Shown in pieces: positions 1 through 64,000 of a stretch of 64,000 nucleotides of DNA (the stretch's first letter is position 1; each line of letters begins with the position of its first letter). The translations under genes were made by a program, and so were the position numbers. Origin of the DNA: Spirochaetia bacterium (GTDB taxonomy: Bacteria > Spirochaetota > Spirochaetia > UBA9216). The DNA lies in contig OY776510.1 in the NCBI GenBank assembly GCA_963675665.1, forward strand, positions 672,001-736,000. The letters run 5' to 3'. The notes beneath the pieces were generated by a model. It did no database searches, had not been told where the DNA came from, and saw only the letters and a list, made by a program, of their open reading frames with translations.

Positions 1-117
1 GCGAAAGATAACCTGTGTTGAAATAGAGGCTATTACAAGGACTAACAATAAAACAGAATAGAATTCAAAGACCTTGTTTATATAGTTTAAAACCCTTTGA
101 AATTTGAATACTTGCAT
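1..117 (-). CDS. dctQ: TRAP transporter small permease (5' part only; runs off window edge)
   Basis: Manual translation from ATG at 117: MQVFKFQRVLNYINKVFEFYSVLLLVLVIASISTQVIFR, the typical DctQ TM1 ending QVIFR; AGGAAG RBS; directly downstream of dctP. Confidence 0.8.
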   Translation of the reverse strand, partial: MQVFKFQRVLNYINKVFEFYSVLLLVLVIASISTQVIFR

Positions 118-148
118 TGTACAACACTCTTCCTGATAAAAATTATTA

Positions 149-179
149 AAACAGTGGTAATCTGATATTACCACTGTTT
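149..179 (-). terminator. 13-bp stem-loop between dctP and dctQ (mRNA stabiliser or attenuator)
   Basis: AAACAGTGGTAAT-ctgat-ATTACCACTGTTT perfect inverted repeat. Confidence 0.65.
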
Positions 180-218
180 ATTGATATCTATTTATTTTTT
201 TTATAAATTTGGGGGTGC

Positions 219-1238
219 TTACATTTTCTGAATTTCATCAAAAAATTTCTGCTGATCTTCATTAAACCAGTCTTTCAGCCCCTGCATGGCTTTTGCTCTG
301 AAAGCCTCAACATCCGGCTCTACAACTGTCATGCCGAGTTCTTCCAAAGTCGCCAGGGTTTCCGATTCGCTTTTTTCTATCAGTTCATCGTTGTAACGGC
401 CTGCTTCAACTATAGCATCCTTTACAATCTTCTGGTTTTCAGGCGAGAGTTTCTCCAATGATTTCATACTCATATAAACCGTATTTTTGCTGAGTATATG
501 CCCTGTTAAATTCAAATATTTCTGTGCTTCATAAAATTTGTTTAAATGAATAACTCCCACCGGGTTTTCCTGCCCGTCAACAACTCCCTGCTTAAGTGCA
601 AGATACAGATCCGCAAAACTTAAAGGAGTCGGTGATCCGCCGATAACTTCGATTGCTTTTATAAAACCGGGAATATCCGGAGTTCTAATCTTGAGACCGA
701 CAAGATCGTCCGGTGTTTTAACTGGGGTATTCGCCGTTGTTAAATGGCGCATTCCGTAAAACCAGATAGGATCAATAACTGCAATTCCGAGCTGATCTTC
801 CAGATCATCGTACATTTTCTGCATCATATCGGAATGCGCAACCTTATAAGCATGAGCATAATCGCGATACATAAAAGGTCCCATTACGGTATCCCATAAA
901 GGAATATCTGAAAAAGCGGGCGCGCCCGGATCTGTCAGGATTATATCGAGAGAACCCATTAATAAATTCTCATAAATCTGGTGGGAATTACCCATCTGGT
1001 TATTCGGATATAACTGAACCTCTATCTCCCCGTTTGATCTCTCTTCAACCAGTTCCTTAAAATATTCCGCTCCCAAAGTATGAGGATGCCCCATGGGATA
1101 GTGGTGAGCAAATTTCAGCACTGTTACCTTTTTGGCAACCGGCGCATCCGCACTGGTACCATCTTCGCCCTGACCTCCTGCAAATACAGCAACTGTGACA
1201 ATTGACAGAATCATCATCATCAAAAAAAACCGTTTCAT
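219..1238 (-). CDS. dctP: TRAP transporter substrate-binding protein, DctP family (likely uronate/sugar acid)
   Basis: Signal peptide MKRFF...VFAGGQ; motifs GLKIRTP, LYLALKQGVVDGQENP, FYEAQKYL; start at ATG 1238 chosen for its GGAGG RBS (ORF track starts at 1268). Confidence 0.92.
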   Translation of the reverse strand: MKRFFLMMMILSIVTVAVFAGGQGEDGTSADAPVAKKVTVLKFAHHYPMGHPHTLGAEYFKELVEERSNGEIEVQLYPNNQMGNSHQIYENLLMGSLDIILTDPGAPAFSDIPLWDTVMGPFMYRDYAHAYKVAHSDMMQKMYDDLEDQLGIAVIDPIWFYGMRHLTTANTPVKTPDDLVGLKIRTPDIPGFIKAIEVIGGSPTPLSFADLYLALKQGVVDGQENPVGVIHLNKFYEAQKYLNLTGHILSKNTVYMSMKSLEKLSPENQKIVKDAIVEAGRYNDELIEKSESETLATLEELGMTVVEPDVEAFRAKAMQGLKDWFNEDQQKFFDEIQKM

Positions 1239-1256
1239 ACGTCCTCCGTGTTTCTC

Positions 1257-1277
1257 ATTTGAAATCATGTTTCAAAT
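1257..1277. promoter_or_regulatory. KdgR-type operator upstream of dctP
   Basis: ATTTGAAA-TCATG-TTTCAAAT palindrome resembling the KdgR box; lies just downstream of a minus-strand TTGACA(1319-1314)-17-TATGAT(1296-1291) promoter. Confidence 0.75.
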
Positions 1278-1479
1278 CATGTTTTTCATTATCATAAATG
1301 GGAATTATTTTCCTGTCAACAAAAAAACACGATAGTTTTTAATATAGAAAATAACTGATAATTTATATCATATTTTAAATTATTTCTTATCTTATTGTTT
1401 TTATAATATATATCTCACAATATTATTATTAGTAAATACCATATAACAAAAAGTCGTGATAATTTATCCCTAATTATAT

Positions 1480-1536
1480 TTGACAGGAATTTAATCATAT
1501 GATAACATGTTTTTTATATGGAATTGTGTTTCAAAT
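1480..1536 (+). promoter_or_regulatory. sigma70 promoter plus second KdgR-type operator upstream of kduI
   Basis: TTGACA(1480-85)-17-TAACAT(1503-08); ATATGGAATTGTGTTTCAAAT (1516-1536) matches the dctP operator at 17/21 positions. Confidence 0.65.
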
Positions 1537-1649
1537 AAGAAACTTTGTACGCTAATTTCTTTTAATAAATTTTATTGTTCAACATAACTTTTATACCGCA
1601 GCATAAATTACAGTTGCAGTCACTATTTATATTACTTAAGGAGCTTTAA

Positions 1650-2480
1650 ATGGATATAAGATATCCCGCACATCCGGAACACGGAAAAACTATGGACACG
1701 GAGAAACTCAGAAAAGAATTTCTGATTCAGAATCTGTTTGTAAAAGACAAGGTAAATCTAACCTACAGCCATGTAGACAGAATAATAACCGCAGGGATTT
1801 GTCCTGCATCAAAACCTCTATCTCTTGACGGCGGAACTGAACTGGCCAGTGATTTCTTCTTTGAACGTCGTGAAGGCGGGGTTATTAACATTGGCGGAGA
1901 CGGTTTGCTGATTCTTGAGGGCAAATCCTTTGAAATGAAAAAGAACGACGGTTACTATATAGGAATGGGAACAAAAGAGATTTCTTTTTCAAGCAAATCA
2001 GAAGAAGATCCCGCAAAATTCTATCTGCTTTCAGGTCCGGCACATAAGGCATATCCTTCAAAATGGATACCGCTTTCAGAGACAAAGGAAGTGCATCTCG
2101 GCTCCCTGGAAGAATCAAACGAAAGAACAATCCATCAGTATGTACATCCTGCGGTTGTTGAAAGCTGTCAGCTCTGTATGGGCATGACAATTCTGGAACC
2201 CAATTGCATCTGGAACACCATGCCCGTTCACACTCACGAACGCAGAATGGAAGTTTATATGTATTTCAATATGGATGAAGATACCGTTGTATTCCATCTA
2301 ATGGGGACCCCGGACGAAACCAGACATGTCGTAATGCGGAATGAGGAAGCAATAATTTCACCAAGCTGGTCCATACACGCAGGGGCCGGAACCAGGAACT
2401 ATACTTTCATATGGGGTATGGTAGGTGAAAACCAGACATTTACCGATATGGACCATGTCGACATGAAGGATTTAAAATAA
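1650..2480 (+). CDS. kduI: 5-dehydro-4-deoxy-D-glucuronate isomerase
   Basis: YSHVDRI, FFERREGGVINIGG, WNTMPVHTHERRMEVY, SPSWSIH, GENQ motifs. Confidence 0.97.
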   Translation: MDIRYPAHPEHGKTMDTEKLRKEFLIQNLFVKDKVNLTYSHVDRIITAGICPASKPLSLDGGTELASDFFFERREGGVINIGGDGLLILEGKSFEMKKNDGYYIGMGTKEISFSSKSEEDPAKFYLLSGPAHKAYPSKWIPLSETKEVHLGSLEESNERTIHQYVHPAVVESCQLCMGMTILEPNCIWNTMPVHTHERRMEVYMYFNMDEDTVVFHLMGTPDETRHVVMRNEEAIISPSWSIHAGAGTRNYTFIWGMVGENQTFTDMDHVDMKDLK

Positions 2481-2490
2481 GGAGTAAACA

Positions 2491-3249
2491 ATGGCAATAA
2501 GCTTTGATTTAAGTGGAAAAACCGCAATAGTAACCGGATGCAGTACAGGCCTGGGACAGGGAATCTGTCTCGGAATGGCGGACGCGGGGGCAAATGTAGT
2601 AGGTGTTGACTATGTTGATGCACCGGAAACCGAAAAGATGATAAAAGACACAGGCGGTAAATTCCTGGGAATAAAAGCCGACCTTCTGACGATTGAACCT
2701 GTGCAAAGTATAATAGACAAATCTATAGAAACTTTCGGGGAACTCAATATCCTCGTAAACAACGCGGGAATCATCAGACGTGAAGATTCAATCAACTTTT
2801 CAGAAAAAGACTGGGATGATGTCATGAATATCAATATAAAGACTGTGTTCTTTTTCTGCCAGGCTGCTGCAAAACAATTTTTAAAACAGGGGAAAGGCGG
2901 GAAGATAATTAATATAGCATCAATGCTTTCGTTCCAGGGGGGAATCAGGGTCCCGTCATATACCGCTTCAAAAAGCGGCGTAATGGGTCTTACAAGGCTT
3001 CTTGCCTGCGAATGGGCCAAAGACAACATCAATGTTAACGCTATTGCGCCCGGATATATGAATACAAACAATACGGAACAGCTTCGCAAAGATCCCAAAA
3101 GATCTGCTGAAATACTCAGCAGGATTCCTGCCGACAGATGGGGACTGCCTTTTGATGTAGCAGGACCAGCGGTGTTCCTTGCCTCTCCGGCAGCTGATTA
3201 TGTGAACGGATATACTATTGCAGTCGACGGCGGCTGGCTTGCCAGGTAA
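2491..3249 (+). CDS. kduD: 2-dehydro-3-deoxy-D-gluconate 5-dehydrogenase
   Basis: SDR with NNAGIIRR, ASMLSFQGGIRVPSYTASKSG, VDGGWLAR; adjacent to kduI. Confidence 0.96.
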   Translation: MAISFDLSGKTAIVTGCSTGLGQGICLGMADAGANVVGVDYVDAPETEKMIKDTGGKFLGIKADLLTIEPVQSIIDKSIETFGELNILVNNAGIIRREDSINFSEKDWDDVMNINIKTVFFFCQAAAKQFLKQGKGGKIINIASMLSFQGGIRVPSYTASKSGVMGLTRLLACEWAKDNINVNAIAPGYMNTNNTEQLRKDPKRSAEILSRIPADRWGLPFDVAGPAVFLASPAADYVNGYTIAVDGGWLAR

Positions 3250-3336
3250 TCCCTATTAGCGTCCGGCTTCATGCCGGACTTGTTTAATGTTACACGAATA
3301 AAAACTATCACTATTTTTTCATGTATGGAGAACTCC

Positions 3337-4095
3337 ATGGCCATATCATATACAATACCGGTACTTGAAAAGACATTCTCAATAATTAAATGTATATTGG
3401 AAAAAGAGGATGGCATCACCCTCAGTAATATCGTCAAGGAACTTGAAGCTCCGAAGTCCACTGTTTTTAAAATTCTTCATACACTTGAAAACGAATTGAT
3501 TGTTGAGAAAAAGAATGATCGTTATTTTCTGGGAAACATGCTTATTCATTACGGACTGCATACTCTTACACAACGGGATTTAAAAGCGGTAGCAAAACCG
3601 TTTTTAACATCATTAATGGAAAAAACCGGAGAAACAGCCCATTTGACTGTTGAAGTAGGGATGCAGAGCATGGTTCTTGATGTTGTAATAACCAACAATC
3701 CGATTAACTATACATCACCTGTCGGCACTCTTTTCCCGCTGCATTGTACATCACACGGTAAACTTGTTCTGGCACATACCAAAAATTTTTCATTGGATGA
3801 ATATTTTGAAAATAATAAACTGGTTCAGCGCACAGAGAATACGATCACTCTCTTTGAAGATCTTCAGGAGGAAATTGAAATTATCCGTAAACAGGGATAT
3901 TCAATGGACGAAAAAGAATTCGATAACAATATAAGATGTTGTGCTGCTCCAATAAAAGATAATTATGATAATTTTATCGGAACCGTCGGGATTACTTCAA
4001 CAATTATTACCTTTAATAAAAATAGAATTCCTGAAATAGCACAAGAAGTAAAATACGCAGCCCAAAAGATATCTGTTGAAATGGGCTATCAATAA
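3337..4095 (+). CDS. IclR-family transcriptional regulator (KdgR-like)
   Basis: N-terminal HTH (PKSTVFKILHTL), PLHCTSHGK, GYSMDEKE, CCAAPI; start at ATG 3337 after GGAG. Confidence 0.9.
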   Translation: MAISYTIPVLEKTFSIIKCILEKEDGITLSNIVKELEAPKSTVFKILHTLENELIVEKKNDRYFLGNMLIHYGLHTLTQRDLKAVAKPFLTSLMEKTGETAHLTVEVGMQSMVLDVVITNNPINYTSPVGTLFPLHCTSHGKLVLAHTKNFSLDEYFENNKLVQRTENTITLFEDLQEEIEIIRKQGYSMDEKEFDNNIRCCAAPIKDNYDNFIGTVGITSTIITFNKNRIPEIAQEVKYAAQKISVEMGYQ

Positions 4096-4122
4096 TATCA
4101 GCTTATTTCAGATATCCATATT

Positions 4123-4150
4123 AAAAACCGCCCGACACAATGTCGGACGG
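4123..4150 (-). terminator. Rho-independent terminator of tkt
   Basis: CCGCCCGACA-caa-TGTCGGACGG stem followed by a T-run on the minus strand, between convergent genes. Confidence 0.7.
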
Positions 4151-4173
4151 CTATAAACTTGTTTGATTATTTT

Positions 4174-6144
4174 TTATCTTTCTATTACGGCTTTCAAATC
4201 CGAGGCTGCAAACCCCAGGTGCTCGGCAACCTTTGTTGCCGGTCCTGATTCGCCGAAACGATCAATGCTGAAAATATCATCGCTTGATGTGGCAAGCTTT
4301 TCCCATCCGTAAGAAACGCCTGCTTCGGCAGTTACAACCCGAACTCCCGCAGGTATAATACTCTCGCGGAAAGCCTTGTCCTGTGAAAGAAATGTATTAA
4401 GATCTGCAATTGAAACGATCCTGACTTTCTTCGAAGAACCTTTAACTGCGTCAAGCGCAAGGTTTACTTCCGAACCGGTTGCAGCAACTACCACGTCCGG
4501 TTTGCCGTCGCAGTCTTTTACAACATAGGCGCCTTTTCGCATATTTGTCTTCCAGTTCGGATCAGCTTTTTCAAATACGGTAAGGTTCTGTCGGGTTAAA
4601 GCAAGCGCCGTCGGCTTATCGGTGGTTTCGGCAGCCATCTGCCATGCAACATTCGTCTCTTCACCGTCGGCCGGTCTAAGGACCTGAAGGTTAGGAATTA
4701 TTCTCATTGAAGCCATATGTTCGATCGGCTGATGCGTCGGCCCGTCCTCTCCGACAAAGATTGAATCGTGGGTAAAAACCCAGATCGACGGAATACCCAT
4801 AAGCGCCGACAATCTGACTGCCGGCCGCATATAATCGACAAAAACAAGAAAGGTCGAACCGTAACTGCGAAGCCCGCCGTGAAGGACCATTCCGTTTACA
4901 ACGCCTCCCATGCCGTGCTCGCGAATACCGAAATGGAAATTGCGTCCGCTGCGATCTGATGCCGAGTAGTCGCCTTTTCCTTTAAGCGTGGTCTTGTTTG
5001 ACGGACCGAGGTCGGCCGAACCGCCGAAGAGATTCGGCATAACTTCAGCTACCGCGTTTATTGCCTTTTCCCCGGAAGATCGAGTGGCTATGCTGTCGCC
5101 GACTTTGTATTCCGGCATGGCGCTGTCCGCAACGGCTACTCCGTCTGCAAACCAGGCGTCCCATTCGGCCTTGAGATCTTTATTGGCGGCAGCCCATGCC
5201 TCAAATGTCGAATTCCATTCAGTATAGGTTTTAGCGCATTTTCCCCTGACCGTCTTAAAATATTCGATTGCCGCCGGATCAACATAGAACTCCTGATCAA
5301 CAGGTATTCCGAGTTTTTCCCGGGTGGCCCTGATTTCTTCAACTCCGAGGGGCGCCCCGTGGGTGTTGTGACTGCCTTCCATTGTGGCGGCCCCTTTTCC
5401 GATAATCCCCTTCATGATAATCATCGTCGGTTTTTTTGTTTCCGCTTTTGCATCGGCAACAAGTCCGGCCAGCTGTTCCGCATCAAAGGCGTCTCCGTTC
5501 AGAACCTGCCAACCGTATGATTCGAACCTTTTCCCGACATCTTCAGAGAAAGCAATACCTGTTTCCCCCTCAATTGTAATCCGGTTTGAGTCATAAAACA
5601 GAATCAGCTTGCCGAGGCCCAAATGTCCGGCAAGAGACGCAGCCTCTGAAGCTACGCCTTCCATCATGCAGCCGTCGCCGTTTATTGCATAAGTGTAGTG
5701 GTCTATTACTTTATGATCGGCAGTGTTGAATTTTTCTGCGAGGATGGTTTCGGCTATCGCCATACCGACAGCGTTGCTGATTCCGGCGCCAAGCGGCCCG
5801 GTAGTTGTATCAACCCCGTCGGTAAAACCGTATTCCGGGTGTCCGGGAGTATTTGAACCGATCTGTCTGAAGTTTTTCAAATCATCGAGCGAGACCTTGT
5901 ATCCGGCCAGATGCAGTATTGAATATATAAGCATTGATCCGTGACCGGCCGATAAAACAAATCTGTCCCTGTCAATCCATTTCGAGTCGGCAGGATTGTG
6001 CTTCATTATTTCGCCGTAAAGCAACGATGCTATTTCAGCATTGCCCATGGGCATTCCCGGATGTCCGGAGTTAGCCTTCTGTACGCCGTCCATCGACAGA
6101 GCCCTGATGCTCTTCGCGGACGCTTTAATTCCTTCCAAATTCAT
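4174..6144 (-). CDS. tkt: Transketolase
   Basis: SGHPG, RDRFVLSAGH, TTGPLG, GDGCMMEG, FGIREH, THDSIFVGEDGPTHQP. Confidence 0.98.
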   Translation of the reverse strand: MNLEGIKASAKSIRALSMDGVQKANSGHPGMPMGNAEIASLLYGEIMKHNPADSKWIDRDRFVLSAGHGSMLIYSILHLAGYKVSLDDLKNFRQIGSNTPGHPEYGFTDGVDTTTGPLGAGISNAVGMAIAETILAEKFNTADHKVIDHYTYAINGDGCMMEGVASEAASLAGHLGLGKLILFYDSNRITIEGETGIAFSEDVGKRFESYGWQVLNGDAFDAEQLAGLVADAKAETKKPTMIIMKGIIGKGAATMEGSHNTHGAPLGVEEIRATREKLGIPVDQEFYVDPAAIEYFKTVRGKCAKTYTEWNSTFEAWAAANKDLKAEWDAWFADGVAVADSAMPEYKVGDSIATRSSGEKAINAVAEVMPNLFGGSADLGPSNKTTLKGKGDYSASDRSGRNFHFGIREHGMGGVVNGMVLHGGLRSYGSTFLVFVDYMRPAVRLSALMGIPSIWVFTHDSIFVGEDGPTHQPIEHMASMRIIPNLQVLRPADGEETNVAWQMAAETTDKPTALALTRQNLTVFEKADPNWKTNMRKGAYVVKDCDGKPDVVVAATGSEVNLALDAVKGSSKKVRIVSIADLNTFLSQDKAFRESIIPAGVRVVTAEAGVSYGWEKLATSSDDIFSIDRFGESGPATKVAEHLGFAASDLKAVIER

Positions 6145-6259
6145 TTTTTACCCCTTTTAACGAAACGAATAACCCGGAATACGGCCCATCCGCTTCGTTA
6201 ACAATCATGTTGACTTTAAAAACTGCCGTCTTTAAAGATTTAAATTCATTTAACCGGCA

Positions 6260-8326
6260 TTAAACGGGCTGCGCTTCTTTTTTCATCATAACTGCCGCAG
6301 TCGGACAGACTTTAACGCATTCGCCGCAGCCGTCGCAGGTTGTATTAACAAGAGATTTTCCGAACGGCGCCCTCATCCTGGTTACAAAACCGCGGTTTAC
6401 GTATGCAAGGACATCAAGGCCCTTGATTTCAGCACAGGCCCTGACACAGTTGCCGCAGTTGATACATTTACTGAATTCCATCTTTACAAGTTCATGGCTT
6501 TTATCAACTTCGTATTCGCGTCTTTCTCCGCCGAAATAATTCTGATCCGCCCCGTATCGGGTTGCATAATCACGAAGCTTGCAATCGTCTGCAGCGTCGC
6601 ATCCGCATTTCAGGCATCGCTCAGCTTCTTTTCGGGCGGCTTCGACAGAAAAGCCTGTTTCAATTTCAGTAAATGTTGAAACACGGACATCATCGGTAAT
6701 TTCAGGCATTACAACCTTGTCCTGCTTTTCTACGTCTTCAAATAATTTTTCGCTTACGTCTTTTAATTCACCCATCCGGGAGTTGAAAAGTTCTTTTTCT
6801 CCGACGACTTTTTCGCCTTTCAGATACTGATCCATTGAGACGGCAGCCTTTCTTCCGGCGCCTACGGCCCTGACTGCAATATCGGCACCGGTCTGACAGT
6901 CGCCGCATGTAAAAATTCCCGGGCGGTTGGTCATAAAGGTTTTTTCATCGCAAAGGACAGTTCCCCATCTTGTAAGCTCAACGCCTATTTCATCTACAAA
7001 ATCAGCCTTGACCTTCTGACCGATAGCGGCGATAACCGAACTTACCTTTATCTTGTACCCGGACCCTTCAACCGGAACCGGGCGTCTTCTGCCGCTGGCA
7101 TCAGGCTCACCGAGTTCCATTTTAATACATTCAACAACAAGCTCGCTGCCTGATTTCTCAATGGCCGTCGGAGCGTTAAGGTATTCGATTTTAACACCTT
7201 CATGAAGCGCTTCATCAATTTCCCATTCGCTTGCAGGCATTTCAGCGCGGGTCCGGCGATAAAGAATTGTTACGTCGGCGCCCTTCCTGATTGCCGAACG
7301 GGCGGCATCAATGGCAGTATTTCCTCCGCCTATAACAACAACTTTGTTTCCTATTTCAGGTTCTTCACCCTCGGCAAGTTTTCCAAGGTAATCGATTCCG
7401 GAATATACACCTTCAAGGTCCTCTCCAGGCACACGGGCTGAAGAAGCAGCCTGGGCGCCTACAGCAATCAGCAGTGAATCGAAACCTGTTTCAAGTTCCT
7501 TGACGCTGATATCTTTTCCCACCTCGTTTTCGTATTTTACTTCAACGCCAAGTTTTTCAACATCTCCGAACTGATCATTGAGAACATCGTCCGGCAGGCG
7601 GTAATACGGTATGCCGTAACGAAGCATTCCGCCGGATTTTTTATGCGCTTCAAACACGGTAACATCATGACCCTGCAACCTTAAAAAATAAGCTGCCGTC
7701 ATACCGGCAGGACCGGCGCCTATGATTGCCACCTTTTTACCGGTTGGAGCGCCGACCGGCGGCAGATCGCGCTTTCCGTCGAGTTCATTGTACTCATAGT
7801 CGGAAATATAGCGCTTCATGTAGCAGATCGACATTGAATCTTCAACGCGGTTTCTTCGGCATGCATCCTCGCAGGGCCTGGGACAGATGCGTCCGAGCGC
7901 TCCGCCTATGGGTGCTTTTTCACGTATAAGCTTTGCAGCCTCAAGTTCCTTTCCTTCGGCGACAAGCGACATAAAACCTTTAATATCAATTGACGCCGGG
8001 CAGGCGTCCTCACAGGGCGGCAGACAGTCTCCGCAATGATCTGAAAGAAGCAGGTTCAGACACATCCGTCTGGCTGCGTCGATTTCTTCCGATTCCACCG
8101 TTACGGTCATTCCGTCGCGGACCTTTGTTGAACAGGACGGCACAAGATTTCCCTTTCCACCTTCAACCTTTACCGCACAGATAAAACAGCTTGTGAACGG
8201 CTTCAGATTCTCCGAATGGCAAAAGGTCGGCAGGTCAAACCCTGCTTTCCGTGCAGCATCCAGAATCGTGGAGTCTGCTTCAACCTGTACATCTATATTG
8301 TTAATCTTTACTGTAACTTCAGACAT
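6260..8326 (-). CDS. FAD/Fe-S NAD(P)H oxidoreductase: NuoG-like 2Fe-2S + GltD/NfnB-like domain + C-terminal 4Fe-4S domains (catalytic subunit of a HydABC/Bfu-type complex)
   Basis: PTFC..SCFICAV..PSC (2Fe-2S); PCEDACP, GRICPRPCEDAC, GAGPAG, GGMLRYGIP, GGGNTAID, YRR; C-terminal CINCGNCVRAC and CDGCGECVKVCP; no H-cluster or molybdopterin domain. Confidence 0.85.
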   Translation of the reverse strand: MSEVTVKINNIDVQVEADSTILDAARKAGFDLPTFCHSENLKPFTSCFICAVKVEGGKGNLVPSCSTKVRDGMTVTVESEEIDAARRMCLNLLLSDHCGDCLPPCEDACPASIDIKGFMSLVAEGKELEAAKLIREKAPIGGALGRICPRPCEDACRRNRVEDSMSICYMKRYISDYEYNELDGKRDLPPVGAPTGKKVAIIGAGPAGMTAAYFLRLQGHDVTVFEAHKKSGGMLRYGIPYYRLPDDVLNDQFGDVEKLGVEVKYENEVGKDISVKELETGFDSLLIAVGAQAASSARVPGEDLEGVYSGIDYLGKLAEGEEPEIGNKVVVIGGGNTAIDAARSAIRKGADVTILYRRTRAEMPASEWEIDEALHEGVKIEYLNAPTAIEKSGSELVVECIKMELGEPDASGRRRPVPVEGSGYKIKVSSVIAAIGQKVKADFVDEIGVELTRWGTVLCDEKTFMTNRPGIFTCGDCQTGADIAVRAVGAGRKAAVSMDQYLKGEKVVGEKELFNSRMGELKDVSEKLFEDVEKQDKVVMPEITDDVRVSTFTEIETGFSVEAARKEAERCLKCGCDAADDCKLRDYATRYGADQNYFGGERREYEVDKSHELVKMEFSKCINCGNCVRACAEIKGLDVLAYVNRGFVTRMRAPFGKSLVNTTCDGCGECVKVCPTAAVMMKKEAQPV

Positions 8327-8374
8327 ATTATTACTCCCAAATAATCATTCTGCCACGATGGCAGATTATTGAAA

Positions 8375-8404
8375 TGAAGTTTGACAAACGATTGTCAAAC
8401 TTCA
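8375..8404. other. 13-bp perfect inverted repeat inside the oxidoreductase operon
   Basis: TGAAGTTTGACAA-acga-TTGTCAAACTTCA; a second imperfect hairpin lies at about 8340-8370. Confidence 0.55.
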
Positions 8405-8434
8405 AAATAATAAAAGTACAGGGAAGTACTTTTA

Positions 8435-10192
8435 TTATTCAATATCTATCGCATCAAATTTACATGTATCACGGCAGATTCCGCATTTAACACATTTTTC
8501 CTGGTCGATAATATGAACTTCTTTCCGTTCGCCGCTTATGCAGTTGGTCGGACAGGCCTTTGCACATGCTGTACAGCCGATACATTTATCCGGGTTAATG
8601 GTGAACTTTATCAGCGGTTTGCAGACTCCGGCAGGACATTTCTTGTCAAGGATATGAGCTTCATATTCATCCCTGAAGTATTTCAGGGTAGTCAGAACAG
8701 GGTTCGGCGCAAGCTGGCCCAGACCGCAAAGCGAGGTCTTGTTGACATGGCCGGCAAGTTCTTCAAGAAGACTTAAATCGCTCTCGACGCCTTTGCCTTC
8801 GGTAATTCTTGTCAGAATTTCCATCATCCTTTTGGTCCCGATTCGGCAAAACGTACATTTTCCGCAGCTTTCCTTCTGGGTAAAAGCCAGGAAATACTGT
8901 GCAACGTCAACCATACATGTCTGATCATCCATAACAACCATTCCGCCCGAACCCATAATGGCCCCGGTTGCATTGATTGAATCATAATCAATCGGCGTAT
9001 CGAACAGTCTTTCAGGTATACATCCGCCGGCGGGACCGCCCATCTGCACAGCCTTGATTGGTCTGCCGGTTGAGCTTCCGCCGCCTATTTCCTCGACGAT
9101 TTCGCGGATGGTAATACCCATGGGCACTTCGACAAGACCTACGCGTTTTATTTTCCCGGCAAGTGCAAACACCTTTGTGCCGACGCTGCTTCCGTAACTG
9201 TATTTGTTAAAAGCCTCGGGCCCTTCCCTCATTATAAATGGAACATTCGCGTATGTTTCAACATTGTTGATATTGGTCGGTTTGCGGTTTATACCCGCTT
9301 CCGCCGGGAAAGGAGGTCTTAAGGCGGGCATTCCGCGGCGGCCTTCGATTGAAGCCATCAGCGCGGTTTCTTCTCCGCAGACAAAGGCTCCGGCTCCTTC
9401 TTTTACCTTTAAATGGAACGAAAACCCCGTTCCCTGAATATTGTCGCCAAGCAGGTTCTTTTCAATAGCCGCATTAATTGCGATTTTCAAACGCTTGATT
9501 GCCAGCGGATATTCCGCACGGCAATAAACATATCCCAGAGTAGCTCCGGTTGCATATGCGGCGGTCAGCATTCCTTCAATTACAGCATGAGGATCTCCCT
9601 CGAGGACTGCCCTGTCCATAAAGGCTCCGGGATCACCCTCATCAGCATTACAGACAAGATATTTAGGCTCATTTTTCGCGCCTGCAAGAAAGGACCACTT
9701 CATTCCCGTGGTAAATCCGGCTCCTCCGCGTCCTCTCAGGCCCGATACTTTTACAGCCTCAATAACCTCTTCGGGCTTCATGGAACTGATCGCCTTCTTT
9801 ATTCCGTCGTAACCGCCGGCGGCGAGATATTCGTCAATACTTTCCGGGTTAATTACGCCGCAGTTTTTCAGTGCTATTTTGACCTGGCGTTCCAGGTATT
9901 TTTTACCGGAATCTTCTTCCTTGATCCGGTTTTCCGCCGGAAGCCCGCTTCCGGTTTTTACCGCATCTACCAGCTTTTCGGTGAATTTGGAATCCACATT
10001 CCCGAACATTATTCTGCCGGCGTCCGATTCCACTTCAACTATCGGTTCGGCGTAGCACATTCCCACACAGGAGGTCATGCATAATTCAACGTCGAGATCA
10101 GCCTTCTCCAGCTGCTCATATACAGCTTTGGCTCCGGCGGCAATACCGCAGGAACCCATTCCTACTATTACCCTGCTATTCCCCATCTGCAT
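8435..10192 (-). CDS. NuoF/HydB-like FMN, NADH-binding Fe-S subunit
   Basis: SGLRGRGGAGF, CNADEGDPGAFMDR, GAGAFVCGEETAL, ESCGKCTFCRIG, C-terminal 2x4Fe-4S, N-terminal thioredoxin-like 2Fe-2S. Confidence 0.93.
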   Translation of the reverse strand: MQMGNSRVIVGMGSCGIAAGAKAVYEQLEKADLDVELCMTSCVGMCYAEPIVEVESDAGRIMFGNVDSKFTEKLVDAVKTGSGLPAENRIKEEDSGKKYLERQVKIALKNCGVINPESIDEYLAAGGYDGIKKAISSMKPEEVIEAVKVSGLRGRGGAGFTTGMKWSFLAGAKNEPKYLVCNADEGDPGAFMDRAVLEGDPHAVIEGMLTAAYATGATLGYVYCRAEYPLAIKRLKIAINAAIEKNLLGDNIQGTGFSFHLKVKEGAGAFVCGEETALMASIEGRRGMPALRPPFPAEAGINRKPTNINNVETYANVPFIMREGPEAFNKYSYGSSVGTKVFALAGKIKRVGLVEVPMGITIREIVEEIGGGSSTGRPIKAVQMGGPAGGCIPERLFDTPIDYDSINATGAIMGSGGMVVMDDQTCMVDVAQYFLAFTQKESCGKCTFCRIGTKRMMEILTRITEGKGVESDLSLLEELAGHVNKTSLCGLGQLAPNPVLTTLKYFRDEYEAHILDKKCPAGVCKPLIKFTINPDKCIGCTACAKACPTNCISGERKEVHIIDQEKCVKCGICRDTCKFDAIDIE

Positions 10193-10658
10193 ATTCCTTC
10201 AGTATTTTATTCATTTTGGCCGGAGTAAGCTTTCCGTAGATGTTATCATCTATCATTACAACCGGCGCCAGAGAGCAGCAGCCGAGGCAGGCCACGGATT
10301 CAAGGGTGAACTTGCGGTCTTCGGTTGTTTCACCTTCCTTTACGCTGAGGTTCTCGGATATGATCGAAAAAACTTTTTCTGCTCCTGCAACATGGCAGGC
10401 TGTCCCCTTACACACCCTGATAAGATGCTTTCCAATCGGTTCAAATCGAAACTGCGAATAAAAGGTCGCAACTCCGTACAATCTTGACGCGGGCAGTTTG
10501 ATTTCCTCTGCTACTGCCTCCACTATTTCCTGGGAGAGATAACCATGGCGCTTCTGGATTTCCTGAAGCAGGGGGATCACCTTTTCCGGCTCCGATCCGA
10601 CAACCTCGACTATTTCCCGGGCTTCTTTTGCGGCGTTGCCGCATTCAGCACAAGACAT
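10176..10658 (-). CDS. NuoE/HydC-like 2Fe-2S subunit
   Basis: GVATFYSQF, VCKGTACHV, VACLGCCSLAPV. Confidence 0.93.
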   Translation of the reverse strand: MSCAECGNAAKEAREIVEVVGSEPEKVIPLLQEIQKRHGYLSQEIVEAVAEEIKLPASRLYGVATFYSQFRFEPIGKHLIRVCKGTACHVAGAEKVFSIISENLSVKEGETTEDRKFTLESVACLGCCSLAPVVMIDDNIYGKLTPAKMNKILKEYADGE

Positions 10659-10883
10659 ACGTCCTCCTTTCTAAAATCATGTATTCCGCGCAATGCACCT
10701 CCGGCATAAGCGCTTAACCAGGTAATACAGCGTTGCTGTATCAGGGACTCTCTGAAATACTGTTTGGCGGATAGTATAACAAATGAATAAAGTTTGTTCT
10801 ATAATCCCGATAAAAATGGGCAGCAACAATTTACAGTGATCCCGCTATTTCAATTCCTGATTCTTTGCTTTATAATGTTACTA

Positions 10884-11906
10884 ATGAAAGAATCAATAGC
10901 AATATTATGGGATATTGAAAACGTTACCCCAAGGTCGGACTCTTTATTTGTCAACGGCCTGATAGAATACGCAAACGAAATCGGCAAGGTTTCGGTCGCA
11001 ACTGCCTACGGAGACTGGGCCCGCGGGTCAATCCGCAAAACCTCCGAGGCGCTCGCCGAAAATTCATTCGAAATGGTGCATGTTCCGTATAACAAGAAAC
11101 AGAAAAACTCCGCCGATATGGCCCTCAGTACACATGCCGTCGAACTTATTTATCAGTACCCTCATATAAGAAAAATAATACTGGTTACCGGCGATGCAGA
11201 TTTCAGGCCCCTTCTGCAAAGCCTGCGAAAACACGGCATAGAAACCATAATCATTTGCGACTCTCAAAGCGCAAGCGAAGATTTGCTGCTGCTTGCAGAC
11301 GACTACAAGGATTTTCGGGATATTATACCCGATCCGGAAGACGATGCCTCTTATACGCATGACAGCAGCAGAAAGCATACTATCAGCCTGCCGGAGGCAA
11401 TGGACCTTCTGAAAGAAGCAATTGCCGTAATGAACCGACGAAAAAAGCTGACGACCCTCGGCGCGGTGAAAGTCAGGATGAAGCTTCTTAACGATACCTT
11501 TAATGAAAACGATCTGGGATTCAGAAGCTGGAAGAAATTCATTATGCACGCCGAACGCGAGGGCGTTATAGAACTTGAACATACCGAAAACGACCAGATA
11601 ATAAAACTGCCCGGGCTGGACCAGAAGGATCCGGAAAAGAATCTTGTTCGCCTGCCGAACATCATGTACAGCATGCTTAAAGCCACGCGCGAATGCGCTG
11701 TAAAAACCGGGAAAATCCAGGTCCCGTTCTCTACCGTCAACAATCTTATGCTGGAACAGAATTACGATATCAAGCATTCGGAATATTCGCAGATGAAACG
11801 CCTGGTAAAGGACGCGGAAAAACGCGGACTGGTTCGCAGTTCAAACAAGGGCAAATACTGGTTTGTCGAGATGACCGACGAGGGAAATGAATATTTTGTA
11901 AAATAA
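10884..11906 (+). CDS. NYN (LabA/DUF88, PIN-like) domain protein with C-terminal OST-HTH/LOTUS-like regions
   Basis: WDIEN, AYGDW, KNSADMAL, VTGDADFRPL; C-terminal F(N)E..LGFRSWKKF LOTUS-like motif; start moved to ATG 10884. Confidence 0.85.
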   Translation: MKESIAILWDIENVTPRSDSLFVNGLIEYANEIGKVSVATAYGDWARGSIRKTSEALAENSFEMVHVPYNKKQKNSADMALSTHAVELIYQYPHIRKIILVTGDADFRPLLQSLRKHGIETIIICDSQSASEDLLLLADDYKDFRDIIPDPEDDASYTHDSSRKHTISLPEAMDLLKEAIAVMNRRKKLTTLGAVKVRMKLLNDTFNENDLGFRSWKKFIMHAEREGVIELEHTENDQIIKLPGLDQKDPEKNLVRLPNIMYSMLKATRECAVKTGKIQVPFSTVNNLMLEQNYDIKHSEYSQMKRLVKDAEKRGLVRSSNKGKYWFVEMTDEGNEYFVK

Positions 11907-11947
11907 TCAACCGGAAAGTTTTCCTGTCTCCAAAGATTTTACAGCTG

Positions 11948-12994
11948 TCAGTATATTATTTTCTGCTCCTCAACAGCCCGTTTAATCTGGTCGTACTGGG
12001 CTTCAAGGTCCTGTACTTCTTTCTGCCAGAAGGCTTTGCCGCCCCAGTCGGGAAAGCTGTGCTGAAACCGGAAATCATTCTTCTGCCTGCCACACCAGCA
12101 CAGGAAATATACCATGCGCATAGCCCTAAGAGGCTCGATAAGCATCAGGGACCGGGTATTGAATGATCTGAATTCGCGGTAACCTTCAATTATAGCCGAC
12201 AGTTCCTTTCCGGATTCGGGGGCATGATCAGGCAGCAGCAGCCAGATATCCTGGACCGGAAGCGACATGGCCATGTCGTCAAAGTCCATCAGCATTAATC
12301 CCTCTCCGGGGCGTTCGAGGATGTTTCCGCTGTGAAAATCGCCGTGTACCCTTATCAGGCAGTCGGAAAAACTGTTTTCGTAACAATTCCCAAACTCTTC
12401 GAACATTGTTTCAACTGTTGACCGCAGCCTGTTTAAAACCGAATCCATTTCATCTTTCACATCAGGATGGATCCAGTCTGAGGCGGCAAGCTCTTCAATA
12501 TCATTGTCAAAACTGTTTTTTGAGGATATCACGGGTCTGTGTTTTGCCTGTCTTCGCGCACCCGTATTGTGAAGTCTGCCGAGCAGCCGTCCGATTCTCA
12601 GCCATGAATCAAAATCTTCAGCTTCCCACAGCCTGCCGCCTTTTCGTTCGAACACTGCAAAGGGAAAACCCTCTATGCTGCCGAGGGTAGGCGCTTCGGC
12701 GGGCTCTTCAACCAGGCCGGTCATCGGAAGGGGTGCGGCCAGCGGTATATCGTCTTCGGCGCAGTCAAGCATAAAGCGGTGCTCTTCAAGCAGGGCTGCA
12801 CGGCTCCATCGACCGGGGCGATAGAATTTTACAATATAATATTTATCATCATCCGATTTCAATTCATAAACCCTGTTGATATAGCTAGGCATGGGCTGGG
12901 TATAATTTGTAAGCTCAATATCAAGGGCTGCCTCAACAGCTTCCATTACCAAATCAGGGGTTAAATTATCAAAATCGGCAAGCTTCGTTTCCAT
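11948..12994 (-). CDS. srkA: Stress-response Ser/Thr kinase SrkA (RdoA/YihE)
   Basis: SYINRVY, KFYRPGRWS, EEH, RVHGDFHSGNIL, DFDD, VQDIW, IEPLRAMR. Confidence 0.9.
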   Translation of the reverse strand: METKLADFDNLTPDLVMEAVEAALDIELTNYTQPMPSYINRVYELKSDDDKYYIVKFYRPGRWSRAALLEEHRFMLDCAEDDIPLAAPLPMTGLVEEPAEAPTLGSIEGFPFAVFERKGGRLWEAEDFDSWLRIGRLLGRLHNTGARRQAKHRPVISSKNSFDNDIEELAASDWIHPDVKDEMDSVLNRLRSTVETMFEEFGNCYENSFSDCLIRVHGDFHSGNILERPGEGLMLMDFDDMAMSLPVQDIWLLLPDHAPESGKELSAIIEGYREFRSFNTRSLMLIEPLRAMRMVYFLCWCGRQKNDFRFQHSFPDWGGKAFWQKEVQDLEAQYDQIKRAVEEQKIIY

Positions 12995-13045
12995 CAGCTC
13001 ATAATAAAATTTAGCATACTAACAATCAAGCATTAATATGATAGG

Positions 13046-13882
13046 ATGATTTCAAGAGTACATGTAATGAAGTCGTTTATCCGCATATTAATACTGTCTA
13101 TGCTGTTTGCTCTTTTACTCTCCGCTTGCAGCTCTTTCGGTGTAAAACCGCAACCGGATGTTCCCAGGATTTTATTTTGCGGAAACAGCATAACCCGGGG
13201 AGAACTGGGCTGCAGCTACGTCAAATTGCTTGAAAAGCAGTTTCCGGATTACGAAATGACAAATCTGGGCCTGGACGGAGATACCGTGTCCGGAATAATG
13301 AACCGTACGCTTTCCCTGCTTGAAAAGGACGATGATTATGATCTGATTGTCATTTCAGCCGGGCATAACGATATTCTTCTGCCGGCTTTCCGTAAGCAGT
13401 CAGCCGCTTACAGATCAATCGTCATGTTAAAAAAGCTGCAGGGCAGTATCCCGGCAGACAGCTATACCGGGTTCATTTCAACATATGAAAAATTTATTGA
13501 TTCCGTCAGGGACATTTCCGCGGCACCCGTTGTACTGGTCACGCTCAGCTGTATAAATGAAGACCTGCAGACCCCGACTAACCTTGAAAGACAGGTTTAC
13601 AACCGGGGGATAATCAAACTTGCGGCAGATAAAAACACATATCTTGCTGACGCCGGCAGGATCTTCGATGATCAACTTGAAAATTATGATTGCCGTGATT
13701 ATCTGATGAGTGATCTTCTGGAATCCGCGTTTTCAGACAGGCGCAGAAGCAGAACTGCCGCCGGCTGCGATAAACTCAGTACAGGACGCGGGCTTCACCT
13801 GACGATTGACGGCGTGCACCTTAATTCAGCCGGCGCGGAGATTTACTTAAAGATTTTGACGCCGTTTCTGGAAAAATTATAA
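13046..13882 (+). CDS. SGNH/GDSL-family hydrolase, probable lipoprotein
   Basis: LSAC lipobox; GNSIT, NLGLDGDT, GHND, DGVHLN blocks. Confidence 0.85.
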   Translation: MISRVHVMKSFIRILILSMLFALLLSACSSFGVKPQPDVPRILFCGNSITRGELGCSYVKLLEKQFPDYEMTNLGLDGDTVSGIMNRTLSLLEKDDDYDLIVISAGHNDILLPAFRKQSAAYRSIVMLKKLQGSIPADSYTGFISTYEKFIDSVRDISAAPVVLVTLSCINEDLQTPTNLERQVYNRGIIKLAADKNTYLADAGRIFDDQLENYDCRDYLMSDLLESAFSDRRRSRTAAGCDKLSTGRGLHLTIDGVHLNSAGAEIYLKILTPFLEKL

Positions 13883-13895
13883 AATAAAAACGGTT

Positions 13896-14969
13896 TTACT
13901 CTTCCAGAATGTGTATGGAATTCGGGTCCATTGAAAACGAAAGGTCTTCTCCGACCCCGATAATGACTTTGCGCATCGGGTTGTTTTCTGAAATTTCAAA
14001 AATCTTGCCGAATAATTCAACTTCATATTCATGGTGAGATCCCATGAAAACGCTCTTTGTTACAGGCGCCCTGAAATCCTTTCCGCCTATATTGAAAGAC
14101 TCGGGTCGAATCATAAACTGCACTTTTTCTCCGACCGAATGACCGGTGGTTTTTTCGGTCTCGTAAAGCACTCCGTGAACGTCCAGTGTTACTGTCTCGC
14201 CTTTTTCGGCAACAATCTTTCCTTCAAGAATATTCGCCCTTCCGATAAACTGTGCGACAAATTCATTTATGGGTTTCTGGTAGATCTCGCGCGGAGATCC
14301 GACCTGCTGAATTGTTCCGTCTTTCATAATTACAATTTTATCGGACAAACCCATAGCTTCTTCCTGATCATGGGTGACATATATTGAAGAAATTCCAACC
14401 TGTTTCTGAATCTTTCTTATCTCATCCCTCATATGCAGCCTTAATTTTGCATCAAGGTTTGAAAGCGGCTCATCAAATAAAAGAACCCCTGATTCCATTA
14501 TCAATGCCCTTGCAAGAGAAACCCGCTGTTGCTGTCCTCCCGACATTTCCGACGGCACCCTGTCGGCAAAGTCTTCCATTTTCATCAGTTTAAGTATTTT
14601 ACGGACTCTCTCGGCTATCTCCTTTTTAGGCAGCTTCTGCAGCTTGAGTCCGTAGGCAATATTGTCATAGACATTCATATGAGGAAACAATGCATAATTC
14701 TGAAAAACCATTGCCGTATCGCGTTTATCGGGAGTAAAAGACGCGACATTCCTGTCGCCGATATAAATTTCTCCCGATGTCGGGATCTCAAACCCGGCAA
14801 GCATTCTGAGGGTTGTAGTCTTGCCGCAGCCTGAAGGCCCGAGCAGGCAGACAAACTCTCCCGGATTTATTGTTAAATCTATATTGTTTACAGCCTTCAC
14901 CTGTTCGTTTTTATTAGTCACAAAGGTTTTAGTCAGATTTTTCAGTTCGACTTTTATTTTCTCATTCAT
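13896..14969 (-). CDS. ABC transporter ATP-binding protein (AfuC/FbpC/PotA family)
   Basis: [35 protein letters not shown]; TOBE-like C-terminus. Confidence 0.93.
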   Translation of the reverse strand: MNEKIKVELKNLTKTFVTNKNEQVKAVNNIDLTINPGEFVCLLGPSGCGKTTTLRMLAGFEIPTSGEIYIGDRNVASFTPDKRDTAMVFQNYALFPHMNVYDNIAYGLKLQKLPKKEIAERVRKILKLMKMEDFADRVPSEMSGGQQQRVSLARALIMESGVLLFDEPLSNLDAKLRLHMRDEIRKIQKQVGISSIYVTHDQEEAMGLSDKIVIMKDGTIQQVGSPREIYQKPINEFVAQFIGRANILEGKIVAEKGETVTLDVHGVLYETEKTTGHSVGEKVQFMIRPESFNIGGKDFRAPVTKSVFMGSHHEYEVELFGKIFEISENNPMRKVIIGVGEDLSFSMDPNSIHILEE

Positions 14970-14988
14970 CAGGTGTTGTCTCCTCGTT

Positions 14989-16689
14989 TTATTCGGTGCT
15001 GATATTTTTTATTGCAAGTTTTATAATGATCATCGCCGCGCTTACTATCAGGATCAGGATTGTACAGAAAGCTGAAGCTACGCCCATCCGGCCGACGTCT
15101 ATCTGCGCCATTATGGATGTCGTTAAAAGCTTGTAACGGGCTGAAATCAGAAAGATTACCGTGCTGACCAGGGTCATGCTTCGGGCAAATGTAAAAATCA
15201 ACCCGTTTAAAAAGGCATTCTTAATCATGGGAATTGTGATGCTTGTAAAAACCTTCCTGCTCGAAGCGCCGAGCACATTTGCAGCTTCCTCAATTGTGGG
15301 ATCTATCTGCTGAAGAGACGTGATTCCGGAGCGGACCCCGACCGGCAGGCTTCGTATGATAAACGCCATAATGATTATAAAAGCCGTTCCCGTTATAGGA
15401 GGGATGATTGTCAGCCCGAAGATCCCGTAGGTCTTGTTATAACTGATTACGTATCCGAGACCGATAATTGTTCCCGGAATGGCCAGCGCCATAATAGTTA
15501 AAAATTCTATAAACGACTTGCCGAAGAATTTTTTCCTTACAATAAGGAACGCAATTATCATGGCGAGAGTTCCGGATACCGGCGTTGCGATAGCGGCAAG
15601 AGTTGTTGTCGTTATAACCGGCTGAAACAGCTTGGGCTTAAAAATATACCTGTAATGATCCAGCGTCGGCGTATAATTGACGCCCCAGAGCTTTACAAAC
15701 GATCCTATGGGGATCAGAATGTACATCATAATAACAAAGACGGTAAAAACCAAAAGAATAATTGTTGCAGTAACTACAATTCCCCTGGAACTTATAAGGT
15801 CCCTGTGTCTTGAAACCTTTCCGGTAACAGTTACGTAAGATTTCTTGCTGACATAGTATTTCTGAAACACAAATATCGAAATTGAAACAGTCAACAGAAT
15901 CATCGCAAGGGCCGTTGCGGTTCCGAACTGGTAATTTCCTATTCCCTCCTGGTAAATCTTCACAGCCACAGTAGTAAAATTACCGCCGATAACAACCGGA
16001 TTGGCAAAATCAGCTATAGACTGAATAAAGACAAGAAGAAAAGCATTCGCCAGCCCCGGGACCATCAGGGGAAGAGTTACCGAGGTAAAAACCTTAAACC
16101 TTGTAGCCCCCAAATCTCTTGACGCCTCTTCAACCGACGGATCGATTCTCTGAAGCAATGACACAAGCATCATATATGCTATCGGAAAAAAACTGAGCGA
16201 CTGGACAAGAACAAGACCGTGAAAACCGTAGATTTCGGCATCTTTCATGCCCAGCAAGCCTCTTGTAATTAACCCTACCCGGCCGAAAAGAAGAATGGCG
16301 GAAAGTGCAACAACAAACGGCGGTGAAATAATCGGAAGAATGGCAATAAAATCAAAGATTTTCTTGAAACGAATCTTCATATAGGTTGTTACATAGGCAA
16401 AAATAAACCCTACAAAAACCGAAATCGACGCTGTAACAACCCCGAGAAAAATCGTATTGATTAAAATTTTTGTATTTCCATGCATCAGAAATACATCTTT
16501 ATAATTACCCAGAGAAACTCCGTTGTCGGTCGTAAGGCTTTCAACAAGGATATTATAAAGCGGTATCAGGATAAAAAAGACTACCAGCAAAAGGGTAAAA
16601 ATAATCACGGCAAGAAGGGTCGGATCATTTTTTAAATTAGTCAGGGTCCTAAGATTACTTTGAAATTTCAATTTCCCGGTATTTGTCAT
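14989..16689 (-). CDS. ABC transporter permease with two BPD_transp_1 repeats (AfuB/FbpB family)
   Basis: About 12 hydrophobic segments; two EAA motifs (EEASRDLGA, EEAANVLGA); LPIISPPF. Confidence 0.9.
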   Translation of the reverse strand: MTNTGKLKFQSNLRTLTNLKNDPTLLAVIIFTLLLVVFFILIPLYNILVESLTTDNGVSLGNYKDVFLMHGNTKILINTIFLGVVTASISVFVGFIFAYVTTYMKIRFKKIFDFIAILPIISPPFVVALSAILLFGRVGLITRGLLGMKDAEIYGFHGLVLVQSLSFFPIAYMMLVSLLQRIDPSVEEASRDLGATRFKVFTSVTLPLMVPGLANAFLLVFIQSIADFANPVVIGGNFTTVAVKIYQEGIGNYQFGTATALAMILLTVSISIFVFQKYYVSKKSYVTVTGKVSRHRDLISSRGIVVTATIILLVFTVFVIMMYILIPIGSFVKLWGVNYTPTLDHYRYIFKPKLFQPVITTTTLAAIATPVSGTLAMIIAFLIVRKKFFGKSFIEFLTIMALAIPGTIIGLGYVISYNKTYGIFGLTIIPPITGTAFIIIMAFIIRSLPVGVRSGITSLQQIDPTIEEAANVLGASSRKVFTSITIPMIKNAFLNGLIFTFARSMTLVSTVIFLISARYKLLTTSIMAQIDVGRMGVASAFCTILILIVSAAMIIIKLAIKNISTE

Positions 16690-16756
16690 CTAACCTCCAG
16701 ATATTCACCAGTCGGATTAACAAGGGGATATTCCCGAAAGAACATCCCCCTTGATA

Positions 16757-17803
16757 TTATTCAGTTGGAGCAGTTGTGCTTGTTTCTACGCTGAAACGTT
16801 CAACCAGTCTTTTCTTGTTTTCACCGGCCCACTGAAAATTGTAATCTATCAGTTTTGTATCCTTAATCGGCATGGCTTCCTCAGGCGGCATTGCATCCTT
16901 GTTTGTAAGAAACTGGAAAGATCCTACCGTTTTGCCCATTTCCTGAACATCTTTGGTTAAAACCCAGTCGATAAACATTTTTGCATTTTCCTGATCCGGT
17001 CCGTTCTTGAGGAGCGCTACTCCGCCAATCTCATAACCTGTACCTTCAACCGGCGCAGAAATAATTATGTCTTTATAACCTTCTTTTTTATACTTGATTG
17101 CATCATGAAGAAATGTGATTCCTATAGTTGCTTCGCCCAAACCGGCCATTCTTCCCGGGGCAGTACCTGATTTGGTATACTGTCTGACCTGGGGACTGAA
17201 TTTCTTGAAGTATTCCATTGCTTCATCTTCACCCACCATCTGAACCATGGTAGCAAGCATTGTATATGCCGTTCCTGATGATCCAGGATGTGCAACAACT
17301 ATTTCCTGGTTATATTCCGGTTTCAGGAAGTCCGACCATGATGTCGGCATTTTAAGACCTTTCTCTTTCAGTATTGCCTGATTTCCGACAAAACCGAGGT
17401 ATCCGATATAAATTCCGGTCCATATCCCGTTGGGGTCCTTAAACCCTTCCCTGATATTAACAGCTTCCGGTGAAATATACGGCTCAATGATTCCTTCTTC
17501 ATTTGCAGCAACAATTCCGTCAACCGGACCGCCGTACCATACAGACGCCGTCATATTGTCTTTTTCCGCTTTCAGACGTGCAAGAATTTCCCCGCTGCTC
17601 ATCCTGACAAACTCTGTTTTAATTCCGGTAAGAGCTTCAAATTCCTCGGCTATCATGGCTGCATGATCTTCCTGGAGTCCCGCGTAAAAAACCAGAGAAC
17701 CTTTGTCTTGCGCAGCCGAATCCTGAGATCCGCTGGCAAAAACAACTCCGGATGCAAGCACGGCCAGAAGAACAGAGAGAATGACAATTCTTTTTCCAAA
17801 CAT
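16757..17803 (-). CDS. ABC substrate-binding protein, AfuA-like (probable sugar-phosphate binding)
   Basis: Signal peptide ..VFASGS; WYGGP, PGSSGTAYT, YTKSG, FLHD, GTGYEIGG. Confidence 0.8.
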   Translation of the reverse strand: MFGKRIVILSVLLAVLASGVVFASGSQDSAAQDKGSLVFYAGLQEDHAAMIAEEFEALTGIKTEFVRMSSGEILARLKAEKDNMTASVWYGGPVDGIVAANEEGIIEPYISPEAVNIREGFKDPNGIWTGIYIGYLGFVGNQAILKEKGLKMPTSWSDFLKPEYNQEIVVAHPGSSGTAYTMLATMVQMVGEDEAMEYFKKFSPQVRQYTKSGTAPGRMAGLGEATIGITFLHDAIKYKKEGYKDIIISAPVEGTGYEIGGVALLKNGPDQENAKMFIDWVLTKDVQEMGKTVGSFQFLTNKDAMPPEEAMPIKDTKLIDYNFQWAGENKKRLVERFSVETSTTAPTE

Positions 17804-17876
17804 TTCAATTCCTCCTATTAATTATGAATAATACTATAAAACAGCTTTTTGCTGTTGAATACAGCGGGAACCCAAT

Positions 17877-17915
17877 TGTTACCAGACTGTTACAGCATTG
17901 TAACCATATTGTTAC
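17877..17915. promoter_or_regulatory. Four TGT(T/A)AC direct repeats at 11-bp period (OmpR/PhoB-type binding array)
   Basis: TGTTAC 17877, TGTTAC 17888, TGTAAC 17899, TGTTAC 17910, between the divergent SBP and histidine kinase genes. Confidence 0.75.
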
Positions 17916-17991
17916 TTGCGGAATTATGCTTTTCATGCAATTTTCTATAAATCAATTATTATTTATAGACAGCACAGGTATTAATAGTAAA

Positions 17992-19230
17992 ATGAAAAGC
18001 GATATGGCCAGCAGCAGCGGCAATAAAGCAAATATTGAATTCACCGTTAAAAAAATTAAACTCCTGCGATCCGGAGTTTTTACAGCAATTATTATCCTTT
18101 TTATGATTATCAACTCCGCAGAAAACCTGATTGTACTCCTGTCCATGACGGCAGGTTATTCAATAGTGGCAATTTTTCACGGCTACTGCGTTCTGAGCAG
18201 AAAGCAGCATCTTCTTAATTCCGCTGTATTGATTTTACCAGAGCTGATTATTTCCAACGCATTCCTTCTTTTTATAAACCCGGGTCTGCTGCTGCCTTTT
18301 ACATGTCTGCAGACTGTTGAACTTGCCGTTGAAAACCGCGGCCTTAAATATATCTATGCCCTGGCGGGAACCGCAGCAGCGGGAATGGCCGCCGGGTTTA
18401 TTATAAGAAACGAACAGAAATTCATCATTTATACCATTCCTGCAATATTAATTGTCATCCTGATATTCAAACTCATTCATCTGCAGGATTTCAGAAATAA
18501 AAATAAATATGAGTATATGAAAAAACTTGTTGATAACAAAAACAAGCTGTTATCCACACTTACCCATGAACTGAGAACGCCGCTGGCTGTAATAAAAACC
18601 TCAAACGAGCTGATCATGGAAGAACGGCCCGGCCCGATAAACGAAACACAAAGAACCCTGATTTTTTCATCACTCGAGAATACAAAACGGCTGAATTCCC
18701 TGGTTGAGAATATTCTTTCACAGGTGAAAGTTGAATTTGCGTGGTTTTCCATGAAACAGCAGCCGCTGGACATACGCAACCTTATTCGCAAAACAGCTGT
18801 CGATATAAACCCATATCTTGAAACCAAAAAGCAGCAGCTTAAATATAATTATCCGTCGCTTATGTCAAAAACCATAGGTGATAAACGATGGCTTGAACAG
18901 GTTTTGCTGAACCTTATCCACAACGGAAGCAAAAACAGCCCCGACAATTCGGAAATTACGATTTCGGTACAGGAAAATGAACAGTGCATAGTAATATCAG
19001 TCCACGACAGGGGCTCCGGAATAAAAAGCCGTGAAATCCCGAATGTATTCAACGAGTTTTACCAGTCGACTGATCCGGCGAAAAACCTTAACGAAGGCGC
19101 CGGCCTGGGGCTGACCATTGTAAGGGATATTATTGAGAAACATAAAGGCGAAGTATATATCAGTTCGCTTCCCCAAACAGGAACAACAGTTTCATTCACA
19201 TTGCCTATATACAAAGGAGTCTTTTTATGA
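17992..19230 (+). CDS. Membrane sensor histidine kinase
   Basis: Multi-TM N-terminus; HELRTPL H-box, NLIHNG, DRGSGI, GAGLGL; start uncertain (ORF track 17824 overlaps the regulatory repeats). Confidence 0.9.
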   Translation: MKSDMASSSGNKANIEFTVKKIKLLRSGVFTAIIILFMIINSAENLIVLLSMTAGYSIVAIFHGYCVLSRKQHLLNSAVLILPELIISNAFLLFINPGLLLPFTCLQTVELAVENRGLKYIYALAGTAAAGMAAGFIIRNEQKFIIYTIPAILIVILIFKLIHLQDFRNKNKYEYMKKLVDNKNKLLSTLTHELRTPLAVIKTSNELIMEERPGPINETQRTLIFSSLENTKRLNSLVENILSQVKVEFAWFSMKQQPLDIRNLIRKTAVDINPYLETKKQQLKYNYPSLMSKTIGDKRWLEQVLLNLIHNGSKNSPDNSEITISVQENEQCIVISVHDRGSGIKSREIPNVFNEFYQSTDPAKNLNEGAGLGLTIVRDIIEKHKGEVYISSLPQTGTTVSFTLPIYKGVFL

Positions 19231-19910
19231 AACAGACGGTTCTGATAATTGAAGATGATCCCCACCTTGTAACCATCCTTGATTTTCTAATGCGCGATGA
19301 AGGCTATAACGTCGTTACTTCACCGTCGGGAGAGGAGGGTCTTGCAATAATTAAAAGAGAAAAAATCGATTTGGTTATTCTTGATATTAACCTGCCCGGA
19401 ATGAACGGGCTTGACGTATGCAACAGAATAAAGATTTCAGAACAAATCCCGGTAATTTTTCTCAGCTGCAGAGACCAGGACAGCGACGTTATTTCCGGAC
19501 TGGAAAACGGCGCCGAGGATTATATGCGTAAACCCTTTAACCACAGGGAACTTGCGTTAAGAGTTAAAAAACTGCTTGAAAGATCATCCGATCAGAACAT
19601 GAAAACAGCAATAGAAACCGGTCAATTATTTATAAAAACCGATCGGGAAGAGGTTTACTTCAATTCGCAGGAGATCAAACTGACTCCCGTTGAGTATAAA
19701 CTTCTTGAAGTGCTGTTCAGAAGACTTGACTGGGTGCAGTCCTGGCAGGTCCTTCTGAAAGACGCCTGGGGCTATGAAGACTGGGAAGGGGGCAGGGAAA
19801 TGGTCAAGGTCAACATCAGGCGATTGCGAAAAAAAATTGAGCCGGATCCTTCTCAACCGGTTTATCTTCTGACCGAAAGAGGCAGGGGCTATAAACTGGC
19901 CAGACTATAG
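19227..19910 (+). CDS. OmpR/PhoB-family response regulator
   Basis: IEDD, LDINLP, KPF receiver; winged helix VNIRRLRKKIE..TERGRGY; 4-bp overlap with the kinase. Confidence 0.95.
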   Translation: MKQTVLIIEDDPHLVTILDFLMRDEGYNVVTSPSGEEGLAIIKREKIDLVILDINLPGMNGLDVCNRIKISEQIPVIFLSCRDQDSDVISGLENGAEDYMRKPFNHRELALRVKKLLERSSDQNMKTAIETGQLFIKTDREEVYFNSQEIKLTPVEYKLLEVLFRRLDWVQSWQVLLKDAWGYEDWEGGREMVKVNIRRLRKKIEPDPSQPVYLLTERGRGYKLARL

Positions 19911-20996
19911 ATGAACGCATATTTGACGCTTAAAAATCTTACGAAAATTTTCAATCCCGGCAGAGAAGACCAGGTGGCGGCCCTTAATCATTTCAGCATG
20001 ACGGTTAACAAGGGCGATTTTGTTACAATTCTGGGACCGTCGGGCTGCGGGAAAACTACAGCATTGCGGATGATTGCAGGGTTTGAAATTCCTACATCCG
20101 GAGAAATCTATATTGATAATAAAAACATCTCCAACCTGACTCCGGATAAGCGCAATACTGCAATGGTTTTTCAGAATTATGCCCTGTTTCCTCATCTTAC
20201 TGTATTTGAAAACATTGCTTACGGATTAAAAGTTCGGGGAGCGTCCAGGGATATTATTAAAAACGATGTTGCCATGGCCTGCCAGGTGGTAAATATGGTG
20301 GGCCTTGAAAAACGATACCCGGGAGAACTGTCGGGGGGGCAGCAGCAGCGTGTTGCTCTTGCTCGGGCCCTGGTAATGAAACCGAAAATGATTCTTTTCG
20401 ACGAACCCCTGTCAAATCTTGATTTGAAACTGAGACTGCAGACCAGAACCGAAATTAAACGGGTCCAGCAGATGCTCGGCATAACTGTACTTTATGTAAC
20501 CCATGATCAGTCCGAGGCGCTCAGTATGTCGGATAAAATAATAATAATGAATCACGGCAAGGTAGTTCAAACAGGAACACCCGAAGAAATCTACAACAAC
20601 CCGGCAAACGCTTTTGTAGCCGACTTTATCGGGAATGCAAATTTCATATCCGCCTATGCAGAAGAAATCGAAGGAAAAAGAATTACTGTCAGACTCGGAA
20701 AAAGAATCATCGTTGTTAAAAATGAAAACCCGGAAGAAGTTTTCAGCGAAGGCGAGGAAGTTTACCTTTCAATTAAGCCCGAAGCAATACAAATAAGCGG
20801 AAAAGAAACCGATTTTTCCGGTACAGTCCAGGTTAAATCATTTCTTGGTCCGCATACCGAATACAAGATCGAATTTGAGGGATCTTTTATAAATGTATAC
20901 CAGCACAATACAGGCGGAGACTCAAAAATTTATAAGCCGGGAGACAGGGTCTGTCTGAAATTCGATAAGGCGCTTTGTCACGTTTACAAGAGATAA
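19911..20996 (+). CDS. Second ABC ATP-binding protein, paralog of 13896-14969
   Basis: [27 protein letters not shown]; shares long stretches such as [13 protein letters not shown] and [13 protein letters not shown] with the first ATPase. Confidence 0.92.
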
Positions 20997-21039
20997 TTAC
21001 GACCTGATCGATTTTTTTCACAGTCTTTTATAATATCTA

Positions 21040-21106
21040 TTGACTATATAACATAACTATTATATATTACTAACAGTTGCCAGGCGCAACAGTTGCGCAA
21101 AACAAC
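21040..21106 (+). promoter_or_regulatory. sigma70 promoter and tandem palindromic operator of the marR operon
   Basis: TTGACT(21040-45)-17-TATATT(21063-68), then two GTTG-N7-CAAC sites (21076-21090, 21092-21106). Confidence 0.72.
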
Positions 21107-21121
21107 TTTACGGAGTAATAT

Positions 21122-21517
21122 GTGATAGAATTAATCCTTGAACTGAAACAGAAATGCCGATTCGACAGTGAGATTGGAGAATCTTTCAGCCTGAAAGAAC
21201 GCGAAGTAGCGTTTCTTTCAACGATTGCCGCCAATAAAAGCTTAACATCAAAGGAACTGTCTTCTCTTTCCGGCCTTTCTCCCTCCAGAAGCAGCCGTGT
21301 AATCTCTGCGCTATATGAAAAAGGCTATATTTTAATGGAGCATAACCGCTCCGATCGCAGACTGATCAATATCAGTCTTACACAAAAGGGTAAAGACTGT
21401 GTCGACGGTATTGAAAAAGAAAAAAGGAATTGTGAATTCGATTTACTGGCCGGACTGTCGGATGATGAAAAAGCAACCGTTAAAAAAGGCCTTAATATTC
21501 TTCTGAGGAAAATGTAA
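21122..21517 (+). CDS. MarR-family transcriptional regulator with three Cys
   Basis: wHTH ..SRVISALYEKGYI..SDRR..ISLTQKG; GTG start after GGAG. Confidence 0.9.
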   Translation: MIELILELKQKCRFDSEIGESFSLKEREVAFLSTIAANKSLTSKELSSLSGLSPSRSSRVISALYEKGYILMEHNRSDRRLINISLTQKGKDCVDGIEKEKRNCEFDLLAGLSDDEKATVKKGLNILLRKM

Positions 21518-21580
21518 TATTTTGACCTTTTTAGAGGAGAAATAATAAAATTGAATCTTCATATTCAATTTTAAGGGGGA

Positions 21581-22243
21581 ATGATGACTGAAACAAATAC
21601 GGTAAAGGCAATTAATATACGTTATTCGGATCTTGCCGAAACAAGCTGCTGCCTTTCATGCGGCGGAGCTGTAAATCACAGCAAGGTCTCGAAAGGTGAA
21701 ATTTGTGTGGATCTCGGCAGCGGACGGGGAACGGATGCAATCCGCATGGCTGAAGAAGTCGGAGCCGAAGGAATGGTCTACGGTCTGGATCTGTCGGACG
21801 GGATGATCAGGAAAGCTGAAAAAACCGCAAACCGGCTCGGTGTAGAGAACGTGAAATTTATTCAGACTGATCTGGAAAAAATGCCGTTAGGCGACAATTC
21901 GGCAGATCTTGTTATTTCAAACTGCGTCATTAATCACGCGGAAAATAAACAGAACGTCTGGAACGAGGTTTACAGGATTCTGAAGACCGGGGGACGGTTT
22001 GTAGTCAGCGATATCTACTCCAGTGAACCGGTGCCTGAAGAATACCGCACAGATCCGGAGGCTGTAGCTGAATGCTGGGCAGGATCCGTAACACGCGAAA
22101 TCTATCTCAGCCAGCTTGAAAAAGCCGGATTCAGGAATATCGAAATTCTTGAAGAGAGTAATCCCTATCCCAAGGGAAAAATAGAAGTCAGCAGCTGGAC
22201 GATACTCGGCTACAAATCCGGGTGTTGCTGTTGTAACACTTAA
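21581..22243 (+). CDS. SAM-dependent methyltransferase, arsenite methyltransferase (ArsM/AS3MT)-like
   Basis: SCCLSCG, VDLGSGRGTD, GLDLSDGM, DLVISNCVIN, RILKTGGRFVVSD, AECWAG; C-terminal GCCCC tail. Confidence 0.8.
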   Translation: MMTETNTVKAINIRYSDLAETSCCLSCGGAVNHSKVSKGEICVDLGSGRGTDAIRMAEEVGAEGMVYGLDLSDGMIRKAEKTANRLGVENVKFIQTDLEKMPLGDNSADLVISNCVINHAENKQNVWNEVYRILKTGGRFVVSDIYSSEPVPEEYRTDPEAVAECWAGSVTREIYLSQLEKAGFRNIEILEESNPYPKGKIEVSSWTILGYKSGCCCCNT

Positions 22244-22285
22244 AACCTTCCATGGAAGGCAAGAAATATTTTTAACGGAGGTTTC

Positions 22286-22381
22286 ATGAAATCACTGATC
22301 AAAAAGAAACCGGAAGGCAAAAAAGAAACAGCGCAATGTTGTGCAAAGCTTTCCAAGGTTGTGGCAGGCTGCCACGACTAG
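22286..22381 (+). CDS. Unannotated 31-aa Cys-rich peptide, putative RiPP precursor: MKSLIKKKPEGKKETAQCCAKLSKVVAGCHD
   Basis: Manual translation; strong GGAGG RBS just upstream of ATG; Lys-rich leader and Cys-containing core; immediately upstream of a radical SAM/SPASM gene. Confidence 0.8.
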   Translation: MKSLIKKKPEGKKETAQCCAKLSKVVAGCHD

Positions 22382-22389
22382 ACTCGTCC

Positions 22390-22425
22390 CCGGACCGGGG
22401 GATTTTCCACCGGTCCGGATTTTTA
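22390..22425 (+). terminator. GC-rich hairpin with T-tract after the peptide gene
   Basis: CCGGACCGG (22390-98) / CCGGTCCGG (22410-18) followed by ATTTTT. Confidence 0.7.
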
Positions 22426-22457
22426 CCTGACACATGGACAATAACGGAGAAAAACTG

Positions 22458-23774
22458 ATGCAGTTGTCGAAACATAATATAATATCCGAAATAAAAGACT
22501 CTGATGATTACTATATCATCAATCCTCTCAGTAAAAACGCTGATATTCTTGATGCCGATACAGCAAAAGCGCTGCTTAACGGTGAATTTACAAACCGTGA
22601 CGAGCTTATCGAAAAAGGCTATCTGGCAGATGCCGACGAGGAAGAGAAACGTTTTAAATCGGGGTATCTTGATTTTCTCGACAACCGTGAAGATGACGAA
22701 ATTCAGATATTTTATGTTCCGACCTATTCCTGTAACTTCAATTGTACTTACTGTTATCAGGAAGGTTACGGCAATGAACAATTCGGTGATGCCGGGGCGG
22801 TAACAGAGGCTTTTTTCAGATATGTTGATACTGAATTCGCAGGGAAGCGGAAATATATCACCGTTTTCGGCGGCGAGCCCCTTCTTCCGGACAATGTCAC
22901 ACGTAATAAAATCGAACTTATTATCAGGGAAGCAAATAAACGAAATCTGTCGCTGGCATTCGTAACAAACGGATGGGCTCTGGAAAGCTATGTCCCGCTT
23001 CTTAAAACCGCTTCTGTTCGTGAGGTTCAGGTGACCCTGGACGGCCCGGAAGAAGTTCATAATAAACGAAGACCGCTTCACAGCGGAGCAGGGACTTTTA
23101 AAAAGGTCGTTAACGGCATAAATTCCGCTCTTGAAGCCGGCATACCGATAAACCTTCGCGCTGTTATTGATAAAGAAAATCTTCCGCACCTTCCTGAACT
23201 GGCCCAATTCGCTGTAGATCAGGGCTGGACCGGCAGATCGAACTTTAAAACACAGCTGGGACGTAATTATGAACTGCATTATTGTCAGGAAAATGCAGCA
23301 AAACTCTACGACAGGCTTTCAATGTATGAAGATTTATACGAACTGATAAAGAATAATCCTGTCGTAATGGAGTTTCACCGGCCGGCATTTTCTATAAGCC
23401 GTTTTCTTTTTGACAACGGTGATATGCCTGACCCGCTGTATGATTCCTGCCCCGGATGTAAAACCGAATGGGCTTTTGATTACAGCGGAAACATTTTTTC
23501 ATGTACGGCCACTGTCGGTAAACCGGGGGAAAGCCTGGGAACCTTCTACCCGGAAATTACCACCAGGGAAGAAGCGATTGAGGCATGGCAGGAACGTGAT
23601 GTAACAACAATACCCGAATGCCTTAACTGCGAACTCAGGCTTGCGTGCGGAGGAGGTTGTGCATCAGCAGCAAAAAACAGAACAGGGACACTGAATTCGC
23701 CGGACTGCAGACCGGTAAAAGGTTTATTGACATTGGGTCTTTCGCTGTATTTCAACGAAGCGAAAGCAGAATAA
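22458..23774 (+). CDS. Radical SAM/SPASM-domain protein, putative peptide maturase
   Basis: CNFNCTYC, FGGEPLL, VTNG, QVTLDG; SPASM cysteines SCPGC..GNIFSC..ECLNCELRLACGGGC..DC; N-terminal RRE-like segment ending ELIEKGYL; start ATG 22458 after GGAG. Confidence 0.9.
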   Translation: MQLSKHNIISEIKDSDDYYIINPLSKNADILDADTAKALLNGEFTNRDELIEKGYLADADEEEKRFKSGYLDFLDNREDDEIQIFYVPTYSCNFNCTYCYQEGYGNEQFGDAGAVTEAFFRYVDTEFAGKRKYITVFGGEPLLPDNVTRNKIELIIREANKRNLSLAFVTNGWALESYVPLLKTASVREVQVTLDGPEEVHNKRRPLHSGAGTFKKVVNGINSALEAGIPINLRAVIDKENLPHLPELAQFAVDQGWTGRSNFKTQLGRNYELHYCQENAAKLYDRLSMYEDLYELIKNNPVVMEFHRPAFSISRFLFDNGDMPDPLYDSCPGCKTEWAFDYSGNIFSCTATVGKPGESLGTFYPEITTREEAIEAWQERDVTTIPECLNCELRLACGGGCASAAKNRTGTLNSPDCRPVKGLLTLGLSLYFNEAKAE

Positions 23775-23804
23775 CACGTTAGACAATTTTATAGGAGTGA
23801 AAAT

Positions 23805-25088
23805 ATGGCTGGAAAGATTAAGGAAATACAGGCAGCAGATTTTGAAAAAGAGGTGCTCGGTAAAGAACGCGTAGTAGTGGATTTTTATTCCACGGAATGT
23901 CCGCCCTGTGAAGCGCTGGCATCAAAATATGAAACGCTGAGCTACATTTACGGTGATGATATAAGCTTTATAAAAATATTCAGACAGGGAAACCGGGAAC
24001 TCTCCGAAAAGCTGGACGTCAGCGGCTCTCCTACGGTAATCTTTTACAAAAACGGAGAAAGAGTCGGAGACACTCTTACCGGCGGCATTAAACGCTCGGA
24101 TCTGATGAAAAACCTCGATGCGCTTCTGCCTGCAGAAAAAGCCGAAGAAATACACAACGAAATTAAACCTGTTGTAACCAACACCGATGTCGTTGTCCTG
24201 GGCGGAGGCCCGGCCGGCCTGACAGCAGGAATATATCTTGCGCAGGCGCATCTTAAAACAATACTGATAGACACCGCCCTTCCCGGGGGCTATGTAGCAA
24301 CAACCCACCAGGTATCAAATTACCCGGGCTTTATCGAACCTCAGCAGGGATTTATGCTCAGCCATTTCATGAGCGAACAGGCAAAAGCCAACGGCGTGGA
24401 ATTCAGAAGCGCGGTAGAAGTATCAAAAGTCGATCTGCGCAACAAGAGCCTTCTTGTAGACGGGTATGAAACAATTGAGGCAAAAAAGATAGTTATTGCG
24501 ACAGGCTCCAGACCGCGTCCGCTTGATATTCCGGGAGAAAAAGAGTATGCCGGGCAGGGCATAAGTTACTGCGCGACCTGTGACGGAAAATATTTTGAGG
24601 ACAAGGAAATAGTGGTAATTGGAGGCGGCAATTCAGCTATTGAAGAATCGCTGTTCCTGTCAAGGTTTGCAAAGAAAATAACCATTGTCCACCAGTTTGA
24701 TACCCTGCAGGCCAATAAAGAAGCGCAGAAAAAAATATTTGCCGACAAAAAAATCAATTTCATGTTTGAACATGAACCCCGTGAGTTTAAAAAATACGGA
24801 AACATGGACATGGGAGTAATTGTTGAAAACCTGAAAACCGGTGAAAAGTCAGAAGTACGAACCAACGGCATCTTTGTCTTTGTGGGTTTTATTCCGAACC
24901 TGGACGTTATTCATGACGAAATGGAGCTGGACCAATGGGGATACCTCAAAACCAGTGAGACTATGGAAACAAATCTGCCCGGGGTTTTCGCTGCAGGTGA
25001 CGTACGTACAAAACAGTACCGCCAGATAACAACCGCCGTATCAGACGGCACAATTGCGGCAATAACAATATCCAAAGAACTTACTTAA
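23805..25088 (+). CDS. Thioredoxin-thioredoxin reductase fusion (N-terminal Trx, C-terminal TrxB)
   Basis: VVDFYSTECPPC Trx domain; GGGPAG, NYPG, SYCATCDG, GGGNSA, FAAGDV, QITTAVSDG. Confidence 0.9.
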   Translation: MAGKIKEIQAADFEKEVLGKERVVVDFYSTECPPCEALASKYETLSYIYGDDISFIKIFRQGNRELSEKLDVSGSPTVIFYKNGERVGDTLTGGIKRSDLMKNLDALLPAEKAEEIHNEIKPVVTNTDVVVLGGGPAGLTAGIYLAQAHLKTILIDTALPGGYVATTHQVSNYPGFIEPQQGFMLSHFMSEQAKANGVEFRSAVEVSKVDLRNKSLLVDGYETIEAKKIVIATGSRPRPLDIPGEKEYAGQGISYCATCDGKYFEDKEIVVIGGGNSAIEESLFLSRFAKKITIVHQFDTLQANKEAQKKIFADKKINFMFEHEPREFKKYGNMDMGVIVENLKTGEKSEVRTNGIFVFVGFIPNLDVIHDEMELDQWGYLKTSETMETNLPGVFAAGDVRTKQYRQITTAVSDGTIAAITISKELT

Positions 25089-25093
25089 TAAAC

Positions 25094-25127
25094 GGTATCG
25101 GCGGCGGGAGGCCCTGCTGCCGATATC
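25094..25127. terminator. Terminator hairpin between the convergent trx-trxR and lspA
   Basis: GTATCGGCGGCGGG-agg-CCCTGCTGCCGATAT. Confidence 0.65.
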
Positions 25128-25129
25128 AA

Positions 25130-25663
25130 TTATTCCAGATCAGATACAGTCTTTCCTTTTTTTTCTTTTCCGTTCTCGGCTTTCAGCATCAGTATCACAA
25201 AAACCAGCGCTCCGAATGTAACCGACAAATCTGCAACATTAAGAATACCGGTACGAAACCGTCCTATACCGAAATTCATAAAATCGATTACGATACCGCT
25301 GTTGAATATCCGATCATACAGGTTTCCCACTCCCCCGCCGATAACACATGATAAACATGCCAGCTGCCCGGGGGGAATATTTCCGCTGAAAGCAGTATAG
25401 AAAATCGCTACAGCAACGATAAGAGAGGGAAGCAATACCAGCAGAACCGATTTTAACGGTACCGGCATACTGCCCCCGAACCCCAGGAATGCTCCGTCGT
25501 TTTCCGCATAATGCAGAATAAATAAATTCCCGACTATTTGAATTGTTCCTTCGCCTTTAATATGTTCAACTGCATAAATCTTTGTTACGCGGTCAACTGC
25601 AAAATTTGCAGCAGAAATAAGAATTACAACTATCAGCAGAAAGAAGCCTTTTTTAATGCTCAT
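25130..25663 (-). CDS. lspA: Lipoprotein signal peptidase II
   Basis: DRVTK, ENDGAFLG, GGGVGNLYDR, VIDF, LNVAD. Confidence 0.95.
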   Translation of the reverse strand: MSIKKGFFLLIVVILISAANFAVDRVTKIYAVEHIKGEGTIQIVGNLFILHYAENDGAFLGFGGSMPVPLKSVLLVLLPSLIVAVAIFYTAFSGNIPPGQLACLSCVIGGGVGNLYDRIFNSGIVIDFMNFGIGRFRTGILNVADLSVTFGALVFVILMLKAENGKEKKGKTVSDLE

Positions 25664-25720
25664 GCGAATAATATAGCACAATCACTGCTTATTTCTCAAC
25701 AGCAATATCTGCAAACAATA

Positions 25721-25749
25721 TTGACGCCCGGGCTGAACAACTGTAATAT
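25721..25749 (+). promoter_or_regulatory. sigma70 promoter of tRNA-Ala
   Basis: TTGACG-17-TAATAT, 18 nt upstream of the tRNA. Confidence 0.6.
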
Positions 25750-25767
25750 GCATATTAGAATAACACC

Positions 25768-25841
25768 GGGGCTGTAGCTCAGATGGCTAGAGCGGTTGGT
25801 TCGCAATCAACAGGCCGTGGGTTCGACTCCCATCAGCTCCA
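25768..25841 (+). tRNA. tRNA-Ala (anticodon CGC); CCA not encoded
   Basis: Acceptor stem GGGGCTG/CAGCTCC with G3:U70, D-arm GCTCAGATGGCTAGAGC, anticodon loop TT-CGC-AA, T-loop GTTCGAC. Confidence 0.95.
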
Positions 25842-26178
25842 ATATAAATAAAAGGCTTTATTCCGCAAGGAAAAAAGCCTTCATAAATTCAGGAGCTGTG
25901 GGAGGAGAACCTGTGAGATGGGGAGTTTGACGCAGACAAACTCCTGAAAGAAAGCCGCAAGGCTTTCTTTACCCATCAGCTCCAATATAAATAAAAGGCT
26001 TTATTCCGCAAGGAAAAAAGCCTTCATAAATTCAGGAGCTGTGGGAGGAGAACCTGTGAGATGGGGAGTTTGACGCAGACAAACTCCTGAAAGAAAGCCG
26101 CAAGGCTTTCTTTACCCATCAGCTCCAATATAAATAAAAGGCTTTATTTCGCAAGGAATAAAGCCTTCATAAATTCAG
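25829..26178 (+). repeat. tRNA-linked tandem repeat, 143-bp unit, about 2.4 copies
   Basis: Units start with the tRNA 3' end CCCATCAGCTCCA at 25829, 25972 and 26115; the first two copies appear identical, the third is partial. Confidence 0.92.
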
Positions 26179-26304
26179 GGACCCGCGGGGGAGGACCCGA
26201 ACCGAAAAATTCCGTATTAATTTGCATATTAAAACCTCATTTCCTATAATTTTACTGGAAGACTGATTAATTAACACTAAAACTGATCATGGAGGTCTTT
26301 ATCA

Positions 26305-28344
26305 GTGAAGAAATTGAACGATTTGAAAATAGGCTTGCGGATGATACTTGTACTGTCAATCGTGACCATTGTCTCGCTCGGAGGGGTAATATTATTCGTT
26401 CAGAACAGGATAAGCAGGCTTGCCGAATCGGAAGCGGCAAGCATAGCCAATTCCGTTGCCGGTGAGTTCGGTGAAAATGCCGTTAACGAACTTAACACGG
26501 CAATGATAATCGCAACGACTATGGCGGAAAGCGCTGAAGGAATGCTTTCCGCCGGAAACGGACAGTTTACCAGAGAACAGGGAAACAACCTTCTGACAAA
26601 GGTCCTTGAAAACCACCCGGAGCTTCTTGGAACCTATTTTTGTTTTGAACCCGACAAGTTCGACGCAAAAGACTCTGAATATATAAATTCGGACGGACAT
26701 GATTCAACCGGCCGCTATATTCCGTATTACAGCCGCGGAGCAAACGATGAAATCACGCTGTCCGCGCTTGCCGGCTATGAAGATCCTGTTGCGGGAGCAT
26801 ACTATCAGGACCCGAAGCGTACGAACAGCCTGCATATTTTCGAGCCTTATACATATGAAATTGACGGAGTTGACGTACTGCTTACTTCAACTGTTGCGCC
26901 GATCCGCGACGGCAGCGGTAAATTCATCGGTATTGCCGGCTGCGATATTGCAATAAATGAACTCGACAACAAGATAAGGACTTATAAACCCTACAAGAAT
27001 TCCGGTTACCTGACGGTATTCTTTGATACAGGCATGGTAATTGCAGGCGGCAGCAAAGACATGAAGCCGGGAACCAATATGAAAGATCCGGACAATGCAA
27101 ATCAAAGGATTATTGATGGGATAACCGGCGATAATGATTTCATTGCGGAAATGTACGATCAGGGTTCCGGTGAAACCTATCTGAGTTCTGGGCGGCATTT
27201 CCCTGTTCCAGGAACCGGCCGGTCAATATGCCTTACCGTCAGCATTCCGGCTTCGGTAATCTATGAAGAATCGCGACTGGCTATTTTTATCATCACCCTG
27301 ATCAGTATAGCCGCGCTGATAGCCATTATCCTTTCAGTGGTAATTATTTCACACGGTATCAGCAAACAGCTGAACAAGGGAATTACCTTCGCCAAGGAGC
27401 TTTCCGCCGGAAATCTGACCATTTCAATTGATATCGAGCAAAAAGACGAAGTAGGAATTCTGGCGGGGGCATTGAACAACATGAGAGACGTTCTCAGCCG
27501 GGTTGTCGGAGAAGTAAGATCCTCGGCTGAAACGGTTTCAAACGGAAGCCGGGAAATGTCTTCTACTGCAGAACAGATTTCACAGGGCGCAACCGAGCAG
27601 GCGGCAACCGCAGAAGAAGTATCTTCTTCGATGGAACAGATTGGGGCCTCGATAAGGCAGAACACCGACAATTCATCACAGACGGAAAAGATTGCTTCAA
27701 AAGCGGCAGAAGACGTACAAAACGGCGGAGAGGCGGTCCTTGAGACTGTTACCGCGATGAAAGAAATCGCGGAAAAGATTAAGGTCATTGAGGAAATTGC
27801 CAGAAACACCAATATGCTTTCATTAAACGCGGCAATAGAAGCAGCCAGGGCCGGAGAACACGGCAAGGGCTTTGCAGTTGTAGCAGCAGAGGTCGGAAAA
27901 CTGGCGGCAAACAGTCAGGCTGCCGCCAATGAAATCCTCAACCTTGCCACAACCAGCGTAGATACAGCCAATAAAGCGGGAGAAATGATACAGGCCGTTA
28001 TCCCGGACATCAGGCGAACGGCTGATCTGGTACAGGAAATCAACGCCACAAGCCAGGAGCAGAATGCCGGGACCGAACAGGTCAACCAGGTAATGATCGA
28101 ACTTGACAAGGTAATCCAGATGAATGCCGCTTCAGCGGAGGAATCAACTTCGATGTCGGAAGAATTGTCAAGTCAGGCCCAAAACCTTCTTGAAATGATA
28201 GAATTCTTCAGGATTGATCAATCTGATACCGGATACAGAACAGGGGTCAAACTGAAATTAGATAAACCCGGGCTTCCTTCCCCTTCCGGAAATAAACCAG
28301 CACGTACCGGAGGCAGGTCTGAAGTCAAGTTTGAAGAATTCTGA
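26305..28344 (+). CDS. Methyl-accepting chemotaxis protein (TM-Cache-TM-HAMP-MCP signal)
   Basis: TNMLSLNAAIEAARAGEHGKGFAVVA; HAMP KDEVGIL; C-terminal KFEEF pentapeptide; upstream TTGCAT-17-TATAAT (26222-26250). Confidence 0.96.
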   Translation: MKKLNDLKIGLRMILVLSIVTIVSLGGVILFVQNRISRLAESEAASIANSVAGEFGENAVNELNTAMIIATTMAESAEGMLSAGNGQFTREQGNNLLTKVLENHPELLGTYFCFEPDKFDAKDSEYINSDGHDSTGRYIPYYSRGANDEITLSALAGYEDPVAGAYYQDPKRTNSLHIFEPYTYEIDGVDVLLTSTVAPIRDGSGKFIGIAGCDIAINELDNKIRTYKPYKNSGYLTVFFDTGMVIAGGSKDMKPGTNMKDPDNANQRIIDGITGDNDFIAEMYDQGSGETYLSSGRHFPVPGTGRSICLTVSIPASVIYEESRLAIFIITLISIAALIAIILSVVIISHGISKQLNKGITFAKELSAGNLTISIDIEQKDEVGILAGALNNMRDVLSRVVGEVRSSAETVSNGSREMSSTAEQISQGATEQAATAEEVSSSMEQIGASIRQNTDNSSQTEKIASKAAEDVQNGGEAVLETVTAMKEIAEKIKVIEEIARNTNMLSLNAAIEAARAGEHGKGFAVVAAEVGKLAANSQAAANEILNLATTSVDTANKAGEMIQAVIPDIRRTADLVQEINATSQEQNAGTEQVNQVMIELDKVIQMNAASAEESTSMSEELSSQAQNLLEMIEFFRIDQSDTGYRTGVKLKLDKPGLPSPSGNKPARTGGRSEVKFEEF

Positions 28345-28365
28345 ATTTATAACAGGAGCGTAAAA

Positions 28366-28863
28366 ATGCAGAGTATTAGCCTTAGTAACCAGTTTGTAAC
28401 ATTTAAAATTGAAAACGAAGTATATGCCATAGACGTATTCAAAATCCGGGAAATTCTCGAGGTTCCGGATATAACAAAGGTTCCCGGTATGCCGCCCATG
28501 ATCAGAGGAGTAATAAATATCCGGGGCTCAGTTGTTCCGGTGCTCGATTTGAAAATGCAGTTCGGTCAGGAACGAACTGAACAAACCCAGGATACAGCTG
28601 TAATAGTCACTGAAATAGTCAATGACGAGGATGTTATCCAGATTGGAATAATGGTGGATGCGGCCAATGAAGTGATAACTCTTGAGCCGGATGAAATAGA
28701 GGAACCGCCCAGGCTGGGCATTTTTATCGACAATAAATATCTGAGCGGTATGGGAAAGATCAATGACGATTTTGTAATCATTCTTAATATTGACAAAATT
28801 CTGTCCGAGGAAGAAATAACACAGGTTGCCGCGACAAACCCGCAGGCGAAAACAACAGAATAA
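28366..28863 (+). CDS. cheW: Chemotaxis coupling protein CheW
   Basis: FVTF, IREI, TKVPG, GVINIRGSVVPVLDL, GIMVD. Confidence 0.95.
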   Translation: MQSISLSNQFVTFKIENEVYAIDVFKIREILEVPDITKVPGMPPMIRGVINIRGSVVPVLDLKMQFGQERTEQTQDTAVIVTEIVNDEDVIQIGIMVDAANEVITLEPDEIEEPPRLGIFIDNKYLSGMGKINDDFVIILNIDKILSEEEITQVAATNPQAKTTE

Positions 28864-28913
28864 GTATTCCCGGAACAAACAGAAAGATCCGGCTGATTTT
28901 CCTTAAAGAATAA

Positions 28914-29441
28914 TTGCAAACAGTCGAAAAAAAAGTTATGACCTATCAAAAAGAAAGCAGAATAGCTGAAGCCTGCAGTCTTCTCTTCGGAGAAGATTTC
29001 AGTGTGGAATCAACAACTATAGACTATCTTCAACTTTCCGGGATCAAGCATGCATTCCGGGAAAAGGTTAAAGAATGCCATCCGGACATTTCCGGTTCGG
29101 CATCCGGTTCAGCTGAAAACTTCATCAAGGTTAAAGATGCCTATGACTTTCTGATTTCTGTTAAATCTTCGGGAATGAAACCGTCAGAGGCAGCCGGCAA
29201 AGCCGGTAAACCAAGGACATATGCTGTTCCCCTCAGAAAACTCAGACTGGGCGAATACCTTTATTATACCGGAAAAATCAGCTGGAAAGAACTGATATCG
29301 GCAATCACATGGCAGAAACAGAATTCGAACAGGAACAGATCATTTTTATTCGGACTATATTTTATTAAATTCGGGATTCTTTCATCGGCAGAGATAGGGT
29401 TCTCCATTTTTAAACTGAACATTCACAACTCCAATTATTAG
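28914..29441 (+). CDS. J-domain protein with C-terminal MshEN-like motif
   Basis: IKHAFREKVKECHPD..FIKVKDAYDFL; RLGEYLYYTGKISWKELISAITWQ; start uncertain. Confidence 0.78.
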   Translation: MQTVEKKVMTYQKESRIAEACSLLFGEDFSVESTTIDYLQLSGIKHAFREKVKECHPDISGSASGSAENFIKVKDAYDFLISVKSSGMKPSEAAGKAGKPRTYAVPLRKLRLGEYLYYTGKISWKELISAITWQKQNSNRNRSFLFGLYFIKFGILSSAEIGFSIFKLNIHNSNY

Positions 29442-30028
29442 GAATCCTCACCGAATATAACTGTTTTGCTGCCGCTGCCTGCATCATGTTCAAGTTTTTT
29501 CGTATAATCCTGCATCTGTCTCGTCAACTCCCTGGTAGGTATAATTCTTCTGAGCAGAACCTTGAAGGTCTGAGGAAATAAATAAATTCGTCTGGCCTGT
29601 TCCCCGCCGGTATCGCTGCTGATTACGGGAATTTTTTCTGTTTTTAAATATAATTTTGCAAATTCAATATTTGCAGGACCGATATTGCTTTTGGTTCTTG
29701 TTTCAAATACGCTGCTTCCGCCGAAAATTTTTGCCTGCAAGCGTCCTTTCCGGCATCCACGTTTAATCATATCATTAAGAACAGCCTCCATTGCATATAG
29801 CCCGTACCGTTCAATATTGAAAAAACTTTCGTTTTGATGCTGAAAATTTGATTCCGCCAGCATGAAATGGTTTAAACCGCTTATTCTGAGTTCAGGATCG
29901 TATAAAGCTACTGCAACACATGAGCCCAGAACGGTGTTAATGATAATATCATCCCCGGAAACATGGAACTCTCCGGGAGCAAGGTTTGTCGAAGATTTTT
30001 TAAACTTGGTGTCAAAATAGCTATACAT
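29438..30028 (-). CDS. cheD: Chemoreceptor glutamine deamidase CheD
   Basis: PGEF, TVLGSCVAVALYD, GLNHFML, RYG, AKIFGG, DTGG..ARRI. Confidence 0.95.
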   Translation of the reverse strand: MYSYFDTKFKKSSTNLAPGEFHVSGDDIIINTVLGSCVAVALYDPELRISGLNHFMLAESNFQHQNESFFNIERYGLYAMEAVLNDMIKRGCRKGRLQAKIFGGSSVFETRTKSNIGPANIEFAKLYLKTEKIPVISSDTGGEQARRIYLFPQTFKVLLRRIIPTRELTRQMQDYTKKLEHDAGSGSKTVIFGEDS

Positions 30029-30042
30029 TATTGATCATCGGA

Positions 30043-30408
30043 TCAGCCAAGAACCTTTTTTATTGTTGCTATCAGCTTATCATTGGAAAAAGGTTTTACT
30101 ATCCAGCCGGTTGCCCCCGCACCTTTTCCTTCCTGCATAATTGAGGCCTGTGATTCCGTAGTTAGAACCAGTATCGGTGTAAATTTATGGGTATCGGTTC
30201 CCCGAAGTTCTTTAACCATAGAAATACCGTCCATATTCGGCATATTAACATCTGTAATTATCAAATCAACCTTCTGATCCTTCAGTTTTTCAAAGCCGTC
30301 ACGGCCGTCTACAGCTTCCAAGGTTTCATAACCGTTCTCTTTCAGAATGAAGCTGACGCTTTGTCTTATTGCGTTTGAATCATCTACTATCATTATTGTC
30401 TGGCCCAT
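30043..30408 (-). CDS. cheY: Chemotaxis response regulator CheY
   Basis: Single receiver: IVDDS, ITDVNMPNMDG, LTTES, GATGWIVKPF; start at ATG 30408 after GGAGG. Confidence 0.93.
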   Translation of the reverse strand: MGQTIMIVDDSNAIRQSVSFILKENGYETLEAVDGRDGFEKLKDQKVDLIITDVNMPNMDGISMVKELRGTDTHKFTPILVLTTESQASIMQEGKGAGATGWIVKPFSNDKLIATIKKVLG

Positions 30409-30424
30409 CTTTTTCCTCCTGTAA

Positions 30425-32152
30425 TCAAAACAAAGTAACCTCTCCCGCCTCAAGGACAGATGCTTCAACATCAAGTCCGCTCACTTCTCCGGCGGTTTTT
30501 TTATGGCTGTAAATTGTAAATTTTTCAATCATGGTATTCATATTATCGTCAGAAAGCTCCCAGTCATTGATATTACGGCCCTGCAACCGCTGTTCAACAA
30601 AAGGTTGTATTCTGTTTCTCGTTTCATTAAGCTCATTTCTGACTTTCACGAGATCTTCCGATATTTCCTTTAACAGATCAAGTTCTTTTTCTGATTGATC
30701 AAACTGCCTATGAAAAGTATCGCTGAAAAAGTCAAATCTCTTGAGTTCTTCAGTAAAAGACTGGTTTGACGAACTGATTTTTTCAATATTCTGAAGAAAA
30801 ATATTATTAAAATCCGTTAGAAAATTAATCTCTTCTCCTGCGAATTTTCTGTATTCTTCGGAAAGGTCTGCCGTTTTACCTATAAAATTCCCTGTTTCTT
30901 TCTCACCCAGCACTATTTGCTGCTGAATACGTTCCACCAGTTTAGACATATCATCCACAGACTCGCGCATCCCACCCAGACTTTTACTTCTGGATAATTC
31001 AATCCTTGAAAGCACGGCTACGTTTTGAAGCCACCCGGAGATCTTGTTAAAGGATTCAAATTCTTCAGCAATACCTTCAACGTGATTGATAATTTTAAAA
31101 ATCAGTTTAATCAGCTCCTGTCTCATCATCGAAAACTCGCCGGTTTCAATTCTGATGCCCTTTCCGGCAGTTGCAAGATCTTCAAACGATTCGGAATTCT
31201 GTATAAACCCGGCTACAGCCTTGTTTTTCTCATTCTGAATAAATTCCAGTTTTTTTCGGGCCGTATTAAAGTTTTCATTAAACAGTCTGATTGTTTTTTC
31301 AAGAATATTTATAACTTCTTCAATCATGGAAACGGACAGTTCAATAATTCTGATACAGAATACTGCGGAATCAATATTCTCATCCGTTACCTCTGATATT
31401 TGCGGCTGTTCGCTTATGGAGAGAATTATCTGATCAATAGTCTGACGGATAAGATCCTGCTGCTGCAGCTCTTCCATTATATTAAGAATACAGCTCCTCA
31501 CTTCCTCCGATTCCGAGTTCAGCCCGCCAAGAAGATTTCCTGTTATATCCGACTGATAACGATAGCTGTTTATTCCCTTAAGAACCTTCTCTTCCAGTAT
31601 CGTCAGGATTTTGCGCCGTTTGGAATCTATCATGCTCTCAGTATCATAGAATTCATCCAGGGCCAATTGTACCGTATTACCCTTCCTTCCGAGCGTACGG
31701 GTTTTCTCAATTGTATCTACAGTTACATCCTTAAGGTTTTCCGTAATTACCGAAAAACCTTCACCTCCCTTACCGGCTTTTACAGCATTGCACAATGCAT
31801 TCAGTGAGACTATCTGCAGAGATTCCGAAATGTCCCTTATTTCCTCAATATACTGCTGTGAATTGCTGTATTCATCGATAGCGTCCGACAGTCTTTTTAT
31901 TATTTCGCTGTTCTTTTCCTTGAATTCTTTCAATTCGCTTAATTTCTGCCTGGATTCAGATTCGCTTCTTTGCAGATATTCGTTCAAATTTACAAAACCC
32001 TCTTGCGCTCCAAGATTATTAATTGAGGAAGAAGCCGCTTTGATGCCTCTTTCCAGCTCCTTCAGCATCACAGGATAGTTTTCAGCTATACTTTGAAAAA
32101 TCTTCTCTGTATCATTAATAACCTTTTGCAGAATGTGGTTGTTCGAATCCAT
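30425..32152 (-). CDS. Soluble coiled-coil protein with degenerate MCP-signalling segments
   Basis: SLNALCNAVKAGKGGEGFSVI resembles the MCP hairpin tip; ELQQQDLIRQTID; C-terminal GEVTLF; no TM segment. Confidence 0.7.
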   Translation of the reverse strand: MDSNNHILQKVINDTEKIFQSIAENYPVMLKELERGIKAASSSINNLGAQEGFVNLNEYLQRSESESRQKLSELKEFKEKNSEIIKRLSDAIDEYSNSQQYIEEIRDISESLQIVSLNALCNAVKAGKGGEGFSVITENLKDVTVDTIEKTRTLGRKGNTVQLALDEFYDTESMIDSKRRKILTILEEKVLKGINSYRYQSDITGNLLGGLNSESEEVRSCILNIMEELQQQDLIRQTIDQIILSISEQPQISEVTDENIDSAVFCIRIIELSVSMIEEVINILEKTIRLFNENFNTARKKLEFIQNEKNKAVAGFIQNSESFEDLATAGKGIRIETGEFSMMRQELIKLIFKIINHVEGIAEEFESFNKISGWLQNVAVLSRIELSRSKSLGGMRESVDDMSKLVERIQQQIVLGEKETGNFIGKTADLSEEYRKFAGEEINFLTDFNNIFLQNIEKISSSNQSFTEELKRFDFFSDTFHRQFDQSEKELDLLKEISEDLVKVRNELNETRNRIQPFVEQRLQGRNINDWELSDDNMNTMIEKFTIYSHKKTAGEVSGLDVEASVLEAGEVTLF

Positions 32153-32153
32153 G

Positions 32154-33239
32154 CTAATAACTTACCGACTCCTTCAGCATTGCGGCCGGTATTTCATTCA
32201 GCGGCAACACCTTATCTACCCCGCCTTTTTTTATGGCCTCGTTAGGCATTCCGAAAACGACACAGGAGGCTTCATCCTGCGCAATATTAAAGGCTCCGGC
32301 CTGCTTCATTTCAAGCATGCCTACCGCGCCGTCGTCGCCCATTCCGGTCATGATAATACCTATGGCATTTTTTCCGGCATAACGGGCTGTTGATCTGAAC
32401 AGCACATCTACCGACGGCCTGTGACGGCTTACAAGCGGGCCGTCTTTCACTTCAACATAATATCTTGCACCGCTTCGCTTGAGAAGCATGTGCTTGTTAC
32501 CCGGTGCTATCAATACATGCCCGCGTAATACCGTATCGTTATTTGACGCTTCCTTGACAGTTACCTCGCAGAGCGTATTAAGCCGTTCGGCAAAACTGGC
32601 GGTGAACTTTTCGGGCATATGCTGTACAATTACAATACCGGGGCTGTTTGCCGGCAGGGCTTCAAGAAAAGCCCTGATTGCTTCAGTTCCCCCTGTAGAC
32701 GCGCCTAATGCTACTACGCGCTCGGTTGTCTCAATTATGCCGTGTCCGCCGCCGCCCGACAGGATTACATCTGCCGTAAGCTTCGGGGGCACTTTCATGT
32801 TCAAGGGCCTCTGTCTTATATTTGCTCTTCTCGGCCCGGTCGCAGCAGCACTGCGGACCGCATCAGTTATGATTATTTTGGATTCTTCTATAAACTGTTT
32901 TGTTCCAAGTTTGGGTTTTCTTATTATCTCTACCGCACCGCTTTCAAGCGCCGTTAATGCGTTCTGCGACTGATCTTCGGCCTGGCTTGAACAGATTATA
33001 ACCGGAATCGGATTGGTGCTCATTATTTTTCGAAGAAATGTCAGCCCGTCCATACGCGGCATTTCAATATCAAGAGTAATTACATCAGGCTTAATACTTT
33101 TCAGCTTGTCCTGGGCAATAAGCGGGTCTCTTGCAACCGCTATAACCTCTATATCCGGAGACGAGTTCAGAATTTCCGACATAGTCTGTCTTACAACAGC
33201 AGAATCATCTACCACCATAACTTTTATCTTTTCTTTCAA
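32154..33239 (-). CDS. cheB: Chemotaxis methylesterase CheB
   Basis: Receiver domain plus [28 protein letters not shown]. Confidence 0.97.
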
Positions 33240-33245
33240 GGCAGG

Positions 33246-34088
33246 TTACTCCTTTCGATATACCGATGCGCCGACATTTACAAGACGGTCCCGCATTCCG
33301 GCAAGACTCTCGGAATGCCCCAGAAACAGATAAGCACCAGGCGTCATATGGTTAATAATGCGCCTTATTACCGCTTCCTGGTTCTCTTTATTAAAATAAA
33401 TCAAAACATTCCGACAAAAAACAATATCAAATTTTCTTTTTAACCCGTAATCATCTTTCATAAGATTAATCGGTTGAAAACTTACCTTATTTCTGATTTC
33501 GGATTTAATTCTAACTTCCTCGCTTTGAGGATCACGACTTCTCAGAAAATATTTCTTTTTAAAACTTTCGGAAACAATTTCAATGTCCCGTTTATGATAG
33601 ATGGCCCTGCGTGCTTTTTCAAGCGAACTTTTACTGATATCCGTGGCAATTACGCTGTACCGGACAGGTTTTGCCCGCAGGATAAATTCTTCCATAAACA
33701 TTGCCATATTATAAGGTTCCTGCCCGGTTGAAGAAGCGGCCGACCAGAGGTTAATCTCGCTTCGGGTTCGGGTCAGTTCAGGAAGTGCCGTGTGAACCAT
33801 ATATTCAAAGTGGGCCGACTCGCGCATGAAATCGGTCTTGTTCGTTGTAATGGCATCAATCATTTCTATAATTTCTACAGCGCCGGCTTCCGTGTTGAAA
33901 ACAAAATCACAGTAACTCTTAAAATCTGAAATTTGATGAAATTTCAACCTTTTCTGCAGTCTCGATTCAAGAAGAGATCGTTTTACCGGCGGCAACTTGA
34001 TACCGACCTCTTTTTCAATAAACAGGCTGAGTCGGTGAAATTCATTATCACCCATTCTCTTTACTGTTGTGTTAATTGTTTCGTTCAT
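33246..34088 (-). CDS. cheR: Chemotaxis methyltransferase CheR
   Basis: TTNKTDFMRE, WSAASSTGQEPY, ATDIS, FCRNVLIYF, LGHSE. Confidence 0.96.
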   Translation of the reverse strand: MNETINTTVKRMGDNEFHRLSLFIEKEVGIKLPPVKRSLLESRLQKRLKFHQISDFKSYCDFVFNTEAGAVEIIEMIDAITTNKTDFMRESAHFEYMVHTALPELTRTRSEINLWSAASSTGQEPYNMAMFMEEFILRAKPVRYSVIATDISKSSLEKARRAIYHKRDIEIVSESFKKKYFLRSRDPQSEEVRIKSEIRNKVSFQPINLMKDDYGLKRKFDIVFCRNVLIYFNKENQEAVIRRIINHMTPGAYLFLGHSESLAGMRDRLVNVGASVYRKE

Positions 34089-36195
34089 TTAAATACGTCT
34101 CATTATTCAGAACTGATTTCTTAATCAGCCCTTCAGTATCCAAAATCAGTGCCACATGCCCGTCCCCGAGTATTGTCGCACCGGAAAACCCCTCTGCTCC
34201 CTTGAAAACCGACGACAGAGATTTAATTACCGTCTGATGTTCACCGACTACCTTATCTACACAAAACCCTATCTGCTTTTCCCCGGATCGAACAACCACT
34301 ATCTGATCAATATCAGGACGATCCGATTCAAGAGAAAATTCTTCCCTGAGATCAACATAAGGAAGAAGACTGTTCCGGTATGGAACCATCTTTTTTCCGG
34401 TCCTGGATCTTTCTTCACGGCGGCTCTCTACACATGCTTCCACTATAGCCAGGGGAAATATGAAACTGGCGCTACCGACATTTACAAGAAAACCGTCGAT
34501 TATCGCAAGCGTCAGCGGAAGTGAAAGAATAATTCTGGTATATTTGTTTTCCTCGCTCTCAATTTTAATATTTCCGTTAAGGCTTTCAATCTGCCTTCTG
34601 ACAACATCCATTCCCACACCGCGGCCGGAAACGCTGGTAACCTTTGCCGCAGTTGAAAAACCGGCGTTAAAAATAAGCAGAAAAAGCTCTTCATCCGATA
34701 AAACCGCATCGGATTCAATTAAATGATTTTTCACTGCCTTATCAAATATCTTTTCCCGGTTCAAGCCGGCACCGTCATCTTCTATTGTTATTCTGACCGA
34801 AGCTCCGGCGTGTTCCGCTGTAAGTTTGACATTTCCGGTTTCGGATTTCCCTTTTGCTTTTCGTTCTTCCGGAGTTTCAATACCGTGGTCGATGGAATTT
34901 CTGATTAAATGTACCAGAGGATCATTCAGTTTCTCTATAACTGTTTTATCCAGCTCTGTTTCTTCTCCGGACATTGACAGCTCTATATTTTTTCCCATCT
35001 CGTTAGACAAATCTCTTACAAGCCTTTTAAACCGGCTGAAAGTTGTTCCAATCGGTAAAAGCCTCATACTCATCGTGTTTTCGCGCAGGCTTTCTGTAAT
35101 TCTTCCCAGCTGCTCAACCATCGAGCGAAGTTCCGAATCAGCCATACCGCTTTCACGTTCAATCTGCGCGTGTACGGTTACAAGTTCGCCGACCAGATTT
35201 ACAAGTTCATCCAGCTTCTCGGAACTGACACGCAAAGATGCCGTACTCGATTTCTCCGTTCGTTTTTCATTTACAGTTTTGATAAAATTCTGTTCATTCA
35301 GCGCATTGTCGACAGCTTCTTCAGTTGCAACATTATTTTCCAGAATCATTTCACCAAGCCGCTTCTGTTTTTCAAGCAGGCCTTTCAGCGCAGTTTCGCT
35401 TATATCGCCCCGGTTCAGCAGTATGGTCCCCAGTTTGGGAGGCGCGCCGTCAAAAGTGGTGAATTCTTCCGCCGGAATTTCGGTAACATTCAATTCCGCT
35501 TCGCTTTCTACAAATATAAAAACGTCCCGAATGTCATTCTCTGTTTTATCGGTAAGCAAAAGCATATCCCAGCTTGTGTAACATGCTTCAGGGTCTATTT
35601 TATCCAGCGGGGGTATATTTTCAACATGGGGAAGCACCAGGTGTTCTCCGAACTCAGCCAGCTCTTCCAATAAAAGAAGCGGATTTGTGCCTGTTCTGAA
35701 AATCTCGGCCGAGGGTTTAAACCGTATCCTCCACAGGTTCTCCGCCTGTTTTTTTTCTTTAACGCTTTTATTTTCCGCAGAAGTTTCTGCCTGCTCTTTG
35801 CCGCTTTCCATCCCGACGGCTTTCTGAAATGCAGAAACAATTTCACCTGACTTTTTCACAAGCGCAGACTTGGTTTCGGGTTCTTCATCGGCTTCAATTA
35901 ACGCTGTGATATGGTCCCCCGATTTCAATGTCCAGTCAATCAGTTCGCTGCTGACCTTTATCTTTTTTTCCCTTACGGCATCAAGAATATTTTCGATATA
36001 GTGGGTAAATGAAGAGATTTCTTCAAATCCGAACATGGCTGAAGAACCTTTGATGGTATGAATTATTCTGAATACAGCCGAGATCTTTTCATTGTCTTCA
36101 GGGGCTTCTTCCATTTCAAGAAGTCGCGATTCAAGAGAACTGAGCAGCTCCATCGATTCTTCAATAAAAGCCTGTTTGAATTGATCAGAGTTCAC
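34072..36195 (-). CDS. cheA: Chemotaxis histidine kinase CheA
   Basis: Hpt FRIIHTIKGS, HLIRNSIDHGIE, GFSTA..SGRGVGMDVV, CheW domain; start GTG 36195 after AGGAG. Confidence 0.97.
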   Translation of the reverse strand: MNSDQFKQAFIEESMELLSSLESRLLEMEEAPEDNEKISAVFRIIHTIKGSSAMFGFEEISSFTHYIENILDAVREKKIKVSSELIDWTLKSGDHITALIEADEEPETKSALVKKSGEIVSAFQKAVGMESGKEQAETSAENKSVKEKKQAENLWRIRFKPSAEIFRTGTNPLLLLEELAEFGEHLVLPHVENIPPLDKIDPEACYTSWDMLLLTDKTENDIRDVFIFVESEAELNVTEIPAEEFTTFDGAPPKLGTILLNRGDISETALKGLLEKQKRLGEMILENNVATEEAVDNALNEQNFIKTVNEKRTEKSSTASLRVSSEKLDELVNLVGELVTVHAQIERESGMADSELRSMVEQLGRITESLRENTMSMRLLPIGTTFSRFKRLVRDLSNEMGKNIELSMSGEETELDKTVIEKLNDPLVHLIRNSIDHGIETPEERKAKGKSETGNVKLTAEHAGASVRITIEDDGAGLNREKIFDKAVKNHLIESDAVLSDEELFLLIFNAGFSTAAKVTSVSGRGVGMDVVRRQIESLNGNIKIESEENKYTRIILSLPLTLAIIDGFLVNVGSASFIFPLAIVEACVESRREERSRTGKKMVPYRNSLLPYVDLREEFSLESDRPDIDQIVVVRSGEKQIGFCVDKVVGEHQTVIKSLSSVFKGAEGFSGATILGDGHVALILDTEGLIKKSVLNNETYLNERNN

Positions 36196-36496
36196 TGCTG
36201 TTTCTCCTGATTGAATAAAATCCCTCAGTCTCTTCAGACTGAACAATCTTGAATCCATTGTTAAAAAGCTTGTCATACACATTTTTCTTCATAGTTCCGT
36301 TGTAATACAGCTTCTTACCACACTTGTCCCCGTATTTCTGGGCGGAAAGCAGCAACTGAATACCCGACAGATCGATTTTTGTAATGCCGGAAAGATCCAC
36401 AACCGGGTTATCTGCTTCTTTTATCAAGTTTTTAAGCTGATCCGCCGCAGATTTGGCATTTGCAATTGTAAAATCAGTTTCAAAGTCTTTTTTCAT
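36185..36496 (-). CDS. STAS-domain protein of the chemotaxis operon
   Basis: FTIANA, VDLSGITKIDLSGIQLL; first gene of the operon, overlapping cheA. Confidence 0.85.
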   Translation of the reverse strand: MKKDFETDFTIANAKSAADQLKNLIKEADNPVVDLSGITKIDLSGIQLLLSAQKYGDKCGKKLYYNGTMKKNVYDKLFNNGFKIVQSEETEGFYSIRRNSSEL

Positions 36497-36668
36497 ACGA
36501 TCCTTCTCTATGAGGAAATAAGGAAACTCCAGGGAACCACTGATAAGCCAAATTCAAGGTGATTAGTAGTTCCATGCTTTAATTATTATTAAAAAACTAT
36601 TTAAAGTCAAAAAAGAAAATAAAAAAATGCAGCACAGATACCTCCGTGCTGCAAAAAAACCCTGGTTA

Positions 36669-38690
36669 TCAGTACATCAGTTCTTTTGTTCTGTTCAGCA
36701 GTTCGATAAACTCCTGCCGGTAACCGTAACGATCATCTCCTTTTGCACCGGCTGCCCGGATAATAACATCATCTATATCAGCTTCGGGAATATATTCGGA
36801 ACCCCGCAGAATCATTCCCCATTCGGCAACCGCCGATGAAAAAAGGAAGTTGTTCGACGCTTCGGATAAAGGTTCCGGGCGGTTTTCTATAATTGTTTTA
36901 ACCAGAATGCTCTGTTCCTCATCCGGTCGTTTGTAACGGAATTTTATATCCGCCAGATCGGACGAGTCATTCGTACCCGGTATAATCTCGTATAATACGG
37001 TTATACTGTGCCCGGCACCGATTTCTCCCGCATCCTTTTTATCATCATCGAAATCTTCGGATGCCATCACCCGGTTTTCATACCCGACAAGACGATATGA
37101 ATCAACCGCGTCCGAATTAAAATCTATCTGTATTTTAACATCCTTTGCAATCGTCAGCAGGGTGCTGCTTAATTCCGTTACAAGAACCTTGTTCGCCTCG
37201 TTCAGTGTGTCTATGTATGCATAATTTCCGTTTCCGTTATCCGCGAGGGCTTCCATCCGCGCATCCTTGTAATTTCCCATACCGAGCCCGAGAACAGTCA
37301 GAAATATACCCTGGTCCCTGCGTTCTTCAATCATGTCCTTCAGTTCTGCTTCAGAACTCTGTCCGACATTGAAATCTCCGTCCGTAGCCAGAATAACCCT
37401 GTTGTTGCCGTCGGGAAAAAGGTTCCTTGCGGCAGTTTTATACGCCAGGTCAATTCCTTCGCCGCCGGCGGTTGATCCGCCCGCTTCAAGTTTGTCTAAT
37501 GCGCCGAGAATTTCAGCCTTCCGTGTTCCCGCTGTGGGCGGCAGAACAAGTCCTGCCGATCCGGCATAGGCAACAATGGACACTCGATCTTCCTGCCGCA
37601 GATTGTCAATCAGCAATGAAAGCGAATCTTTCAAAAGCGGCAGTTTGTTTTCATCCTGCATCGAACCCGAAGAATCAATAAGAAACACAATATTTGTGCG
37701 CGGCAGTTCTTCCCTGCTTACTTCATACCCCTGCAGACCTATATGCAGAAGCCGGTGGTCCCGGTTCCACGGACATACCGAAAGTTCGGTTGTAAAACTG
37801 AACGGGGTATTATCAGAAGGCTGAGGATAGTCATAATCAAAATAATTAATCAGCTCCTCAATTCGGACAGCATCCGGATCAGGCAGAAACCCGCTGTTAA
37901 TGAATCTTCTTGTATTCGAATATGACGCAGTATCCACATCAATTGAAAAAGTGGAGAGCGGCTCATCAGAAGTTCTGATAAAATCGTTTTCGGTTATGGG
38001 TTTATACTCCTCTCCTCCGAAAACCCCTTCAGTTTCATCATTCAAAGGCATTTCCAGCTCTTCAGAATCATATTCCATCTTTGCCGATGAAGCCACATCA
38101 AAAAACAAATCATCGGCTTCCGGCATTACAGGAGCTGCTGCAGACACCGAAGAGGCGGCGTCCCTTCGTTCAGAAGCCGAAACAATAACGCTGTCAGGGG
38201 GGGCCTGCGGTTTTTCGGATTTCTTATTCTCAGCCGGAACCGTTTGCGATAAAGCCTCAGTATGGGCCTCTTTACCGGGAGAAACAGCTTTTTCATCAGT
38301 CTTCGCAAAAAGTTCAACTGACTCTTCCCTGTAGGGTTCCTCGTAGGCCTGTTCAGAGGCAGTCATACGATCAGGACTCATCACATCTGCTATGAACCCC
38401 GGTCTGACTGCAAATGAAAGCGCTACAATGACTGCGGCAGCTATGCCGGCGGCGCTCACTACAGCTTTCCTGTGAATAATAAAAAATCCTGCCCGGGTTT
38501 TTTCTTCTTTTTTCTTTTCCGCCAGCCTTTCCAGTAATTCCGACCTCAGTCTTTCCTTGAAATCTTCATCATATTCCGCTTCAGGCTTCTGTTCGGCGAA
38601 TTTTTTAATTATTTTTTTCAACTCAGCCTCCTCCGATCGCAACGCAGGATCAAGTCTGTATAAATCTTCAAGAATCTTTTTAATATCCAT
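36669..38690 (-). CDS. Membrane-anchored vWA protein (YfbK-like) with N-terminal anti-sigma-like region
   Basis: STFSIDVDTASY, VRIEELINYF, MIDAS DSSGSM, LATDGDFNVG, TIAKDVKIQ, GYENR; single TM after a helical N-terminus. Confidence 0.88.
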   Translation of the reverse strand: MDIKKILEDLYRLDPALRSEEAELKKIIKKFAEQKPEAEYDEDFKERLRSELLERLAEKKKEEKTRAGFFIIHRKAVVSAAGIAAAVIVALSFAVRPGFIADVMSPDRMTASEQAYEEPYREESVELFAKTDEKAVSPGKEAHTEALSQTVPAENKKSEKPQAPPDSVIVSASERRDAASSVSAAAPVMPEADDLFFDVASSAKMEYDSEELEMPLNDETEGVFGGEEYKPITENDFIRTSDEPLSTFSIDVDTASYSNTRRFINSGFLPDPDAVRIEELINYFDYDYPQPSDNTPFSFTTELSVCPWNRDHRLLHIGLQGYEVSREELPRTNIVFLIDSSGSMQDENKLPLLKDSLSLLIDNLRQEDRVSIVAYAGSAGLVLPPTAGTRKAEILGALDKLEAGGSTAGGEGIDLAYKTAARNLFPDGNNRVILATDGDFNVGQSSEAELKDMIEERRDQGIFLTVLGLGMGNYKDARMEALADNGNGNYAYIDTLNEANKVLVTELSSTLLTIAKDVKIQIDFNSDAVDSYRLVGYENRVMASEDFDDDKKDAGEIGAGHSITVLYEIIPGTNDSSDLADIKFRYKRPDEEQSILVKTIIENRPEPLSEASNNFLFSSAVAEWGMILRGSEYIPEADIDDVIIRAAGAKGDDRYGYRQEFIELLNRTKELMY

Positions 38691-38701
38691 CTTCGTCTCC
38701 T

Positions 38702-39274
38702 TCAAATCACAGTTTTTCCAAAGATGACGAACAGTATCAGAATTGAAAAAGGCACGGAATCTCTAAGCAGTTTAAGCGTTCGGCTGAATCCCATCTTGCA
38801 TGAGGCTTCGGATTTTCCGGTCAGCTCCGCAATCTCACGGAAGCTGAGTTCGTCCCAGACCCTCATAATTATCAGGTTTCGATTGTCAGCAGGAAGACTG
38901 TCCAGCACCGGCTTAAGCTTTTCCCAGTAAAGCCTGTTATGCACATCAACTACATGATCTTCGTTAGAAGGCACATCCCAGACGCCGGAATGAAATTCGA
39001 GTCTGCCGGCAGTTCGAAAATAATCCGTAATTGAGTTGGAAGCTATCCGGTACAGCCATCCGCTGAAAGCGCCTTTTTCGGGCTTGTACGTTTCAAGCCT
39101 GTCCAGTGCTTTCAGAAATGTTTTTGAACACAGATCTTCCGCCGTTTCACGGTTTAATGTTCGGTAATAGATATAACGGTATATCCGGTCAAAAAACATT
39201 TCATACAGCTTCCCGAAGGCTCCAGAATTTCCTTCTGCAGCTGATAGTGCCAGTTTTTCAGGATTATTCTCCAT
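38702..39274 (-). CDS. ECF-type RNA polymerase sigma factor
   Basis: AFGKLYE, AEDLCSKTF, FSGWLYRIASN, LSFREIAELTG. Confidence 0.93.
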   Translation of the reverse strand: MENNPEKLALSAAEGNSGAFGKLYEMFFDRIYRYIYYRTLNRETAEDLCSKTFLKALDRLETYKPEKGAFSGWLYRIASNSITDYFRTAGRLEFHSGVWDVPSNEDHVVDVHNRLYWEKLKPVLDSLPADNRNLIIMRVWDELSFREIAELTGKSEASCKMGFSRTLKLLRDSVPFSILILFVIFGKTVI

Positions 39275-39310
39275 GCATTTCACATCCTTTTTTCTGTTCG
39301 TCAATTATAC

Positions 39311-39336
39311 TACGCAGTTTCTGCAATGTGGTAACA
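39311..39336 (-). promoter_or_regulatory. Candidate autoregulatory ECF promoter
   Basis: Minus strand TGTTAC-N16-CGTA, similar to SigW/SigX-type TG(A/T)AAC-N16-CGTA, upstream of the ECF gene. Confidence 0.55.
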
Positions 39337-39488
39337 CAGAAAATTAAAAAATTTGAACCCTGTCAGTTTTTTATATATATTATTATCTATATATCAATCG
39401 CATTCATACACTGAAAAAAAGATTTTTCCTTCTTTTTTAAATTGAATTGTGGTAAATTCTTATAGTAATAAACAGAGGAGAATAACAA

Positions 39489-40433
39489 ATGAGAAAGATA
39501 GTTATTGTCGGCTCCGGCCCAGCCGGACATACTGCCGGAATATATGCGGCCCGCGCAGGGCTCGAACCGCTTCTGTATGAAGGTTGGATGGCGGGGGGAA
39601 TTGCTCCCGGAGGACAGCTCACAACAACCGGCTCGGTTGAAAATTTTCCGGGTTTTCCGGACGGGGTCGGAGGAACCGAACTGACTATGATGATGCGGGC
39701 CCAGTCGGTCAATACCGGTGTAGAAATTCTCACGGAAACAGTTGAATCCGCAGATCTGTCAAAGCGACCATTCAGGATTAAAACCTCTGATTCGGAAGTT
39801 GAAGCAGAGACAGTAATAATTGCAACCGGTGCAATAGCCAGACGGATGAGAGTCCCGCACGAAGACGACTTCTGGCAGCGCGGCATTTCCGCATGTGCCG
39901 TATGCGACGGGGCCCTGCCGGTATTCAGAGACCAGCCCCTTGTCGTAATCGGCGGCGGAGATTCCGCAATGGAAGAAGCAATGCATTTGTCCAAATTCGG
40001 CAGCAAGGTATATATTGTACACCGCCGGGACCAGCTCCGCGCCAGCAAAGCCATGCAGGAGCGTGTCCTTGCAAACCCTAAAATAGAAGTTCTTTGGAGC
40101 ACAACCCTCGTTGATGTAAAGGGAGACAAGGCTTTAACCCATGTGGTGCTTCAGGATGTTAAAACCGGCCGTGAATACGATCATGAAGCCAAAGGATTGT
40201 TTTACGCAATCGGGCACAAGCCCAATACGGATTTTCTCGCCGGTCAGCTGAAAACAGACGATGAAAGCTATATAATCACTGTAGCAGGTTCAACCGCAAC
40301 CTCGGTTCCGGGTGTTTTTGCAGCCGGAGATGTTCAGGATAAAAAATTCAGACAGGCAATAACTTCTGCCGGAACAGGGTGTATGGCCGCGCTTGAAGCT
40401 GAAAAGTTTTTAAATGAGAACCCTCTGCAATAA
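39489..40433 (+). CDS. trxB: Thioredoxin-disulfide reductase
   Basis: GSGPAG, GGQLTTT..VENFPGF, SACAVCDG, GGGDSAMEEA, HRRD, FAAGDV, RQAITSAG. Confidence 0.97.
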   Translation: MRKIVIVGSGPAGHTAGIYAARAGLEPLLYEGWMAGGIAPGGQLTTTGSVENFPGFPDGVGGTELTMMMRAQSVNTGVEILTETVESADLSKRPFRIKTSDSEVEAETVIIATGAIARRMRVPHEDDFWQRGISACAVCDGALPVFRDQPLVVIGGGDSAMEEAMHLSKFGSKVYIVHRRDQLRASKAMQERVLANPKIEVLWSTTLVDVKGDKALTHVVLQDVKTGREYDHEAKGLFYAIGHKPNTDFLAGQLKTDDESYIITVAGSTATSVPGVFAAGDVQDKKFRQAITSAGTGCMAALEAEKFLNENPLQ

Positions 40434-40439
40434 TTATAT

Positions 40440-40467
40440 TAAAGTTAAGAGGCTGTTCAGCCGATAA
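40440..40467 (+). promoter_or_regulatory. sigma28 (FliA/SigD)-type promoter
   Basis: TAAA-N16-GCCGATAA, 21 nt upstream of ATG 40489. Confidence 0.75.
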
Positions 40468-40488
40468 TGATTCGGGGAGTGCTGTTTA

Positions 40489-42495
40489 ATGGCAAAACAT
40501 CAGCCTGAGAAATATAATCCCGGAGAACTCAACCGAACCAGGTTCAATCTTGGAGAACTTTCGAGAGAAGAAGCGGACAGAATGGCTGAAATTCTGGGGG
40601 GCGAAATCGGTATTGAAAAAACCGATGAAGCCCTTCAGCAGAAATATGAAAAACTGAGAGACACTTCTGTTTCCCGGACTTACAGAAACAAACAGCAGCC
40701 TTCCGCCGGTGTAACTGCTGCACAGGCAAAAAAGCCCGATCGTGAAATCTCCCCTGAATCCGGGCCGAAAAAGAAGATTTCCATATCAGACGGAAAAGCC
40801 TTTACCGGACATTATAAAATAAAAAAAAGACATACAAAAAAAATCGGATATTTTGACAGAATAAAAATAGATCGCATAGCATCAAGACCGGAACACAGGG
40901 TAAAAACAAAAGCGGCGGCTATATCATCATATTTCAGTTTTATAATGAAGAACCGCGATACTATAAACCCCGAGTTTCTCCTGGAAGGAGACAGGTATTA
41001 TTATAAACATATAGAGATTCTTGTTACTTCTTTAAAATCACTCCTGAAACAGGTCAGCCCGGCTGTTTTTAAAACTTATATCAATCCTTTCTACAGAGAC
41101 ATCATAAAAATATTAATCAGCTGGGAACTGAATGAGCTGAACAGCAGTCTTTCTTCATTGCAGAAATCGCCCCACGGAAGAGACGTCGGAGATTGCGAAC
41201 AAATATGCAGACTTATTTACACCCCAATCTTCAAAATGGGGGGAATAGATATTAAATATCTTTTCGCTGCGGCAGACAGGCTTTACAAGGTTCTTCTGGT
41301 GATTTACAGCGAAGATCCTGAAGAGATGGTAAATATAAAAAACAGGTATCTCGATGTACGTGAAAATATCAGGGTTGTTTTCCGTGATGTCGCCTACACC
41401 TGCTATCCGCTGCTGCTTAAACTGACCAGTACAAAATTCTTTTATTTCCGTGAATTTCTAAAACAGAACAGGGACCAGATTGATAAATTTCTGGATATCT
41501 CCCGCGAAAACACTCTTTCCATTCCCGACAGTATTGAAGAACTTGATAAAAAACAGTTTTCACTCAGTCATCTGAAAAAAAAGCTGGAAAAAGAAAAAGA
41601 GGAATGTATTGAAAAAACACGCCAGGAAGAAAACCCCCGCAACGAAGCGGAAATTCTAAAATCGCCGGAGCTTCTGGAAATGCTGTTTCCTGAATCAGAC
41701 TGGAAAAAATACGGGGAATTCCCTGATTTTTATCCATATTTCCAGCCGCTCTATAAATTCCCGAAGGGAACGGAATTGATAGCATCGGAAGACCCGCTGC
41801 AGCAGATAATTGTTCTTGCGGCAATAATTCAGGACCTGTTGTACGGTTTCAGAAGCATAAAGATTCTGTCGGAGCACGGTGAAATTATAAATAAAACAAT
41901 TGATCGATGGCATATGTTCATTGACGAAATGATTCAAAAGAATTATTTGAAACTTATTGTTGAATATTGCAGAAATATAGAAAAAGGAACCGAATATACC
42001 ACCAGTAAATTCGGGCAGAAATTACTTACCGATATATACTGGTTTAAACGGAAGTTCATTTTGCCTTACATGAAATTCAAGGTGTTATACAGATCGGACT
42101 CAATCCCGCTGAAATCTTCGAAATTTCATGAAGAAGTAAAGGGTTTTTATAGAGGGCTGCATGATTTGATGGAAGAATTCGACAACAGCACAAACCGCAA
42201 TTCGGTTATAGAAAACTACGACAGCCCTTTTCATTTTGAGATAAAAAATATTACAAGCTTCAGACTGAAGAAAATTCTGCAGAAAGACAATATCGCGCCG
42301 ACAAACGAAAACCTGATCCGGTACAGTATGATGATTGTGTCCTTTCTGGATTTTCTTCTTAACAGCTGCAACAGCCCGTATTACACCCTTCCGACGGAAG
42401 AAATACCTGTGTACAGATATGATCCTGTTTATCAGGGAAAGCCCCGTTATTCGGTTCCGCTGACAGATACCGAAACCCTTTTGAAAAAGTATTAA
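40489..42495 (+). CDS. Hypothetical protein, 668 aa, spirochaete-type, soluble and helical
   Basis: Long ORF with GGGGAG RBS; N-terminal YNPGELNRTR..LGGEIGIE; no recognisable catalytic motif. Confidence 0.75.
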   Translation: MAKHQPEKYNPGELNRTRFNLGELSREEADRMAEILGGEIGIEKTDEALQQKYEKLRDTSVSRTYRNKQQPSAGVTAAQAKKPDREISPESGPKKKISISDGKAFTGHYKIKKRHTKKIGYFDRIKIDRIASRPEHRVKTKAAAISSYFSFIMKNRDTINPEFLLEGDRYYYKHIEILVTSLKSLLKQVSPAVFKTYINPFYRDIIKILISWELNELNSSLSSLQKSPHGRDVGDCEQICRLIYTPIFKMGGIDIKYLFAAADRLYKVLLVIYSEDPEEMVNIKNRYLDVRENIRVVFRDVAYTCYPLLLKLTSTKFFYFREFLKQNRDQIDKFLDISRENTLSIPDSIEELDKKQFSLSHLKKKLEKEKEECIEKTRQEENPRNEAEILKSPELLEMLFPESDWKKYGEFPDFYPYFQPLYKFPKGTELIASEDPLQQIIVLAAIIQDLLYGFRSIKILSEHGEIINKTIDRWHMFIDEMIQKNYLKLIVEYCRNIEKGTEYTTSKFGQKLLTDIYWFKRKFILPYMKFKVLYRSDSIPLKSSKFHEEVKGFYRGLHDLMEEFDNSTNRNSVIENYDSPFHFEIKNITSFRLKKILQKDNIAPTNENLIRYSMMIVSFLDFLLNSCNSPYYTLPTEEIPVYRYDPVYQGKPRYSVPLTDTETLLKKY

Positions 42496-42595
42496 TTAAC
42501 CCTGACAAACACATGGTCCTGTGACTTTTCCGATTAAAATTTGTATGATACACTTACGGTATATCATAAATCGTATATTACAGAGAGGGGAACAA

Positions 42596-43459
42596 ATGAA
42601 AGAATATCTTGATCTCGTTGATTATGTACTTAAAAACGGCGAATTGAAAAAGAACCGAACCGGCACTGATACGCTGAGCTGTTTTGCCTATTTTTACAAA
42701 ATCAGTCTTGCTGAAGGATACCCTCTTCTGACTACCAAAAAAATTCTGTTCAGCTCCATGCTTTATGAACTTTTCTGGTATCTTTCCGGTGATGAACATA
42801 TAAGGGAACTGAGAAAACATACAAAGATATGGGACGCATGGGCTGACGAAGAAGGCCGGCTTGAAACAGCATACGGCCGTTTCTGGAGGCGCTTTCCGGT
42901 CCCGGAAAACGGGCTTCCGGGTGAAAACTGGGGAACAAAATGGGTCCATCGGGACGAATCTTCCGGCAGCCTTGTTTTTGACCAGATAAGTTACATTATA
43001 GACACCCTTAAGGAAATCAGGAAAAACCCGGAAACCCCAAACCTGAGACGAATGATAGTTTCGGCATGGCATCCGGGGAATGCCGCCGAAAGCAAACTGC
43101 CGCCCTGCCATTATACATTCTGTTTTAACGTAACCGGCAACAAACTCAACTGTCACCTCACTCAGCGCTCAGCCGACATTGCACTTGGAGTTCCTTTCAA
43201 CATTGCCTGTTACAGTCTGCTGACCTTTTTGCTGGCCCGGGAAACAGGCTTTGAAGCCGGTGAATTCGCACATACACTAATCGACGCACATATATATGTG
43301 GACCATATTGACGGACTGAAAACCCAGTTGCAAAGAACACCGGCCGCGCGGCCTAGACTGGTAATTGCCGACAAACCGCTGCTTGAAATGACTTTTGAAG
43401 ACATAAAGCTCGAAGGTTATAACCCTCAGCCGTTTATTAAATTCCCGGTAGCTGTATAA
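42596..43459 (+). CDS. thyA: Thymidylate synthase
   Basis: NRTGT, PLLTTKK, IWDAWA, RRMIVSAW, LPPCH, QRSAD..LGVPFN, AHIY. Confidence 0.97.
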   Translation: MKEYLDLVDYVLKNGELKKNRTGTDTLSCFAYFYKISLAEGYPLLTTKKILFSSMLYELFWYLSGDEHIRELRKHTKIWDAWADEEGRLETAYGRFWRRFPVPENGLPGENWGTKWVHRDESSGSLVFDQISYIIDTLKEIRKNPETPNLRRMIVSAWHPGNAAESKLPPCHYTFCFNVTGNKLNCHLTQRSADIALGVPFNIACYSLLTFLLARETGFEAGEFAHTLIDAHIYVDHIDGLKTQLQRTPAARPRLVIADKPLLEMTFEDIKLEGYNPQPFIKFPVAV

Positions 43460-43460
43460 A

Positions 43461-44717
43461 GTGATCATGTTCATTCTGACAGCAGTTTCATGTACTGCTG
43501 CAATTTCAACAGCCGTTTTGCATTTTAAATATATCCGCAAGAAAAAGAACATTGAAACAATACGATCCAGGGTCAATCACGATCTTCGTTCTCCGCTGAA
43601 CGCAATTCTTGGTTTTTCGGACCTGCTTCTGCAGGGAGAGAAAAACCAGGAAAAGATTAAATTTTTAAACGCGATCAAGTCGGGCGGAGAATCTCTTCTT
43701 TCGACTATTGAAGATCTTGCAGTGAAAATTCACAACAACCATCCTCCGGACAACAAGCAAATGCCGACGCTTAACCGTATAAATTCAGAACTCAGATTTT
43801 CAGACAGTCTTGAAAATTCATCAGAACCGCTGATTATGATCGTCGACGACATAGTTGAGAATATAATCTTCCTGGAAAAGATTCTTCAAAAATCCGGGTT
43901 CAGAACCATATCGGCATTAAGCGGAGACGCTGCGCTTGATCTTCTGACCGAATATACTCCCGACCTTATTCTTCTAGACATCGTAATGCCGGAAATGAAC
44001 GGGTTTGAAACATGCTCAAGAATTCAGAGCAACAAGGATTTTATCGATATTCCGGTTATTTTTCTCAGCGCCCAAAAAGATGAAAAAACAATTATAGAAA
44101 GTTTTATTTACGGCGGAATCGACTATGTCGTAAAACCGTTCAACAGCCCGGAACTTCTTGCAAGGGTCAACACTCATCTGCAGCTGAAAATAGCGAAGGA
44201 AGAACTTCATAAACTGGCATTTTCCGATTCGCTTACCGGACTGTTCAACAGGAGAAAATTTATAGAAACCCTGGACCAGGAGAGAGCAAGGGCATCACGT
44301 TACAATGAAAAACTTTCATTTATTATGGCGGATATCGATCATTTTAAAAAAGTAAACGACACGTACGGTCATGATATCGGGGACAAAGCCCTTATAAGAT
44401 TTGCCGGAATTCTTAAAAGCAGCCTTAGAGAGACCGATTCCGCCGGCAGACTCGGGGGCGAGGAGTTCGGAATAATTCTGCCCCAGACCGACATCAAGCA
44501 GGCTGAAATAGTGGCCGAGCGTATCCGTTCCAGGGTTGAAAAGGAATCAGGGTCGGAAATAGAAGGCATCCCTTTCTGTACCGCCAGTTTCGGCATTGCC
44601 CAGTTTCATGAGAAGCGTGACAGCTCTTCCATGCTTACACAGGACGCAGACAAAGCTCTTTATATGGCAAAAACAAACGGACGCAACAGAATCTGCAAGT
44701 CCGGCGAGGCAGAATAA
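43461..44717 (+). CDS. Diguanylate cyclase, TM-HisKA-REC-GGDEF, without an HATPase domain
   Basis: HDLRSPLNAILGF; IVDD..LLDIVMP..KPF; DSLTGLFNRR, DIDHFKKVND, RETD I-site, GGEEF. Confidence 0.9.
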   Translation: MIMFILTAVSCTAAISTAVLHFKYIRKKKNIETIRSRVNHDLRSPLNAILGFSDLLLQGEKNQEKIKFLNAIKSGGESLLSTIEDLAVKIHNNHPPDNKQMPTLNRINSELRFSDSLENSSEPLIMIVDDIVENIIFLEKILQKSGFRTISALSGDAALDLLTEYTPDLILLDIVMPEMNGFETCSRIQSNKDFIDIPVIFLSAQKDEKTIIESFIYGGIDYVVKPFNSPELLARVNTHLQLKIAKEELHKLAFSDSLTGLFNRRKFIETLDQERARASRYNEKLSFIMADIDHFKKVNDTYGHDIGDKALIRFAGILKSSLRETDSAGRLGGEEFGIILPQTDIKQAEIVAERIRSRVEKESGSEIEGIPFCTASFGIAQFHEKRDSSSMLTQDADKALYMAKTNGRNRICKSGEAE

Positions 44718-44718
44718 C

Positions 44719-45222
44719 ATGATTTCATACAACATTATTGCGGCTGTATCGGACAACCTTGCCATCGGAAAGGGCAATAAAATGCCCTGGCATCTTCCTG
44801 AAGATTTAAGCCTCTTCAAACGCCTGACAATCGGAAATATAATAATCATGGGAAGAAAGACTTATGAATCCATCGGAAAGCCTCTTCCCGGAAGAGAGAC
44901 TTTTGTAGTTACCGGGTCTCCGGAGGCTTTTCTCAGCGATAAACCGTATGAAAACCTGTCGGCCTTTAATTCACTTCAAACCGCAATTGATCAGGCAGAA
45001 AAACAGAGGACAGCTGTTCCGAAAGGGATATTTATAGCCGGAGGGGCCAGCATATATGCACAGGCACTCGACGGAGCCTCGAGACTTTACCTTTCAAGGG
45101 TAAGCGGAGAATTTGAAGCAGACACTTTTTTCCCGGAATTCAGAACGGAAAACTGGCAGCTTGAATCAACAGAGCAATTTGAAACGTTCAGACTTGAGAT
45201 ATGGGAAAATACCCGGCTCTGA
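44719..45222 (+). CDS. folA: Dihydrofolate reductase
   Basis: IIAAV, IGKGNKMPWHLPEDL..FK, IMGRKTYESIGKPLPGR, IAGGASIY, DTFFP; start ATG 44719. Confidence 0.95.
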   Translation: MISYNIIAAVSDNLAIGKGNKMPWHLPEDLSLFKRLTIGNIIIMGRKTYESIGKPLPGRETFVVTGSPEAFLSDKPYENLSAFNSLQTAIDQAEKQRTAVPKGIFIAGGASIYAQALDGASRLYLSRVSGEFEADTFFPEFRTENWQLESTEQFETFRLEIWENTRL

Positions 45223-45230
45223 TCTCATAA

Positions 45231-45827
45231 TTAATCAGAAAAGACAATTTCTGCCCGGCCGGAACTTGCATCTGCCACAGCCTCAGACAGGGATTCCGCT
45301 TTTCCCTCCGGTACAAGTCCGGAAATATCCACACCGGTACCGAAGGCTTCATCTTCTATCATGCAGCAGTGTTCAAGAATTATCGTCTTCAGCGGCTGAT
45401 AAAAATGATAATCGGCCGAAACAGAAAAAGACCGGTATTTAACAAGTTCGGTAACAGCCAGCCTGTCCAGGGCCCCGGCCGCAGATTCCGAATAGGCTTT
45501 TACCAGTCCGCCGGTACCGAGTTTTGTCCCTCCGAAGTAACGAACGATTGTTAACATTATATTTGTTATGCCGCGGCCCTTGAGTACTTCCAGAGCCGGT
45601 TTTCCCGAGGTTCCCGAAGGTTCGCCGTCGTCGCTCATTCCCATATACTGGCGTTGGTCCCCGGTTATAAATGCGTGCACAACATGGGAGGCATCCGGAT
45701 GTTCCAGGCGTTTGCTCTTCAACAGCTCCCGGGCAGCCTCCGGCGAGTTAACCGGCTGCGTCTCCGCAATAAAGTGCGATTTTTTTATTATCAGTTCGAA
45801 TAATGAAGTACCGTCGGGTATCAGCAT
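45231..45827 (-). CDS. yigZ: YigZ/IMPACT-family protein
   Basis: IKKSHF, ASH, SDDGEPSGTSG, VRYFGGTKLGTGGLVKAY. Confidence 0.93.
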   Translation of the reverse strand: MLIPDGTSLFELIIKKSHFIAETQPVNSPEAARELLKSKRLEHPDASHVVHAFITGDQRQYMGMSDDGEPSGTSGKPALEVLKGRGITNIMLTIVRYFGGTKLGTGGLVKAYSESAAGALDRLAVTELVKYRSFSVSADYHFYQPLKTIILEHCCMIEDEAFGTGVDISGLVPEGKAESLSEAVADASSGRAEIVFSD

Positions 45828-45893
45828 ACCGGTATTTTAACTTAATTATCCCCCCATTGTCGAGGAACTGCATTAAGGATATAGTTTTACACA

Positions 45894-47588
45894 ATGACCA
45901 AAAGATATTATATTTTGATCGCATTCATTCTCAGTCTTGTTTCACTGGTTTTGAATCCTGCCGAGAGGGGCCGGGGCATGCTTCTGGCGGCCCGGATATC
46001 GGACATTCTGATTCTGCTGCTTCTGGGAGGACAGTTGATTTCGGGCTTCAGGGCAGCCCAGTACAGGCGGCAGTGGGTTATCAGAAATATTACGCTCACA
46101 GCGGCAACACTGCTGTATGCCGGGGTGCTTGCATTTCTTTTATCCTCGGATATTTCTTCCGAACGGCACCTGTATCTTAACCTGATCGTCTATATAGCCC
46201 GAAGCTTTTACCTGCTTTACCGAAGTTTTGAAAACGTTAAATCACTTGAGGACGCTCTCAGAAAATTCAATGAAAGACCGGCTCGCTCCATAATCCTTAC
46301 ATTTCTTGCAATCGCAAGCGCCGGAACTCTTCTTCTTATGCTTCCGTTCACTACCGCAGACGGAAAGGGACTAGCGTTTATTGACTCGCTGTTCACGTCA
46401 ACCTCGGCCGTATGCGTTACCGGGTTGATTGTTGTGGACACAGCAACGGTTTTCAGTACAGCGGGAAAGGTTATTATTCTGGCGCTTGTACAGACCGGCG
46501 GTCTGGGAATAATGATTGTCACCTATTTCTCGATGTTTTTTCTCAGGCGGCGCATCACAATCGAAGAAAAAAAGCGGCTGTCGTTCGTAATCAGCGACAA
46601 TGATATGACCGGAATCGTCAGCATGCTGAAAAAAATTATCTACCTGACTTTTATCATAGAGGGAACAGGAGCCGTTCTTCTTTTTACAGGTTTCGGCAGG
46701 CATTACGGGTATTCTCTGCAGACCGTTTTTCTCTCGGTATTTCATTCCGTTTCCGCATTCTGCAACGCAGGCTTTTCTCTTTTTTCAGACAGTCTTGAAG
46801 GTTTTATCGACAAGCCGTTGATTATTTTTACGGTCAGTATCCTGATTATCCTCGGCGGACTCAGTTTTGCGGTCATTTTCAATATTAAAGATGTTCTGGA
46901 TCCGCGATCCGGAACATTTAAATTAAGTCTGAATACAAAAGTAGTTCTAAGCTGGACAGCCGTGCTGCTTGCCGGAGGTTTTATTTTTTTCTATTCCGCG
47001 GAACATTCAAACTGTCTCAGAAGCAGCAGTACTCCCGTTCAGTACCTGTCGGCCTTTTTTCAATCGGTTACCCTGCGCACCGCCGGGTTCAATTCCGTAC
47101 CCTTTTCCGCACTGCAAAACGGAACATTAACGGTAATGTGTCTTTTCATGTTTGTCGGAGCAGCCTCAGGAAGCACTGCGGGGGGAATAAAGATAAATAC
47201 ACTTGCCGTGATTACCGCATATCTGAAAAGCATGGTAACCAATTCGCCGAAGGTAACAATCCTTCATTACCAGCTGTCAAAAACGAGAATTCTCAGGGCT
47301 TTCACCGTTTTCACGTACGGCATCACGGCAGTTTTAACCGGCATTGCCGCGCTTGCCCTTACACATACCGAGCCTCTTGTTAACATCCTTTTTGAGGCTG
47401 TTTCGGCATTCGGCACCGTCGGCCTGTCGACGGGTTTCACTTCACGGTTGAACAGCTTTGGAAAGCTCGTCATAATATGTCTTATGTTTAACGGAAGACT
47501 CGGACCGCTGACGATACTTTCCACCTTCTCCGGCAAACGGGAAAAATCAGGCGTTGAATACCCGCAGGGTGATATTTTGATAGGATGA
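45894..47588 (+). CDS. Trk/Ktr potassium uptake membrane subunit (KtrB/TrkH) with N-terminal TM extension
   Basis: TSAVCVTGL, SAFCNAGF, LRTAGF, STAGGIK, SAFGTVGLS. Confidence 0.93.
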   Translation: MTKRYYILIAFILSLVSLVLNPAERGRGMLLAARISDILILLLLGGQLISGFRAAQYRRQWVIRNITLTAATLLYAGVLAFLLSSDISSERHLYLNLIVYIARSFYLLYRSFENVKSLEDALRKFNERPARSIILTFLAIASAGTLLLMLPFTTADGKGLAFIDSLFTSTSAVCVTGLIVVDTATVFSTAGKVIILALVQTGGLGIMIVTYFSMFFLRRRITIEEKKRLSFVISDNDMTGIVSMLKKIIYLTFIIEGTGAVLLFTGFGRHYGYSLQTVFLSVFHSVSAFCNAGFSLFSDSLEGFIDKPLIIFTVSILIILGGLSFAVIFNIKDVLDPRSGTFKLSLNTKVVLSWTAVLLAGGFIFFYSAEHSNCLRSSSTPVQYLSAFFQSVTLRTAGFNSVPFSALQNGTLTVMCLFMFVGAASGSTAGGIKINTLAVITAYLKSMVTNSPKVTILHYQLSKTRILRAFTVFTYGITAVLTGIAALALTHTEPLVNILFEAVSAFGTVGLSTGFTSRLNSFGKLVIICLMFNGRLGPLTILSTFSGKREKSGVEYPQGDILIG

Positions 47589-48283
47589 GGACAATGAATG
47601 AAAATATTTTTCTGGTAATCGGACTCGGCTCATTCGGCATGCAGACATGCGAGGAACTTGCCGCAAAAGGCGCAAGAGTAATCGCTGTAGACAACAGGCC
47701 TGAATTGATTGAAAAAATAAAAGACACTGTCACACAGGCATTTCTGCTTGATTCAACCGACGAACTTCATCTTTCAAATCTTCCGATAGAAGATGTTGAT
47801 ATGGCTATAATTGCAATAGGCGACAATATTGAAGCAAATATCCTTACTACCGCGCTGTTAAAACAGGCCGGAGTTCCGTACATCATTGCCCGCGCGTCTA
47901 CCGAGCTTCACCACAGGGTGCTGAAACAGGTTGGAGCCAACGAAATTCTTGATATAGAAAAGACTGCCGGAAAACAATTGGCGGAAAAGATTATATCTCC
48001 CGATATTCTCGACAGTGTCCCGATTACCATGGAAATAAGCATAGCCGAGGTATACCTTCCGGAGTCATTCGCCGGGCAGAATCTTGCCGATATTGATTTG
48101 CCCGGAAAAATGAGCCTGACTGTCAGCGCAGTAAAAAGGGCCAGAATTTCAATTGACGAAGAAGGTTCTCCCGTATCAAATGAACAGGTTGTGTTCCCTT
48201 CGTCAGAGACAGTGCTGGAACACGGAGATATTTTAATTGTAATTGGCCGTAATGACGATATAGAACGTCTGAAAGGAATCTGA
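47585..48283 (+). CDS. Trk/Ktr NAD-binding regulatory subunit (KtrA/TrkA)
   Basis: VIGLGSFG, IAVD, AIGDNIE, TrkA_C tail. Confidence 0.92.
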   Translation: MRTMNENIFLVIGLGSFGMQTCEELAAKGARVIAVDNRPELIEKIKDTVTQAFLLDSTDELHLSNLPIEDVDMAIIAIGDNIEANILTTALLKQAGVPYIIARASTELHHRVLKQVGANEILDIEKTAGKQLAEKIISPDILDSVPITMEISIAEVYLPESFAGQNLADIDLPGKMSLTVSAVKRARISIDEEGSPVSNEQVVFPSSETVLEHGDILIVIGRNDDIERLKGI

Positions 48284-48285
48284 AT

Positions 48286-48981
48286 ATGCTTCTAATCAGA
48301 AAAAGAATTATTATCATTCTGATGCTGATAACCACCGTTTCGATCATCCTGATTGCAGCAATGTCATACAACCGAATAATCGGCGCATATACTCAAAGCC
48401 CTGAAGATCTGAAATTTGAAGCTGAGCAATTTTTATTTATTAGTCTGCTTGTTGCCGCGGCAGTTCTCGGCTTTTTTACAGTCCTTCTGTATAAAAGCAG
48501 AAATATAAACGCGGAAATTGATAAACTGATAAAACAGGATAAACTTAACCCGGCCTCAACCGAAGCCGGTCTTCTGAAACTGGGAAAAACAGGAATAAAA
48601 CTTAACACTCTGTATAGACAAATAAACGAAATAAGCGATATGCGCGGACTTAAACTTGGCGCCGTTTCAAATGTCGCTGAATTTCTTTCGCTGAATATAC
48701 CGCAGCCTCTGCTGATAATTGATCTGAAAGGAACTGTCATTCAGGCAAGCAGCGGATATCTCAGGGAAAAGAATGTTCAGCGGTCCTCCGTTGTCGGCCG
48801 CAACATAAGCTCGCTTCTGAAAAGCATTAATATGAAAGCGGTCCTTTCCGTTCTGGAAAAAAACCATCTGCCGGCGGAAATTGATTTAAACGGAACCGGC
48901 TACCGCTGGAGTCCTCTTCACAACACAAACAACGAAATCAGCTATATAGCCGTTATTCAGATTTCTCAACCCTCGAACTGA
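48286..48981 (+). CDS. Membrane protein, 2 TM plus C-terminal PAS-like region
   Basis: Two hydrophobic segments; PLLIIDLKGTVIQAS..VVGRNI resembles PAS; follows the ktr genes. Confidence 0.6.
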   Translation: MLLIRKRIIIILMLITTVSIILIAAMSYNRIIGAYTQSPEDLKFEAEQFLFISLLVAAAVLGFFTVLLYKSRNINAEIDKLIKQDKLNPASTEAGLLKLGKTGIKLNTLYRQINEISDMRGLKLGAVSNVAEFLSLNIPQPLLIIDLKGTVIQASSGYLREKNVQRSSVVGRNISSLLKSINMKAVLSVLEKNHLPAEIDLNGTGYRWSPLHNTNNEISYIAVIQISQPSN

Positions 48982-50747
48982 AGGGTATAAAGGCTGCTGT
49001 AAAAGCCGTCCGCCGCCATCAGCTCTTCATGGGTGCCGCGCTCAATAATCCGGCCGGATCCCAGTACAAGAATTTTGTCCGCATCACGTATTGTAGACAA
49101 TCGGTGCGCTATTACAATTGCAGTACGGTCCTGCAGAAGATTTTTCAGACCGGCCTGAATGAGCTTCTCGGTTTCGGTATCAATACTTGCGGTGGCCTCG
49201 TCAAGAATCAGTACCGGAGGATCATGCGCTATCACGCGCGCAAACGCAATCAGCTGACGCTGCCCGCCCGACAGGTTCGCACCGCCCTCGGCAAGTATGT
49301 AATCAAGCCCCTTTTCGCCAGTGCCGGCAACCTTGTCCAGTACCGGCTTCAGCATTGCGGTTTCGGCGGCAGCAAGCAATTCGCTGTCGGTAAAATCACG
49401 CCCGAGGGCGATATTATCGCGGATTGTGCCCGAGAAAAGGAAAACATCCTGCTGTACAGCCTGTACTGTACGCCTGAGTTCCGCCAGAGGCAGCCGCCTT
49501 ACATCCCGTCCGTCAATCCGGATACAGCCGCTGTCGGCATCCCAGAAACGGGCGGCCAGATTGGCTACCGTTGTTTTTCCTGAACCTGTATAACCGACGA
49601 TGGCGACAGTTTCACCCCTTTTTACAGTGAGGTTTACCCCTTTCAAAACAGGTTCGCCTTCCTTGTATGAAAAATGTACATTCTCAAATTCGACGGCGCT
49701 CTCACTGTCGCCGCAAAATTCTCCGGATTGTTCTCCTTCAGAGGCATAATCATAAATACGTTCTTCGGTATCCAGCAGTTCAAACACACGTTCTCCGCCG
49801 GCCATCGCCGACTGCATTATAGTAAACTGCTCGGATATTTGCTGAAGCGGGCGGTAAAATTTTCTGACAAGATCAAGAAAAGCTATCAGCACGCCCAGAC
49901 TTACTGAACCGCCCGCGCTCAGCCCGGCGCCGAAATACAGAACGACCGCAAGCGAAACCGTACTGAAAAGGCTGATCAGCGGCCTGAATATTGCAAAAAC
50001 GTACATTTCCGAGTAATCGGCGGCGAGCAGGCTGTTATTCCGTTTTATAAACTGTGCGTCGGTCTGCACTTCACGGGCAAAGGCCTGAACAACCTTCATG
50101 CCCGATATCCTTTCGGACAAAAATGCATTGACTGCCGATATTTGCTCTCTGACGCGTCTGTAAGCGTTTCTGGCGCGTTTTCTGAATATAAGTGTAATTA
50201 CCAGAACCGGAGGCAGAGAAAACACCGTTAGAGCCCCCAATTTGAAATCAAGGTAAAAAAGCACGGCAATTACCCCAATCATCACAAGAAAGTTCTTTAT
50301 CAGCGTCATTATTACCGATGAAAAAAACTCGCTGATAGTTTCCACATCATTTGTTATCCGCGAAACCAGGCTGCCTATCGGTCTGCTTCCCAGAAATGCA
50401 AGCGACTGTCCGGCGGTATGTTCCAGAAGCTCAACCCGAAGATGCTTCATAATTCCCTGGCCGGCAAGCGACATCAGGTAAACCTGAACAAATGACGCGG
50501 CAAGTCCTGCAACAAGCAAAATTAGAATATACAGACAGTCGCGCATCAGTCCCGCAACCGAAGGGACATCCGAAAGCAGATGGTTGTCAATGCTGTTCTG
50601 AATTACCACCGGCACAAAAAGTTCTGACAGGATAAGAACAACCAGGGCCGCCGCCGAAACAATGACATACGTCCTGTACGGTTTCAGGTATGCAATGAGA
50701 CGCTTCATAATTACAGGGTCCCAGGTCCGGAGTATCTTATCTGCCAT
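48966..50747 (-). CDS. ABC exporter, fused permease/ATPase (MdlB-like half)
   Basis: TM domain, GYTGSGKTT, LSGGQRQL, LDEAT, IAHRLST; start ATG 50747. Confidence 0.93.
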   Translation of the reverse strand: MADKILRTWDPVIMKRLIAYLKPYRTYVIVSAAALVVLILSELFVPVVIQNSIDNHLLSDVPSVAGLMRDCLYILILLVAGLAASFVQVYLMSLAGQGIMKHLRVELLEHTAGQSLAFLGSRPIGSLVSRITNDVETISEFFSSVIMTLIKNFLVMIGVIAVLFYLDFKLGALTVFSLPPVLVITLIFRKRARNAYRRVREQISAVNAFLSERISGMKVVQAFAREVQTDAQFIKRNNSLLAADYSEMYVFAIFRPLISLFSTVSLAVVLYFGAGLSAGGSVSLGVLIAFLDLVRKFYRPLQQISEQFTIMQSAMAGGERVFELLDTEERIYDYASEGEQSGEFCGDSESAVEFENVHFSYKEGEPVLKGVNLTVKRGETVAIVGYTGSGKTTVANLAARFWDADSGCIRIDGRDVRRLPLAELRRTVQAVQQDVFLFSGTIRDNIALGRDFTDSELLAAAETAMLKPVLDKVAGTGEKGLDYILAEGGANLSGGQRQLIAFARVIAHDPPVLILDEATASIDTETEKLIQAGLKNLLQDRTAIVIAHRLSTIRDADKILVLGSGRIIERGTHEELMAADGFYSSLYTLQFEG

Positions 50748-52491
50748 CGTTTTCCACCTGCTGCAGTCTGTGAATATCCCGGTAAAGCCCGGAACGTTTA
50801 ATAAGTTCCCCGTGCGTACCGGAAGTGCTGATTGATCCGTTTTCAATAACAATCACAAAATCCGCAACCGAAAGTGTTGCCGTCCGGTTTGATATTAAAA
50901 TCGAAGTTCTGCCCTTCCTTTTCTCCAGGAACCGGCTGAGAATCCTTGATTCTGTTTCGGCATCCACTGCGGACAGACAGTCGTCAAAAATCAGAACTTC
51001 CGGATCGGTCAGGTACGCCCGGGATACGGCAATCCTCTGTTTCTGCCCCCCGCTCAGGCTGTGCCCCCTCTCGCCGACCATAGTGTCCCAGCCGAAGGGA
51101 AATTCCTTCAGATCACGGTCTATGGTTGAAAATTCTGCAGCCTCACGAATTTTATCATCATCTGCGGCATCCAGAGCAAAGCTGATATTTTCTTTTATTG
51201 TTTCAGAAAAAAGAAAACTGTCCTGCTGAACAAGACCCACTGTTTCTCTCAGATTCCTTAAATTGTAACTTCTGATATCACGACCGCCTATAAAAATGCT
51301 TTCAGGCGGCGGGTCATAAAGCCTGGGAATCAGGCTTACAAGGGTGCTTTTCCCCGAACCCGTCCTGCCGAATATTCCGACCGAGACGCCCGACGGGATT
51401 CTGAAGCTGATGCCTGAAAGCACGTTTTCGCTATCCCCTTCCCATTTGAAATTAAGATTACGGAATTCTATATCGCCTGAAGGTTTTTCAGCTGCTTTCT
51501 CATCGGAATTCTCAGGCGATCTGATGCCGGGTTCGGCATCAAGTATTTCACCAATCCGCGACAGCGACGCCGCACCGCGTTCAAGCCAGTTGATGGTAAA
51601 TCCGGCCCCCATCATCGGCCAGACAAGCAAATTCAGATAGCTTAAAATTGCCGCGAAATCACCCGGACTTAACTGCCCGTCAATTACCTGCACCCCGCCG
51701 AAACGAAGCAGCAGAAGGGTAGTTCCTCCGGCCAGAAAATTAATCAGCGGAAAGAAAAAACCCCATATACGTACCAGCGCCATGGTTCGCCTCATGTATT
51801 CTTCGTTGGATTCCGAAAATTTATCGACTGCATATTTTTCACATGAGAGCGTCTTGAAAACCCTTATTCCGGACAGGGTTTCCTGAACCAGGGCGCTTAA
51901 GGCTGAAAACCCCTCCTGGACCCGCTTTGTACGCCGGCCCAGCAAACGCCCCATTCCAAGCACCAGAAAAGTAAGAACCGGTAGCGGCAGAATTATCCAT
52001 CCTGCAATAGAAGGATAATTAAAAAACAGAATTACAAGGATAAAAGCGGCCATAAACACACCGTCGAACAGCGAAACAACCGCCATTCCGCATGCCATCC
52101 GTATAGCTCTCATATCATTTGTAAAGCGGGCCATGATGTCGCCGGTTTTCCTGGTTTCATAGTACGAAGGCTCCAGTGACAAGAGGTGTGAGAACATATT
52201 GGTTCTCAGTCCGTTTTCAATTCTGCGTGCTGTTCCGGTAATAAAATACCGCCAGCCGAAACGCCCGGCAGTAACCCCTGCAGCTGTAAGCACCATCAGC
52301 AGGCAGTAATGCAGAATTCGGGAGGTTTCCGGGCTTCCTGCAGCTATTATATCGACTGCGGATTTCGTCAGGCGGGGGACATACAACTGTCCTGCATCAG
52401 TTATTAACAGACATATAAGTCCGGGAATGTACATCGGAAGATATTTTAAAAACCAGGGAAGCAGTCTTCGGTATTCTTTCAGCATGGACAC
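50737..52491 (-). CDS. ABC exporter, fused permease/ATPase (MdlA-like half with degenerate site)
   Basis: TGDIMAR, GRTGSGKST, LSGGQKQR, FDDCLSAVD, ISNR in place of the H-loop. Confidence 0.93.
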   Translation of the reverse strand: MSMLKEYRRLLPWFLKYLPMYIPGLICLLITDAGQLYVPRLTKSAVDIIAAGSPETSRILHYCLLMVLTAAGVTAGRFGWRYFITGTARRIENGLRTNMFSHLLSLEPSYYETRKTGDIMARFTNDMRAIRMACGMAVVSLFDGVFMAAFILVILFFNYPSIAGWIILPLPVLTFLVLGMGRLLGRRTKRVQEGFSALSALVQETLSGIRVFKTLSCEKYAVDKFSESNEEYMRRTMALVRIWGFFFPLINFLAGGTTLLLLRFGGVQVIDGQLSPGDFAAILSYLNLLVWPMMGAGFTINWLERGAASLSRIGEILDAEPGIRSPENSDEKAAEKPSGDIEFRNLNFKWEGDSENVLSGISFRIPSGVSVGIFGRTGSGKSTLVSLIPRLYDPPPESIFIGGRDIRSYNLRNLRETVGLVQQDSFLFSETIKENISFALDAADDDKIREAAEFSTIDRDLKEFPFGWDTMVGERGHSLSGGQKQRIAVSRAYLTDPEVLIFDDCLSAVDAETESRILSRFLEKRKGRTSILISNRTATLSVADFVIVIENGSISTSGTHGELIKRSGLYRDIHRLQQVENDGR

Positions 52492-52592
52492 GCTATTACT
52501 TTACACTTTAACAGAAGGCTTGTCATCCGCAGGAATTACCCGTAAATAAAAACTTCTTGACGGGCGGGAACCGGCATTTTATAACTATCATC

Positions 52593-53735
52593 ATGATTAT
52601 AAAAGAAGCTGAACTTTATCATCTGAAAATTCCGTTTAAACTGAATTTCAGCCATGCGAAGGCCGATCGGTTTTTTTCGGATTCCATAATCCTGCGGCTG
52701 ACCGGGAATTCCGGCACCGGTTACGGCGAAGCCGTTATAAGGGAATATGTTTCAGGAAATACGGACGGAGAATTAACTGCCGAATTCAACAGCCTGCTTG
52801 AACCTTTCAGAACTGACGAATTGAGCGCCGACAGGGTAATATCAATACTTGAAAATACAGATCCCGATCCCTCCCGGCTGCCTTTACTCTGCGCAGTTGA
52901 GACAGCCGTTCTGGATCTTCTGTGTAACGCAGAAAAAACCGATATTTACGGCCTTCTCGGATATGCCCCGATCAGAAATGAAATAATCTACGGCGGAACG
53001 CTCCCGCTGCTCCCGGAACAGGCAGCTGAAAAACTCCTTAAAGGCTATAAACAGTTGGGGATAACCAACCTGCGCATTAAAATCAACAGAGATCCCGAAT
53101 ACAATAACGGAATTTTATCTCTGGCCCGCCGGATTATGGGTGAGACATTCGATATTAAAGTTGATGCAAATGCCGGATGGAACCTCGTTGCGGCAGAAAG
53201 AAACCTGCCTCTGCTGAGAGAATGGGGCGTTAAAATAATAGAAGAGCCCTTCGGCCGTGAAGAAATCTCCTCCGGGACGCAACAGCTTGAGAATCTCATT
53301 GATTCGGGACTTGCCGAAGGTATGGTTTTCATGGCGGATGAGTCAGCGCTGACTGCCGCGGATATTTTACAGGCGGCGGAACAGAAAACCTTCGGAATGG
53401 TGAATATCCGCCTTGCCAAAAACGGGGGCATCCTGAAGGCACTTAAACTGGCGGAAACTGCCGCAAAATGCGGGATTCGCTATATGTCGGGCTGCCATGT
53501 AGGCGAAACGGGAATTCTGTCTGCAGCAGGCAGAGCAGTTGCATCCATTATGAAGCAGCCGGAATACGTCGACGGTTCATTCGACTCGCATCTTCTCAGC
53601 GGAAATATTACTGTTGATGATCTCAGCTTCGGCGAAGGCGGAAAAGCCGGTATAATAAGAAACTCCGGAATCGGTTTTAAAATCGATCAAAATAAACTTG
53701 AAGGATTAACCTGTGAAAGAAACAGATGTTTTTAA
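52593..53735 (+). CDS. Enolase superfamily, muconate-lactonising enzyme/dipeptide epimerase-like protein
   Basis: GYGE, AVETAVLDL, VDANAGW, IEEP, MADES, NIRLAKNGG, GCHVGE. Confidence 0.82.
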   Translation: MIIKEAELYHLKIPFKLNFSHAKADRFFSDSIILRLTGNSGTGYGEAVIREYVSGNTDGELTAEFNSLLEPFRTDELSADRVISILENTDPDPSRLPLLCAVETAVLDLLCNAEKTDIYGLLGYAPIRNEIIYGGTLPLLPEQAAEKLLKGYKQLGITNLRIKINRDPEYNNGILSLARRIMGETFDIKVDANAGWNLVAAERNLPLLREWGVKIIEEPFGREEISSGTQQLENLIDSGLAEGMVFMADESALTAADILQAAEQKTFGMVNIRLAKNGGILKALKLAETAAKCGIRYMSGCHVGETGILSAAGRAVASIMKQPEYVDGSFDSHLLSGNITVDDLSFGEGGKAGIIRNSGIGFKIDQNKLEGLTCERNRCF

Positions 53736-54528
53736 AAAATGGCTTGAAAAAAACAACCCCGAACTTGAAAAGTGCAGAGGGAAAATCCTTGCAGTGACCT
53801 TTTCCGCAGGTAAGGATTCATCCGTATGTCAGTACTTTCTTAATGAAGTAAAAGAAGAATATAATTTTGAACTAAAGGCGTTTCTGTGTGCTTTCCCGCA
53901 TCACCGGTATACCGATGATATCAATACCAGGCTGCAAAAATACTGGAAGGAAAAGGGAATAGATCTGACTGTTCAGCTGCCGGATGAGCCTGATGAAATA
54001 ATGTCGGAAAGTGCAAATCCCTGCCGCCCCTGCCAGAACGTCAGAAAGAAGTCGCTTCCCGGTATTTTTTCATATATTGAAAGACCTGTTTCAGAGGTAG
54101 TCATTGTTTCAGGGCACAGCCTTTGGGATATTGCATCATACGCGCTTAATCGGCATATTGCTGAACAGCTTGCCGACGCTCCGGAAAACAGTGAGACACT
54201 GTCCGAAAAGAGGCTGTTGGAAATTTCACAGCGGTTTTACCCTTTCTTTACCATGCCTGAAGGATACTCGGTATACAGACCGCTTCTTCATCTTAATCAA
54301 CCGGAAATCCACCGGTTCTGTATTGAAAATACAATTCCAGTTATTGAGACGGAATGCCGATATTCAGGTTGGAGGCCCAAAAATAACCTGTCCGAATTCT
54401 TTGAGAAGTTTGGTTATTCCTTTAACTATGAGAAAGTTTTTAATTTTGCGAGAAGAAATCTCAATATTATACCTCTCGAACAAATTACCGAAATTGAAAG
54501 CGGAGAATACCTCGGCAATCATTTCTGA
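53713..54528 (+). CDS. PP-loop ATPase, TtcA/TilS-like
   Basis: FSAGKDS, PCRPCQNVRK, SGHSLWD, YRPL; overlaps the upstream gene. Confidence 0.75.
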   Translation: MKETDVFKKWLEKNNPELEKCRGKILAVTFSAGKDSSVCQYFLNEVKEEYNFELKAFLCAFPHHRYTDDINTRLQKYWKEKGIDLTVQLPDEPDEIMSESANPCRPCQNVRKKSLPGIFSYIERPVSEVVIVSGHSLWDIASYALNRHIAEQLADAPENSETLSEKRLLEISQRFYPFFTMPEGYSVYRPLLHLNQPEIHRFCIENTIPVIETECRYSGWRPKNNLSEFFEKFGYSFNYEKVFNFARRNLNIIPLEQITEIESGEYLGNHF

Positions 54529-54549
54529 TATGTTATTCGGGGTCTGCCT

Positions 54550-56448
54550 GTGATCTCAAATCCGATATTAACAGATACGGACAGTATTCTGTTAAAAGGC
54601 CGTACGCCTCAGTTCCAGCAGAACCTGAATGAAGTTAACTGCGTTAACAGCAAAGCAATCTACCACTACGTAAGGCGCCATAAACCGGAAAAGCTTAAGG
54701 ATCTGTTTGTTAAACTTCCCGAACCATACAACAAGATAGAGAACATCGAAGCCTTTCTTACCGATGAAAACAACTGGGTTTCCTCCGAACTCATAACCGT
54801 GCTTTTCAGAAATGTCGTCAATATTTTTAAGGACCCAAGCATCCCGTTCCATATCGGAATGGAGACGATTACAACCCGTAATATAACCATGCTCCTGAGC
54901 TTTTTCCTTACCACCTTTTCGACGCCCCGAACGGTTTTAAAACGTCTTAACCAGATAAACCAGCAGTTTAATACGACAAAAATAATTGAAACAGTTTACG
55001 TATCAAGAAAACGCACGGTTGTCAGGCTGCACTGGAAAGAAGGGAGAATCCTGGATAAAAATGTCTGTCTTTATAATCAGGGCATATACGCAGCCATTCC
55101 TACCCTTTGGGGCCTGCCGCCTCAGGAGGTTTCCGAAACAGCATGTTATTTTGACGGGGCGCCGTACTGTCAGTACAATATTACCTTCCAGAAGCGCAAA
55201 ATCGGTAATTTCTTTTTAAGAAACAACAGGAAAACGAAGAAAGCAAAACTTCTTTTGGCGCTTGAAGAAATCGAAAGCGACAAATTACTGCTTAAAAAGA
55301 AAAATACGGAAGTTATCAAACTCAATATCGAACTCAGGGAAAAGGTTGAAAGACTTAAAGCTATAAATGAGGCATCCCGCCTTCTTGTTTCAATGGTTGA
55401 TACTGACGAAATACTGAAAACTACAATGGATATCATTGTTGATGTGCTGAAATTCGACCGCGCGCTTCTGATGCTAATCGATAAGGATAACAAGTATCTT
55501 GAATATGTCCACTCAACAGGCGCGGCGCTGGAAGAAGTAGATCAAAAACTTAAACCGTACCGTATTCCGTTGTCACGTACAAGCAATATATTAATTAAAA
55601 CAACCCTGAGCGGAACACCCTGGCTGGTAAAGGATGCAGAAAAAGCCGGTTTAAACCCGAACAACCTGATAATAAAGGATTTTAAACCGAATTCAATAGC
55701 TTTCTGCCCGCTGATAACATCAAAAGGCTCAATAGGAATTCTTGCAGCCGACAGAACCGAATCCGCCAGAATGATTACTGCAAAAGAACTCGAGCATCTT
55801 TCCATTTTCGTAAACAATATGGCAGCGACACTGTATAAAGCACAGCAGGATGAAGAACTGGAAAACAGTTATTTCAATACGGTAAAGGCACTTGTCAAAG
55901 CTATAGAAGAAAAGGATCTGTATACCCGCGGTCATTCGGAACGCGTCTCAAAACTTGCAGTCAGAATGGCCGAGGTTATGGGCCTTCCGAACACCGAAAT
56001 TGAAATTATCGGTATATGCAGCCTGCTTCATGATGTCGGCAAGATCGGAATACCCGAATCGATAGTTCGCAGCCCTAAACAACTGACGGCGGCCGAATAC
56101 AAGATAATACGAACACATCCCGAGAAAGGCTGTGAAATCGTCAGTCCGATAAGAAGGCTGAACGAACATTCTTCACTGATCAGACATCACCATGAACGGT
56201 ACGACGGAAAAGGTTATCCTGACGGACTGAAGCGGGACCAGATTCCGGTCAGTTCGATGATAATCTCGGTAGCGGATACATTCGACGCAATCACATCCTC
56301 AAGAGCCTACAGAAAGGGCCTTCCCAAGGAAGAGGCAGCCAGACGGATTCAGGAATCAAGGGGAACACAGTTTTCTCCCGAGGTAATTGATATCTTTATG
56401 AAAGTTTTTAATGAAGAGATAAGTAAAGACAACAGCTTCCTTGAATAA
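54550..56448 (+). CDS. HD-GYP c-di-GMP phosphodiesterase with N-terminal V4R/HNOX-like sensor and GAF domain
   Basis: YTRGHSERV, LHDVGKIG, HHERYDGKGYPDGL, VADTFDA; GAF FDRALLML..FCPL; N-terminal VCLYNQG..E..C...G...CQY. Confidence 0.88.
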   Translation: MISNPILTDTDSILLKGRTPQFQQNLNEVNCVNSKAIYHYVRRHKPEKLKDLFVKLPEPYNKIENIEAFLTDENNWVSSELITVLFRNVVNIFKDPSIPFHIGMETITTRNITMLLSFFLTTFSTPRTVLKRLNQINQQFNTTKIIETVYVSRKRTVVRLHWKEGRILDKNVCLYNQGIYAAIPTLWGLPPQEVSETACYFDGAPYCQYNITFQKRKIGNFFLRNNRKTKKAKLLLALEEIESDKLLLKKKNTEVIKLNIELREKVERLKAINEASRLLVSMVDTDEILKTTMDIIVDVLKFDRALLMLIDKDNKYLEYVHSTGAALEEVDQKLKPYRIPLSRTSNILIKTTLSGTPWLVKDAEKAGLNPNNLIIKDFKPNSIAFCPLITSKGSIGILAADRTESARMITAKELEHLSIFVNNMAATLYKAQQDEELENSYFNTVKALVKAIEEKDLYTRGHSERVSKLAVRMAEVMGLPNTEIEIIGICSLLHDVGKIGIPESIVRSPKQLTAAEYKIIRTHPEKGCEIVSPIRRLNEHSSLIRHHHERYDGKGYPDGLKRDQIPVSSMIISVADTFDAITSSRAYRKGLPKEEAARRIQESRGTQFSPEVIDIFMKVFNEEISKDNSFLE

Positions 56449-56595
56449 ATGACTTCTTTTTCATGAACCTTTTTAATAAATAAATAAAAAAATACTTGCT
56501 CTGTTTCTTTTCTCGTGATGAAATATTCTCGGAGGGGCAGGCGAGGTCCCTCCTGCTCCTCAAAAAGGCCAACAATATTTAAGAGGAGTATTGCC

Positions 56596-57474
56596 ATGAA
56601 AAAAATCAATCTGTCCAGATTCTGTCAATCAAAACTGAATGTTATGATGTTCAAACGTTTTAATCCGCAGCTTTGTTTTAATTATATGCAGCTGCTCGGC
56701 AGGATATATTACGCGGTTAACCGAAAGGAACGTGAATTAATCAGTCAGAACATCCGGGATCTTCTTGAAGGAAAGGATGAGTCCTATATCAGGAAAACTA
56801 CAAAAGAAGCTTTCCGCGGAATATTCACCCATTACTTTGAAAAAATGTTTTCTGCTTACAAAAATTATCCGGACATAAAAAGATTCATCAACGAAAAATT
56901 CAAAATAGAAAATGAGCATCTGATCAGAAATGCGCTCAACGGAGGCAAGGGTGTTGTTATGGTAACCGCACACTGGGGCGCCGTCGAATTTATTCCCTGG
57001 CTGCTGGCTTTACGGGGGTATCCGTTGAGTGTAATCCTTGAATGTCAGACTCCTCTGCTGATGAAAGCACTGACTGATAAAACCAGGTTTGTCGATACCG
57101 AGCTCGTAATGGAAGAAAACTGCAATGTCCTGTTTACTGCATTCGACTGTCTGAAAAGAAACAGGGTTCTTATGACTGAATGTGATGAAGTTGATAAATG
57201 GCGCCGAAGAAAAAATCAGACAATCAGTCTCTTCGGAAAAACCCTTTATTTCGACAATACGCTTGATATCCTTGCCAAAAAAGCCGACTGCCCGGTAATA
57301 GGAACATTTCTTAAACGAAACCAGGACGGTACTTACACCCTTCTGCTTGAAGAGATAAAGAGGGAAGAGGGAACAGCGAAAAATGCGCTGGAACTCTGGC
57401 AAAAATATGTTTCGGAATCACCGGAACAGTGGTATCAATGGAAAAAATGGAAAAAAATGAAGGCTGTCAGTTAA
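56596..57474 (+). CDS. Lysophospholipid/lipid A-type acyltransferase (LpxL/HtrB-like)
   Basis: GKGVVMVTAHWGAVE, FGK, PEQWYQW; start ATG 56596 after GAGGAG. Confidence 0.85.
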   Translation: MKKINLSRFCQSKLNVMMFKRFNPQLCFNYMQLLGRIYYAVNRKERELISQNIRDLLEGKDESYIRKTTKEAFRGIFTHYFEKMFSAYKNYPDIKRFINEKFKIENEHLIRNALNGGKGVVMVTAHWGAVEFIPWLLALRGYPLSVILECQTPLLMKALTDKTRFVDTELVMEENCNVLFTAFDCLKRNRVLMTECDEVDKWRRRKNQTISLFGKTLYFDNTLDILAKKADCPVIGTFLKRNQDGTYTLLLEEIKREEGTAKNALELWQKYVSESPEQWYQWKKWKKMKAVS

Positions 57475-58235
57475 TCGTTCATTATCCTTTTTATTTCATC
57501 CTGAAGGGTTTCATACATAAAGCTGTGAATTCTGCTTCTGGTGTCGGCGGTGGTTGTCTTGTCAAAGAGCAATACGTATGTTGTACCGCCGGCATCAACC
57601 CGTGTTCCCATTATCGGGCCGGAAACACGGGCAATCTTTCCGCGCAGTTTGAGCTGAATATCCGAAAGAACTGAATGCACCTGAAGTACCTGTTCCTGGT
57701 CCAGCATAAATGCCATTCCGACCGAACTGATATCCCTGATGCGTCCGGATAAGAATTTTTCATTGATCTTGACATTCAGTTCGGTATTCTGCAGATTCCA
57801 GCAGTTGATACGAAGGTACTTACGCCTTCCCTTTGCTTCATTTGCATCAAGGGTCTTAAGGATTATCCGGCGGCTCTGTTCTAGTCCGAGTTTCAGTTTG
57901 ATATATCCGCAGGGTATCATTAAATCCATCAGATATGATTGTGCAAGAGCCTTGTCTTCATTATAGGTGAGCACCCCTATCTGGGCGGAATTGTCATCAG
58001 AGGACATCATCTCTTTTATATATTCCTGCCAACCCTTTGTATCAAGATTGTCGTCGATATTAACATAAACAATCGGTTCGTCAAAATCACAGATCACTGA
58101 ACGGAATTTTTTGTGATCTGAAACAAGATAAACAGCATATTCATTTGAAACAAGTTCGCGAACAAGATCCTGCTGAACAACCGAATGAGGATAAAGAAAA
58201 AATACTTTTTTAGCCATAAATGTATTGCGATCCAT
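57471..58235 (-). CDS. PilZ-domain c-di-GMP receptor (spirochaete PlzA-like)
   Basis: RRKYLR (RxxxR) and DISSVG (DxSxxG). Confidence 0.85.
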   Translation of the reverse strand: MDRNTFMAKKVFFLYPHSVVQQDLVRELVSNEYAVYLVSDHKKFRSVICDFDEPIVYVNIDDNLDTKGWQEYIKEMMSSDDNSAQIGVLTYNEDKALAQSYLMDLMIPCGYIKLKLGLEQSRRIILKTLDANEAKGRRKYLRINCWNLQNTELNVKINEKFLSGRIRDISSVGMAFMLDQEQVLQVHSVLSDIQLKLRGKIARVSGPIMGTRVDAGGTTYVLLFDKTTTADTRSRIHSFMYETLQDEIKRIMND

Positions 58236-58268
58236 TAACACCTCTTTATGTTATGATAAAATGATATT

Positions 58269-58832
58269 ATGATTATTTCTACCTTTCTTGGTAATAATGG
58301 CAAAAAATATGAGCTGACGCGGCACAACCTGCCGTGGATGATGCTTACTTATCTCAGTTTTTATCACAGTCTTCGCTGGTCTGAAAAATTCAAGGGTGAA
58401 TATTCCAAATTCGGAAATCCTGAACTCCTGATTCTCAAACCCCGTATATTTATGAATAACAGCGGGGAGAGCGTTGTTTCAGCCATGTCTTTCTTCAAGC
58501 TCAAACCTGCTGATCTTCTGGTAATTCATGATGATCTGGAACTTCCTTTCGGCACAGTTCAACTGAAAAAAGGCGGCGGAGCCGGAGGGCATAACGGGTT
58601 GCGCTCCATTATCAGGCAAACCGGCAGTTCGGACTTTTTCAGATTCAGGCTTGGCATATCGAGACCCCCGGCAGGACGCGATGTTTCATCCTGGGTACTC
58701 AGCAGGTTTTCTTCCGACGAAGAGGCAATTCTTCCTGATTACCTGAGAAAGGCAGCAGAACTGTACGAACAGGTACTCGCCGGAGGGCTGAAACCGGAAG
58801 CTAAAATAAAACTTTTTGAACCCCGGGATTGA
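58269..58832 (+). CDS. pth: Peptidyl-tRNA hydrolase
   Basis: LGN..Y..TRHN, KP..FMNNSG, VIHDDLELP, GGHNGLRSI, RLGI. Confidence 0.94.
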   Translation: MIISTFLGNNGKKYELTRHNLPWMMLTYLSFYHSLRWSEKFKGEYSKFGNPELLILKPRIFMNNSGESVVSAMSFFKLKPADLLVIHDDLELPFGTVQLKKGGGAGGHNGLRSIIRQTGSSDFFRFRLGISRPPAGRDVSSWVLSRFSSDEEAILPDYLRKAAELYEQVLAGGLKPEAKIKLFEPRD

Positions 58833-58862
58833 TATTGGTTCTTTGATAGCTTACTCTTTAGT

Positions 58863-59426
58863 ATGAGGAAACTGATGTTTGTTAAAGCTGAAATCTGGAA
58901 TGTAGCGCATACCGATCAGGGTTACGCAGTGCTGGTAAAACCAATCGGCCATAATGATGCAATTCCGATATTTATAGGACAGATAGAAGCCCAGTCCATT
59001 CTGATAGGAATGGGAGACATTCCAATGCCGAGACCCAACACCCATGATTTACTGATTACAAGCCTGGCAAAAACCGGCTGCACCCTCGAAAAGATCGAAA
59101 TTTCGGAAATTAAGGACGGTATTTTTTATTCAACCGTATATATAAAAACGATAACCGGGACTGTTCAGGTGGATTCCAGACCGTCGGACAGTATAGCTCT
59201 TGCAATAAGAGCAGATTGTCCCATTTTCATATCTGAAGAAGTTATTGATGAGGCCGGCGTCTCGCTTCAGTTCATTACCGAAAAAACGGAAAAACTCAAT
59301 TCCGACTATGATCGGGAACGAATAAAACTGGAAAAAGAACTGGACGAGGCTGTTAAGCTCGAAAATTACGAAGCTGCAGCCGAAATCCGCGATCGGCTGA
59401 AAAAACTGGATGAAGAGTTTTTTTAA
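58863..59426 (+). CDS. Bifunctional nuclease (DUF151) family protein with C-terminal UVR motif
   Basis: IPIFIG..EA, PRPNTHDL, DSRPSDSIALA, AVKLENYEAAAEIRD. Confidence 0.9.
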   Translation: MRKLMFVKAEIWNVAHTDQGYAVLVKPIGHNDAIPIFIGQIEAQSILIGMGDIPMPRPNTHDLLITSLAKTGCTLEKIEISEIKDGIFYSTVYIKTITGTVQVDSRPSDSIALAIRADCPIFISEEVIDEAGVSLQFITEKTEKLNSDYDRERIKLEKELDEAVKLENYEAAAEIRDRLKKLDEEFF

Positions 59427-59526
59427 TAAACGATGAATAACCGTCCGGCGGCATCCCATTCTTCCCGGTTTATTATTTTATAAAGTTCTTGACCTCTGAA
59501 TCCCGTATATGTAAACTTGATTTCAA

Positions 59527-60171
59527 ATGAGCAGAACAATCCTTTTGACCAGCGGATCAAGATACAGCAGCTTAATAAACCGGAAAATGAAGCAGAGCGG
59601 CGAATCTGTTATACTGCTGACCGACGGAAACGAACCTCCGGCAGAGCAGGCTGTAAAAAATGAACTTCAGGTTGTATGGAATAAACGCTCTCCGCTTTCC
59701 GCCCGAAACGCCGTGCTGTCCGCGCTGAATTCATATAACGGCATTGACGAGGCAGTCCTTACTTATCAACCCGGCGGTTCAAATAAAACTTTTCACGAAA
59801 CCTCTTCGGCAGTATACGATCTTCAGGTAGACCGCTGGATAAAGGGATTCGGATATCTTCTAAAAGAACTTATCCAGCTTTTTCTGAAACAGCAGCACGG
59901 TCAAATATCTTTTATCCTTGATAAAAACGGAATGAAGGTTATGACGCCTCTTGAAAGCGCCATATTCAGCTATCTGAAAAATCTGATACAGAACCTTTCC
60001 GTCCTTTACCAGAATGAGCCGTTCAATATTCTCTGTTTCGAATCGGATACAAGCCGGAAAGACGATTTTTTGGATTTTTTCATTAAAACATCGGCGGAAA
60101 CAAAACATACACCGGGAAAGATTTATCGTTTCGTTGATAAAAAAGGCCTGTTTGACTTCACCAGAAATTAA
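59527..60171 (+). CDS. Hypothetical protein, degenerate SDR/Rossmann-like
   Basis: TILLT start, WNKRSPLSAR, IDEAVL; lacks GxxxGxG and YxxxK; promoter TTGACC-17-TAAACT. Confidence 0.6.
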   Translation: MSRTILLTSGSRYSSLINRKMKQSGESVILLTDGNEPPAEQAVKNELQVVWNKRSPLSARNAVLSALNSYNGIDEAVLTYQPGGSNKTFHETSSAVYDLQVDRWIKGFGYLLKELIQLFLKQQHGQISFILDKNGMKVMTPLESAIFSYLKNLIQNLSVLYQNEPFNILCFESDTSRKDDFLDFFIKTSAETKHTPGKIYRFVDKKGLFDFTRN

Positions 60172-60186
60172 TTATACTGTATCGAT

Positions 60187-61416
60187 ATGAAAATATGGTT
60201 AAAACTATTAATAGGTACTTTCGTCGGTATCCTTGCCGGCCTTTTTTTTCCGGAAACATGGTCGGATCTGAAAATCATTGAGCAGTTGTCCGTACTTGCA
60301 ATAAACATCGGGCGGTATGCTCTTTTCCCGCTTGTGTTCTTTACCGTTGTTACCGGCATACACACCCTTGTCCAGAAAAAAAAGGTGTTCGGTCTGATGA
60401 GCCGCACTGTTATCTATATGGTTATAGTCAGCGCAATTCTCGCTGTATTCGGATCAGTCTCGGTTTTACTGATTTCACCTGAAAGAATACCGGTTTTCAT
60501 TGAAGAAAGCGCAAAAGTAACCCAGCAGGGATTTTACAATACCCTGCTTGCCATATTCCCCAGGAATTTCTTCAGCGTTATTCTTCAAAACGGCGATCAA
60601 ATCCTCCCGATTTTCATTATGGCGGTTCTGGTTGGGTTTAATATGAATTTCGACAAGGTTGTCACAAGAGCGGCTGTTCAGCTGTTTGAATCCGTGTCAG
60701 GTATTTTTTATCATATTAATTCGTTTATAATCGAGTTGATGGGGTTTTTTATGGTTCCGATGGCCTGGTATATAACGGAACAGATAATAAACACATCAGA
60801 AATTGAACTTTTCAAACAGATGCTTTTTGCTATTACTGCAGATGTTCTGATAATTATTTTTATCATATATCCCGTTATTCTTTATTTCATCACAGGCAGA
60901 AAAAACCCGTATAAATGGATCTACGCGGCACTTGCCCCTTCGATTGCAGCGGTAGCTTCCGGCGACAGTCTTTTTTGCCTGGGCCTTCAGATTAAAAACA
61001 GTTCAGAAAATATGGGCAGCCGAAAAGAGACAGGCGCAGTCAGCCTGCCTCTGCTGGCAGTCTTTGGAAAAGCAGGGACGGCAATGATCACCGGCGTTTC
61101 TTTTATTGTGATTTTAAAGTCATATTCCAGCCTCGGGCTGAATTTGTCGGGCGTAATCTGGGTCTCAACCTTTGCATTTCTTTCATCATTCATAGTCGGA
61201 CCGTTTCCGGGTTCGGGCGTCTTTGTTGCAGTATCGCTTCTCTGCGGAATTTACGGAAGAGGCATTGAAGAAGGTTACCTGATTCTTAAACCTGTACTGC
61301 CGATACTTTTCAGTGTAAGCGTTATGATAGACACACTGACAAATTCACTTATTTCAATGATTGTATCCAGAAATATCGGATTGCATGAAGAGGTTCCTGC
61401 AGGAAAATTCCGGTAA
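60187..61416 (+). CDS. Dicarboxylate/amino acid:cation symporter (DAACS) family protein
   Basis: Highly hydrophobic; PLVFF, IFPRNF, ASGDS, GKAGTAM; divergent. Confidence 0.75.
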   Translation: MKIWLKLLIGTFVGILAGLFFPETWSDLKIIEQLSVLAINIGRYALFPLVFFTVVTGIHTLVQKKKVFGLMSRTVIYMVIVSAILAVFGSVSVLLISPERIPVFIEESAKVTQQGFYNTLLAIFPRNFFSVILQNGDQILPIFIMAVLVGFNMNFDKVVTRAAVQLFESVSGIFYHINSFIIELMGFFMVPMAWYITEQIINTSEIELFKQMLFAITADVLIIIFIIYPVILYFITGRKNPYKWIYAALAPSIAAVASGDSLFCLGLQIKNSSENMGSRKETGAVSLPLLAVFGKAGTAMITGVSFIVILKSYSSLGLNLSGVIWVSTFAFLSSFIVGPFPGSGVFVAVSLLCGIYGRGIEEGYLILKPVLPILFSVSVMIDTLTNSLISMIVSRNIGLHEEVPAGKFR

Positions 61417-61430
61417 CTTTTCCCGAAAGG

Positions 61431-62105
61431 TTACAACCGCCAGACAATTCCAATTTCGGGTTCGATGATCAGCTGATCGTGGAACCCGGCGACATCACCG
61501 TCCCAAATGTGATAAACCGGAAGGTTCGTTCCGACTTTTACCCTTAAAGCGGTATTTTCCCCGTAAGACCAGGAAAAAAAGCCGCCTGCATAAAACCCCA
61601 GAAACCTTGCAGCGCTGAAATAATACTGTCGGGCTATTGCCCTATGCTCCGCATCAACGGCATCTTCATAGGCGGTTAAAGGAAATCTGAAAGTAAACAC
61701 CGGCGCCCCGGTTACACCCAGCATTATGCTGTTGCCAATATTAAAAACTGCACCTGTTTCCGGCCTCAACTCAATATTCAGGACGCCCATCCTGTTGGCG
61801 GTCTCTATTGCCGCCGGTACCGGCTTATATGTTGAATCTTCGAGGACCGCCAGAATAACCGAAGTACTGTAAACCCTTAATCCCGGTTCAAAATACAGAA
61901 TATCGGTAAATGTCATCGGAACCGATACTCCGAACATCGGCGCCGCAACTGCAGGCGCCGGGCTTATATCGATAGATTCTCCATTCAGTATTATTGCGTT
62001 GCCGGCGTTTATGGCGATTCCCTCCAGATTGAAACTGAAAACCGCTGCCGGGAAAATTATAAATGTGAGAAGAAGGCCTGCTGTCCTTCGAAAATTAAAC
62101 ATCAT
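61431..62105 (-). CDS. Exported hypothetical protein, possible outer-membrane beta-barrel
   Basis: Signal peptide, alternating beta-strand pattern, C-terminal IGIVWRL. Confidence 0.6.
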   Translation of the reverse strand: MMFNFRRTAGLLLTFIIFPAAVFSFNLEGIAINAGNAIILNGESIDISPAPAVAAPMFGVSVPMTFTDILYFEPGLRVYSTSVILAVLEDSTYKPVPAAIETANRMGVLNIELRPETGAVFNIGNSIMLGVTGAPVFTFRFPLTAYEDAVDAEHRAIARQYYFSAARFLGFYAGGFFSWSYGENTALRVKVGTNLPVYHIWDGDVAGFHDQLIIEPEIGIVWRL

Positions 62106-63235
62106 CTTCCGTTGAGTATATCACGCATTTTTATATACATCATACCTGAACGCCCGGTGTAAAGAAAACGGGTTTCTTCCCAGCTTACAATCATGTCATC
62201 GCCGGACACCCAGACATCCTTGTATTCAAAATCCGCCGGAAGCCCGGGCAGCTGAAGTCGCCTGATATTGTTTCCGCATAAAAGAATTTCATCTCCGGAT
62301 AAAATATACCATACCTCGCCGTCGCGGCAGGCGGGCAGCTCCATTGGAACAGCTTTATTCCGTTCAGTTGCAGGCGGAGCCGGCGAATAATAATAAAGCG
62401 GAGCATCCTCACCGGGTTTTGCCGTGGTAAGCCTGAGATAAATTGCTCCTGCAGTTCTGAGTTCTTCACCCGCAGCACCCTCGCGCACAGCCCTGATAAA
62501 ACCCCGCAGGGCAAAAGGCCCGTTGACCATCGACTGCAGACTGTATTCGTCTCTGAAATATTTTTCATCAATTTCATCTGCCGGCAGGCCGTTTTCATCA
62601 TGCCTGATATACCGGAACCTGGTTTTCTTGTCATCCGTATACTTCCAGGCTATAAAGCTGCAGTCATCCTTTCGAATAAACTCCACCGGCTCCCATCCGG
62701 GATTCCCTTCTTCAAACCCGGTTTCTACTTCACTGAAGCTGAATCTGTTTCCATCCGCAGGGTCAATGCGAACAATTACCGGACCGGGGTTTTCTGCCTG
62801 TAAAGATATATCGCTGAACATGCTGTCGCAGTATAAATGAATATAGATGTGGTTTTCTTCGGAATAAACCGTTCCTACCGTCCGTCCTTCCGTCAGCCGG
62901 ACAAAGTCTTCCGCCTCTGCTCGTTCGGGAGAAACAGGCCCGTCCGTCACGCCGGATAAACCGGAAAAAAGCGGATACCCGGCGTTTACAACCAGAACTG
63001 TCCTGTCGTCCGTTTCTGCAAATCCGGAAAGCCTTATCTGTGCGGTCCAGGGTTTAAATTCTTTTTGAGGTATATCAAGCAGATTGTCTCCGGCCAGCTG
63101 AATATATTCAGGGTATCCGTCGGTAAAATAGTAAACCGAGGTATTTGTTATCCAGCCTTCTTCTGAAAAAACCGCCGCAGCCGCGACGGTTATTATCATG
63201 AATAAAAAGACAGTTGATCTGATTAGCTTTTTCAA
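62102..63235 (-). CDS. Exported hypothetical protein
   Basis: Signal peptide MKKLIR..AAAAVFS; C-terminal WEETRF..GRSG; 4-bp overlaps with both neighbours. Confidence 0.65.
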   Translation of the reverse strand: MKKLIRSTVFLFMIITVAAAAVFSEEGWITNTSVYYFTDGYPEYIQLAGDNLLDIPQKEFKPWTAQIRLSGFAETDDRTVLVVNAGYPLFSGLSGVTDGPVSPERAEAEDFVRLTEGRTVGTVYSEENHIYIHLYCDSMFSDISLQAENPGPVIVRIDPADGNRFSFSEVETGFEEGNPGWEPVEFIRKDDCSFIAWKYTDDKKTRFRYIRHDENGLPADEIDEKYFRDEYSLQSMVNGPFALRGFIRAVREGAAGEELRTAGAIYLRLTTAKPGEDAPLYYYSPAPPATERNKAVPMELPACRDGEVWYILSGDEILLCGNNIRRLQLPGLPADFEYKDVWVSGDDMIVSWEETRFLYTGRSGMMYIKMRDILNGR

Positions 63236-63921
63236 TGCAGATTTACGGTTTCGATCATATACCGGATACTCGGACCTGTTCCGTCTACGACTTCTTTCTC
63301 GACGACAAAAACAAGCGATTTTTCATCAGGAGCAAATGCAACCTGTTTAATCCGGTATTTCAAAACCCCTTCCCTTTTATAATCCGGAAGCCCTATCTTG
63401 TATGTTCTTGTTGTATTCGTCTTGTCGGTAAACGTCAAATCTATATGAAAAGAAGAACTGGGCTCCTTTTCCGTTCCGAACTGCTGCTGAACCAGGGAAA
63501 CCTTGTATCTTCCGTTGTTCTTGAAATCACGGAATTCAAGCGTATTTTTTGGCTCTGCGCCATTAATAAGAAGATATACTATCCGGCCCTTATTAAGATG
63601 ATCGACATTGAAGGCTTTAATCCTGTCGTGATTTTCACTGAGCAGATTAAAAAGCGCTCCGCTTCCGTCCTGTCCCGGCTGAAGATTCGCAGGATAAACC
63701 TTTTTATAGACACCGTCGGCAGCAAACCTGTTTTCTGTTACCTTGACAGTATAAACTTCCGCATAGGGTTTTGATGTATTATATTCGATTCCATAGAGAC
63801 CGAACATGAAATACTCTGAATTTCCAGAGAAACCGAGATTCACATAATCGGCTACATCTCCGGCATAACCGGAAATTGCACATGATATCAGAATCAGGAT
63901 CAAAACAATTTTCCTGTTCAT
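63232..63921 (-). CDS. DUF2259-like secreted protein
   Basis: Signal peptide then AGDVADYVNLGFS..YFMFGLYG; C-terminal SIRYMIET. Confidence 0.72.
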   Translation of the reverse strand: MNRKIVLILILISCAISGYAGDVADYVNLGFSGNSEYFMFGLYGIEYNTSKPYAEVYTVKVTENRFAADGVYKKVYPANLQPGQDGSGALFNLLSENHDRIKAFNVDHLNKGRIVYLLINGAEPKNTLEFRDFKNNGRYKVSLVQQQFGTEKEPSSSFHIDLTFTDKTNTTRTYKIGLPDYKREGVLKYRIKQVAFAPDEKSLVFVVEKEVVDGTGPSIRYMIETVNLH

Positions 63922-64000
63922 TGAATGCCTCCCTTTCTGTTTATCGAACATTTTTAAAGATTTCTATAGTAAAATTATTCACTGATATCTATAATAATAG

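Follow-up and report, generated by a model that had tools for sequence, protein, structure and literature searches.

A short, strongly conserved peptide gene, probable substrate of an adjacent radical SAM/SPASM enzyme, in a widespread bacterial cassette

On the forward strand of the window, the whole 64,000-nucleotide stretch of spirochaete DNA that was analysed, lies a 31-codon frame that comparison of homologous loci confirms as a genuine and very strongly conserved gene, and that very probably encodes the substrate peptide of the adjacent radical SAM (rSAM)/SPASM enzyme, operating in the way proposed below. Most likely, this peptide would be crosslinked by the rSAM enzyme and remain in the cell as a thiol peptide working with a miniature ArsM-like methyltransferase (mini-ArsM) and a thioredoxin fused to thioredoxin reductase (Trx-TrxR), by a chemistry that we infer. 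The cassette of peptide, rSAM, mini-ArsM and Trx-TrxR is a widespread bacterial system, on which searches of open-access text found nothing. By kind it belongs to rSAM/SPASM peptide modification, and the possibility that it is a peptide-derived cofactor or carrier system is a real one.

A short gene and its conservation

The genes of the window follow the order MarR, methyltransferase, peptide, rSAM and Trx-TrxR, and then lspA, which is convergent on the other strand. The features are the following.

21040-21068, + strand: sigma-70-like promoter TTGACT-17-TATATT, 5' of the MarR gene (consensus match only)
21087-21097, no strand assigned: perfect palindrome GCAAC-A-GTTGC, between the promoter-like site and the marR start
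21122-21517, + strand: MarR-family regulator, 131 aa (PF01047, E 7.6e-8)
21522-21551, + strand: sigma-70-like promoter TTGACC-18-TAAAAT, 5' of the methyltransferase gene (consensus match only)
21581-22243, + strand: miniature ArsM-like SAM methyltransferase, 220 aa (PF13847, E 1e-34)
22277-22281, + strand: Shine-Dalgarno GGAGG, 4 nt 5' of the peptide-gene ATG
22286-22381, + strand: peptide gene, 31 aa, with an MKSLIKKK recognition end, a Lys-rich linker and the invariant core AQCCAKxSxxxxGCHD
22390-22424, + strand: 9-bp GC-rich hairpin (CCGGACCGG / CCGGTCCGG) followed by ATTTTT, terminator- or attenuator-like, between the peptide and rSAM genes
22458-23774, + strand: rSAM/SPASM peptide maturase, 438 aa (PF04055, E 3e-21), with GGAG 5' of its ATG
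23805-25088, + strand: thioredoxin (CPPC) fused to thioredoxin reductase (CATC), 427 aa (PF00085, PF07992)

The peptide frame opens with the ATG at 22286, closes with the TAG at 22379-22381 and yields MKSLIKKKPEGKKETAQCCAKLSKVVAGCHD. An earlier note on this DNA had pointed to the GGAGG Shine-Dalgarno, a Lys-rich N-terminal half (lysine makes up six of the first 13 residues), the pair C18-C19 and the ending G28-C29-H30-D31-stop, all of which read as it described. Taken by itself, a 31-codon frame is not above chance, since 118 frames of at least 25 aa are found within the 12 kb around it. The note's remark that the peptide had been missed by the ORF track agrees with an exact look-up, in which the window's peptide was absent from a collection of 15 billion proteins; the gene is therefore uncalled here.

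Homologues of the rSAM enzyme number in the thousands, two of which (P0073 and P0095) bear the source names Marispirochaeta aestuarii and Spirochaeta isovalerica, and an alignment-driven scan with one genome per species confirmed at least 551 loci, the best 80 of which were taken. They belong to Spirochaetota, Bacteroidota and Ignavibacteriota, plus one Syntrophomonadaceae and one Margulisbacteria MAG, and together with the window they make up 81 cassettes. Exactly one frame of the form QCCA..GCHD-stop is present in each of these 80 (the best of at least 551), just 5' of the rSAM gene and on the same strand. This is precisely the CC-x8-GCHD terminus that the note had proposed to look for beside homologous rSAM genes, and the equivalent small frame beside the homologous maturase in all 80 loci supports its view of a hidden precursor peptide of the adjacent rSAM.

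At the DNA level the 81 peptide genes represent 78 different sequences, which encode 72 different peptides, with lengths of 31 aa (43 cassettes), 32 (17), 35 (13), 30 (4), 33 (3) and 38 (1). Eleven of the 16 core residues are invariant (A16, Q17, C18, C19, A20, K21, S23, G28, C29, H30 and D31) over 75 distinct nucleotide versions of the core. Synonymous codons vary freely: alanine appears with four codons, serine with both TCN and AGY, Leu4 with six, and cysteine, glutamine, lysine, histidine, aspartate and glycine with all of theirs. Because core residues stay fixed while synonymous codons drift, the alignment argues that purifying selection acts on the peptide as a protein. A chance frame is ruled out by the conservation in 80 of 80 loci together with this codon pattern. 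A Shine-Dalgarno-like AGGAGG precedes the peptide gene in spirochaete, Ignavibacteria and Firmicute loci and is missing in the Bacteroidales ones, as is expected for the phylum of the latter.

Judged from these alignments, the peptide has a leader/linker/core layout in three parts: a conserved MKSL..KK N-terminus, a variable linker of about 8-35 residues and an invariant C-terminal core of 16 residues. M1 and L4 are invariant together with the core, and K7 nearly so. A profile of the 72 peptides retrieved 135 cluster representatives at E ≤ 1e-3 among 1.84 billion, and 28 of them, picked as long or atypical, were inspected. In these relatives the MKSL(I/V/T) motif and the core stay, and the linker grows to some 35 unconserved residues; rare wider variants end in GCHN or GCRD or replace S23 by Ala, so that H30 and D31 vary in a few.

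Some arrangements depart from this plan. Two loci, L041 (3817-3915) and L091 (2058-2180, minus strand), carry in the linker a second partial core copy (..AAQCCATAQCCAK.. and ..NDCCAKADSSVAQCCAK.., respectively), which suggests local duplication of a CCA(K) unit. A database protein of 243 aa, P0280, contains four tandem repeats weakly resembling the core (ATCCVKTPTVSSGCRD; E 4e-5) and may be a frame read through repeated DNA.

As for the spread of the gene, a strict peptide pattern occurred in 38 of 401 sampled Spirochaetota genomes and its reversed-pattern control in none. There is one peptide copy per genome, and the window's own genome has a single cassette. Names are scarce: five of ten peptides submitted to the exact look-up were in the protein collection, the named ones as 'hypothetical protein'; five peptide variants had no NCBIfam match at E ≤ 10, and none was found in Pfam; and the ESM Atlas gave unnamed 'hypothetical protein' clusters alone, with scores of at most 0.87, under the 0.9 level.

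The enzymes of the cassette and their genomic setting

For the rSAM gene, a start at 22434 was rejected in favour of the ATG at 22458, where the homologues begin. The CX3CX2C motif of the radical SAM superfamily, here C92-NFN-C96-TY-C99, is invariant in 60 sequences, and so are the seven cysteines of the SPASM pattern (C331-x12-G344-x4-C349, C388-x2-C391-x5-C397-x3-C401 and C417), while the Pfam SPASM model gave no match to the enzyme at E ≤ 0.01. An AlphaFold2 model of the protein (mean pLDDT 87.8, pTM 0.86) begins with strands at 8-11, 18-22 and 27-31, followed by helices at 33-40, 47-52 and 59-77, with a pLDDT of 93-97, an order of elements like that of the PqqD-like domain through which RRE-dependent maturases bind the leader. 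Among solved structures CteB comes first both in sequence (E 2.3e-17) and in fold (Foldseek E 1.6e-17, TM 0.66). In the structural alignment with CteB (5wgg; Z 26.4, rmsd 3.8, 394 residues, 18% identity) model residues 4-435 lie on residues 1-450 of the chain, and because the alignment has this extent the N-terminal domain matches the recognition domain of CteB. The predicted structure is thus of CteB-type architecture with a putative N-terminal recognition domain. Among the rSAM structures, which overall score Z 15-26, anSME and ChlB come next at Z 24, over the core only, and TigE reaches Z 21 at full length; the alignments to CteB and anSME run through residues 435-438 of the model.

No NCBIfam peptide-maturase model reaches its cut-off with this enzyme. 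The best matches, TIGR04463 (129.3 bits vs a cut-off of 525) and CefB (NF038107; 128.6 vs 600), both fall far short, as does the geopeptide maturase model (123 bits vs 400), and a modification chemistry can therefore not be transferred from a family.

The methyltransferase carries an N-terminal SCCLSCGG and the motifs SNC115VIN and EC165WAG, and its C-terminal tail contains CCCC (22223-22234). Among NCBIfam models it matches best the arsenite methyltransferase NF008823, with 199.3 bits below the cut-off of 263 and over positions 59-233 of a 272-position profile, and its best structural matches are solved ArsM structures (E 1e-22). C27, C115 and C165 align to residues 72, 174 and 224 of 4fr0, the ArsM cysteine set, which we take from ArsM studies to be responsible for As(III) binding and for the disulfide reduced by thioredoxin. 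These three residues, along with C23 and C24, are invariant in 69 orthologues, and C42 is invariant or nearly so. The Cys-rich tail (CxC, CCC or CCCC) contains two to four cysteines in 54 of the 69, one in three and none in 12.

A whole-genome search of the window's genome gave no ArsM above the NF008823 cut-off. Within the Spirochaetota sample, mini-ArsM at 46% identity or more is present in 38 of the 401 genomes, 37 of which are common with the peptide-pattern set. Nine further genomes have weaker ArsM-like matches alone (37-43% identity), mostly in frames of 263-311 aa, and five cassette-bearing genomes also have a separate, weaker and longer ArsM-like gene. Since 37 genomes are shared and the longer ArsM-like genes are separate, mini-ArsM is, on its distribution, best regarded as a cassette-specific paralogue.

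Two genomes fall outside the 37 that have both. In G040 (locus L090, contig C132, 360-1288) an intact mini-ArsM stands directly before what is left of the reductase, 41 aa of its C-terminus, and the genes for peptide and rSAM are deleted; because only this remnant follows the methyltransferase, it is a decayed cassette. G119 has peptide, rSAM and reductase with a diverged methyltransferase of 201 aa. In a further genome, G057 (contig C75, 8239-10502), the mini-ArsM match and the peptide are on opposite strands, some 1.6 kb apart; the match falls inside an open frame of 447 aa and could be a rearranged or fused form.

The fused Trx-TrxR scores 322.7 bits with TIGR01292 (cut-off 343.45) and is well above the cut-offs of PF00085 and PF07992. 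By tblastn, the methyltransferase and the Trx-TrxR were each found in 78 of the 80 loci. The two loci that miss the former have 130 and 165 bases 5' of the peptide; of those that miss the latter, one is at a contig edge and the other, L025, has no such gene within 4 kb. Three of these four missing flanking genes thus belong to loci cut by a contig end. In four Ignavibacteria-type loci the Trx-TrxR stands upstream of the methyltransferase. The cassette of mini-ArsM, peptide, rSAM and Trx-TrxR is nearly fixed.

With tblastn, only 16 of the 80 loci, mostly of spirochaetes, showed a MarR homologue 5' of the methyltransferase; Bacteroidales loci have a sigma-54 response regulator instead (12 loci), and another recurrent neighbour is a histidine kinase, present in 21 of the 81 cassettes including that of the window. 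Two copies of AACAGTTGC fall within 21074-21097, the first at 21074-21082 and the second inside the palindrome, and this palindrome region is a likely candidate for the MarR operator. As a candidate target sequence of MarR we note GCAACAGTTGC.

The hairpin at 22390-22424 has a folding energy of -25.8 kcal/mol (z -3.3), and none of 200 shuffled sequences was as stable. It is absent from the output of a consensus terminator scan, the loop being longer than that scan allows. Among the 81 cassettes, 61 have a spacer of at least 25 nt between the peptide and rSAM genes, and in 48 of these z is below -2, as in 48 the minimum free energy is -15 or lower, the sequences being unrelated; in the other 20 the spacer is at most 14 nt, hence no hairpin.

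Further out, the recurrent neighbours are DUF1847 (21 loci), YceI (14), DUF302 (11), DUF6132 (11) and an SQR-like flavoprotein (8), and also OsmC, a NapH-like ferredoxin and HlyIII. With their leaning towards thiols, peroxide and sulfide, these accessory genes suggest a redox or soft-element role. Peptidases, proteases, ABC exporters and immunity genes are lacking among the recurrent neighbours of the 80 loci, so that the statement of the earlier note that the operon lacks a peptidase or exporter extends to these neighbours; nor does any arsR, acr3, arsB, arsenic pump or arsC recur there.

Five Bacteroidales loci (L027, L050, L054, L060 and L071) are extended, upstream by OsmC, an unnamed 116-aa gene, two extra TrxR-like genes and DUF6132, and downstream by DUF302, an SQR/'N-term-to-SelD'-like flavoprotein and a NapH-like ferredoxin, a composition that hints at sulfide, selenium or peroxide chemistry. 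In the window itself, a PhnS2-like solute-binding protein (minus strand), a histidine kinase, an OmpR-type response regulator and a PhnT2-like ABC ATPase are encoded upstream, at 16757-20996. This group is probably unrelated to the cassette, because homologues of some of its members recur solely in the closest spirochaete loci. A part in anti-phage defence was rejected: PADLOC gave generic domain matches (the mad2 methyltransferase domain, the pVip rSAM core and CARF-HTH) and no system.

A proposed mechanism and the readings that compete with it

Transcription of the operon would start at the promoter-like site 5' of the methyltransferase gene, and the hairpin behind the peptide stop codon would allow the peptide to outnumber the enzymes. 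The MKSL end of the peptide would dock on the putative recognition domain of the rSAM enzyme, the linker delivering the core to the active site, where the enzyme would abstract a hydrogen and form a thioether between at least one of C18, C19 and C29 and a carbon close by, C29 with D31 being one example. The product would then remain intracellular and serve the ArsM-type methyltransferase as a dedicated thiol peptide, whether partner, carrier or cofactor, while disulfides would be re-reduced by the fused Trx-TrxR at the expense of NAD(P)H. Candidates for the methyl acceptor are As(III) or another thiophilic metalloid, a species of sulfur or selenium, and the peptide itself.

The thioether crosslinking of cysteines by rSAM enzymes has precedents in CteB, PapB and QhpD. 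For the present enzyme it is proposed by analogy with a single protein, the nearest solved relative CteB at 18% identity, and anSME, ChlB and TigE, whose chemistry is other than thioether formation, score nearly as well. The product is probably intracellular, given that proteases and exporters do not recur and that the core shows almost no variation between phyla; a role inside the cell or like that of a cofactor, such as the earlier note suggested, would fit this cross-phylum invariance of the core. In its most developed form the proposal is of a peptide-derived thiol cofactor or carrier, in which the rSAM enzyme would shape the core, the ArsM-type enzyme would act on the peptide or on thiol-held As, Sb, Se, Te or sulfide, and the Trx-TrxR would close the redox cycle; this form we hold tentatively, as one possibility.

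A doubtful alternative is that the peptide serves as a three-thiol metalloid carrier, in which C18, C19 and C29 would bind As(III) or a similar soft metalloid and present it to mini-ArsM, replacing glutathione in these anaerobes. As part of this reading, the thiols would not be consumed by the rSAM enzyme, which might, for instance, make a carbon-carbon or carbon-metalloid bond or carry out an epimerisation instead. A vicinal cysteine pair with a third cysteine resembles the As(III) sites of ArsD and ArsR, and a dedicated Trx-TrxR fits the disulfide step of ArsM catalysis. Furthermore, the methyltransferase keeps the cysteines aligned with residues 72, 174 and 224 of ArsM in addition to an N-terminal CC pair, the mini-ArsM clade is found only with the peptide, and the five cassette-bearing genomes mentioned above also have their separate, longer ArsM-like gene. 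Nevertheless, an arsenic role is weakened by the lack of ars genes among the recurrent neighbours, which speaks against arsenic detoxification in its plain form: arsR, the pump genes acr3 and arsB, and arsC do not recur in the 80 loci, whose regulators are of the MarR or sigma-54 two-component type. Moreover, the match to NF008823 is below the cut-off, and the nearest relative of the rSAM enzyme makes Cys thioethers.

It is improbable that the product is an ordinary secreted RiPP, that is, a ranthipeptide-type antimicrobial or signal, tailored by the methyltransferase and exported and cleaved by proteins encoded elsewhere. The leader/core layout, the rSAM/SPASM enzyme with its putative RRE and the hairpin that follows the precursor gene, a feature of many RiPP operons, would be in keeping with such a product. 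However, secreted RiPPs have variable cores, whereas this one is close to invariant in Spirochaetota, Bacteroidota and Firmicutes alike; the 80 loci have no recurrent protease, ABC exporter or immunity gene, each genome has one copy, and the methyltransferase keeps the thiol set of ArsM.

Finally, a functionless leader peptide, whose Cys codons together with the terminator hairpin would form an attenuator sensing cysteine or translation status, is suggested by a short frame placed directly before a hairpin and T-run and ahead of enzyme genes, but is scarcely credible and was rejected, as the non-Cys residues A, Q, A, K, S, G, H and D never change in the protein while their synonymous codons drift, conservation extends to the N-terminal MKSL motif, and 20 of the 81 cassettes, with their short spacers, have no hairpin.

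We thus return to the crosslinked intracellular thiol peptide as the preferred reading. Known rSAM/SPASM enzymes that act on Cys-rich peptides are mostly makers of variable secreted products. Here a 16-residue core barely changes over at least four phyla, has no protease or exporter with it, and is locked to an ArsM-type methyltransferase and to a disulfide reductase of its own, a pattern of the kind shown by peptide-derived cofactors or enzyme partners. This is a large family: at least 551 genome loci encode the rSAM enzyme, and about one in ten of the sampled Spirochaetota genomes carries the peptide, which is unnamed in Pfam and NCBIfam and often uncalled as a gene. Its study could reveal a thiol cofactor, or a route of metalloid or chalcogen methylation, in anoxic habitats, and annotators would gain a model for a commonly missed gene.

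Comparison with known systems

The enzyme CteB and its peptide CteA (SCIFF, thermocellin) provide the best relative in both sequence and fold, sharing the rSAM core, the SPASM region and, as predicted, the N-terminal recognition domain, and CteB likewise acts on a Cys-containing peptide encoded beside it. The differences are nonetheless marked: the rSAM enzyme described here scores 76.2 bits with TIGR03974, the model of the SCIFF maturase ScfB, against a cut-off of 425, and the precursor has three cysteines in place of the six-Cys-in-45 of SCIFF and matches no SCIFF model. SCIFF systems are not known to have a fixed ArsM-like methyltransferase or Trx-TrxR.

PapB, which makes the Cys-to-Asp thioethers of freyrasin in CX3D repeats, is also an rSAM/SPASM enzyme, and C29-H-D31 could be analogous to its donor/acceptor pair. 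In contrast to PapB, however, the spacing here is CX1D in a single copy, the score with NF047865 is 102.6 bits vs a cut-off of 340, and the N-terminal part is missing from the alignment, which starts at residue 98. With its three cysteines, its C-H-D end and an rSAM enzyme far below the ScfB and PapB cut-offs, the peptide fits neither the SCIFF nor the CX3D pattern, as the earlier note had remarked.

In turn, QhpD is an rSAM/SPASM enzyme that thioether-crosslinks QhpC, the small subunit of quinohemoprotein amine dehydrogenase, which stays as a functional part of that enzyme and is not an antibiotic. The match to its model TIGR03906 (54 bits vs 453) covers the rSAM core only, and the present cassette has no dehydrogenase partner.

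The likeness to ArsM/AS3MT working with thioredoxin and thioredoxin reductase lies in the retained equivalents of Cys 72, 174 and 224 and in the disulfide reductase encoded alongside. Unlike those enzymes, the protein described here has 220 aa, vs 321-387 aa in the solved chains, with the C-terminal domain absent; it is below the NF008823 cut-off, and it is tied to the peptide and the rSAM enzyme and not to ars genes.

Mycofactocin (MftA/MftC) and PQQ (PqqA/PqqE) resemble the system in a small, highly conserved peptide with its reactive residues at the extreme C-terminus and in an rSAM/SPASM enzyme, and would also share with it the RRE dependence of that enzyme and an intracellular product. 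The mycofactocin and PQQ systems include peptidases (MftE, PqqF/G), whereas none recurs here; the core here is thiol-based, and the score with the MftC model TIGR03962 is 58.2 bits vs 265. If the cofactor or carrier reading is true, the cassette would stand next to PQQ and mycofactocin as a further class, or would link a ribosomal peptide to metalloid methylation for the first time.
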